The position numbers were made by a program, and so were the translations under genes. This document shows, piece by piece, positions 1-64,000 of a stretch of DNA of 64,000 nucleotides (the first letter of the stretch is position 1; every line of letters starts with the position of its first letter). The notes below the pieces were generated by a model. The model worked only from the letters and a program-made list of their open reading frames with translations, ran no database searches and was not told the origin of the DNA. This DNA comes from the human T2T-CHM13v2.0 reference genome, Homo sapiens. The stretch lies in NCBI RefSeq assembly GCF_009914755.1, contig NC_060945.1; one strand, given 5' to 3'.

Positions 1-470
1 CTGTTTAGGTGTTGGTTTCAGTGCCGTTCAACAGTTACTCATTCTTCTCTCCAGTTGCTTTTATAATCTTTGTCTTTGAGAATCTCCAGTTACAACAGGT
101 GTGTCCAGATGTGGTTTTCTTCAAACACACTCTGCTTAGATTCTCTGAAGCTTCAGAGTCTGAGAAATGGTGCCTTTCCATTCACATCTCTTCCCTATTA
201 CCTTGGCCCATTTAATCCACTTTTTTTCCTCCTAGAGCCCCAGTTAGGCCACGTGGGGCCTTTTTACTCCATCACAATGCTAACCACTAAAGAGAACTTA
301 TTTTTCACCCTTTGTCTGTGTTGCACTCTGGGTGACTTCTTCAAATATATCTTCCAGTTCGCTAATTTTATATGTATTTGCATCTAATTTGCTGCTTAGC
401 CTATTCATTGTTTTCAAATTCATTTATTCTTTTTTATTCCTAAGATGTTTCTCATATCTGCCTCCTCAAT
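1..470 (-). mobile_element. Probable old L1M fragment
   Basis: T-rich sequence resembling antisense old L1 ORF1 region (e.g. tcttccagttcgctaatttt...catctaatttgctg); recall only. Confidence 0.3.
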
Positions 471-481
471 TCTGACAGTGT

Positions 482-792
<311 letters not shown>

Positions 793-879
793 CAGTTCTG
801 ATGGTGTCCCGTCCACTTATTTTTAACGCCACGTTTTAGTTCTTTAAACACATGGGTCACGATACTCCCAGGCCCAGGT

Positions 880-2270
880 TGGGCCGCTCTCTTCCTCGTC
901 TCCCCTTGAGGCCGGGGACGTGTAGGAGTGGGGCCTTCGCACGGAGTTCTCCAGCGGACTTCTTCCTTTCTTGCCTTTCCGTTTTTTTTTTTTTTTTTAA
1001 TTTTTAATTTTCCCGTTCCACCCAGACCCCTCTGGGGCGCGAGGAAGGTCCCCAGGCTGCGGGTCCCGCGCCGGCCCGGCCGCGCTTCTAAGGCAGGACT
1101 GCCGCGTGTCGGTCACGGTGTCGCGTATTCTCCGCGGGACGGACGTGTCTTCAGGTCCAACCCGCCCGGTGGGAAGCGCAGACACTGATTTTCCAGAAAA
1201 AGTCCTCCTTCCGTTTCCCGCACTGGTAGGAAAGCTGGGGAGAGAGAAGGAGTCTCACCGTCCTGGACCAGTCGGAACCACAGAGGCCGCTCCGGGTCCG
1301 GGGGCGACTTCCGAGTGGGGGAAGGAGGCCGGAGGGCGCGCGGCCGAGCCCAGACCCAGCAGAGCGCGCGGCCGCCCGCTCCCAGGTTTCCCTCCATCTC
1401 GGCCCCGGCCGCCTCTGAGGTTCTGGACCAAGCCCAGTGCCCGCTGCCCGCAGAAGGCCTCACTCTGGAGCCGGCGGGGAGGGCGGGGACGCGGCTGTCC
1501 AGAGCTCCGTGCCCGCCCCGGGAGTTCGAAGGGTGCTGGGGCCGAGGGGAAGGCTCTGGTCGGCGGCGTCAGCGGCAGCTCCCAGACGACCTAGGACTGC
1601 AAAGGGCCCAGGACGGGGGGCGGGGCGGAGACAGGAGGCGGGGCGGAGGCATGGGGGCGGAGACATGAAGGGGCGGGGCTGGGGCGGGGCTGAGGCAGGA
1701 GGGGCGGGGCTGAGGCAGGAGGGGCGGGGCTGAGGCAGGAGGGGCGGGGCAGAGCCTGAGACACCCCGCCCCGCCCCCCACCTCCACCTCGAGCCCGCCC
1801 CTCTCCCAGGCTCCTGCTCCAGGGCGAACCCGGGGGTCCTCTCCCATGGCTCTGTGGGGGACCCCGGGGAGGTCGCCCTGGCACGGGACACTGTCGCGGG
1901 GTAGGACCCGAGAGGGTCTGGGGCGGTCAGGCTTCATCCTGAGCACCGCCCGGGTGCAGGGAGCGCTGGGTGCTGGGTAAGCGCGCGCCTGCGGGAGAGG
2001 CGGAGGCGGGGGCGGGGGCGGGGGCGGCAGGGAGCCCCTGGGCACCCACGGCGGGCGAGGCGGCGGCTTCCACTCCCAGGGAGCGGGGGTTTCGCGCAGG
2101 GGACGGCGCCCGGCTTGAAATTTAGGAAATTCCGGTGTCCCGCCCGCGCAAGAGGCGCTGGAGCATTTCCAGGTCGTTATAGGGCCCGGCCGCGTGGGGA
2201 CCCCGGGGCAGATGCGCACCAAGCCTGGGACGCGCCTCCCAGGCCCTGCCCGAGAAACCCTTGCATGCGT
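880..2270. promoter_or_regulatory. CpG island / GC-box promoter 1
   Basis: Very high GC and CpG density; cluster of GGGGCGGGG Sp1-type boxes at 1615-1750; donor-like tgg|gtaagc at 1977. Confidence 0.85.
1668..1752 (+). repeat. 20-bp GC-box tandem repeat (ggggcggggctgaggcagga) x~3.5
   Basis: Directly visible tandem copies at 1681, 1701, 1721 and 1741. Confidence 0.9.
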
Positions 2271-2273
2271 GGG

Positions 2274-3140
2274 CACACACACAGAGATACACACAACACT
2301 CCATATGGACACACACACACACACAGATACACATAACACTCCATATGGACACCCACACACACTCCACATAGACACACACAACACTCCACATAGACACACA
2401 CATAGATACACACCACTCCACATAAGACACACACACAGATACATACCACTCCGCATAGGCACACACACACATACACAGGTACACACAACACTCCATATGG
2501 ACACACACACAGAGATACATACTACACATAGACACACACCATGCACAAACCACACACACATGCAACACTCCACAGACATACACACAGATACACAGATACA
2601 CCACGCCACATAGACACACCATCACACCACACACACAAAACACATCACATAGAGACACACACCACACACATACAAGATGCCACATAGATACACCACACAC
2701 AAACCACACACACACACCTCATAGACACACAAACCATGCACACTATGCACAAACCACACACACGCATACATACCCACAACACACCACATACACACCATGC
2801 ATACCACACCCACACTCCACATAGACACACAAACCACGCACACATACATACACACAACACACCATATGCACAAATCACGCACCAGCCACACACACAACAG
2901 GCCACATAGACACACACAACACGCACACCACACACACAAAACACTCCACATCGACACACAACTCACGCACAAACCACACACACACAACATGCCACATAGG
3001 CACACACACCACGCACACCACACACACACAAAACACTCCATGTCGACACACAAATCACACACAAACCACACACACAAAACACTCCACATAGACACACATA
3101 CCATGCACACCACCCACACACAAAAAAACACACCACATAG
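2274..3140 (+). repeat. CA-rich degenerate simple repeat
   Basis: Continuous (CA)n/CACCAC/CATAGA motifs. Confidence 0.95.
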
Positions 3141-3143
3141 ACG

Positions 3144-3400
3144 TGTTAGGTAGTTAGACACACATCAGCAGCTGGGAGAGGGTAAAAAGGAGAACAGAGA
3201 AGCTGTCATTAAGCCCCTGGCCCACCTAAGTTCAGCCCCGAGCCCGCCCTAACTCCACCATGAGGGACGGAGTTTGAAGTGAAACCTGTGGCCAGCATGT
3301 CCTGTGGAAGGGGAAACCAGGGCACAGGTAGAAATCCCTAGAGCAGCATGTGCCCAGTGACCTAAAACTGTAATAACATTTACATGTGGCCCCCCCACAC
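3144..3400 (+). mobile_element. LTR fragment, MER50/MER73-like
   Basis: Begins tgttaggtagttagac...agcagctgggagaggg, resembling the recalled 5' end of these LTRs. Confidence 0.4.
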
Positions 3401-4094
3401 TGGGCTTTTCTTAATGAATTATGGGTAAAAATATGCACAGTTTAATTTTAGCTGTGTCACCATAAGCTGCCAAATGACATCAGCCTGTCACTCAGCCCAA
3501 ACCTCAGCTACTTCTCACACCCCACAGAAGCACCTTGAGCTCTGTAACCAGGTGCTGATGTCACTTCTCAGAAATCAGCCTGCACACCCTCTGAGACAGT
3601 ATTACTGGAAATTTCAATCAACCTTGTTTTAAGCTTACATTTTGGTGTTTGCAGTTCTTTGCTCACTGTCACAAGAACCCAGATTGCTGGTTCAGAGCTC
3701 TGGCTCTGTGGATCTTGTCGGTTAAAAAATCCATCCGAACACAGAATTCTCGGTAACACACACACAATACACCAGGTGGACATACAACACACACATGCAC
3801 AAGGATGTTCACGATGACAGTGCTTGAAATAGAGGAAAACAATGCGTCCACATTTCCGTCAGTCAACCGTGGCCCGCCTATGGCCACCCGTCCATAGGGT
3901 CTGGATGAGGTCAAACGGGGGCCCCGTCAACAGCACAAGAAAATCATCAGCCAATTTTGCTTGGGAACAAGGGTGCAAAAATCTAAACTTACAGAAATCA
4001 CTACACAAATCTGACAGTGATTTAAAGATAACACCCGGTGATCAGATAGGAGTGCAGGAGTGCAGAGCGGGCTGACAGGGAAACCTGCGCCTGT

Positions 4095-4245
4095 TGAGGC
4101 AGGAAAATTGGGTCTGGAGGCAGGGAGCATAAGGCAGTTCACACTTCAGCTACCACAGGAAATATCCTCTCCATAGGGCATGGGCCAAGTAAATGACTTT
4201 GTAACTTCACTTCATCCTCTCCAGTTACATAGGGTGTACCCCCAA
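4095..4245 (+). mobile_element. ERV1 LTR 5' fragment, MER61/MER51-like
   Basis: tgaggcaggaaaattgggtctggaggcaggga...cacacttcagct...aaatgactttgtaact. Confidence 0.55.
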
Positions 4246-4265
4246 GAAGCCCCATGGCGCCATCA

Positions 4266-4360
4266 CTCCACGGCCCCATCACCCCACGGCCCCGTCGCCC
4301 CACGGCCTCGTCGCCCCACAGCCCCGTCGCCCCACGGTCCCATCACCCCATGGCCCCGTC
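4266..4360 (+). repeat. 16-bp tandem repeat (ccccacggccccgtcg) x~5-6
   Basis: Directly visible degenerate tandem copies. Confidence 0.85.
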
Positions 4361-4478
4361 ATTTCAGCACTGGCGGCTGCTCTGCCCTGGGATGCGCCTG
4401 TCACGTGCAGTGATTTAAACATCAGTGAGGTGATTGATTCAAATACTGCGTACTCTTGCTAGTATTTTCCTTGCATGC

Positions 4479-4804
4479 TGATATGGTTTGGCTGTGTCCC
4501 CACCTAAATCCCAACTTGAATTGTATCTCCCAGAATTCCCACGTGTTGTGGGAGGGACCCAGGGGGAGGTAATTGAATCACGGGGACCGGTCTTTCCTGT
4601 GCTATTCTCGCCAGAGTGAATAAATCTCACGAGATCTGATGGGCCTATCAGGGGTTTCTGCTTTTGCTTCTTCCTCATTTTCTCTTGCTGCCGCCATGAT
4701 TCTGAGGCCTCCCCAGCCATGTGGAACTGTAAGTCCAATTAAACCTTTTTTTCTTCCCAATCTCGGGTATGTCTTTGTCAGCGGCATGAAAAGGGACTAA
4801 TACA
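4479..4804 (+). mobile_element. THE1 (MaLR) solo LTR
   Basis: TGATATGGTTTGGCTGTG...GGACTAATACA termini; perfect 5-bp TSD CATGC (4474-4478 / 4805-4809). Confidence 0.93.
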
Positions 4805-5263
4805 CATGCTTTATTGGTGACCAGGAGATGTTTTAAATTTTTCTATATGATTGTGGATTTCTCTTCTTCTTTCTTGGACTCTGCAACTTTGTTTTCTGTA
4901 GTTTGAGGCTGGCATCTTCCCGTGGGCTGGGCCCCATGCCACCAGCTGACCCTGGTCTGCTGAGCTCCTTGCCCGTGGTTCTTCTGCTTGGTGTTAATGC
5001 AGCCACCCCAGCTTTCCAGACCTCCCTTTCCATTTATCTTTCTGTGGCCTTACATTGAGGGTGTGTCTCCTGCAGGATCCAGTGTATCTTTATCTTTGAA
5101 TTGAACTTTCTGGTTCTTTTGTTTTGATTCCATTATCTGCGTTTGAATTCTGGCATTATGAATTGTTTTCTGTTTTTCCTACTTGTTCCCTGTTCCTTCT
5201 TCTCCTCGTGGCTTCGATTATTTTTTATTCCATGTTTATCCTCTCTTAGCCTGCCAGTTATGA

Positions 5264-5738
<475 letters not shown>

Positions 5739-5913
5739 CATTATCATTATTTTCTACCATGTATGCGTCTCTTTATTCACTTCCCTTTCCCGGGTCTGCG
5801 TTCCTTCCTTTATCCCCAAGCTCCCACCCCACCCTGGGGGGTCATTTCCTTTCCACCCTAAGAGCCCCTCATCATGGGTGCCGGTCTCTGGGTGGTCACT
5901 CCCCGGCCCGTCC

Positions 5914-6098
5914 GGGGTCACCTCCCTCCCACTCCCCTGCCTGCCTGGGGCCACCTCCCTCCACTCCACTGCTCATCCAGGGTCACCTTCCTCCACTCCC
6001 TTGCCTGCCTGGGGTCACCTCCCTCCCACTCCCCTGCCTGCCTGGGGTCACCTCCCTCCCACTCCCCTGCCTGCCTGGGGCCACCTCCCTCCACTCCT
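5914..6098 (+). repeat. 33-bp minisatellite (ggggtcacctccctcccactcccctgcctgcct) x~5.5
   Basis: Units start near 5914, 5947, 5980, 6011, 6044 and 6077. Confidence 0.92.
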
Positions 6099-6699
6099 CT
6101 GCAGCTTCTCTGCATTGCTTCTTCTCCTTCACCTTTTTTGGTTGATTTTCATCTTGTACCCTTGGCATTTTTGGTTGAGTGACAGATGTTCATAGGACAG
6201 GTCTCAGGCCACCAGTGGTGCCGTCTCCAGGGAGCCGAGTGGCGCTCGCTCCTGTGGTCACCCAGGGAGGGAGGCCCTTGTGACCCAACTGCAGACTCTG
6301 GGAGGGTGGGGTCAGGCTGATTCCCCTTCAGGGTTCCCACCAACAGCTGAGGGGCTTCTCGGGGCCCCTTTGTTTCCTTTGGCCCCATGAGTGCTGAGAG
6401 CTGAGTCCGGCTCCCATGGCTCAGCTCAGCTTTTGCTTCCCCAGTTATTGGTCAGCCCGGATCCACGCCGCCCCAAGCATCAGCCCATCATCCTTACTTT
6501 CCCCGTCTTTCAGACCTTGGCCCCCAAAATTGTCACTGCTTTAGGAGTTCTTCATTGATTTCGAACAGACATTTTAAGATAGTTTTTTCTAGCTTGTGTT
6601 GTGTTTTTAATGGGAGAGTTGGTCAGCGTCTGCTGGAACAGAGCTACGCCTATGGAACCGTAGACTTGTTCGTGCTTTATTGTAAGTTTCAGTCGCTCC

Positions 6700-6845
6700 T
6701 GTGTGCATGTGTGCATGTGCCTGGTGTGTGTGTCTTTGCATGTGTGTGCTCACATCTACATGTGCGTCTGCACATGTGCATCTGTGCATGTGTCCGTCTG
6801 TCTGCATGTATCTGTGCATGTGTGTGCACATGTGCATGTGTGTGA
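6700..6845 (+). repeat. (TG)/(TGCATG)-rich low-complexity tract
   Basis: Alternating purine-pyrimidine sequence. Confidence 0.85.
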
Positions 6846-8018
6846 TCTGAGGCATCTTCCCATGACTGCTGCTTTCTGCTCCAGTTGCTCCTGGCTGAGC
6901 ATCAGTGCAGCATCAGTGCACCCCCTCAGCACCTGGACACCACTCCAGAGACTTCTGAGCAGAGGCTGACAGCGCAGGGGGGCTTACTAGCTGCCTTTCA
7001 TGCTGGCCGTGGTGGGTGAGCTGTCCAGCTCTCCTCTCCCAGATCTTCCAGGGGCCAGCAGGCTTCCACTAACCACAGGGCCTGGGGGCACTTCAGTCTA
7101 CCAGGGCAGATGCTTGCCAGGCCCATGGGGACCAGCAGGCTCCCGCAGGCCCTCCCAAAGCCACATGCAGCAGTGCGGCTGGCAAGCCCCACTTGGGGGA
7201 GACCCTGCTGTTGCCGGCCAGGCCTGTGGGACAAGTACAGTCTGACATCTTTGCCGATGGCCTGGAGATGAGCACCCCCTGCTCTCTCCTCGATGTTGCA
7301 GCAGAACCCACGCGTAGAGAGGGTTGGGGCGAGCAGTCCAGGCAGACCCCCGGGATTTTCCTGCCGTATTGCACAAGCATTCATGCGTTCATTTAATCTT
7401 GCTTTTTTAGGCAATACTTTAAAGACACAAAGTCTCAACAACCATCTTCCGCTTGACGAGACAGATCATTCTAATTTGAGCAGAAGCTACTATGTCCTGC
7501 CCTTTGAACGCGGCGGCCCGGACAGCTGACAAGGACACACTGTGTATTTCCATTCCAATTCTGGGAGTGCTCTGAGGCCTCTGGGGGAGAAGGACCCATG
7601 AAATATTCAAAACATAAGTGAATAAAATATCTAGGTGCTAGATATGGGCCAGGAAGAGCCCTCGGCCCTGCAAAGTGTGTGTGATGGTGAGAAGCTACCG
7701 GAAGAGATGGTCCCTGTGCTTGGTTCATTCCTTGGACATTTATCAAGCTGACGAATGTAGCAGAGGTGCTTCAGTCGGCTGTAATTCCACGGGTGGAGTG
7801 CTGGCTGGAGAGTTACCTGGGGCTGTCACACTGCATGGGCTCCGGGACACTGTGGCTGCCCTTATGTGGTGTCCCCGGAGGGCCCTGCAGGTGTCACACC
7901 GCTGCTCCACACTGCCACCTGCTGTCAGCATCTGTGCAACGTATCCAGGTCTCTGGGGGCTAGAATGAAAAACATGCATCTCGTAACCAATGAAATCGGG
8001 CTTGTCCTGAAGACCTCG

Positions 8019-9047
<1,029 letters not shown>

Positions 9048-10805
9048 CACCTGCTGTCTTTTTGCATCTTCCAAGTAGACATCAAAGATTGGTTTGCTAT
9101 CAGTGTCACTTCTATAATCCGTGGTTCTATATGAAGAAAACAAAATCCCAATTGGGGAAAATGAACCCATGGCATTTTGTTTCTTACTCTGGAGCCGTTT
9201 CTGGCAGTTTGCCAGCAAGCACACAGACCCACAGGACAAGCTTGGTTCATGGCCTGGAGTGCTGGTCTTGCTCATGGACACGCAATCAGAAGCAGTATTT
9301 TGATACCCCTGTGCTCATGGCAAGGAGCTGCGTGGGCTTTCAGGGTGGAACCAGGGCTTCAGGGAACCCCTTCATCCCGACAGGCATCACCCAGAGCACA
9401 CCCAGAGCAGCCTGCAGCGGCGTGGAAGGGGCTTGCACTGGCCCCAAGGTGCAGGGGAGCCCTGCCTGCCTGTCTCCTGCTAGGCTTGCCTGGGCTCCCG
9501 CCTACAGACCATGAGAATTCTTCTAGCATGGGAAGAGAGTCTGACCAAAGTGACAACAGCCATCCCCTGACTGCCCAGCACTGTTCACTTCTTCCCAGAT
9601 ACTCCTACCAGACCAGGTCAGCCCTTCTTTTACTGGGGGGCCAGAAAGGTCCCCCCAATCCAGTCCAGGACTCCAGATGATGCCCATTTCTCTGCCAGTC
9701 CCAGCAATCTCCCTTCTCAGCATCTGGCATCCTGGGATGTACCCTAAAGTTCACTGGCTCAGAGCACCCTAACTATGGCTGCGGCGAGGGGGGAGGGCGG
9801 GATCAGGTCGGCGTGCTGCACATGGGTCCTGGGGCGGGAACAGTATTCTGGCTATGCTCCTGCAGCTGGGCCCTCACAAGGGGCAGCGTCTGCACCCTCT
9901 CAAGGCTTTGCAGATAAGGGTTTATTGAAGAGGGAGGTGACCCACACCATCCCCACTGAGGGATCTGGTTAGGGGGCTCCCCCCAGAATGTAGGCAAGAG
10001 GGCAGCATCTTGATAGTGAGGGTTGGTCACCCGGGAACCACAGTAACGTCTGCAGGGACCTTCCCCCAGTGGCACGCACTTCCCAGAATGCTCACGGTCA
10101 CCCTCAGCTTTCAACTGTGGGGACCTAACGCGTCTCCTGGTAGAGTCCTCACTCCCTTGGCTAAAACTTCTGAAAGCAGCGAGGCCGGGCTCCCTGGCTA
10201 GGATGGCTCTGGCCCTGAGCAGGTCATTTGCGTCAAGTTTCACCACCCAGCACCCTGTGCTTTCCCCAGCTGGCTGCACGCTGGGCCTCCGGGAAGCCGG
10301 CAAGCCCACCTGATTCTGGATCCTCCCTCCGAGCCTGGGTGACGCTGTCATGAAAGAAGCTGCCAGAAGCCCACAGCAGGGCAGTTAGGCAGGGAATGCG
10401 AGTCCGTGTCCAGAGCAAGGGTGACTCCAGTCCCTCCAGGACGGAGAAGCCAGTGCGACCCACTGTCCCAGGCCCCCATGGCCCTGGCTGCTCCTGGCGG
10501 ACAGAGGGGCATGTTGCCCACGCTATGCCTTGTTCCCTCTGGGCTGCCATGGCCCCTGGAACAATTCCTGGGACAGCCTGGGGAGGAGGCTGACAATCAT
10601 GCAAGGTGGATGCAGCTTGGCCCCTCCCAGTCACCTATGTGTTCCTTCCTCAGACTCCCGTGGGGCTGGAGTCATGATTTTGCTCCCCATCCCATCTGTA
10701 GGCCGCCCCTGCCTGGATGAGACCACGCTGACACTCACACGCCTCCCTCCAGGAGGACCTTGCCTCCACTTTCTCCAGGGCCACCTGTGATGCACCAGGA
10801 TCCAT

Positions 10806-10952
10806 CCTGTAATCCCAGCTACTTGGGAGGCTGAGGCAGGAGAATCACTTGAACCTGGGAGGCGAGAGGCAGAGGTTGCAGTAATAAGCCAAGATTGGAC
10901 CACAGCACTCCAGCCTTAGCAATAGAGAGAGACTTCGTTTCAAAAAAAAAAA
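10806..10952 (+). mobile_element. Alu right arm (5'-truncated)
   Basis: cctgtaatcccagctacttgggaggctgaggcagg...poly(A). Confidence 0.88.
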
Positions 10953-11179
10953 CCTATGCAAATCCCAATTACACACGCTGAGTGGCATGTTCAGCTGAGC
11001 CACCTGCCCAAGGCGGGACCCTCTCTTCCTCCGTCTGCAGGTCACATGGAGATGGCAGAGCACCTGCACGTGCACCTGGAGACCCTCTCAAGCCTCGTCT
11101 CCTGGCACTGCCTCCTCCTGACATTGGAGGCTGCTGGGAGTACCAGCCTGTAACCCTCGTTGTGATGGCACCTGCCTGG

Positions 11180-11545
11180 TGCTATAATTCAGACATTTGT
11201 CTCCCCAACCTCATGTTGAAATTTGAACCCCAATGTTGGAGGTGGGACCTGACAGAAGGTGCCTAGGACATGAGAGCTTGGTGCTGTCCTCGCGGTCATG
11301 AATGCATTCATGCTTTATTCCTTCTCACAAGAACTGATTGTTAAAAACGCTTGGCACCTCCTCTGCCCACTCTCTCTTGCTCCCTCTCTCACCATATGGT
11401 CTGCATGCACCTGCTCCCATCGCCTTCTGCCATGAGTGGACACTTCCTGAGGCCTCACCAGAAGCAGATGCTGGCACCATGCTTCTTGTACAGCCTGCAG
11501 AACTGTGTGCCAAATAAACCTCTTTTCTTTATAAATCACCCAACC
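11180..11545 (+). mobile_element. MST-family (MaLR) LTR
   Basis: ctcatgttgaaatttga...gaggcctcaccagaagcagatgctggcaccatgcttcttgtacagcctgcagaac...aaataaacctcttttc. Confidence 0.85.
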
Positions 11546-12249
11546 TCCCAACACAAATCGTCCAAGACACCTGGTGTCCCCCAAACAGCTCCTTGGTCAA
11601 CCTCAGATTCAGGACCAATCTGAGAGCTGTTTCCGTGAAGGGAGGAGAGGAGAGTTGTTAGCTGAAGAGGACATGGGTTTGCTCAAGATCCCTGCATTCT
11701 CCACTATGGCTCTCTGATTCTCCTCTCTGAGCTTGTGGCAGACACGGCAGATACCTCAAGCATGGCTGGGCAGCAGATGCTGGCTGAGAGGAAGTGGCTG
11801 AGCCCAACTTGTCCCTCCTCAGACCCCAGAATTGCCAAGACCAGAGTCCTCCATAAAGACCTCACAAACAGGCAATCACTGCATGCTTTTCCACAATTAA
11901 ATATGTGCACATCTTAAGGAAAGGACCTAACATCCTTCAGCAGTATCTCTTTCCAGGGCAGGGAGTGACTGCGTCAGCAGCCTCAAGTACCTGGAAACTG
12001 TCCACATCAGGCAAAGTGGTGGGAGAGACACAGATGTTTCCACCAGCATTTAAAAGAAAGGAAAGAAAATTATTGACAAGAAGCCTCCATGGTGGATCAG
12101 GCTTCAACGTTTTGATGGACCTGGCCTCTCTTGGAAGCAAATCCCTGGATGGAGCCCATGTCTCTTTGGGCCCCCAAAGGCAGCCTGACCTTGACACGGA
12201 GTGCAAAGCAGACTCAGCTGCTTGTGTTTAATGGGGATTCGCATAGTTG

Positions 12250-12582
12250 GTTTTTGGTTTTGTTTTTGTTTTGTTTTGTTTTTTGTTTTTTTTTGAGATG
12301 GAGTCTTGCTGTGTTGCCTAGGCTGGAATGCAGTAGCGTGATCTCTGCTCACTGCCTGCAACCTCTGCCTCCCCAGTTCAAGTGATTCTCTTGCTTCAGC
12401 CTCCCGAGTAGCTGGGATCACAGGCACGTGCCACCATGCCCTGCTAATTTTTGTATTTTTAGTGGAGATGGGGTTTCACCATGTTGGCCAGGCAGGTCTC
12501 GAACTCCTGACCTCAAGTGATCCTCCCACCGCAGCCTCGAACAATGCTGGGAAAACAGGCGTGAGCCACTGTACCCAGCTGG
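12250..12582 (-). mobile_element. AluS element
   Basis: (TTTTG)n tail and full reverse-complement Alu. Confidence 0.92.
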
Positions 12583-13289
12583 GATTTGTGTAGTTTTGTC
12601 CGTGCTGTTATATGGTGCACTGGGCAGAGCCAGCCAGTCCCGCCTCGAGCCCCGTTACTTTGGTCTCTGATGCAGATGTTGTGTGGCAGTGGAACGGCCT
12701 CATCAGCCCCACCTGGGACCTGGCAGGGGATGGGTCTGAGCAGCCCTAGAGGAGGGTCCCCAGGGCCCACAGCAAGGGTGACATGACCCACACCATCCCC
12801 ACTGATGGGACCCACACAGTGAACCTCCTCCCACACCCCCTCCCCAGCCGGCCACTTGGACCAGAGAGACGTTATCAAAGTGCCCTCTCAGAAACGTCGC
12901 CTTCATCCACCATCCTCTTTTAACCCACTGGGCTTGGTCAGGAAGCCGTTGGTCAGCAGGGGGCAGGTGGGGTTGGGGGGCACCCTTATGTCCTGTGAGA
13001 CCCTAGCAGGCACTCCAGCTTGGGATTTCCAGAGGCTCTGAGGTGGCTAAGAACAGGATGACAAATCGACTCCAAGGTTCAACTCTTCCCCTCATGGACA
13101 CTCCTCCCTATGCTGTTCTCATCTCAAATTTTACCTGTTTTTCTCAAAGTAGCTCACCAGAGGTTGGAAATGAGATCAAAGGTCAGCGTGGATCTCAACA
13201 TTATTATTCATCAGGGAAATGCAAATCACACCAGAGATGAGACGCCATGACACTCACACTAGCAGGGCTAAAATTTAAAAGTCTAGCTG

Positions 13290-13590
13290 GGGCTGGGCAT
13301 GGTGGCTCATGCCTGTGATCCCAGCACTTTAGGAGGCCAAGGCAGGAGGATTGCTTGAAGCCCAGGAGCTCAAGACCAGCCCCGGCACCAAAGCAAAACT
13401 GTACCTCTACAAGAATTTTTTTTTTAATTGGCTAGATGTGGTACACATGCCTGTGGTCACAGCTACTTGGGAGGCTGAGGAGGGAGGATCACTTGAGTCC
13501 ACGAGTTCGAGGCTTGGTGAACTGTGATCATGCCACTGCACTCCAGTCTGGGCAACAGAGTGGGACCTCATCTCTTAAAAATAAAGAAAA
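13290..13590 (+). mobile_element. AluJ element
   Basis: ggctgggcatggtggctcatgcc..., aggattgcttga diagnostic. Confidence 0.9.
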
Positions 13591-13619
13591 GGAAAGGAGT
13601 GGAAAGGAGAGGAGAGGAA

Positions 13620-17047
<3,428 letters not shown>

Positions 17048-17054
17048 CCTACTT

Positions 17055-18366
17055 TTTTCTTTTATTCCATATTTTTACTGTACCTTTTCTATGTTTAGAC
17101 ACACAAATGCCACTGTGTTACACTCGCCTGCAGTATTCAGTGCAGTCACACGCTGCACGGGCGTTTAGATACACAAATGCCATCACGTTACAGTCGCCTG
17201 CGGTATTCAGTGCAGTCACACTCTGCACGGGCGTTTAGATACACAAGTGCCACCGCATTACAGTGGCCTGCAGTATTCAGTGCAGTCCCACGCTGCATGG
17301 GCGTTTAGCTACACAAATGCCACCGCGTTACAGTCGCCTGCAGTATTCAGTGCAGTCACACTCTGCACGGGCGTTTAGATACACAAATGCCACCGCGTTA
17401 CAGTCGCCTGCAGTATTCAGTGCAGTCACATGCTGCACAGGCGTTTCGCTACACAAATGCCACCGCGTTACGGTTGCCTGCGGTATTCAGTGCAGTCACA
17501 CGCTGCACGGGCGTCTGGCTACACAAATGCCACCGCGTTACAGTCGCCTGCAGTATTCAGTGCAGTCACACGCTGCACGGGTGTTTAGATACACAAATGC
17601 CACCCCGTTACAGTCGCCTGGAGTATTCAGTGCAGTCACACTCTGCACGGGCGTTTAGCTACACAAATGCCACGGCGTCACAGTCGCCTGCAGTATTCAG
17701 TGCAGTCACGCTCTGCACGGGCATTTAGCTACACAAATGCCACCCCGTTACAGTCGCCTGGAGTATTCAGTGCAGTCACACTCTGCACGGGCGTTTAGCT
17801 ACACAAATGCCATGGCGTCACAGTCGCCTGCAGTATTCAGTGCAGTCACATGCTGCACGGGCGTTTACACAAATGCCACCGCGTTACAGTTGCCTGCAGT
17901 ATTCAGTGCAGTCACACGCTGCACGGGCGTTTAGATACACAAATGCCATCGTGTTACAGGCACCTGCAGTATTCAGTGCAGTCACACGCTGCACGGGCGT
18001 TTAGATACACAAGTGGCACTGCGTTACAGTCGCCTGCGGTATTCAGTGCAGTCACACGCTGCACGGGTGTTTAGATACACAAATGCCACCACGTTACAGT
18101 GGCCTGCAGTATTCAGTGCAGTCACATGCTGCACGGGCGTTTAGATACACAAATGCCACTGTGTTCGTCGCCTGCAGTATTCAGTGCAGTCACAGACTGT
18201 ACAGGTCTGCAGCCCAGGAGTGATACGCTGCACAGCATGGCCTAGGTGTCTCACAGATTCTACCGTCTTGGTGTGTGTGAGTCACCTCTGATGTTCTCAC
18301 AACAGCAAAACCGCCTACCGATGCATCTCTCAGAAAGTCTCCCTGTCGTTAAGTGACGCATGACTG
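17055..18366 (+). mobile_element. Tigger3 (Golem/MER7) DNA transposon 3' part, expanded by an internal VNTR
   Basis: tttttactgtaccttttctatgtttaga...; terminal inverted-repeat end gtcgttaagtgacgcatgactg followed by TA. Confidence 0.82.
17091..18203 (+). repeat. 70-bp VNTR x16
   Basis: Unit gcgtttagatacacaaatgccaccgcgttacagtcgcctgcagtattcagtgcagtcacacgctgcacgg; 70-bp spacing from 17091 to 17861, one 4-bp deletion, then to 18137. Confidence 0.97.
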
Positions 18367-18544
18367 TAGCACTCAGCAACAAAAAGGGAGGAAGTACTGA
18401 CGTGTGGACTTCAGGATAATTCTGCCAAACGAAAGATGTCAGATGAAAAAGTCTACACAGTATAATCCCGTGTATCCAGAATCCTACAGCAAACTCACCA
18501 ACAGTGGCAGGAAGCAGACCTGCGCTTGCTGTAGATGCAGGACA

Positions 18545-18780
18545 GGTAGGAGGGAGGAAGGAGAGGACAGAGGGAGGAGAGGACAGAGGCAGGAGGGAGG
18601 GGAGGAGGGAGGGGAGAAGGGAGGTGAAAGGGAGGAGGGAGGGGAAAATGGAGGAGAAAGGGAGGAGGGAGGGGAGGAGGGATGAGAAAGGGAGGACAGA
18701 GGGAGGGGAGGAGGGAGGGGAGGGGAAGGAAGGGGGAGGAGAGAGGGGAGGGAGGGACCACGAGAGGTGGGAGGGAACGC
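18545..18780 (+). repeat. GA-rich polypurine tract within an old L1ME-like 3' fragment
   Basis: Almost pure G/A (GGGAGGA/GGAG motifs) over ~230 bp. Confidence 0.9.
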
Positions 18781-20039
18781 TGAGAGCCACAGAGATGGGT
18801 TCGGGTGTCGTGTCAAAACTCAACACGCTGTGCACTTTAAACACGGGCAGCTTTAACTACATGTAATTGTGTATCAATTATGCCTCACTGAAGCTGGAGG
18901 AAAAAACAGAAGACAATGGAAAAGTCAGAGTAAAGAGAATTCACTTACGAAATGCCAACCGTTTAAAAATACTCCACACCGAACATGATGAGCCTTTTCC
19001 ATTATTAATGCCTCAGGGAGAAATCAAAGTCCGAGCCGCAGCTATCCCTGCTATTCTCAAATTAGGAGAAATCACCGTGTCCTACTTGACTTCAGGGTGG
19101 GTGGCGGGCGTTCCCGCGGCAGCTGCAGCCTCGCAGTGCCTGCGTGAGCCGTGCTCCGCTGCGCCCCGGGCAGCTCCGCTCCGACCCACGCACCGCAGGT
19201 TGCTTATATACTTGTGCATGTTAGTTTGGACTTTGAGGGGTGCTTGCTTTATTTTATGTTAAGGTGCAGTTTACAGGCAGTAAAATGCATCCATTGTAAC
19301 TTTACAGCACAGTAGAGCTCACACATATATGCGCTCATGTGACTGACCCCCTGAGCAAAATATGGAGCATTTCCATCTCCCAGGAAGTCCCCTCCTGCCC
19401 CTTCCCAGGCAACGGTTCCCCACCCTACCCCTACCAGACACTCACAGCCTGATTTCTAGCTTGGCGATTCGTTTTTCCTTTCTCAAGCGTCGAATAAACT
19501 GGAGTCCCTCGGTGTGTCCTGTGCTATAGAATCTGACTGTTCCACTCCATCTGAGCTTTGAGACTTGGACAGTGTTTGTGCCTACCACAGTACTCTTTCC
19601 CTTTCCCCCGGGTTGTACCCCACCCCGTGCGTGGACCCTGATTTGCGTGGACCCTGATTTGCGTATCCATTCTCCTCTTGCTAAATGCTGGCACTGTTTC
19701 CAGTTCGGGGTGTAATGCACCAGGATCCTGTGAAGACTCAAGACTTGTTGTGGACAGATGCCTCCATCTCTTGGGCACACACCTAGAAGGAGCATTGCTG
19801 GGCCATAGGGTGGACATACGTTTAGCTTTATTAGAAATTGTCAAAATGATTTTCAAAGTGATTGTACCGTTCACACTCCCACAGCAACATACAGAACTTC
19901 CTACTGCTCCCCGTCCTCGCCGGCTGACGCTTGGTATTGTCAGTCTTTTTAATGTTCGTCATCCTGGTGGGGGTGTGGTGGTATCTCACTGTGGTGTTAA
20001 TTTGCATTCCTCTGATGAATGCTGATTCTGTGCACGTGT

Positions 20040-21078
20040 TCAATGCTTAGAACTGCCCGGATACCCTCTCCTGTGAAGCACCTGCTCAAGGCACTGTCAA
20101 TGTTTAGGGCTGCCCGGATACCCCCTCCTGTGAAGCACCTGCTCAAGGCACTGTCAATGTTTAGGGCTGCCCGGATACCCCCTCCTGTGAAGCACCTGCT
20201 CAAGGCACTGTCAATGTTTAGGGCTGCCCGGATACCCCCTCCTGTGAAGCACCTGCTCAAGGCATGTCAATGTTTAGGGCTGCCCAGATACCCCCTCCTG
20301 TGAAGCACCTGTTCAAGGCACTGTCAATGTTTAGGGCTGCCCGGATACCCCCTCCTGTGAAGCACCTGCTCAAGGCACTGTCAATGCTTTAGGGCTGCCC
20401 GGATACCCCCTCCTGTGAAGCACCTGCTCAAGGCACTGTCAATGCTTTAGGGCTGCCCGGATACCCCCTCCTGTGAAGCACCTGCTCAAGGCACTGTCAA
20501 TGCTTTAGGGCTGCCTGGATACCCCCTCCTGTGAAGCACCTGCTCAAGGCACTGTCAATGCTTTAGGACTGCCCGGATACCCCCTCCTGTGAAGCACCTG
20601 CTCAAGGCACAGTCAATGCTTAGGACTGCCCAGATACCCTCTCCTGTGAAGCACCTGCTCAAGGCACTGTCAATGCTTTAGGGCTGCCTGGATACCCTCT
20701 CCTGTGAAGCACCTGCTCAAGGCACTGTCAATGCTTTAGGGCTGCCCGGATACCCCCTCCTGTGAAGCACCTGCTCAAGGCACTGTCAGCGATTTAGGGC
20801 TGCCCGGATACCCCCTCCTGTGAAGCACCTGCTCAAGGCACTGTCAGCGATTTAGGACTGCCCGGATACCCCCTCCTGTGAAGCACCTGCTCAAGGCACT
20901 GTCAATGCTTTAGGACTGCCCGGATACCCCCTCTTGTGAAGCACCTGCTCAAGGCACTGTCAATGCTTAGGGCTGCCCAGATACCCTCTCCTGTGAAGCA
21001 CCTGCTCAAGGCACTATCAATGCTTAGGGCTGCCCGGATACCCTCTCCTGTGAAGCACCTGCTCAAGGCACTGTCAAT
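20040..21078 (+). repeat. 57/58-bp VNTR x18
   Basis: Unit tcaatgtttagggctgcccggataccccctcctgtgaagcacctgctcaaggcactg; 18 copies of tgaagcacc counted. Confidence 0.97.
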
Positions 21079-21249
21079 ACCTTCCTTCGGTTGTTGCTTT
21101 CTTAATTATTTGTAATTCTTTATCTATCTGTACAGAAATCCTCTGCCATATAAATGTATTACAAACATCTTCACCAGATTCTGGCTTGCTCTTTCATTGT
21201 CTTGACGGTGTCTCTTGATGAATTTGTAGTAGATATAGTATTGTCATAG

Positions 21250-21647
<398 letters not shown>

Positions 21648-22249
21648 AAATGTGTCTATTCCATCTTGCATGAAATTGCTTTTAATTTTTATAAAGTCCA
21701 ATTTGTCAGTGTTTAATTGTACATCGGTGGGATTTTTCAGACCTGCCCAAGAAGTCCTCACCAGTGCCTGGTCCAGAGGCATGTCCTGTGGTTTCCTGCA
21801 GAAGTGTCATCGTGTTTGTGCCTCCTTGTGCCCCATCCCCTTTGGATCTATGACCTGCTTCAAATTAGCTTTCATGTGTAGCACAAAAGAAGGGCCAACG
21901 TCCCTTATTTTCCCTATTGACACCCAGTTATTGCAGCAGCACTGAGTGAAAATGCTTCCTCTCTCCAGGCAGGTGGCCGAGTGCCGGGGGGTCTTCACTA
22001 TGAAGTTCTGACGTTAACTGAGGGTTTTCCATGGATATCCTTCACCAGACTGGGGAACCTCCTGCTTCCAGTTTGTTGACAGTTTTTATTGTTAACCAAT
22101 TGAATTTTATAAAATGTTTTTTCTGAATCCATTGAGTTGATCCTATGGTTTTTGTTCTTTATTTTACCAATGACGTTGATTGATTTTTGAATGTCAAAAC
22201 AATCTTGCATTTCTGAGATAGATTTTCTTGGTCTTGGCCTTTTAATTTT

Positions 22250-22552
22250 AATTTAATTTATTTATTTGTCTTCGAGACAGAGTCTTGCTCTGTCACTCAG
22301 GCTGGAGTGCAATGGCAAGATCATGGCTTACTGCAGCCTTGAACTCCCAGGTTCAAGCGATCTTCCCACTCATCCTCCCGAGTAGCTGGGACTGCAGGTA
22401 CGTGCCACCACACCTGGCTAAATTGTAAACATTTTTGTAGAGATGGGATCTTGCTGTGTTGCCTAGGCTGGTCTTGAACTCCTGGGCTCAAGCAATCCTG
22501 CCTTGGACTCCCAAAGTGTTGGGACGACAGGTGTGAGCCACCGCGCCCGGCT
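22250..22552 (-). mobile_element. AluJ element
   Basis: Diverged dimer, actcctgggctcaagc. Confidence 0.9.
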
Positions 22553-23849
22553 ACCTTTTCATATGTCACTGAGTCTGATTTGCTGGAACCGGGTTTAGGA
22601 TTTCCGATCACGGTGCTTTCTGTGGGAACACGGGCAACACTGCATGCATTCTTCATCCTTAAGGGTTTGCTGCAGCTCATCGGTGACTTCTCAGGGCCAG
22701 GAGTTTTCTCTGTGGAATCTGTTTAATTACAGATTAAATTTCTGTAATGGATATAGTATGGCAGTAGCTATGTCAGAGTTTTTATATCTGTGTGTCAATT
22801 TTGATAGGTTATGCTTTTCAAAGAATTTGCGCTTTCATCTGGCATGAAATTGCTCATGAGAGCCTCGTCTTAACCTTCTGGTGCCCGTCAGACCCGCCGG
22901 GTGTCTGCACCCCCCTCTCCTGAGAAAGCAGCCGCCATTGCTCATTTTTCCCCTCTGTGTTTTCTTTATCAATTTTATTGATCATTTCAGAGAACTGGGT
23001 TTCAGTGTTGTTGGCTTTCTCCATTGCACGTCTGCTCTCTCTCACTGATGTCCACGTTTTGCTTTTCCCTTCCGTCTGCTCTCTTTGGGTTTAGTTTCTC
23101 CATCCAGCTTTGGCTCCTCGTGATGGTCCACTGCTCACCTCGTCCCTCTGTCCATCTGCCGGCCTCACTGCCTCTTCACTCCAAAAACGATACGAGATCA
23201 CCACAGTGTTCTCCTGAGAGTCGCAGGCTCTTGTGTAGAGCTGGGGAGAAGCAGCTGGTGTTAGTGAGCGAGCTCGTGCTGGAATGGCAAGTACGTCACT
23301 GTGCAGCACTGGGGAGAGCAGCTCCTGGGCAGCGGGCCCAAGATGTGCATCCCTGTCGGGAGCAGCCTCGGCGCCAGGACGACGCATTGCCCTTCTGAGC
23401 AGGAAGGTAGAGCGGCCGTCTGATGCCCTGAGGTTGCCGTTTCAGGTGACTGGGGGTGTGGGGGAATCTGAGGCTTACAGAGCGTAGGAAGATGACATTC
23501 GAGTTCTTCTCAGACAGTTATTAGCTGGGGACATTTCACACTAGGAGCATCGGACTTTAAATAAACCTGGAAGTGACTCACCCTCAGTCTGGCAGAGGCT
23601 GCCTCCTAAAACCTCCTAGGGCAAAAATGAGATGTAAGTCAGAAGTCTTCGGAATCCCAGGAAGCTTTGGGGTTTGGGTGCATGGCTTGGTTTTTAGGGA
23701 GTGGTGCTGTGCTTCTGTCCCAGACCCCTGGGCTCTCCCAGAAGGGCTCCAAGGAAGAGCAGAGAGAAGGCACTTTCTTCCTCACTCATTCGCACAGATT
23801 CCCTCGGCACCAGCCCAAGACCACTTTCTATGGGATGTTGGAGAAGAAG

Positions 23850-24475
23850 ACACCAGGTCCAGCTGCAGGGCCTGCATGTCCGTTAGGATCTAGAGTGAGA
23901 CCAGGTCCAGCTGGGGGCCTGCGTGTCTGTTAGGATCTAGAGTGAGACCGGTCCAGCTGGGTGGTCTGTGTGTCTGTTAGGATCTAGAGTGAGACCAGGT
24001 CCAGCTGGGGGGCCCGTGTCCGTTAGGATCTAGAGTAAGACCAGGTCCAGCTGGGGGGCCCGTGTGTCTGTTGGGATCTAGAGTGAGACCAGATCTAGCT
24101 GGGTGGCCTGCGTGTCCGTTGGGATCTAGAGTGAGACCAGGTCCAGCTGGGGGCCTGAGTGTCTGTTAGGATCTAGAGTGAGACCGGTCCAGCTGGGTGG
24201 TCTGTGTGTCTGTTAGGATCTAGAGTGAGACCAGGTCCAGCTGGGGGGCCCGTGTCCGTTAGGATCTAGAGTAAGACCAGGTCCAGCTGGGGGGCCCGTG
24301 TGTCTGTTGGGATCTAGAGTGAGACCAGATCTAGCTGGGTGGCCTGCGTGTCCGTTGGGATCTAGAGTGAGACCAGGTCCAGCTGGGGGGCCTGCGTGTC
24401 TGTTAGGATCTAGAGTGAGACCAGGTCCAACTGGGGGGCCTGCGTGTCTGTTAGGATCTACAGAGTGAGAGGACC
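23850..24475 (+). repeat. ~47-bp VNTR x~13 with a duplicated 5-unit block
   Basis: Unit gttaggatctagagtgagaccaggtccagctgggggcctgcgtgtct. Confidence 0.96.
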
Positions 24476-25207
24476 AGAGCTCCTCCTGTGTGGACATGTT
24501 TACTCTCCACCCGTGAGGAAGGAAGAACCCCAGGAACACTCCACATCAGCCTGGCAGGCCGAGTGTAGGAGGGTGCCACGTCACACAAGGTGCACACCAT
24601 GCCTGCTGAGATGGGCAGACCCCGCTGGGCAGAGGCCTGGCCAGCACCCCCACCTGGGGCTTCCCTTTCAACTCAGTTTGAAGTCCTGCAGTTTCCCTGG
24701 GGCTGGGCCAGGATATCTATGGGTCAGTCAGCGTAACTGGTACTGTACATTATGCATGTAACAGGCAAGTGCTTTAGGTTAGTGGGGTAAAGTATGCAAG
24801 AGACAAAGACTAGAAACTGTGACAGAGAGAAAGGGCACCAGCCACAGCAGGAGGTTTCACATGTGGGATTTGAGTCCTGGAAGGGAAGGAATGAGAGTAT
24901 GAGCAGAAGACATATTTAAAGAGGTAACGACTGATGATTATGTAAAACTGATACCAAACCCGAGATTCCAGAAGCCCCACACACACCACGCAGGATAAAC
25001 TAAAAGGAAACGTTTCCTCACCCTCACCTCGAGGGAATATGTGGAAAAAATGAAAGTGAAGCAAAGGACAGTTGAGTGAGGCATTGAGTCTTCTGGCCAA
25101 ATGCCCATCCGCAGAGACCAGCTGAGAGCCAGACCCACCCAGACACGTGTTGTTTGAAACCTCTGAGTTGAGGGGTGGTTCATTATCCAGCAAAAGCCGA
25201 CTGATAA

Positions 25208-25542
<335 letters not shown>

Positions 25543-25645
25543 GACAAAACAAAATTTTCTAAGAAAATATAGTTATGACCTTGAGATACACAAACGACAC
25601 CAAACATAAAGGCAAAGATTGATAAACTGGTAAAGTTAGAATTCA

Positions 25646-26005
<360 letters not shown>

Positions 26006-26019
26006 AAGAAAGTGAACAG

Positions 26020-26790
26020 ACACACCACGGAGTGCAGGGTGGTGTTTGCAGTACGTGCAGCCGTGGAGGTCTTACAGAAGTCCTGCAAATCCAGAAGGGA
26101 AACAGCACAGTGGGAAAGGGGACAGACACATCCAACTTCACCAAAGAGGACATTCAAATGGGTGTTAAAAAGTCAGAGGATGAAAAGCCTCAGGACCCAC
26201 CAAGGAAACACAGGTTAAATCTCAGTCAGATGCCACCACGCGGCAGAATGGCTAAACTATGACATTGTCGATGACCATGTGGAGTGACAAGGACCCCAGC
26301 AGACGGCGGGCGGGAATGTGAACTGGCTCTGCCTCCTTGGAGGGCTGCCTGGCCCCCCGTCGTTAAAGCCAAGCACGTCCACCAGTGCCGATCCAGCAAT
26401 TCATGTCCTAGGTCCATACCATAGACAGGTGCACACGTGTGTGCTCAGACGTGGGAAAACGGGGAACAGCCACAGGCTCACCAGCAGAGGGGAGATAAAT
26501 AAATAGAGATGACACAGTAAGCAGGCGTGGGAACGAGCAGGCTGCAGCTGCACTCGGTGACGGTGACGCAGGTAACCACTGCGTGGGGAGCAGAGGAAAC
26601 GACGCGTGGGAAACTCACCCAGATGAAAAACAGAGCAGCCCCGGGGGGGCAGGGCGGGGCGCCAGGAGGGCTCGTTGATGTCCAGAGTTCTGCTTCTCTG
26701 CCAGGCGTTGTGGTAACTTGCTAGCCATCCCCTTCTGCTCTGTGCACTTCTCTGTATGTAACACTGTAACGAAAGTTAAAGAATAAAGAG
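26020..26790 (+). mobile_element. Degenerate old L1 (L1ME-like) 3' region
   Basis: cttcaccaaagaggacattcaaatgg, gatccagcaattc..., GC-shifted relative to recalled L1 3' sequence. Confidence 0.55.
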
Positions 26791-26798
26791 TGCAGACA

Positions 26799-27168
<370 letters not shown>

Positions 27169-27180
27169 TCATGGAACACC

Positions 27181-27295
27181 ACAGAGCCTCCCCCAGTCAC
27201 CCCACTCCTGCACTGTCCCGAAATGAGGACAATGACATAACAGAGCCTCTCCCCCAGTCACCCCACTCCTGCACTGTCCCGAAATGAGGACAATG
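27181..27295 (+). repeat. 59-bp tandem duplication
   Basis: acagagcctc..ccccagtcaccccactcctgcactgtcccgaaatgaggacaatg occurs twice. Confidence 0.92.
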
Positions 27296-30279
27296 CGTGT
27301 ATTCCAAAGTTACTCATACTAACGGGCACCACTGCAGAACACACGTGTCTGGCATTTCTCATGACACGGTCTGCACATCCCCCACCTCCCAGCAGCCCCA
27401 GTCGGCAGACCCCGTCCCCGCTGGCCTCCCCAGTCCCTTCTGCCCCTCAGGACTTGCACTGCCGAGTCTGTCCCAGGCCAGGCGGAGGGTGGTGAGGACC
27501 ACATGGCAGCTGTGCCCCAGCCAACAGCTGCCTCGTCCTGGATAAGCTGGCTGCCCTGCGCATACTGACCGTATGCACCACAGGCTGCCCAGGAGCCCGC
27601 GTCTGCCTCACCCACCCAGAGGAGCCAAGTCTCTGCTGAAAATGCCCCCTCGTCACCTTTCCCACACAGGATCCCGGTTTCCCACCAGCCCCTCCCCGCC
27701 GGGCTCCCGGCCGAGATCCACGCCTACCCACAGTTTTCTGTGCATGCCAGGTCACCTTAAAGGATGCTGAGTGTCACGAGGCTTCAAAGAAGCTGAATAT
27801 TTAAACTATATTTACATCACATTTTTAAATGGTTAAGACGTTATTAAAGTTTTGGTATTTAGAATGAGTTTTGGTTTCTGTAAGTTATCTACATGGGTGC
27901 AAAATGCCTTGGGCAGAGGTAACCAGACCCATGTCCCACGAGGCATCATCCTGGCTGTGTGGTCTTGGGCAGGTCACTCCCTCCTGATGTCTAGTGGCCC
28001 GGGGGTCTCTGCCCTTTCCCATCAGGGCCTGCAGACATGGCTAGTGAGGGTGGGTCACGGGGGGTGGGTTCCTCCAGGAAGGTGGCTGCTGGGGACATGG
28101 AGCTCTGGACCACCATTGGTGTTCCTAGAATCATTGCTCCATCAGCTCAGCGGACCAGGGGGCGGACATGCACACACATCCTCTGCACAGGGCATCAGCC
28201 CAGGGTGGGCTCCCCAGCAGGGTCTGCACGCACTCCACTCCCCGCTGCAGCCCCAGGGCCAGGACGTGGCTTTGTCCTCCTGTGGATTCTGTGCTCATCT
28301 GGGGCACCCCATATGGATGAGAGATGAGGGCACTTAATGAGGCCTCACAGCAGTGCAGAGAATGCTGTGAGAACCAGCCTTGGTGACCCTGACCCATGGG
28401 AAGGAGCCGCAGGGTCTGCCCCACTCTTACTCCTCACCCTCCCACAAGCAGAAGCCTGCAGCGATGGCAGAGGCGGTGCTTCTGCAGGCCCTGGGGCAGC
28501 CACTCCCTCTGCCCGGGCCTCTCCTCCTTTCTCCCTGTTCCCCTGCTCTGCTCTGCCTCTCTGCTTCCCCGCTTTTCTTCACTCTTCTCCACAAGGTTTT
28601 TTCAAGAGCCTGCTGGACACCTGGCGCTGTGGTTTAACCAGAGCCACAGAGGTGTGTGCTGGAGATGGGAAAGTGGAGGAGGAAGCTTTTGGACAGGAAG
28701 GTTGCCCCGGGCCAGCTCCCTCTGCTGCTCAGCCCGGCTGCTCGCTGGACAGCCAGCAGCCAGCGCTCAGGTCTGCTTAAAGCACCTTCCACAGCCTGCA
28801 ATGCCATTTGGTTCTCACAGTCACCTTGAGACCAAGGCAGGACGTGGATGTCCTTGTCTTGCATGTAGAGAGAGAAACGGAGGCCCAGAGACAGTGGGTG
28901 CTGAGCGAGGCAGCTGGAGGTGCTCATGTAGGGGAGTGTCCACCCAGGCAAACCTGAACCCTGACTTGGGAGAGTGTGCGTGCCTGGGAGGAGAAGGACA
29001 AGGAGTTTTGAGGTCCCACTCCTGGACTTGGGATATCACTGACCCAGGGATGTCTATAACTCTTAACAAAAACAGTGCAATTATACCCACAAGGTAAGAA
29101 TTATCTTATGTAGGCCACCGAGCAGACTCAAGTTTCAACCCCGAGGTGGTGTCCGGGCCATCCTGAGGGCTCAGCAGCCTCATCTGAACAGCCTGGCCTT
29201 CCTTCTGTAACTTCTCCCAGAAGCAGGTCACTCGGAGGGGGACAGATTTCCCATCACTCAGGAAATAAATGTCTTTGCTTTGTAAAATCACTCTCAAGCA
29301 AAGTATGTGCTGGGAGCTTAAAGAGAAAAAATAAGCTTAAGCCAAATACTTTGGTTTCCAGTGACAGGCAGCAGGAAGTACAATGCCCTGCGTCTCGAGG
29401 ACCAAGGCTTTAATCCGAAGCCTCCCCGCACGGAGATATAAACTCTCAGGAAGGATCAGTCACTTCATCCTCGTCAGAATCTTCCCCAGATTTTTCTCCC
29501 TTGAACATTTTAATGCCCAGCTTTGTCCAAGATGAGTGTCGTTTGTCACGGAAAGTGACGCAACGTGGCAGGGTGCCAGGGCGCCGGGGGTTACTGGCTC
29601 TGCGAGGAGTCCTGGGGGCCTCACATCCTGGGAAGGGCGTCACAGGACATTACAGGGTGCAGCTGTAACACTGAGCTGATAATCCAAGGGCTTATGGGGA
29701 CCTGTCCTAGCTTTGGACTGATTAAAATTCTGCTTTTAAAGTGCTTTAAAGGAGCAGGGGCATCTGGGGGTGTGTGGCTTATTTTGCTGTTTCTTTTGCT
29801 TGTAAGTAAAATGTGGTAATGTTCCTGGAACAGTGCTCTCAGCAAGGTGATCAGGTGACCAAGGTGACCAGATGGCTGGGAGTGGGCAGGGGTCCGGGGA
29901 TGGGAGCTGGGTAGCCTCCTCTCCTTGGAAACCAAGGTCACCAGCCTCACAGATGCCACTATCCAATTTCCCTTCAGTTCTTGGGGACTGTGAGCCGTGT
30001 GGACGGGACCCCGCATTACACATCCTTGTCTTCCCAGGGCTCGGTGCCTGGGAGGTGCTTCAGGGTCTTTGCTGAGTCAGTGAGAGGTAACGTCCCTTCT
30101 CATTCCCTCAAGCCCCCTCACAGGCTCTCCGTGGACCAAGGGCTTGTGAACTGGGAAGCAGGGTACCCATGTAGTTTTGGTGTTTCTCTTCCCAGGCAGG
30201 GCCCCAGGCACGAAAGCTGCCCCTGGGCTGGCAGCAGAGGCTGCAGCATTGACCAGCATTGTAGTGACTCAGCAAAGCT

Positions 30280-31552
30280 ACTTGTTTCAGTTACCAGGAT
30301 TGGGTAACCAGCAGCCCAACACCTAGTGGCTTAGAGCAATGGCAATGGTGTGTATTCTTGTCTGTGTTGGTTCTGTGTTGGCAGGGCTCAGCTGGCCGGC
30401 TCTTGTGTGCACTGAATGGTGCTGGGGAACCTCGGAGGCTTGTTCACCTGTGCCTGGGACTGGAACTCTAACTGCCCAGTGGGTTCACCTTGCCCACTGC
30501 CTAGACAGAGCTGATTTATCAAGACAGGGGAATTCCAATGGAGAAAGAGTAACACACAGAGCTGACTGTGCAGGAGACCCGAGATTCATTATTGCTCAAA
30601 TCTGTCTCCCCGAGCATTCAGGGATCGGAGTTTTTAAAGATAATTTGGCAAGTAGGGGCTTATGAAGAGAAAAGTGCTGATTGGTCAGGCTGGAGATGGA
30701 ATCATAGGGGGTCAAAGTGAGTTTTTCTTGCTGTCTTCTGTTTCTGGGTGTGATGGCAGAACTGGCTGATCCAGATGACCGGTCGGGTAGTGTCAGCTGA
30801 TCCATCAAGTGCAGGGTCTGCAGAATACCTCATGCACTGATCTTAGGTTTTACGATAGTGATGTTATCCCCAGGATCAATGTGGGGAGGTTCAGACTCTT
30901 GCAGCCAGAGGCTGCATGTCCCCCTAAACCATAATTTCTAATCTTGTAGCTAATTTGTTAGTCCTGCAAAGGCAGACTGGTCCCAAGGCAAGAAGGGGGT
31001 CCTCTCAGGAAAGGGCTATTATCAATTTTGTTTCAGAGTCAAACCATAAACTAAATTCCTTCCCTAGGTTAGCTCAGCCTACACCCAGGAATGAACAAGA
31101 GCAGCTTAAGGACTAGAAGCAAGATGCAGTTGGTGGGGTCTGACCTCTTTCACTGTCATCATTTCCTCAGTTATAATTTTTGCAAAGGCGGTTTTAGAAC
31201 AACCAGGTCCTGTGGAGCCCCATCTACCTCCACTAGGTCTCCAGCCTGGCTCACTTCAGGCTAGTGGATGTTTTACATGGCAGCTCGGGGCTCCAGAGGG
31301 ATTAGCCCCTGAGAGACAGAGCCAGGAAAAAGCTGAATTGTGTTTTCTAGCCTGACCTCAGAAGTCACAGGGCATCACCCACTCCATCTTCTGAATTGAA
31401 ACGGCCCACAAGTCCAGTCAGGGTCAAGGGGAGCGGACACAGGCCTTGCCTCTTCGTGGGCCAGTAGCAAGTTCTGGAAGGATGTATGGGCAGGACATCT
31501 ATGCCAGGAAACACTGCATTTTTGGAAAATACGAGCTGCCACGTTCCTCTAA
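30280..31552 (-). mobile_element. MLT1 (F/H-like) LTR split by an LTR8 insertion
   Basis: ctagtggcttag...ggctcagctgg on the left; cctcagaagtcacag...ggtcaaggggag...tttggaaaatac..ctgccac on the right. Confidence 0.65.
30467..31196 (-). mobile_element. LTR8 (ERV1) solo LTR
   Basis: Reverse complement begins taaaaccgcctttgcaaaaattataactgagg; 4-bp TSD GAAC (30463-30466 / 31197-31200). Confidence 0.9.
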
Positions 31553-31954
31553 TGCCTCCATGCCTCATTTTCCTCATCTCTGCCATTGGGAGAATGATGA
31601 ATACTGATTTGTAGGTCAGACAGTTGAACAGTGGCAAGTTCATACAGTTCAACCTCATCAGAATTGCAGCCTTTATATAGCAATTGCCATGTGCTGGGCA
31701 CTAATGATTTATGTCTGTTTGCTCATCCTCTGACCAGCCCCAGAGAGGGACTGTTATTATCCGTGTTTTCCAGTTGGGGGCCCGGGCAGGGCTTTACTTT
31801 GTACGTTCATTGTGGGAATGAATGAACAAAAACAGCTTCTGGATGAAACTCCTGGCCGACTGCACCTTCTTCTCTGCTGCTTCCGATTTCTCCTCGGCAT
31901 TTTATGTATTTTTTAGCTCTTTAAATTTTTTTTTTCCTAATTCTTCAGCTTGAT

Positions 31955-32690
31955 GAGTGGTCTTTAAACTTTTTTTGGTCATCCAGCTCATCAGTAAAAA
32001 GCATCTGAGCAAATTTCCCCAAATATATGTAATCCAATTAAAAATACACTAAAAACATGCACAAACATGAGAAAGGATGAGATAAAATGAAATAAACAAT
32101 ATTTCCAAATGTTTCACTTATTATTAAAAACATTGTGTACTCAATTTAACATTTTACTAATGTAAAATTAATAATCATAATTCTATTTAGTGAATTAATG
32201 TCGGCTTCCTTAAATGCCTTGATTTAGCACGCTGTGAAACTGCGATTTCAAGAGTCTGGTCTAACACTAGCTTGTTTGAATAGTTGGCTATTATAGCTAA
32301 AAAGAACACCTCAAAAATTTGCAAATTCAAATTAAAAAGTGGATTGTTGGCTGCATGTACAGAATCATAATATTCTTGGTTTCACCCCATCTATCAATTA
32401 TGCACCAGCTTTTGGTGAAATTCAGCTGGTAAATTTCCGTCTTCCCTGATACCAATCCCCGTTCTTGCAAACTAATTGGAAAGAGTTGCATTCATATATT
32501 TTTAACAAATGGCTTCAAGCCTCACTGAAACCTTTGATTTAGAATACTTTTTTTTAACAGGTTAGAGAAAACATTTCTATATTTTAAGGATGAGCAAATA
32601 TGAGAGTTGTTACAGGTGACAAGTTTAACAGGTTTTGGCAAGAAGGTCACATGACATTCAGAAACCGTTCCAAATGTCTGCTTCCCCAGC
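31955..32690 (-). mobile_element. hAT-Charlie (Charlie7-like) DNA transposon fossil with transposase C-terminal remnant
   Basis: Manual minus-strand translation ~32460-32200: IREDGNLPAEFHQKLVHN**MG*NQEYYDSV...FEVFFLAI...YSNKLVLDQTLEIAVSQ, resembling the hAT dimerisation domain. Confidence 0.75.
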
Positions 32691-32977
32691 AGCCTCTCCC
32701 AGCACCTGCCTCTAAGGGCAGCTACTTTTTCAGTGATAGCTAAAAACTTCGTTTTTACCTGGAAGGGAGAGAGATTATGTCAGCTCTTTTGCTTTTTGTT
32801 AAGACTGCCAGCAGCGCCCCGATCTCAGGCCTGCCTGGAGTGTGAGGACAGTGCCTGTGCGGGCATCCACAGGCTGGAGAGCCAGCAGGGTCAATGCCTT
32901 CTCTTCCACGTGTGGCGTGAGCTGCTTGTCTCCAGGCTGTGGGGCTGTGTGTGTGTGTCTCTTAAAGCCACTTATCC

Positions 32978-33474
32978 TACCCAAAGGATTATAAATCATG
33001 CTGCTATAAAGACACATGCACACGTATGTTTATTGCAGCATTATTCACAATAGCAAAGACTTGGAACCAACCCAAATGTTCATCAATGATAGACTGGATT
33101 AAGCAAATGTGGCACATATACACCATGGAATACTATGCAGCCATAAAAAAGGATGAGTTCATGTCCTTTGTAGGGACATGGATGAAGCTGGAAACCATCA
33201 TTCTGAACAAACTATCACAAGGACAGAAAATCAAACACTGCATGTTCTCACTCATAGGTGGGAATTGAACAATGAGATCACTTGGACACAGGGTGGGGAA
33301 CATTACACACCAGGGCCTGTTGTGGGGTTGGGGGAGGGGGGAGGGATAGCATTAGGAGATATACCTAACGTAAATGACAAGTTAATGGGTGCAGCACACC
33401 AACATGGCACACGTATACATATGTAACAAACCTGCACATTGTGCACATGTACTCCGGAACTTAACTTAAAAAAA
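32978..33474 (+). mobile_element. 5'-truncated L1PA 3' end
   Basis: ORF2 C-terminus MFIAALFTIAKTWNQPKC...; G-rich 3'UTR; A tail; 14-bp TSD aaagccacttatcc. Confidence 0.96.
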
Positions 33475-34372
33475 AAAGCCACTTATCCACCTGGAGGGGG
33501 ATAGTTACTGAAAGCAGAGTGAGACGTGTGTGCACCCATGCCATCAGGCTCATGTAACCTGGATCTGAGGGATTCCGCCCAGAGCCTGTCTGGTCTGACC
33601 TGCCTCTCCCACAGAAGGACAGGAAATCTGTGGGGCCAACGGGGTGTCTCCACCTGGATCCCACACTCCTGCCCTGGGGAACCACATCCTGGGTCCCCGA
33701 AGCCTGGAACTTCCTGACAAACAATCTAGGAGAGCTTTCAAGCCCGTGTGGGCCCCCAAGGCAGATCTAGCTGCCAGCCTGTGGCCAAAGGGTGGCTGTT
33801 TCCAAAACGTGGCAGACAGGCCACCGCAATGATGCTTCACGGCCCTAGGGTCAGGTCGAGGAGTGACGGCAAGAATCCCCAGTGTCCTCCTGCAGATGAG
33901 GCTCTGCTGTCTCAGCCCCGTCTTCCCCGCAGTCCCCACACCCCTCACTGCATGGCTCATCTCATGCCCCAGGCTTATTCAGGCTTCGCGCTCCAGGCCC
34001 TGCATCCCACGGCTTCCTTCTGGGTTCAGTTTCCTTCTTGCTGGGCCATAACGTTCAGTGGTCACTCTGAACCGACACTGACCCCAGCTCCCGGCTGGAT
34101 GACAGTTCAGCTGGGCCCGTTCTCAGGGGCCCGCTCCCCTCCTGGGCCCGTGCTCAGGGGCCGGCTCCCCTCCTGGCGGGGAAGATGTCGCTCTTTCTCT
34201 GGCATCTGAGGCACTGCTGGCCCTTCCTGTCGCTCTGGTCCTTCCTCCTTGACGGCATTTACCTTTTCTCTCCAGTTACCTTCAAGCTCCTCTCCACTTT
34301 TGAGATTCTGTGTTTTAATCTTGCCAAAGCCTCAGGGTGCTGCTTTCCTCTTTTTCTGTCTTTAGTCATTTT

Positions 34373-34730
34373 CTGTTACAGGCTGAACGGTGTCCTCCCC
34401 CTCCCCAAATTCCTGTGTTGAAGTCCTAATCCCCAGACCTCAGAATGGGACTGTATCAGGAGATGGGTCATTGATTTAAAATGGGGATGTTAGGGTGAGC
34501 CTAACCCAGTGTGACTGATGCCCTTAGAGGAAGAAGGGATGAGGACACAGACACGCAAGAGGGATGGCCCTGTGAGGACACAGGGAGAAGATGCCATCTG
34601 CAAGCCCAGGGGAGAGGTCCCAGAGGAACTGGCCCCATGGCACCCTGACCTTGGACTTCCAGCCTCCGGGACAATGTGCCTCGTTTAAGCCGCCCCGTCT
34701 GTGGCACTTCTCATGGCAGCCCAAGTAGAC
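34373..34730 (+). mobile_element. MLT1A/B LTR
   Basis: aaattcctgtgttgaagtcctaatcccc...gccatctgcaagcc...cttggacttccagcctcc. Confidence 0.8.
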
Positions 34731-34807
34731 AAAAGCATTTCACATTCTGGAGAATTTTGAGTCACCATCTCCTTGAACCTCACCTTCTTCCCTCTCTCAT
34801 CACTGCC

Positions 34808-35710
<903 letters not shown>

Positions 35711-36184
35711 GCTGCCTCTGCTACATGGCTCATTCTGCTTTTCACATCTCGTCCTGACCCAGATCCTGAATATTTTAAGGCTTTTCTCTGCTGTTTTCTG
35801 GATAATTTTCTCATCTCTGCATTCTAGCTTGTTTGTTCTCATTTCTACGGTGTCTCATCTGGTTGTCGCCTTTCCTTTAAGTTCTGTGATTATGTTGTTC
35901 ATTTCTAAACCATTTGTTTATTCGTGTTGCCCTTGATTTTATTATTGTTTTGATTCTTTAGTGCATCTTTAGCTCTGGAGGACACAAAACTTACATTCCT
36001 CAACCTGTGATGCTTTCTCACGTGTTTCTCTCCCTCGCGGAGCTTGGACATCGTTAGAACAAGCCCGTCTTTCAGGTTGCAGGAGTTTCCTTCCAGGGAG
36101 ACATGTATTTGCTTCCTTCCAGGCACCAGAGACTTCAATCACATTAAACAAGTTTTCATTTTACTTTCTTCGCTGAGATTTCCA

Positions 36185-36583
36185 CACACCAAGAGTGAGT
36201 GGAAATTCAGATTTCATATTGTCCCATGTCACACAAGGGTGAGTGGAAATTCAGATTTCATGTTGTCCCATGTCACACAAGGGTGAGTAGAAATTCAGAT
36301 TTCATATTGTCCCATGTCACACAAGGGTGAGTGGAAATTCAGATTTCATATTGTCCCGTGTCACACAAGGGTGAGTGGAAATTCAGATTTCATATTGTCC
36401 CGTGTCACACAAGGGTGAGTGGAAATTCAGATTTCATATTGTCACGTGTCACACAAGAGTGAGTGGAAATTCAGATTTCATATTGTCCCGTGTCACACAA
36501 GGGTGAGTGGAAATTCAGATTTCATATTGTCACATGTCACACAAGGGTGAGTGGAAATTCAGATTTCACATTGTCACATGTCA
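36185..36583 (+). repeat. 44-bp VNTR x9
   Basis: Unit acacaagggtgagtggaaattcagatttcatattgtcccatgtc at 44-bp spacing from 36197 to 36549. Confidence 0.97.
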
Positions 36584-36744
36584 CATATTCATTTATCTCT
36601 TTGGGGAGCTTTTTTTTTTTCATTAATATCTCTAGGCAGAGGGAAAATGTCTTTGCTGATATCTTAGAGCAGAGGGTGAAACTTACCTAGTCTTTTTTTC
36701 ATGGATGAGATGGCCCTTCAGGGTCTTGACCTTGCCAGTATCCT

Positions 36745-36915
36745 TAGCTGGGTGCGGTGGTGCACACCTGTGGTCCCAGCTACTCAGGAGGCTGAGGTGG
36801 GAGGATCGCTTGTGCCCAGGAGGTCAAGGCTGCAGTGAGCCATGATTGTGCCACTGCACTCCAGCCCGGGCAGCAGAGCAAGACCCTGTCTCAAAAAAAT
36901 AAAGAAAGAAAAGAA
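36745..36915 (+). mobile_element. Alu right monomer (FRAM/AluJ)
   Basis: ttagctgggtgcggtggtgcacacc...A-rich tail. Confidence 0.85.
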
Positions 36916-37149
36916 ATGTCATGGATGAGGGCAGAGCCCTCGTGGCCTAATGACCATATAGGAGGCTGCTGTCCCTGCTGTGGCAGCCAGGGCCCTCTCT
37001 TTTACCCCATCTGAAATAAAACCCAACCCTCACCCCTCCAGGGCCTGTTTCTGATCCCTCTTCCCTGAGGGCTGCTTCCAGCATCAGCTCCCATGACAAC
37101 TGGGGCTGTGACATCTTGCTTAGTTTGGGCACTAATGAAGTTCTCTTTC

Positions 37150-39985
<2,836 letters not shown>

Positions 39986-40044
39986 TTCTTTCTTTTGAAC
40001 AAGGCTGGATAGCCAACACTTTATTATGGTGTTTGTATATTGTT

Positions 40045-40300
40045 AGCCTAGCTCCCTGAGCAAACAGAACCTGAGGCAAAAGTCTTGTGCCTGTATTTTT
40101 CTGGGGAGTGCAATCCCAGGAAACAGGAGTGGGAAGAGGGGACTGAGGCAAGAAAGGGAGGAAGGTGACTCTCAGGGAGGTCACTGTCCACTGCCGGCTG
40201 ACGTCTGGCTCCATGCTTCTCCTCAGGGACTGCGTGAAGCTCCTGCATCTCTGATCAGTGGAGCAGGGAGAGGAGTGGGACAGGGCGGACATGCCAGTTC
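40045..40300 (-). mobile_element. LTR16-like ERVL LTR fragment (putative 3' LTR)
   Basis: aaacagaacctgaggcaaaag...ggggagtgcaatcccaggaaacaggag resembles recalled LTR16 sequence. Confidence 0.5.
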
Positions 40301-40541
40301 CTGTTGCTGGCCTCATTTCACCTCAGACTCTGCGTGCAGGTGGCAGACAGCTTCCGATGCATCTCCCCCATCACAGGCAATAAGAGAGCCCTGAGAAACT
40401 AAGCAAGAGGCCTCCAGCGCTATCGGAGCTGGGTGTTGTTGGGTTTGTTGATACCTGATGGGTGGGCCCAGAAACAGCTCTCCAGGGACCCAGGAACTGG
40501 CCATGGCTGCAGGAGCAACAGCAGCCACCTAGCTGTGCACA

Positions 40542-40871
40542 CAGGAGCCGGGAGGGATGTTCGCAATGGCTGCTCAAGCCGGACAGCAAGGCGACCATGC
40601 CAGCCTCAGTGACCTGAACGGAACCCGAGACGTGCATGCAGGAGCCGGGAGGGACGTTCGCAATCGCTGCTCAAGCCCGACAGCAAGACGACCATGCCAG
40701 CCTCAGTGACCTGAACGGAACCCGAGACAGTCCACCCCGCAAGTCTCACCCAGGAACAGATGGCCCTGGAACTGATGACAGCCTACCCTGCGTGTCTCAC
40801 CTGGGAATGGATGGCCCTGGAACCGATGACAGCCCACCCCACGTGTCTCACCCGGGAATGGACAGCCCTGG
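40542..40871 (+). repeat. 97-bp tandem duplication followed by a 51-bp repeat x~2.8
   Basis: Copies at 40542 and 40639; 51-bp units at 40727, 40778 and 40829. Confidence 0.9.
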
Positions 40872-41224
40872 TTCCTGAGGGGTGGTGCAAGTGCAATTTC
40901 TCCAGGGGTTCTCTGGTTGTAATCTACTGAAAAGCCATTAAAAGGGCTGCCGCATCAGGCTATGGTCCCTGCTGACACCGCTAATCCTGGGGCCAAACCC
41001 CATACTATCCTCTCCTTGCCCTCCCCACATCCTAGACTGGCCTCCCTCAGCTGAGCCTTGGTCTGAACTGTTCGCCCCATGGCACCCAGGCCTCGGTCAT
41101 CCTGCATTGGATGGGCCATGGTTGCTGTGATTACAGCTGCCACTCAGTGCAGATCCCGAAGTGCCCCAGCAAGCTGTCAGCTGCAGGCATTCCCCTCGTT
41201 GGCCCCGTGGTACAGAAGCAAGCC

Positions 41225-41435
41225 TCGATCTCCACGGTGTTCAGAGCCTGCCCACTCCCCATCTCCATGTTGTTCAGAGTCTGGCCCCCCCACCCCTATC
41301 TCCACCGTTTTCGGAGCCTGGCCCCCACCATCTCCATGATGTTCGAAGCCTGGCCCCCTCATCCTGATCTCCACAGTGTTCTGAGCCTGGCACCCCCCCA
41401 ACCCCAGAGATCTCCATGGTGTTCAGAGCCTGGCC
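41225..41435 (+). repeat. Degenerate ~35-45-bp repeat (atctccatggtgttcagagcctggcccc) x~6
   Basis: Core motif directly visible about six times. Confidence 0.8.
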
Positions 41436-41972
41436 CTTTCACAGGTACGGTAAGTGCATGTGTGGCTTGCCCACTGGCACGAGGAGGCCAAAGTGGCCAA
41501 ATGGTGGTCATGGCTTCTAGTCTTGCAGCAACCTGTGTACGCTGGCAGGAGCCTCCCCTCAACCAGGGGGTCAAGGGTTCCAGTCCAAGAGAGCCTCAGA
41601 CTTCAGCCCCAGGAAGCACAGCCATGCAAGCCGTTCACCGTGTGTGCTGGGGAGGGGCCAAACTGGCTTCTGTCCCTGGGGTCCTCAGAGCTTTGTATGC
41701 AAGGTCCCAGGGACACGGGATCATTTCCTGACCATGGGCTCAGCACGGATCCTACGTCCTGGAGTGCAGTTCCTGGGCCAGACGGGCCCAGGCTTTCTTA
41801 GAGCTGCCGCCCATGCCGGGCCATTCGCAAGTCTCCCTTCACTGGTAGGCTGACTGCTTCTGGGTGATGGGTCTGTGGTAACGCCAGTGAATTCCATGGT
41901 CAAGTGCCCGTCATCAGACCTTCTTTACCTTGAAGAGGTCTCTGGGTGCAAGGCAGGTGCTTTGTGAAATAC

Positions 41973-42622
41973 TGTCATAAATGTTTAATGCAGCATAAGG
42001 AGCCACCTACGAACTTAGTGGCCTGAAACCCCAATGTGTTATCTCTCACTGTGCTGGGGGCCGGCAGGATCAGCCCGGTGTTCTGTTCTCATGTTGGTCC
42101 TTCACATGGGTGCAGTCAGATGGCGGCCGAGGCTGGAATCATCCGAAAGCTTCTTCACTGGGACGCGGTCAGATGGCGGCCGAGGCTGGAATCGTCCGAA
42201 AGCTTCTTCACTGGGACGCGGTCAGATGGCGGCCGAGGCTGGAATCGTCCGAAAGCTTCTTCACTGGGACGCGGTCAGATGGTGGCCGAGGCTGGAATCG
42301 TCTGAAAGCTTCTTCACTGGGACGCTGTATCTGCTGCAGGGATCTCTCCTTCTATGAAGCCCCTCCCTTTGTCCAGCTGGGGTTTCCTCACGGCATGGTA
42401 AGGCCAGCACAGTTGGATCTTATGTGCTGGCTGGCTTTTCCCAGAGTGAGCAATCCCAGAGGGAAGAATTTGAAGGTCGACCCCAGAAATGGCACAGCAT
42501 TGCTTCTACTATACTGTATTGGCCAAAGAACCCGCCCAGTTTCAAAGACAAGGAACACAGGTTTCACCTTTTGATGGGAGGGCTGTCAAAGAATTTGTGA
42601 GCGTCTTTAATCTTCTATGTCA
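41973..42622 (-). mobile_element. MLT1 (I/J-like) LTR inserted in ERVL pol
   Basis: aacttagtggcctgaaac...tgcagtcagatggcgg..ggctggaatcatc...caccttttgatgggagg..tcaaagaatttgtg. Confidence 0.7.
42113..42324 (+). repeat. 53-bp VNTR x4 inside MLT1
   Basis: cagatgg at 42117, 42170, 42223 and 42276. Confidence 0.95.
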
Positions 42623-44282
42623 GCAAGTCAGTGAGGTTCAAATTCTGAAAGCCACTGCCAGGGGAGCTGGAAGACACAGGGAGGGTGGGAAGACAGCCCC
42701 ACACCCCGAGTGCGGGTCAAGTTCTGTAAGGATGAGTTGCCCTCTCCTCCAAGGCGAGAGGAGTTTGAGGTCATTGGTTTGCCTCCACGAGGCAGGCTGG
42801 TCTCCCCCAAGAGCAGGGCCAGGTCAGAAACGGTGCTGGTCCGTGCTCTAGCAAGCCAGCCTTGATGAGGAGACCCATGCTGCTGGGCCCAGGCCAAGCT
42901 TTCAGCCTTTCTCTCTTGTGTGCTCTGTTCCTGGCTCAGTTGGCTGATGGCACAGGCTGGCTCGTGGCCACTGTCCGGCCATCCAGTCAGCCTGGTGGCC
43001 TATTGCGTCCTCTGCAGGAGATGCTTCCTGGAGTGTGTTAACGTAAGACACAAATGCCTCCATGTGTGGGGCCCTCTTTTGTAGGACCACCTGCCTGCCT
43101 CTTCCCTCACATTTATTATTTCCAATGTTCTGATCTTGCTCCTTTTGGGTTGCTTGCCTAGGAGCCTGTGAAGATACTTACCATGCGGTGTTTAGCATTT
43201 GTTCCACAGAACTGTGGCCTTGAGTGCTGTGTGCACAGCTCTGACCAGGAGGACTTCCTGCACCCAGAGGGGTCGTAGGGTGGCAGCATCCATGCCCAGC
43301 TGGAACCAACATATTGTGCTGCTGCATCTGTGTTTCTGGCTAGAAACGTGGCAGTGTTTCCGTCTTCCTCTATCAGTTACCACAGGGAACCCCCGCGAGA
43401 GTGTGGCTATAATCAGACGAAGAGTAACGGTGCATGGGGGCAGACAGCACAGACTCCGCAGCACCCGGAATGCACCTGTGTCCTCTGAACCGGCTCAGGC
43501 TGTTTCCCTTGTGCGCTGGGCTGTCCCTGCAGTCACCCACCTGTGGCTCGGTGCACTGATGATAGCCAGCTCACATGGCAGCTCTGCTCACACAGTCACT
43601 TGACCGTTGAGTTGCGTAGTCAGTCTCTGCTAACGCCAAGCATGCCCACAGTTGCTTTTGAAATGGAGGGTGGTTCTTTGGCACTGAAGGCACGGCCTTG
43701 CTTGATAACTCCAAGGGATGTTCTGTGACTGTCATATCAGTATTCACCAGAAACACTGCCATGCTGTTCTCTCCACAGGAACTTCCAGAACCATTGACTC
43801 TGCTGATCCCACAGAACAAGTGGCTCAACAGCTTGCACTGTGGCCTGGACCTGATGCGGAGCCTTCCCTTGCTCTGCGTCCCACTGGAAACAGGTACTTT
43901 CTGGCTCTGATACTAGGTGGGTTGGAACTCGTTCCAGTTGTGGCATACGCTATCTCTGAAATCTAGAGGCCCACCAAAGCCGGTGCCTCCTTCTTAAAGG
44001 AAGAAGATTCAAGGTGCAACAACTTGCCATTTACATAGAAGACATGTCCTGGCATGCCCTGAGTCACTAGATCCCCCAGGTCTTCACTCCTGGGTAGGTC
44101 CCTGAGTCTTCCTGGGGGTTGGCTCCCAGTGTCCCGTGCACAGGTATTTCCTAGGGCAGATAGGACACCCCCGTGTTCTGCTCACCAGGCCCAGTTAGGA
44201 TGCAGCAATGCAGCAGCCCCCAGCCTTCAAGGCCCTGTGGACTACACCCTCGGTAGTCCGAGAGCAGCGCGGGGCTGGGAGC

Positions 44283-46335
44283 CTGTGCTGCCGTTCCGGC
44301 CACGCCGGTGAAGCGCTTCCGGTCCCCGTGCTGGTGGGACTGAGGAGAGCGCCGTGCTGCCGTTCCGGCCACGCCGTGAAGCGCTTCCGATCTCCGTGCT
44401 GGTGGGACTGAGAAGAACGCCGTGCTGCCGTTCCGGCCACGCCGGTGAAGTGCTTCCGGTCCCCGTGCTGGTGGGACTGAGAAGAACGCCATGCTGCCGT
44501 TCTGGCCACGCCGTGAAGCGCTTCCGGTCTCCGTGCTGGTGGGACTGAGAAGAACGCCGTGCTGCCGTTCCGGCCACACCAGAGAAGTGCTTCCGGTCTC
44601 CGTGCTGGTGGGACTGAGGAGAACGCCGTGCTGCCGTTCCGGCCACGCCGTGAAGCGCTTCCGGTCTCCGTGCTGGTGGGACTGAGAAGAACGCCGTGCT
44701 GCCGTTCCGGCCACGCCGGTGAAGTGCTTCCGGTCCCCGTGCTGGTGGGACTGAGGAGAACGCCGTGCTGCCGTTCCGGCCACGCCGTGAAGCGCTTCCG
44801 GTCTCCGTGCTGGTGGGACTGAGAAGAACGCCATGCTGCCGTTCCGGCCACGCCGTGAAGCGCTTCCGGTCTCCGTGCTGGTGGGACTGAGGAGAACGCC
44901 GTGCTGCCGTTCCGGCCACGCCGTGAAGCGCTTCCGGTCTCCGTGCTGGTGGGACTGAGGAGAACGCCGTGCTGCCGTTCCGGCCACGCCGGTGAAGCGC
45001 TTCCGGTCCCCGTGCTGGTGGGACTGAGGAGAACGCCGTGCTGCCGTTCTGGCCACGCCGTGAAGCGCTTCCGGTCTCCGTGCTGGTGGGACTGAGAAGA
45101 ACGCCGTGCTGCCGTTCCGGCCACACCAGAGAAGTGCTTCCGGTCTCCGTGCTGGTGGGACTGAGGAGAACGCAGTGCTGCCGTTCCGGCCACGCCGTGA
45201 AGCGCTTCCGGTCTCCGTGCTGGTGGGACTGAGAAGAACGCCGTGCTGCCGTTCCGGCCACGCCGGTGAAGCGCTTCCGGTCTCCCTGCTGGTGGGACTG
45301 AGGAGAGCGCCGTGCTGCCGTTCCGGCCACGCCGTGAAGCGCTTCCGGTCTCCGTGCTGGTGGGACTGAGAAGAACGCCGTGCTGCCGTTCCGGCCACGC
45401 CGGTGAAGTGCTTCCGGTCCCCGTGCTGGTGGGACTGAGAAGAACGCCGTGCTGCCGTTCTGGCCACGCCGTGAAGCGCTTCCGGTCTCCGTGCTGGTGG
45501 GACTGAGAAGAACGCCGTGCTGCCGTTCCGGCCACACCAGAGAAGTGCTTCCGGTCTCCGTGCTGGTGGGACTGAGGAGAACGCCGTGCTGCCGTTCCGG
45601 CCACGCCGTGAAGCGCTTCCGGTCTCCGTGCTGGTGGGACTGAGAAGAACGCCGTGCTGCCGTTCCGGCCACGCCGGTGAAGTGCTTCCGGTCCCCGTGC
45701 TGGTGGGACTGAGGAGAACGCCGTGCTGCCGTTCCGGCCACGCCGTGAAGCGCTTCCGGTCTCCGTGCTGGTGGGACTGAGAAGAACGCCGTGCTGCCGT
45801 TCCGGCCACGCCGTGAAGCGCTTCCGGTCTCCGTGCTGGTGGGACTGAGAAGAACGCCGTGCTGCCGTTCCGGCCACGCCGTGAAGCGCTTCCGGTCTCC
45901 GTGCTGGTGGGACTGAGAAGAACGCCGTGCTGCCGTTCCGGCCACGCCGGTGAAGTGCTTCCGGTCCCCGTGCTGGTGGGACTGAGGAGAACGCCGTGCT
46001 GCCGTTCTGGCCACGCCGTGAAGCGCTTCCGGTCTCCGTGCTGGTGGGACTGAGAAGAACGCCGTGCTGCCGTTCCGGCCACACCAGAGAAGTGCTTCCG
46101 GTCTCCGTGCTGGTGGGACTGAGGAGAACGCCGTGCTGCCGTTCCGGCCACGCCGTGAAGCGCTTCCGGTCTCCGTGCTGGTGGGACTGAGAAGAACGCC
46201 GTGCTGCCGTTCCGGCCACGCCGGTGAAGCGCTTCCGGTCTCCCTGCTGGTGGGACTGAGGAGAACGCTGTGCTGCCGTTCCGGCCACACCAGAGAAGTG
46301 CTTCTGGTCCCCGTGCTGGTGGGGATTGAGGAGAA
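44283..46335 (+). repeat. 68/69-bp CpG-rich VNTR x30 derived from ERVL reverse transcriptase, with a 958-bp higher-order repeat
   Basis: Unit ccgtgctgccgttccggccacgccgtgaagcgcttccggtctccgtgctggtgggactgagaagaacg; 30 copies counted; ORF-track starts recur at +958. Confidence 0.97.
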
Positions 46336-46761
46336 CACGGGTACAGCTCCACAGCTACCTTTCCCGGGCCAGAGGCTGGGCGGATCTGCCCCAGGGAAGA
46401 CCCCACATCTGCTGCGGCGGCTGCAGTCCGGCTCCTTGAGGCTGGTTTCCTGTCCCCTCCTTCCCACTACGTCCCCTTCCCACCAAAGCAGTGACATCAG
46501 CTCCATCTAGTTTGAAAACAGAGGCTGGTTTGAGGGCTGGAGCCAATTAGTTATCACATTAAAATGTGTGCTATCCCTGGGGAACTTCTTGCAAGGTTTC
46601 ACTTCTTTTCTTTTTTCAAAGAATCGCACTCTTGTTGGCGGGGACCAGCAGAAGACGGAGACGTTTTTCCATAACCAGCTGCTGCTGTGGGAGCCGTGGG
46701 CTGGGAATGCAGCCGAGTCTCCTCTGGGGCATGTGGGTCTCCGAGGCTGGAGTTCTCAGAC

Positions 46762-48595
46762 GGTGTGTGTGCATGTGTATGTGCTGTGGAATCCGTGTGG
46801 AGTGTGTATGTGTGTGATGTGCTTCTGTGTGATGTATGTGTGTGTGGTGTGTGTGTATGTATGTGTGAGGTATGTGTGTTGCGTGTGATATGTATATGTG
46901 TGATGTATGTTTGTATGTGATGTATGTGTGTGGTGTGTATGCATGTGTGGTGTGTGTATGTGTGTGTGATGTGTATGTGTGTATGGTGTACGTGTGTGTG
47001 TAGTATATGTGTGTTTGTGATATGTATTTGTGTGATGTTTGTGTATGATGTGTGTGATATGTATGTGATGTGTGTGTGATATGTATGTCTGTGATGTGTT
47101 TGTGTGTGATGTATGTATGGTGTGTATATGTGTGATGTATGTGTGGTATGTGATGTATGTGTGTGATGTGTGGTGTGTATTTGTGTGATATGTGTGTGGT
47201 GTGTGTACTATGTGCGTATGTGTGTGCTATGTGTATGTGTGGTGTGTCTAATTCATAGTATGTGTATGTGTGTGTGGTGTGTGTGATATGTGTGTGATGT
47301 GTTTGCATGTAATGTGTGGGGTATGTGATATACATGTATGTGTGTGGCATGTGTGATATGTGCTTGTGCATGTGTGCAGTGTGTGGTGTGTGTGTATGTG
47401 AATGTGTGTGGCGTGTATGTGTGTGGTAAACAGGTGTATGTGTGTGATGTATGTACACATGATATGTGTATGTGTGTATGTGTATTCATATGATGTGTGT
47501 GGTGTGTGTGAATGTGTGTGATATGTGTGTGATGTGTATGTGTATATGTGTGGTGTGTGTGCATGTGATATGTGTATATGTGTGATGTGTGTGGTGTGCA
47601 TATGTGTGATATGTGTAAATGTGTGATGTGTATTTGGTGTGTGCATGTGGTGTGTGAATGTGTGTGATGCGTGGTGTGGTGTGTGAATGTGTGCGATGTG
47701 TATGTGGTGTGTGTGATATGTGTATGTGTGGGGTGGTGTGTGTGTGATGTGTGTGTGGTGTGTGTGATGTGTGTGTGACGTCTGTGTGGTGTGTGTGTGA
47801 TGTGTGTGGTGGTGTGTGTGTGGTGTGTGTGATATGTGTATGTGTGTGGTGTGGTGTGTGTGATATGTGTATATGTGTGATGTGTGTGTGGTGTGGTGCA
47901 TGTGATATGTGTATGTGATGTGTGTGGTGTGTGTGTGATGTGTGTGGTGTGTGTGTGTGATATGTGTATGTGTGTGATGTGTGTGGTGTGTGATGTGTGT
48001 GTGGTGGCGTGTGTGTGGTGTGTGTGTGATGTGTGTGGTGGCGTGTGTGGTGTGTGTGATGTGTGTGTGGTGTGGTGCATGTGATATGTGTATGTGTGTG
48101 GTGTGTGTGTGATGTGTGTGGTGGTGTGTGTGTGGTGTGGTGCATGTGATATGTGTATGTGTGTGTGGTGTGTGTGTGATGTGTGTGTGGTGTGTGTGTG
48201 ATGTGTGTGGTCTGTGTGATGTGTGTGTGATGTGTGTGGTGTGTATGTGATGTGTGTGTGATGTGTGTGTGGTGGTGTGTGTGATGTGTGTGGTGTGTGT
48301 GTGGTGTGATGTGTGTGTGGTGGTGTGTGTTGATGTGTGTGTGGTGGTGTGCGTGGTGTGATGTGTGTGTGATATGTGTATGTGTGTGATGTGTGTAGTG
48401 GTGTGGTGTGGTGTGTGATATGTGTGTGTGATGTGTGTGGTGGTGGTGTGGTGTGTGATATGTGTATGTGTGTGATGTGTGTGGTTGTGTGTGTGGCATG
48501 ATGTGTGTGTGGTGTGGTGTGTGATATGTGTATGTATGTGGTGTGTGTGTGGTGTGTGTGTGATGTGTGTGTGCGATGTGCGTGTGGTGTGCATT
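46762..48595 (+). repeat. TG-rich degenerate simple repeat (~1.8 kb)
   Basis: (TG)n with GTGAT/GTGGT/GTAT interruptions. Confidence 0.96.
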
Positions 48596-49323
48596 TGTTT
48601 GGGGGAGGGCTGTGCATTTCTGCTCTCAGCTTGGCCCCCAGCAGCCAGCAGGGACTGCTCTCCTCTGGGCCCCCACACACACGCAGTGGCGCCCCAGCTC
48701 CACACCTCTTTCCTGCATTCACGCTGCCCCCTCGCAGCCCTCCCAAAGGGCCACCAGGCACAGGGCCATGGGCATGCTGGTGACCGGGCACAGCTTCTCC
48801 AGCCTGGAGCCTTCCCGTCCTTGGTGCCGTCCTGCACCCGCAGTCTGTGCCGGGGAGCTCAGCGCCCTGCCACTCCGTGTGTCCAGTAGCCCCCGGACCG
48901 CGGTGCTGGCATGCTGCTGCTCCACCGTGGTTGTGGTTTGGACAGGACTGCTCACAGGATCAGCACAGCATGCTCTGCCTGCCGCAGAGGGATAGCGACC
49001 CGAGAGAGAAGGAACAGCAGTAGCATCGTGCGTGGGTGCAGCAGTGGAGCCTGCTGGGGTGGAGTTGAAGCTGCTCTCTGGCAGGCCCTCTTTGAGCAGC
49101 TGACAAGCACCCTCCGTGTAGTGTCCATACCAGCAGAGTGAGTGCCACCAGCTCCTTTGGGGGCCTTTAGGCCAGAGGTGTGCAAGGGTAGACCTGCTGA
49201 GCTCCAGGAGAGAGCCTGTGTGGGCCAGGGCTGCTGACACGGCAGCCACAGAGCTGGCGGTTAGTGGGGCAGCTGTGGCATGCGGTGGGGCCGACCCCAC
49301 AGAGCCTCCCTAGCTGGAGCGGC

Positions 49324-49604
49324 CTGGAGCACCCCTGGCTCTCCACGATGGCCGGCCCCGGGACTCGGGAGTGGACAAGCTGGAGCGCCCCTGGCTCTCC
49401 ACGATGGCCGGCCCCGGGACTCGGGAGTGGACAAGCTGGAGCGCCCCTGGCTCTCCACGATGGCCGACCCCAGGACTCGGGAGTGGACAAGCTGGAGCGC
49501 CCCTGGCTCTCCACGATGGCCGGCCCCGGGACTCGGGAGTGGACAAGCTGGAGCGCCCCTGGCTCTCCACGATGGCCGGCCCCGGGACTCGGGAGTGGAC
49601 AAGC
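49324..49604 (+). repeat. 56-bp VNTR x5
   Basis: Unit ctggagcgcccctggctctccacgatggccggccccgggactcgggagtggacaag at 56-bp spacing. Confidence 0.96.
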
Positions 49605-52600
49605 AGACTCCTCCACCTCCACCTGTCCTTTCAGTATTTAAGTGGGGACCCGCAACGGGCGGGAAAGGAGAGACCAGTGCTGACGGAGCTAGGGACGCCA
49701 ACAGATGTGAGAGCCACGTCTGTGCATTTCCAGGAGGCCCCATCATCTGGATGTCAGGCAGGGAGGAAGGGAACCTGCCGTGGCAACCCACCTGCTGGGT
49801 GCATCCTGTTCTCTGGGTGTGGGACTTCTGACTCGTTCACCTGGGAGGCCAGAGGGCAGTACACACAAGCCCTCCTGACCTTGGCTTTGTTCCCAGCCTT
49901 TGATCATAGGTTTGCAAACTCCTAGGCTCCCCAGGTACCATAAACGCAGAGACTGGCCTAGTCCTAGGTGGTCCGGGGGGTGGCAATTGGGAGAGAGGGG
50001 GCTAAAAAGAAGCCTCTGTGAGCCAGACTCAGTTCCTACGCTCCCCATTTGTGACTGCAGCTACAGTGGACGGTTTTGCCCCCTTAATTTACATTTTAAT
50101 GGTGTATTTCTCATGATTTATGTTCTTGAATTTTCAACATAAAACACTTATCAGAGGTCGTTGGTTGCAGGGAGACTAAATGCATGTGTATTTATTTTCC
50201 AGTCCAGTAAAGTAGGAAGGCAGGTGCTTGCTAAACTGTGGCAGAGGTGGGACACCAAGAAATTTGGGGTCCTAAGTAAATAAAGGCTTGGTGGGCTGGG
50301 CCAAGCCTGTCCCACCACTCTCTTTCTCTTACGGGAATACTCTGCTGAACAGCTCCACATGTTTAAATCCATCTCTACACTCTACAGATATTACAGAGGA
50401 TTACTCATGTCAACAGAGAGGTTTCAGGTGGCCCTAATAAAAAAGCAGCAAATGGATATAAAGTCAGTCTTAAGGTGTTACTTGTCGGTAGGCAAAGCAA
50501 GGGCATCTGCAGCACGCCCCACCTGTGCTGGTCTGCCCAGCAGCTGGTGGGCTTTCTTTGTGGGATTTGGAAGCTTTGCATTTCCCCCTCCAGTCTCTTC
50601 CTGAGAACCCAGCAGAGGTTGGAGGGAGGGTGGCAGTGACGTGGTGGCTCGGCACCAAAACAAAGAGTTGTTCTAATTTTAGAGTCTTAATGGTGCCCGT
50701 TGAGGCACACAGAGAAGGGGCGGAATTCTGGCTACCTCTGAGCTGAAAGTCTTCCCAAAATAAAAGGAAGGTCTGGATGACCCGTGACGTTTCTGGTGCA
50801 TGTGTGAGGTGTGTGCATTTCTTCTTTATGCAAAATATAAGAAAACTTACATATAAAAAAGACAAGGGGGGAGTGCTCTGTGTGCAGTGGGGGAGGGGCC
50901 CAGAAGCAGAGGAGGACTGCTCCCCAGGGCTGAGAGGCACCTGAGGGCGCCAGGGTGGCAGCAGGAGCTCTTTCCTCCCTCTCTGTCTCTGTCTCTCTCT
51001 TTCTCTCTCTCTCTGTCAGCAGTGACTCATGGACCCCAGGGCCTGAGATGTCTATCCCAGTTGTGGAGATGCCAGTCTGAGGGGCAGGCCAAGGATTCAT
51101 TTGCTTCTTAGCGTGAAGAGCTGAGAGGACACAGGACCCATCCCTCGTCCATTAGGGATCATGAGGGCAACTGGGGGAGTTCTGGGTGCTTCTCCACAGC
51201 CAGATATTAGAGACCCTGTGATTATTTTCTGCTAAAACCAGGGCACACTGCCAGAGAAGCCGATGGGCTGCTCTATGTGAGACTCCATCCAATTCACTTC
51301 CAGGATGTTTTACCCTTTGGGGCAGAGCCATCTGCTTCCGTGCATGGCTTGAATCCAGCTTACCAACATTGATAACTTTTTGTGCCTATGACAGGGACAG
51401 ATGTCACTGCCAGCCCCTCATGTCGGCAGAGCAGGCACTCCCCATCCTCTCTGTGTTCATTCTATGCTGGGGAAGGGGGCTGGACACTGAAGGAGTGGCC
51501 GGGATGCAGAAGCAGTGCAGAGTGTGCTTCTGGGAGACACCCGGAAATCAGGGCAGCTGTGGGGCACAGGGCAAGGGTTACCTTGCCAGCCCCGAAGAGG
51601 AGAGGTGGCTGCAGCCCCACCTACACCAGATGCCTCTCTCCGTCCGTCCTGGGTGTCTCTTTCCATGCTCCACTCATGCCCACTGCCCTTCCAGATCACA
51701 TTTCCAGGAAGTGCCCTGTTCTGGGTGTCACCATCACCCAAGCTGGGGGCACCTTGCAAGCCTTCTGGCCATGGCTTGCTGTCTCTCTGCAGGGTCCCAG
51801 GCCCAGGCCAGGGGCCAGTCAGGCAGTGCCGCATGTGGGAGCTGCCTCTTCAGCAGGGGGACAGGGGAGAGGGCATGAGGGGACCCCTGAGCTGCTTCAC
51901 CTAATCCAAGTACAAACACCACAGCACCAGGTAAGTTAGGTCAGGTGCACTTATGATGAGGCTGATATAAAAAGGAGGAAGCGGAAGTGGGAACTATTTT
52001 TAGTTTCTGTATTTCCCTAACCAGGGCAGCTGGCACAGGGATTGGCTTCTTGGTCTCTGATTTCCACTCCAGCACTTTGGCCATCAGAGGATCCTGTGTG
52101 AGCTCAGCTGAGCCAGCCCCAACACCCCCCAGCAGCTTTTGGTGGGCAGTGGCAGCGGTCCCTGTGCAGGGCAGGAGCCTGGGGAAGCAGGGGCTGGGTG
52201 CTGCTGGTCCCTGGAAGAAGGACTTCTACCCCAGTGCTTTGTGAAGAGGACATGAGGGCAAAGTACTAATTTGCCCCTAGGTAACATGTGTGCTGGGGTT
52301 GTAGGCTGAGGTAAGGGTATGAATTCTGCCTGAGGAAAGGCTCAGCCTGGAGTGTAGTCCTGCTGAAGGCCAGAGACCACACACTCCACCCAGACTCCGG
52401 ATCTCCCTCCCCAGCAGGGGGATGGAGGCCCTGCCGCTGGGAGTGCTGGTGTTATGTGGAAGGGCTGGGCTTCTCCAGGGCTCCTGGGAGGCCTAAACAT
52501 CTTGCAAGGTTTTGACGTTAATTACTATTATGATTGCTTTCTGTGTGTTACTGTTTTCCCCACACTTTAGCCAGCTAATGTGGAGCTACAGAAGGCCCTC

Positions 52601-53311
52601 GCCCCTACCCCTCCAGATGTCCCAGCCCATGACAAGCAGGAAGGCCGGGTGCTGGGAGACTTCCTGGGGCTGGATCTGACATCATTCCAAGCAGATGATA
52701 ACCTGCCTTCCCGATTTCCAAACCCACAGCAAGACACCCTGGAGTTATTTATAAATGCGAGCCCCTGGGTGCACTTCTGACGGGACCAGCACCCTGACGG
52801 CCATGAGAGGGTGGAGACAGCGCACCCCGAGCTCAGGGAGGCAGGAAACTCTGGACCTGGAGGCCGGGCACCATGAGGGACACGCTGCAGGCCCAGCTGC
52901 TGCCGCCTGGGGCGGGGCTGCCCTGCAGGCTCCGGGAAAACCCAGAACCAGGCCGGATCAGCGTGTGTCAAGAGGCGGGGCGTGAGAGATGAGCTGCTTT
53001 TTTTCTTCACAGGGTTGGCAGGAACTGCAAATAATAGAGAGTCTTTAGGGTCTAACACGCTGCCCTGAAAACACTATCATTACTTTCCTAATGACTAACT
53101 GTGTCTTTCAGCCGGCGGGGCAGGCAGCTGAGGCCGCAGGCTCCCGCAGAGGACCGGGGGAGGCTGGCAGCCTGTAATCTGGGGGCGCTGACAGTGCTCT
53201 GCCCAGACCCTCGCGCCAGCTCCAGCTCCAGCACAGCAGCCCTGGGTCCCTCTGGCCCCCTGCCCGCAGAGTCCAGGTGTGGCAGAGGCCGCCCAGTATC
53301 CCTTCTCCTCC

Positions 53312-53436
53312 TCCTTTTCTAAAAACAGAGTCTCACGATGTTTCCCATGCGGGTCTCCAACGCCTGGGCTCAAGCGATCCTTCTGCCTCGGCCTCCCAAA
53401 GCGTTGGGATTAAGGGGCGAGCCACCGCGCCCGGCC
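53312..53436 (-). mobile_element. FLAM / Alu left monomer
   Basis: ctgggctcaagcgatccttctgcctcggcctcccaaa...gagccaccgcgcccggcc. Confidence 0.8.
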
Positions 53437-53539
53437 CACCTTCCCTTCTGGTTCATTTCCAGTAAGGTCCTGTCCACAGCGTCCTTCCCAGCATTCCCAC
53501 CAGGCTGCAGGCCTTGGCCTCCCTCCCCTCCATTCTCAT

Positions 53540-56100
53540 TCTCCCCGAAACCGCCAAGCGCGTCCAAAGCACGGGTTCGCCAAGCGCCCCCCCCGCCCCA
53601 CTCCACATTCCCTTCCCCGCCGACTCAGCCTCCGTAGCTCGCGGACGGCCCCTCCTCACGCCAGCCCAGGCTTTTTTTTTTTTTTTTTTCTATTTTAAGG
53701 TTGTCTTTTAATGACACAAGCGACATTTGGAGACAAAAGGACACATCTCTTCCTGACCCACCTCCAACCCCAGCTGACGGCCGCCCTGAGCCTGGCGTAG
53801 ACGGCCCGGAACGTTCCCTGCGTGGGTTCCGTCCATCCCGAACCCCTGTCCCCGCGCCGGCTCCGGGGGTGCTCGGGGGGCCGCGTGGGGTCTGTGACGT
53901 CGCCTCGAGGCTGCATCCCGGTGACCCGGCAGCCCCTGGCGCTCGCGGGAGGCGGGCGGGCGCGGACCCCAGGCTTTAGGGCGCGATTCCTGCAGCTGGC
54001 TGCCGGCCCGAGGTTCTGGGGTGTCTGAGGTCTCGGGCGGGGCGAGGACGTTTCTCCGGCTCAGCCCCCCCACCTCCTGCCCTGCCGCCCCCCACACCCA
54101 GCTCCCCACGGACGCCAAGAGGCGCCTCCCACCCCGGCGAGGACCCGCGGGGAAACGGGGCCCAGGCGCGGCGACTGCGGAGGACGCGCCTCGGCCCCAG
54201 CGCCCTGGTCCTCGGGGCGTCCGGCTGCCCTTGCCCGAGGCCGGGGCGGGCGCTCAGCGCCGCGGAAGAAACGCCCGGGCGGGGACGCACAGCGAGGCGG
54301 GCTCCGCGGGAAGTACCGGGAAAACGGCGCGGAGCGGAACAGCCCGGAGCCAGCCCAGAGAAAGGGCGGCCTCCCCCTGCAGCCCCCGGGGCCCAGCAAC
54401 GCCCCGCCCCAGGCCACGGCACGCGAACGCCGGGCGGGCGGAGGGGACAGGGCCGCGGGACCAGCGCGGGGCGGGCGGCGTCTGGGCACAGGCTCACGGG
54501 CCGCTCGGGGCCCCTGCCCGCCGGGCGCTGCGGCCCCAGCCTCCGGGCCGGGGCCAGGCCCACAGAGAACGGGAAGCGGGCGCTGCAGGGGGACCTTCGG
54601 GGTTGCGGCACGGCTGGGAATTCAACGGCCATTCCCGTCCCGTCGGGCCCACCCGCCCGCCCGCCAAATCCCCGCCCACCGCGGATCCGCCCCGTCCACC
54701 AAGGTCTCGCTCACCAACGGCCCGCCCCGCCCACCACAGGCCTGGCCCGCCCACGAAGGCTCGCCCCGCCCATCCACGGCCCTGCCCACCACAGGCCCGC
54801 CCCAAGCCTGGGCCCCGCCCCAGCAAGGGCACTAATCCCCTAACCCCCGAGCCCCGCCCACTGCTCTTGCCCTTCTCCCGCCCGCCCCGACTTAGGCCTC
54901 TCCCCGGCCTGGCCTCCCGTACTCAGCCCCGCCCCTGCCCCGCCCCCACCCCACCCCAAATGTGACCTGCCCCTCCCACTGCCCGTCCCCTCCCCGCTTC
55001 ACTTCATTAGGGCCCCGCCCCGATTCTTGCCCCGCCCGCTCAATGTCCCGCCTACGACCCCGCCCACTACTAGTGACCGGCCCGCCCGTTCGAGGCCCCG
55101 CCTCCTCCCCGCCCAATGCTCGGCCCCGCCCCGCGCGTCATTGGGCCAGGTCCCCGCCCCGCCCCCAGCCCCACCCCCGCCCCTTTGACTGGAGTTGGCT
55201 TTTTCCAGAGAACTTTCCGGGCTCGGATTGGCCGCGCCGGTTGATGTTCCGCCCTTTCATTGGCCCGCGGCGCCCGCTTTCGCGAGCCTGCCCTTGGGCG
55301 GGGGCGGGGCCGGCGGCGGCGCGCGGCGCTAGATTGGTTAGCGGCGCAGAGGGGCGGGCCCGCGCCGCGCGCAGCGCTCGGGCTGGAGCGCCTGAAGCCG
55401 CGACCGCCGCCTCAGCCGCCTCAGCCGCGGTCGCCGCCGCTTCGGCTGACTTAGGCTCCGCCGCCGCCTCCTCACCCGCCTCGCCCCGACCCCGCCCGGG
55501 CCTCCCGGCCTCTCCCCGCCGGCCCGCGGGCTCGCCGTCCGGCGCAGGGCAGGTGAGTGAGCGGTGGCGGGCGGGGTCGGGGTCGGGCGCCCTTGCGGGT
55601 TACGGGGACCCAGTCCCCGACGGAGGCCGAGTGACGGGGCGACCCCGGGCCGCGGCAAACTTCGCCCGAGCCGGGGCGGGCGGGGGTCCCGGGCTGGGTC
55701 GCGCCGTCCCCGACCGCCGCCGGCGCCTGCGGCGGCCCGGGGCAGCGAGGGGACTCGCGCTCCCTCAAGGTGCGGTCGCCAGGCCTGGCCCGCCCGCCTC
55801 CGCCCCCTCCCCAAATTCGGAAGTTGCGGCGGGAAGCCGAGAACGTCTCGGATGTGGGTCAGAAAACGTCTGGACTACTTGAGGCTTCAGTTTCAAAACG
55901 GCACAAATTTCATCTCTTGATTGAGAAGAGATCTGGGGAACACCCCGGAGCGGCCGCGGCGGCTGGAGGGCGGCGGGGCGGGGCGCGGGGCCTCCTCCCC
56001 TTGGACGGCCGCCGGGAGAGCGCGGCCTCACCCCTCGGTGACCCTGCGGAGAGCCGCGCGCGGGCGGTGGGGCGCGCGCAGGTCTCTCTTGTTGCTCGCT
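53540..56100. promoter_or_regulatory. Large CpG-island promoter with GC boxes and five CCAAT boxes
   Basis: About 2.5 kb of very high CpG density; many CCCCGCCC; CCAAT 55113 and ATTGG at 55140, 55227, 55259 and 55333; no TATA box seen. Confidence 0.92.
55350..55552 (+). other. PCBP3: Non-coding first (5'UTR) exon of a gene continuing beyond the window; tentatively PCBP3
   Basis: Lies just downstream of the CCAAT/GC boxes, is GCC-rich, has no ATG and ends at a strong donor GCAG|GTGAGT. The gene identity is recall of the 21q22.3 context only and no coding exon is in the window. Confidence 0.45.
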
Positions 56101-57733
56101 GTGTTTTATTTTAATTTTGGGGGTGGTTAGAACGTGTTTCTTATTGTCCCCACACGTGTTCTAATTGGAAGTCTTGTTTCGTGAAAGAGTTTTTTTCTTT
56201 TTTTTTGCCTGGTGATGTTTTCCAATTCCCTCCGCGCCACTCTGAAGTATATTACTGGCATAAGAAATTTGAAAGTTAACCAAAAGTCGGGTCCTAAATC
56301 TCGTGGCTCGGGGTTGGTTATCTTCCACCGTCCTTCAGAGCAGCCTGGATTTGCAGGTCTTGTTAGCCCTCCATGTGAGCCAGTAGCACTCTTAGTTGTT
56401 GAGTGTTTGTAGAGTGGGATTCGCCAGAAGGAATCTTGAGCAGCAGGGCCTTGCGGAGAGGCCTTTAGAGATTTGACTGGGCAACTTATAGACTCCCCCC
56501 ATTTCAAAAATATTCCTCTGGCACAGGCCCTCACATATCCCTCTGAAATTGAACTCACTTTCAGGGGCAAACTGTTGCCCTTTTTCTTTTGTTTGGACTT
56601 TCTCAGATGTGGATCCCAAAGGAGTGTGCAAGGGTGCTTCCCTATTTAAGAGAACTAACTCCCAGTCCTCCTCATATTCAAGAATAATTCATCATCTTAA
56701 AGCGTGTCAGAGATACCTATTTTGGCCCCAAAAGGAGTGTTTGTAGAACAGTGGCACTCTAAAGGGATCATTTGCAAGATCTGAAAGGACCTAATTGATC
56801 ATCACACGACAGAAGCAGAAATAGTTCTGGTGTTTTCAGGCTTGGAGATCTGTCAGAAAACATGGGGCCTTAAAACTAACAAGTGCAGTGACCGACTAAC
56901 TGATGTCTCACTTTCGAGCAGTATTTTTTTTTTTGCTTGTATATAGATGCTGTTGTTTATACAGTGCAAGTTCATTACGAATGGTTTAGAACTTACGTAG
57001 CTTCACGTATTTTCTTAGTTGATAATATTATAAGGTTTTGAAAAAGTTTTGATGATAAATGGGGTCTTTATAACTGAAAAAAATGGACTCTGTCTAGAAT
57101 TCAGGGCTTTTTGGCTGGCGTTGCCCCAGGTGCTGCTGATTAGTGGTGCTTTTGGACCTCAAAACATCACTTTCCCAGATATCTTTATAATGCTCATGGT
57201 GGGGGAAAACCCACACAGCTTTGTGGTTACGTTTTTAGCTATTTATGCGAAAAAGTTCAACATATAGTTGTATTTTGCTAGCTGTTTTGAAGAAGCTATT
57301 CTTTACCCTATTGTTCTGAGGAGGCTGACAGCATGCTGCATTTATAAATTTGAAAAAGCCTCACGAGCTTCTTGAACCAATCTAGCTATTCAGATTTGGA
57401 TTCTGTGTATCAGTTTTGATTATTTCAGTTCCTGTGTCAATGGCAGAATCATTTCTATTTTTACAAAAGTCTCATGGCTTTATTGTAAAGGTGAACACTG
57501 AAACAGATTTTAGTAGATGTAAGTTGTGTATCCTCTCAGTGAAGAAGGCAGTGCTTTGGGCCATAACCAAGGAAAATACTTGCTCATGTATTGGAATTGC
57601 CCCAACTTAAACATTAGAATAAATGCTGTAGATTTTGGGGCAGCTCTGATGTCTCAGCTCTCATCCCTGGTGGCAGTGACTCAGAGGCAAGGCGTCATGG
57701 GCCCGCTGTCCATGGTGCTGAATCCGTGTCACC

Positions 57734-57847
<114 letters not shown>

Positions 57848-58150
57848 GGGGCAGGGGGAGCTCAAACTTCCTTTCCAGTGTACTTTAAAATTAATTTCAG
57901 AATTCATATTATTAAATAAAATTTGATCAGGGAAATTATGTTGAATGGGAGCGTGTCTTGAAAACACGCCATTTTATTCTTCTTTTTAAGGAGGATAATT
58001 ATGCTACAACATTCAATTTCCTTTGCTTAGTCTTCACTGTCTCTCTAGGTGGGAGTTTTGTTGCTTGAGTATGGGCATCAAGTAACAAATCACTGACATT
58101 AAATGAAACCCTGTTTTCTTAACAACCATTCCTTTAAGAAAGTACCAGTT

Positions 58151-58452
58151 TGTTTTAGTTTGTTTTCTTTTGCTTATAACAGAATACCTGAAACTAGGTA
58201 ATTTACAAAGCAAAGGAATTTATTTCTTATAGTCATGGAGGCTGAGAAGTCTAAGGTCCGGGGGCCAAAGCCACCAGCTCCACTCCCATGACAACCCACT
58301 AATCCATTAACCCATGAATGGATTAATCCATTTTATGAGGGCAGAGCCCTCTTGATCCAATCACCTCTTAAAGGTCCCACCTCTCAATACTGCTTCTGCA
58401 TTGAGGATTACATTTCAGCATGAGTTTTGGAGGGGATATTCTAATCATAGCA
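58151..58452 (-). mobile_element. MSTC/MSTD-like LTR
   Basis: ataacagaatacctgaaactaggtaattta...tccaatcacctcttaaaggtcccacctctcaatactg...catgagttttggagggga. Confidence 0.8.
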
Positions 58453-59462
58453 CCTTTATTACAATATAGACATACATCTGTAGGCATATATCTATGTAGG
58501 GGCAACTTGTTCCCAAAAGGGTTGACTCTAGCATGTTTTGCATTCTCCAGCATGTTGGTTCTCAGCCTTTCCTGGCGATGGGATCTGTTTATGTGTTGGG
58601 CTACTGAGTGGTTGCCAGGCATTCCTGTTGTGTTAGAGCTATATCTACTCTCTTTTCTCTAATATTGAGGACATCTTTGTAAATCATTTTACATGAATCT
58701 TTTCTTTCTCTTGAGGTTAATGTTGTCAGTTACTTTAGAATTGCCCCACAGGTTAGCAGTAAAAAAAAACAAAAAAGATAGATGTCACTTGTGGTACAGA
58801 GATGTCACATGGTAGTAAGTTGTATATCAAGCTAAGCAGTGGATTGTTGAGGTGCTTTTTGTTATGATCATCTGAACTGATTCTGTGGCCCCATTTGTTG
58901 TACACTTAACCCAGGTTACTCTTTGACATCTCTTTTGTTGACAGAAACTCAGGAAAACTTCCTTCTGCCTCATCCAAGCTTCAGAAATACTCCCTGATTC
59001 CCTACTGTTTGCCATTTCCTATGCTATGATCTGGGAACCCATGAGGGAATGAGACAGAGTTCTTATTGAAGGGCTCACCTGTTCGGATTGAGGAAGGAAC
59101 ATGTAAACAGATAATTACAGGGGGCCATACTCAGTGCTGCAGTTGGGATACATAGAAAACCAGGCAAACGTGTTGAGGGGCAATTCATTTGGGCCGAGAA
59201 TCAGGGAAAGCTTTAGAGAGGAGGTGGCCTTTGGGCTGGACCCTAGGGCATGAGTTATAATTGGGCATGGATTGGGTATACATTTATTAGAAAAAGACTG
59301 GAAGGTTGGAATAACCGGAGTACAGAGTGTGTAGTGGTGTGGAGGCTGGAGGTATGGAAGCATAGTGAAGGAGTTGGGACCCTGCTGGAAGTGTTAGGGG
59401 CATTGTGAAATGGTTGGAACTTTGTTGGAGATGGAGGGGGGTGAAAGTGGAGGAGGAGTTGC

Positions 59463-59943
59463 ATGGTAGGTAGAATAATGGCTCATAAAGCTGTCCACAT
59501 CCTAATCTCAGGACTATGTTATGTTATATGGCAGGGGAGTTAAGGCAGCAGATGGAATGAGGTTGCTAATCAGCTGATTTTAAAATAGGGAGATTATCCT
59601 GGATTATCTGGGTGGGCTCTGAGTAATCACAAGGGTTCTTAAAAGTAGAAGAGAGAGGCAGAATAGTCAGTGTCAGAGTGATGTGAGGTGAGAAAGACTC
59701 TAGCTGCCATTGCTGGCTTTGAAGATGGAAGGGTGCACTAGTCAAGGAATGTGGGAAGCCTTTGGAAAAGGCAAGAAAAGGGATTCTGTCCCCTAGAGAC
59801 TTGGGAAAGGAATGCAGTCCTTGGTTTCTAGCCCAGTGAGACCCTTGTCTGACTTGTGACCTCCAAAACTGTAAGATAAATGTTTGTTGTATTAAAACAC
59901 TAAGTGTCTGGAAGTTTGTTCCAACAGCAGTAAGAAACCGATA
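59463..59943 (+). mobile_element. MLT1D-like LTR
   Basis: tggtaggtagaataatggc...agattatcctggattatc...gacctccaaaactgtaagataaat. Confidence 0.82.
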
Positions 59944-60299
59944 AAAACTGGGGCTCTTCATTTGGCAGTCTTAGCTGACAAAATTAAGGAGGGAATAACA
60001 TGATTAGATTGGTTTTAGAAGATAAAATGATGGAGCTGCCACTTGGGTATAATTCAGCCCAGATAAGCATAGTTCTATTCTCTATTTCACCTCCTAGGTA
60101 AGACTGGCATCTGATATTGTCTTATTTGGCCCAAATCCCACTTCCAGTCTCTCTCAGCAGCTTCCACAGCCTATACCACTCCCAATTGCCGTGTCCCACT
60201 GGGTCATCTTTCCTCTGTGTTGGACACTTGAGAAAGAGTAGACCAGGTATGCACTTACCACTGAGATTGTGGTGTCACAGGCTAGGCCCAATTCCAACC

Positions 60300-61730
60300 T
60301 CATAGCTGTTGTCAGATTACTTTCCAGAGGTTTGTTTCTTTACATCCTCACTAATCCTTCGTAGCTTCAGATGTTTTAATTATTGCCAATTGAGTAGATA
60401 TTAAATATCTTACTGTTTTAATTAGCATTTCCTTGGCTAGTGAGTTTGAGGATTTTCTACCCATACTTTGGCCACTTGAGCTTCTTCTAAAAATTGTATT
60501 CTTATATTGTTTGTCCACTTATTGTCTGGATTATCCTTTTTATAGCTTTTTAGAAGTTCTTTACATATTCTGGATTCTATTTGTATCCTGTTCTTTATCC
60601 TTTTAAATGTGCTGTTTTGATGAACAGATGTTCAGTTTTAATGTAGTCAGATTTATCAATATTTTCCTTACAGTTTATGGTGATTGAGTCTGATTTAAGA
60701 AATCTTGTGTTACTACAAGGTAATTGTTTTAGTCCATTTTCATGCTGCTGATAAAGACATACCCGAGACTGGGCAATTTACAAAAGAAAGAGGTTTAATG
60801 GACTTACAGTTCCACGTGGCTGGGGAGGCCTCACAATGATGGCGGAAGTTGAAAGGTACATCTCACATGGCAGCAGACAAGAGAAGAGAGAGAGCTTGTG
60901 CAGGGAAACTCCCCTTTTAAAACTATCTGATCTCTTGAGACTTACTCACTGTCACAAGAACAGCATGGGAAAGACCTGCCCCCATGATTCAATTACCTGC
61001 TTACTGGGTCCCTCCCATAACACATGGGAATTCAAGATGAGATTTGGTTGGGGACACAGCCAAACCATATCAGTCATAATATATCCTCCTCTTTAAAAAA
61101 TATTTAAATATTTGCTTTTTATAGTCTACTTAGAACTTATTTTTGTGTGGGGTATGAGATAGAGATCCAATTTTAAATTTTTTCCAAATTCATAACCAAT
61201 TGTACCAGTATTGTTTATTGAATACAGTCCTTTCCCCAGTGATCTGCAGTGGTACCTCTGAAACACATCAGATTTCACAAATGCATGGATCAGTTTCTGG
61301 TTGCTTCATGTACCTAATGATAATTTAATTTCTTTCTCCCTAGTTCTTAAATCTTTTATTGATCTTTTTTTGTCTTTTTTCCTTTGCTTGGACCACTAGA
61401 GAAAGTTGTATGGAGATTGTGGTAAGATTATCCTTATATTGTTTTTCATTTAAAAGAAATGCTGTGAAAGACTGAATTATGAACTTTGTTATTTTTTTTT
61501 TGGTAGATTCCTTTATTAGGTTAAGGATGATCACTTTACTAGTAGTTTAATAAAAGCTTTTTAAAAAAATCATGAATAGATTTTGAATTTTCTCAAATGG
61601 TTTTCTATACAGTGTACTTATTTAGATAATTTTAAGCTTTTTTTAAAAATCGTGATTGAGATGAGATATTTTATTCTTTTAATTTAAGCCATCATTGATT
61701 TCCTGGGAGAAACTGTGATGTACTACATTA
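60300..61730 (-). mobile_element. Old L1M fragments, interrupted by THE1
   Basis: ttttaattagcatttcc, gttctttacatattctgga, gagatccaatttt antisense L1 ORF2 motifs. Confidence 0.6.
60725..61072 (-). mobile_element. THE1 solo LTR
   Basis: tgttttagtccattttcatgctgctgataaagacatacc...gacacagccaaaccatatca; TSD gtaat/gtcat. Confidence 0.92.
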
Positions 61731-61743
61731 AAAAATATTACCA

Positions 61744-62010
61744 GGCCAGGTGTGGTGGCTCACACTTGTAATCCCAACACTGAGAGGCTGAGGCTGGAGG
61801 ATCATTTGAGCGCAGGAGTTCAAAACCAGACTGGGAAATATAGTGAGACCCCATTTTTACAAAAAAAAAAACCAAAGAAAAAAAATTAGCCGGGCATGGT
61901 GGCATGCATCTGTAGTCCTAGCTACTTGGGGGACTGAGGTTGAAGGATCACTTAAGGCTGGGAGGTTGAAGCTGCAATGAACTGTGATCATGCCTCTGCA
62001 CTCCAGCCTA
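61744..62010 (+). mobile_element. AluJ (3'-truncated)
   Basis: ggccaggtgtggtggctcac...cactccagcct. Confidence 0.88.
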
Positions 62011-62149
62011 AATTATTGGACCCAATATGCAAATATTTGGGATTTTGGCATATATATTCATAAGAGGTGTTGACCAGTGATAATCTTTTCTTGTATCACC
62101 CTTATTCAGATTTGGTATCAACATGATACTTCATCATCTTTGTAATAAT

Positions 62150-62415
62150 TTCTTTCTTTTTTTTAGAGACAGGGACTCTCTCTGTCACCCAGGCTAGAGT
62201 GTAGTGGTGCTATCATATCCTACTGCAGCCTTGAAGTCCTGGACTCGAGTGATCTTCTTGCCTTAACTTCTTGATTAGCTGGGATTATAGGCGCAAACCA
62301 CCATGCTCAGATAATTTTTAAATTTTCTTTTTGTAGAATAAGGGTCTTGCTATGTTGCCCAGGCTGGTCTTCAACTCCTGGGCTCAAGAAATTCTCCCAT
62401 CTTGGCCTCCCAAAT
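62150..62415 (-). mobile_element. AluJ element
   Basis: Diverged reverse-complement dimer. Confidence 0.88.
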
Positions 62416-62667
62416 GTCATAGTTTTGGAAAGGGAGGAATTTTTATTTCCTGGAAATTTGGCAAAATCGATTCTTAAATGGTCTGGATCTGGACCTTTTT
62501 AAATATGGAGACACTTGCAGTAGCAATTAATCACTTTGGAAGGGTCGCTAGTCCATTCTGCTCACATTTCATTGGCCAGAAGGAGTCATTCTGGCCATAC
62601 CTAATTTCAGATGGGGCGGGGTGGTAGAATCTTCCTCATCCTGGAAGCAGGGGGCACTCAGTCCAAT

Positions 62668-62915
62668 AGCACAAGGAAACAAATTTTGTCAATAATCTTG
62701 AGTGAGCGTGGGAACAGATTCTTCCCGTCAAGGCTTCAGGTGAGAACACAGCCTGGCAAACACTTTGAATGCAGCTTTGTGAGACCCTAAGCAGAGGACC
62801 CAGTTAAGCCTGCTTAAATTCGTGACTCACAGAAACTGTGAGATATTAAATACATATTGGTTTAAGGTGTTAAATTTGTGATAGCTTGTTATGTGGCAAT
62901 AGAAAACTGATGTAC
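62668..62915 (+). mobile_element. MLT1E/D-like LTR 3' part
   Basis: gtgagaccctaagcagaggacccagttaagcc...cacagaaactgtgagat...gcaatagaaaactga. Confidence 0.75.
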
Positions 62916-63009
62916 TGATCTCTACTGACCTCCCCTTAGAAGTGGATTTGGGTTGATGAAGGGTGTTCGACTCTATTTAAGGTAACCAGCTTATTATTTA
63001 TTTTCTTTT

Positions 63010-63570
63010 ATACAACGTTTTTTCTATTTATAAAAGTAATACAAATGTTTTGTGTAGAAAAATTGGAAGAAACAGAAAATTATAAAGTAGAAGATCAACA
63101 TTATCCTTAATCTTAGCACAAAAGGATATTCAGTGTTTTTTCCTACTTGTATTTATGTATGATATGCATATCCTAAAGTTGGGATTCATTCCAAAGTATG
63201 TTTTTTGAACCAATATTTTTCCTTTTACTAGATCATGAGCATTTCCTTGTCTCATAATGTGTTCTTCTAAAATATGATTTCAAATGGCTGCATACTATTC
63301 CAAAGAGTGTCCCAGTTTATTGAACCATTTCCCTATAGCTAGACATTTATGTTGCTTTAAAATACTCATCATGATAAATAATGCTTTGAAAAATATCCTA
63401 TACAAAAATCATTGTGCGTATCACTGATTGCTTCTAAATTTCTAAAGGTAGAACTATTAGCTCAAAGGTTGTAAATGTTTTTAAGTCCTTTTCTACCTAA
63501 CCATCTATTTTCCAACATTTCTAAAAAATAATGTAAGACTTAGACATCTGTTTCTGTAACTCACCAGGTT
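63010..63570 (-). mobile_element. Old L1MC-like 3' fragment
   Basis: ataaaagtaataca...aatggctgcatactattcc...tttattgaaccatttccc. Confidence 0.5.
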
Positions 63571-64000
63571 GGGATAGGACAGAACTATTGATTTTTGAGC
63601 ATCTAGGTTCCTGTTTTCTTAACCCTGTTTGCAGAGTGGTTTTAAATTATTCATTAAAGTGCAATATGGATTCTATTTATAGACGCATTTGTGTATGAGA
63701 TCGCTCCTTTAATGTTTGGGGAAAAGCCTACAAATTGCTATTATCACATTCCTATCTTTGTAAATCCTTTTCTACTCCTATTCACCCTTTCTTTGTTCTC
63801 AGTCAACCCAGTAGAGACACTGAGACAAATAAAGCCTTGTATCCTTATATTATTCAGACAGAATGGCTGTTCTGAGCCAGCCCTTGTTCTTTTCTTCTTG
63901 CCATTTATTAATTAGTTGATCTCAAAAAGATGAGAGATCAGAATATTAATGATTAATTCAAAAATATTTTTCCTGGTCCCTAAAGTAATGGATGTTTGTG

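What the first reader, a model, noticed from the sequence alone, without database searches (positions are those of the whole stretch)
44150..46440. A 2-kb VNTR formed by tandem amplification of the catalytic core of an ERV-L reverse transcriptase
Seen: on the minus strand the right flank reads TAAAAADVGSSLGQIRPASGPGKVAVEL then VFSSIP. Each 68/69-bp unit reads, with frameshifts, AFFSVP / GDRK(H/R)F / AWPERQH. The left flank continues ...VVHRAL...LHCCILTGPGEQ and WEPTPRKTQGPT. Established (recalled): HERV-L/ERVL RT reads [59 protein letters not shown]...YIDDIMLIGP.EQ...GWEINP.KIQGP. Inference: the unit is the ~23-codon segment just after RT motif A (DLxxAFFSIP), copied 30 times in place, with collinear RT on both sides. 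Standard annotation would probably label this only as a simple repeat. TE-derived minisatellites are known in general, but one made from an RT core segment is unusual; I cannot say whether this locus has been described.
Basis: partly seen in the sequence, partly recalled or inferred. Interest (0 to 1): 0.8.

Follow-up and report, generated by a model that had tools for sequence, protein, structure and literature searches.

The report
Minisatellite grown from a dead retrovirus gene
A 2-kb run of thirty 68-69-base repeats upstream of PCBP3 was most likely made by copying, over and over, a short piece of the reverse transcriptase gene of a long-dead endogenous retrovirus, which is a real but ordinary way for human minisatellites to arise.

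Summary
The array is real: window 44285-46338, 30 head-to-tail units of 68-70 bp. It consists of two edge units plus two 14-unit blocks (958 and 957 bp) that differ at 9 of 957 positions.

It lies inside a degenerate minus-strand retroviral pol.
- The left flank, 44216 down to 42668, matches natural HERV-L-like copies of the same genome strongly (DNA z 34-40; tblastn E to 2e-12).
- The right flank, 46424-46344, matches the RT residues just before motif A in one register in 7 of 7 copies. No shuffle of 500 reached the score in 5 of them.
- The commonest unit matches the 22-24 RT residues that follow. At most 1 of 1000 shuffles reached the score in 4 of 4 copies.

Weaker results: Pfam, plain tblastn and plain DNA alignment do not see the unit. 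The 68 bp left of the array are unrecognisable.

Copy-number variation was not testable. The unit lacks the catalytic aspartates.

TE-derived minisatellites are common (7,276 of 31,472; PMC3389668). So this is a new member of a known kind. One mildly interesting feature is that the array is a CpG island with 28 ETS-like words.

The parts
46344..46427 (-). Right flank: degenerate RT residues that precede and include the 'DL' of motif A (reads TAAAAADVGSSLGQIRPASGPGKVAVEL)
   Evidence: Ungapped match in the same register to 7 of 7 natural RT frames. Shuffles reaching the score: 0/500 in 5, 1/500 in 1, 80/500 in 1. DNA local alignment z 4.3 and 3.3 against L014 and L010, but z 0.1 and 1.8 at non-homologous places against L005 and L013. 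Plain tblastn gives only E 1.2.
46428..46535 (-). Possible further upstream RT (fingers), very degenerate
   Evidence: Only one frameshift-aware alignment, to L014 residues 14-48, extends here. The longer right flank 46640..46337 gives only z 0.6-3.9. Weak.
46269..46338 (-). Unit 1 (70 bp), the edge unit and the most divergent. It has 3 CpG and keeps ACCAGAAGCA, as natural copies L014 and L010 do.
   Evidence: Right flank plus unit 1 aligns collinearly to RT through ...WQGQQY: scores 59 and 56 with 0/150 shuffles (z 7.9, 7.8), 45 with 0/150, 42 with 3/150.
45242..46268 (-). Unit 2 and higher-order block 1 (units 3-16, 958 bp)
   Evidence: Unit table and class string bcabacaaacabacac.... Lag 958 gives 95.9% self-identity.
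44285..45241 (-). Higher-order block 2 (units 17-30, 957 bp)
   Evidence: Differs from block 1 at 9 of 957 positions, 5 of them in CpG context.
44217..44284 (-). Junction stretch left of the array, not recognisable as RT
   Evidence: Restricted frameshift-aware test against 4 natural copies: z -0.8 to 0.6, with 125-427 of 500 shuffles reaching the score.
44096..44216 (-). Left flank: degenerate motif C region (LLHCC..ILTGPGEQ) through WEPTPRKTQGP
   Evidence: Score 54 against L005 residues 70-113, 0/150 shuffles, z 5.7. Weaker against L013 (10/150) and L014 (23/150), nothing against L010.
43610..44095 (-). RT thumb and connection domain
   Evidence: DNA local alignments 44128-43767 against 4 natural copies, z 34-40. 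tblastn hits at 44034-43966, 43931-43770 and 43723-43610, E 6e-8 to 4e-6.
42668..43150 (-). End of RNase H and N-terminal/core part of integrase
   Evidence: tblastn against L014 ORF, E 2.1e-12 over 176 columns, plus five further integrase hits with E 1e-6 to 5e-4.

Best explanation
An old, inactive endogenous retrovirus of the HERV-L-like kind lies on the minus strand of this window. About 70 bp of its reverse transcriptase gene, coding the residues between motif A and motif B, was duplicated in place. It then expanded by replication slippage and unequal exchange to 30 units. The last large step was the duplication of a 14-unit (958-bp) block. During expansion and homogenisation the units gained CpGs, so the array is now a 2-kb CpG-island-like stretch. 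It is a passive by-product of repeat instability near the distal end of 21q. It encodes nothing. Any regulatory activity would be a side effect of its sequence content. Shown: the array, its block structure, the RT identity of both flanks, and the match of the unit to the expected RT segment. Inferred: the mechanism of the first duplication, the order of events, and the cause of the CpG gain.
For: Array and substructure. Left flank is retroviral pol: DNA z 34-40 against 4 of 4 natural copies, and tblastn E down to 2.1e-12 from RT thumb to integrase. Right flank: the same ungapped register in 7 of 7 natural copies, with 0/500 shuffles in 5 of them. Right flank plus unit 1 is collinear through WQGQQY, with 0/150 shuffles in 3 of 4 copies. 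Commonest internal unit against the 22-24-residue segment AFFSIP..WQGQQY: 0/1000, 0/1000, 0/1000 and 1/1000 shuffles, z 5.2-8.0. Three internal units against whole natural RT frames: the best alignment falls on the homologous segment in 6 of 12 frames. These are all four frames that contain the segment intact, plus two that end inside it. Shuffle counts for the four were 0/150, 4/150, 5/150 and 6/150. Edge unit 1 keeps ACCAGAAGCA, as natural copies L014 and L010 do, where 28 internal units have ACCGGAAG. The reference frames are bona fide RVT_1 (E 5e-13 to 2e-20) and are closest to foamy-virus PR-RT structures. The unit is found at no other locus of the genome.
Against: Pfam finds no RT in any of the six X-read frames of the flanks. 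Plain tblastn with four natural RT frames does not hit the units, and hits the flanks only at E 0.3-1.2. Plain DNA local alignment of three units to natural copies is no better than shuffles (z -2.1 to 0.0). At the homologous place only 37-46 of 72 bases match (40-46 apart from the truncated last unit); unit 1 is reached by 14-29 of 500 shuffles, and unit 3 by 0-8 of 500. Units 1+2 taken alone against whole frames are not significant (6-46 of 150). The 68 bp left of the array are unrecognisable. The natural copies are related to each other, so they are not independent replicates. The short similarity between the two ends of the duplicated segment in natural copies is modest (10-13 of 30 bases), so the slippage-between-direct-repeats step is weakly supported.
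Confidence: 0.8

Rival explanations
1. The array is an unrelated GC-rich minisatellite that arose or landed inside the dead pol gene. Its resemblance to the RT segment is chance, helped by reading three frames of a short unit.
For: The unit is invisible to Pfam, plain tblastn and plain DNA local alignment. DNA identity at the homologous place is only 37-46 of 72. The left junction is unrecognisable. This window carries several other tandem arrays, so arrays arise here readily.
Against: Unit against expected segment: 0-1 of 1000 shuffles in 4 of 4 natural copies. The best alignment falls at the same place in every frame that contains the segment. Unit 1 runs on collinearly from the right-flank RT (z up to 7.9). 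The array sits exactly where that segment is otherwise missing between the two flanks. No other source of the unit exists in the genome.
Confidence: 0.1
2. The array is a functional, copy-number-dependent regulatory element, not a passive by-product. It would be a cluster of ETS-type binding words in an unmethylated CpG island upstream of PCBP3, kept or expanded by selection.
For: ACCGGAAG occurs 28 times in the array and once in the other 62 kb. GC is 67.5% and CpG observed/expected is 1.02, against 0.35-0.42 in the flanks. The hub's RefSeq table lists an 'enhancer' feature at 44317-45515, inside the array. I did not verify that feature.
Against: No binding, methylation, expression or population data were available. 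High CpG content and motif multiplicity follow automatically from amplifying one CpG-rich unit. Reading ACCGGAAG as an ETS core is recalled, not tested. Repetitive DNA often gives spurious signals in reporter and mapping assays.
Confidence: 0.12
3. The array length or structure is an assembly artefact.
For: Nothing specific. Tandem arrays are the usual place for assembly errors.
Against: The 30 units fall into 15 sequence variants arranged in an ordered pattern. The two 14-unit blocks differ at 9 of 957 positions, which is not what a collapsed or artificially duplicated array looks like. By the hub's note, the source is a telomere-to-telomere assembly.
Confidence: 0.02

Closest known systems
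Transposable-element-derived minisatellites of the human genome (Ahmed and Liang 2012, PMC3389668; passages read)
   Same: A tandem array whose unit is a piece of a TE, lying inside that TE copy and formed after insertion. Their survey counts 7,276 of 31,472 minisatellites as TE-derived, with 1,597 ERV-associated. It notes that older arrays are hard to detect because of divergence.
   Different: Most of their ERV cases are young HERV-K or LTR12 sequences with few units. This one comes from the coding interior of a very old element, has 30 units, and is so diverged from its source that only frameshift-aware comparison shows the origin.
Alu-derived minisatellites (Jurka and Gentles 2006, known here only through its citation in PMC3389668)
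   Same: The proposed origin is tandem duplication between short direct repeats that flank the amplified TE segment.
   Different: Here the similarity between the two segment ends in natural copies is only 10-13 of 30 bases. That mechanism is therefore plausible but weakly supported.
The 66-bp VNTR in intron 11 of PCBP3 (Course et al. 2021, PMC8327921; passages read)
   Same: A structured minisatellite of similar unit length at the same gene, with higher-order motif organisation changed by block duplications and deletions.
   Different: It is a different locus. This array lies about 9-11 kb upstream of the first PCBP3 exon in the hub's table (exon at 55409). It has a 68-69-bp unit and is not mentioned in the passages read.
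The 33-bp large minisatellite at 16q24.1 flanked by MLT1D ERVL-MaLR sequence (PMC4411736; passages read)
   Same: A kilobase-scale unstable minisatellite embedded in an old LTR-class element.
   Different: That one is flanked by LTR sequence and no coding origin is claimed. Here the unit itself maps to a pol coding segment.

Membership tests
TE-derived minisatellite | Head-to-tail array with a unit longer than 20 bp and at least 2 copies | tested here: met
   30 units of 68-70 bp.
TE-derived minisatellite | The unit is homologous to a segment of a transposable element | tested here: met
   Unit against the RT segment of 4 natural copies: 0-1 of 1000 shuffles. Homologous placement in 6 of 12 frames, including all 4 with the segment intact. 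Not seen by Pfam, tblastn or plain DNA alignment.
TE-derived minisatellite | The array lies within the same TE copy, with flanks collinear | tested here: met
   Right flank. Left flank from 44216 downward. Exception: 44284-44217 is unrecognisable.
TE-derived minisatellite | At least 95% identity among units (the selection criterion of PMC3389668) | tested here: inconclusive
   93% at period 68 and 95% at period 137.
VNTR (copy number variable among individuals) | Different allele lengths in a population | not testable with these tools
   Only one human assembly was held. Searches of papers found no description of this locus.
ERV-L / class III endogenous retrovirus pol | RT, RNase H and integrase homology to HERV-L-like copies | tested here: met
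   for the left flank. for the right flank. The window's own frames fail Pfam.
ERV-L / class III endogenous retrovirus pol | Closest exogenous relatives are foamy viruses | tested here: inconclusive
   Shown only for reference copy L014: best solved match is foamy-virus PR-RT 7kse, E 1e-16. Not shown for the window copy itself.
ERV-L / class III endogenous retrovirus pol | Family-specific LTRs, primer-binding site and dUTPase; a family name from a repeat library | not tested
   No Dfam or Repbase was available. No pro or gag was detected on the minus strand above 44134 by tblastn. The ERV-L name rests on recall.
Multi-locus satellite family | The same unit at other loci | tested here: not met
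   12 of 12 matches lie inside this array.
CpG island (length over 200 bp, GC over 50%, observed/expected CpG over 0.6; criteria recalled) | Composition thresholds | tested here: met
   2052 bp, GC 67.5%, 237 CpG, observed/expected 1.02. Methylation state is not testable here.

The most novel reading that the evidence does not exclude
A single A-to-G change in the amplified RT segment turned ACCAGAAG into ACCGGAAG, which I recall as an ETS-factor core. Unit 1 and natural copies L014 and L010 still carry the A form. Spread of the G variant through the array produced 28 such words and a 2-kb CpG island. The dead RT fragment would then act as a copy-number-tunable enhancer or unannotated promoter upstream of PCBP3, and array length would influence expression.
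Probability: 0.1. Interest if true: 0.55.

Novelty: new member of a known kind. Interest (0 to 1): 0.25.

Why it matters
It gives a clean worked example of a coding fragment of an ancient provirus seeding a large minisatellite, one that standard annotation would label only as a simple repeat. It also shows that such origins can be recovered with frameshift-aware comparison to natural copies when profile and BLAST searches fail. The class is well known, so the finding changes no general view. If the array proves length-polymorphic and its ETS-like words are bound, it would be a candidate regulatory VNTR for PCBP3. All three minus-strand frames are free of stop codons across 2,052 bp, so gene predictors could call a spurious repetitive protein here.

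Tried and rejected
1. Pfam on X-read translations of all three frames of both flanks gave no relevant hit. Five of six frames had nothing, and one had an irrelevant DUF5714 at E 0.17. The first attempt without X was rejected by the tool because of stop codons.
2. Plain tblastn of four natural RT frames against the window gave only E 0.3-1.2 at the flanks and nothing in the units.
3. Plain DNA local alignment of three units to natural copies was no better than shuffles.
4. An own-genome DNA search with the right flank found only the flank itself, so no closer relative was available.
5. I tested whether edge unit 1 is closer overall to the source than internal units. It is not: 40-43 against 37-46 matches of 72. 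Only the local word ACCAGAAGCA and the low CpG count mark it as older.
6. I tested for microhomology between the two ends of the amplified segment. It is modest: 10-13 of 30 bases.
7. I considered beta satellite, whose 68-bp unit I recall, and set it aside. The unit occurs at one locus only.
8. I checked whether this is the published PCBP3 VNTR. It is not; that one is a 66-bp repeat in intron 11.
9. The supplementary list of PMC3389668 could not be opened.
Full report
**Observation**

Tandem Repeats Finder reports a single array at window 44285-46336. At period 68 it has 30.0 copies, 93% matches and score 3570. At period 137 it has 15.0 copies and 95% matches. Cutting the minus strand at the recurring unit start gives 30 units. 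Unit 1, at the right edge (46338-46269), is 70 bp, and the rest are 68 or 69 bp.

**Anatomy of the array**

- There are 15 distinct unit sequences, and the commonest occurs 8 times.
- Sorted into three classes by a diagnostic middle word, the units read bcabacaaacabacacabacaaacabacac.
- That is two edge units followed by two copies of a 14-unit block. Self-identity at a lag of 958 bp is 95.9%, against 84% at 137 bp and 64% at 68 bp.
- The two blocks (958 and 957 bp) differ at 9 of 957 positions, 5 of them in CpG context.
- The array has GC 67.5% and 237 CpGs, with observed/expected 1.02. The flanks have 0.35-0.42 and the whole window 0.43.
- Unit 1 has 3 CpGs and the other units have 6-9.
- No minus-strand frame has a stop codon across the array. 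The plus-strand frames have 18-19 stops each.
- A DNA search of the window's own genome with four units returned 12 matches, all inside this array. It is therefore a single-locus minisatellite and not a satellite family. That search skips very common words.

**Reference material**

No repeat-family library was available. I took natural relatives from the window's own genome instead.

- A DNA search with the left flank found 6 other places, with 71-86% identity over 50-135 bp.
- A protein search with an X-read frame of the left flank found 11 other places, with 32-44% identity and E from 6.6e-10 to 9.8e-4. Of 204 candidates, 150 were scored.
- Several of these loci keep open RT frames.
- Three such frames (L014, L010, L005) are RVT_1 by Pfam, with E from 5.2e-13 to 1.8e-20.
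- The best solved relative of L014 is foamy-virus protease-RT 7kse, at E 1e-16.
It is not a tool result.
- Only unchanged natural stretches were compared. No collapsed, joined or consensus sequence was made.

**Left flank**

- DNA local alignment of 44353..43700 to four natural copies gives scores of 60-68, against shuffle means near 12 (z 34-40). The alignments cover 44128-43767.
- tblastn of 286 open frames from the loci against the window gives collinear minus-strand hits.
  - RT thumb: 44034-43770.
  - Connection domain: 43723-43610.
  - RNase H end and integrase: 43150-42668, with best E 2.1e-12.
- A frameshift-aware protein-to-DNA alignment that I wrote (BLOSUM62, gap 6, frameshift 9) extends this to 44216. 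There the degenerate motif C region through WEPTPRKTQGP scores 54 against L005 (0 of 150 shuffles, z 5.7). It is weaker against L013 (10/150) and L014 (23/150), and L010 gives nothing.
- The 68 bp between the array and 44216 are not recognisable. With four copies, z is -0.8 to 0.6.
- In natural copies this gap is 34 residues (102 bp). About 34 bp therefore seem to have been lost.

**Right flank**

- Plain tools are weak here. Pfam finds nothing. tblastn gives E 1.2. The own-genome DNA search finds only the flank itself. DNA local alignment gives z 4.3 and 3.3 with two copies, and nothing at the homologous place with two others.
- Next I restricted the test to the RT residues expected just before the unit. 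Then 46424-46344 aligns without gaps in one register to 7 of 7 natural frames.
- Shuffles reaching the score were 0 of 500 in five frames, 1 of 500 in one and 80 of 500 in one.
- With unit 1 attached (46440..46270), the alignment runs on collinearly through the residues ...WQGQQY.
  - L010: score 59, 0/150 shuffles (z 7.9).
  - L016: score 56, 0/150 shuffles (z 7.8).
  - L019: score 45, 0/150 shuffles.
  - L014: score 42, 3/150 shuffles.

**The unit**

- I aligned three internal units (45204..45000) to 12 natural RT frames.
- The best alignment fell on the segment AFFSIP..WQGQQY in 6 of 12. These are the four frames that contain the segment intact (L014, L010, L005, L013) and two that end inside it (L016, L019).
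- L006 matched the residues just before the segment. The other five matched elsewhere, with scores no better than shuffles.
- For the four intact frames, 0, 4, 5 and 6 of 150 shuffles reached the score.
- The commonest unit against just the 22-24-residue segment was reached by 0, 0, 0 and 1 of 1000 shuffles (z 5.2-8.0).

Results against the reading:

- Plain tblastn does not hit the units.
- Plain DNA local alignment is at shuffle level.
- At the homologous place only 37-46 of 72 bases match, and all but the truncated last unit give 40-46. Unit 3 is reached by 0-8 of 500 shuffles and unit 1 by 14-29 of 500.
- Units 1+2 alone against whole frames are not significant.
- The natural copies are kin, so they are not independent replicates.

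Taken together, the position between two RT flanks, the collinear run-on of unit 1, and the unit-to-segment match make the RT origin the best reading. I put it at about 0.8.

**What is amplified**

The unit covers the residues after the 'DL' of motif A and before the LPQG of motif B. The motif-A aspartate lies in the right flank and the degenerate motif C lies in the left flank. No catalytic residue is repeated, so 'catalytic core' overstates it.

**Mechanism (inferred)**

A first duplication of about 70 bp was probably followed by slippage and unequal exchange, with the 14-unit block duplication as the last large step.

- In the frameshift-aware alignments, the start of the next unit (AFSSVP) falls on TFTVLP of the natural copies. 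The two ends of the segment therefore resemble each other. At the DNA level the resemblance is only 10-13 of 30 bases.
- Unit 1 keeps ACCAGAAGCA, as L014 and L010 do, and has few CpGs. By contrast, 28 of 30 units carry ACCGGAAG.
- This fits the common picture, recalled, that edge units escape homogenisation and keep older states.
- The CpG gain may reflect GC-biased conversion or lack of germline methylation near the distal end of 21q. The chromosome length behind 'distal' is recalled. Neither cause was testable.

**Function**

Most likely there is none, beyond being a CpG-rich repeat.

- ACCGGAAG, which I recall as an ETS core, occurs 28 times in the array and once elsewhere in the window.
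- The hub's table lists a RefSeq 'enhancer' at 44317-45515. I could not verify it.
- A copy-number-dependent regulatory role upstream of PCBP3 is therefore not excluded. I give it about 0.1.

**Comparison with what is known**

- Ahmed and Liang (PMC3389668; passages read) count 7,276 of 31,472 human minisatellites as TE-derived, with 1,597 linked to ERVs. They note that old arrays are under-detected.
- The published PCBP3 VNTR is a different 66-bp repeat in intron 11 (PMC8327921; passages read. Also PMC12047238; passages read).
- A large 16q24.1 minisatellite flanked by MLT1D sequence is another LTR-embedded case (PMC4411736; passages read).
- Four searches found no description of this locus: 'PCBP3 + VNTR', 'ERVL + minisatellite', 'HERV-L + VNTR' (listing only), and a five-term search on minisatellite, RT, endogenous retrovirus, tandem duplication and pol gene, which returned 0 papers.
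- The supplementary table of PMC3389668 that might list the locus could not be opened.

**Verdict**

The thing is an ordinary kind, a TE-derived minisatellite, in an unusually diverged and large form. Variable copy number is untested. Interest is low to moderate.

Noticed in passing
window 42100-42325 (within 41985-42600): A second tandem array (53 bp x 4.3 copies, 95% matches) lies about 2 kb away. It sits inside a stretch of about 600 bp that interrupts the integrase part of the same provirus. From memory the stretch resembles the 3' part of a MaLR-type LTR, which was not tested. An own-genome search found only 3 weak matches elsewhere, at 74-82% identity over 62-95 bp. If the recollection is right, this is a second TE-derived minisatellite in the same element.
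   Followed up: partly
window 40535-41436: Three further small tandem arrays were found: 97 bp x 2.0, 51 bp x 3.0, and 37/69 bp x 5.8/2.5. The neighbourhood is dense in minisatellites.
   Followed up: no
window 46764 to at least 48000: A long, impure TG-rich repeat begins about 340 bp beyond the recognisable right-flank RT (periods 2, 9, 11 and 15, 64-67% matches). No pro or gag homology was detected on the minus strand between 44134 and 60752. The provirus therefore appears truncated or overwritten here.
   Followed up: partly
window 41875-41895, minus strand: The translation reads GIHWRYH followed by an integrase-like stretch. It lies beyond the 600-bp interruption, which suggests that the integrase continues there. 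I read this directly and did not test it statistically.
   Followed up: no
window 44285-46336, minus strand: All three reading frames are free of stop codons for 2,052 bp. ORF finders will therefore list three overlapping open frames of about 680 codons that are not genes.
   Followed up: yes
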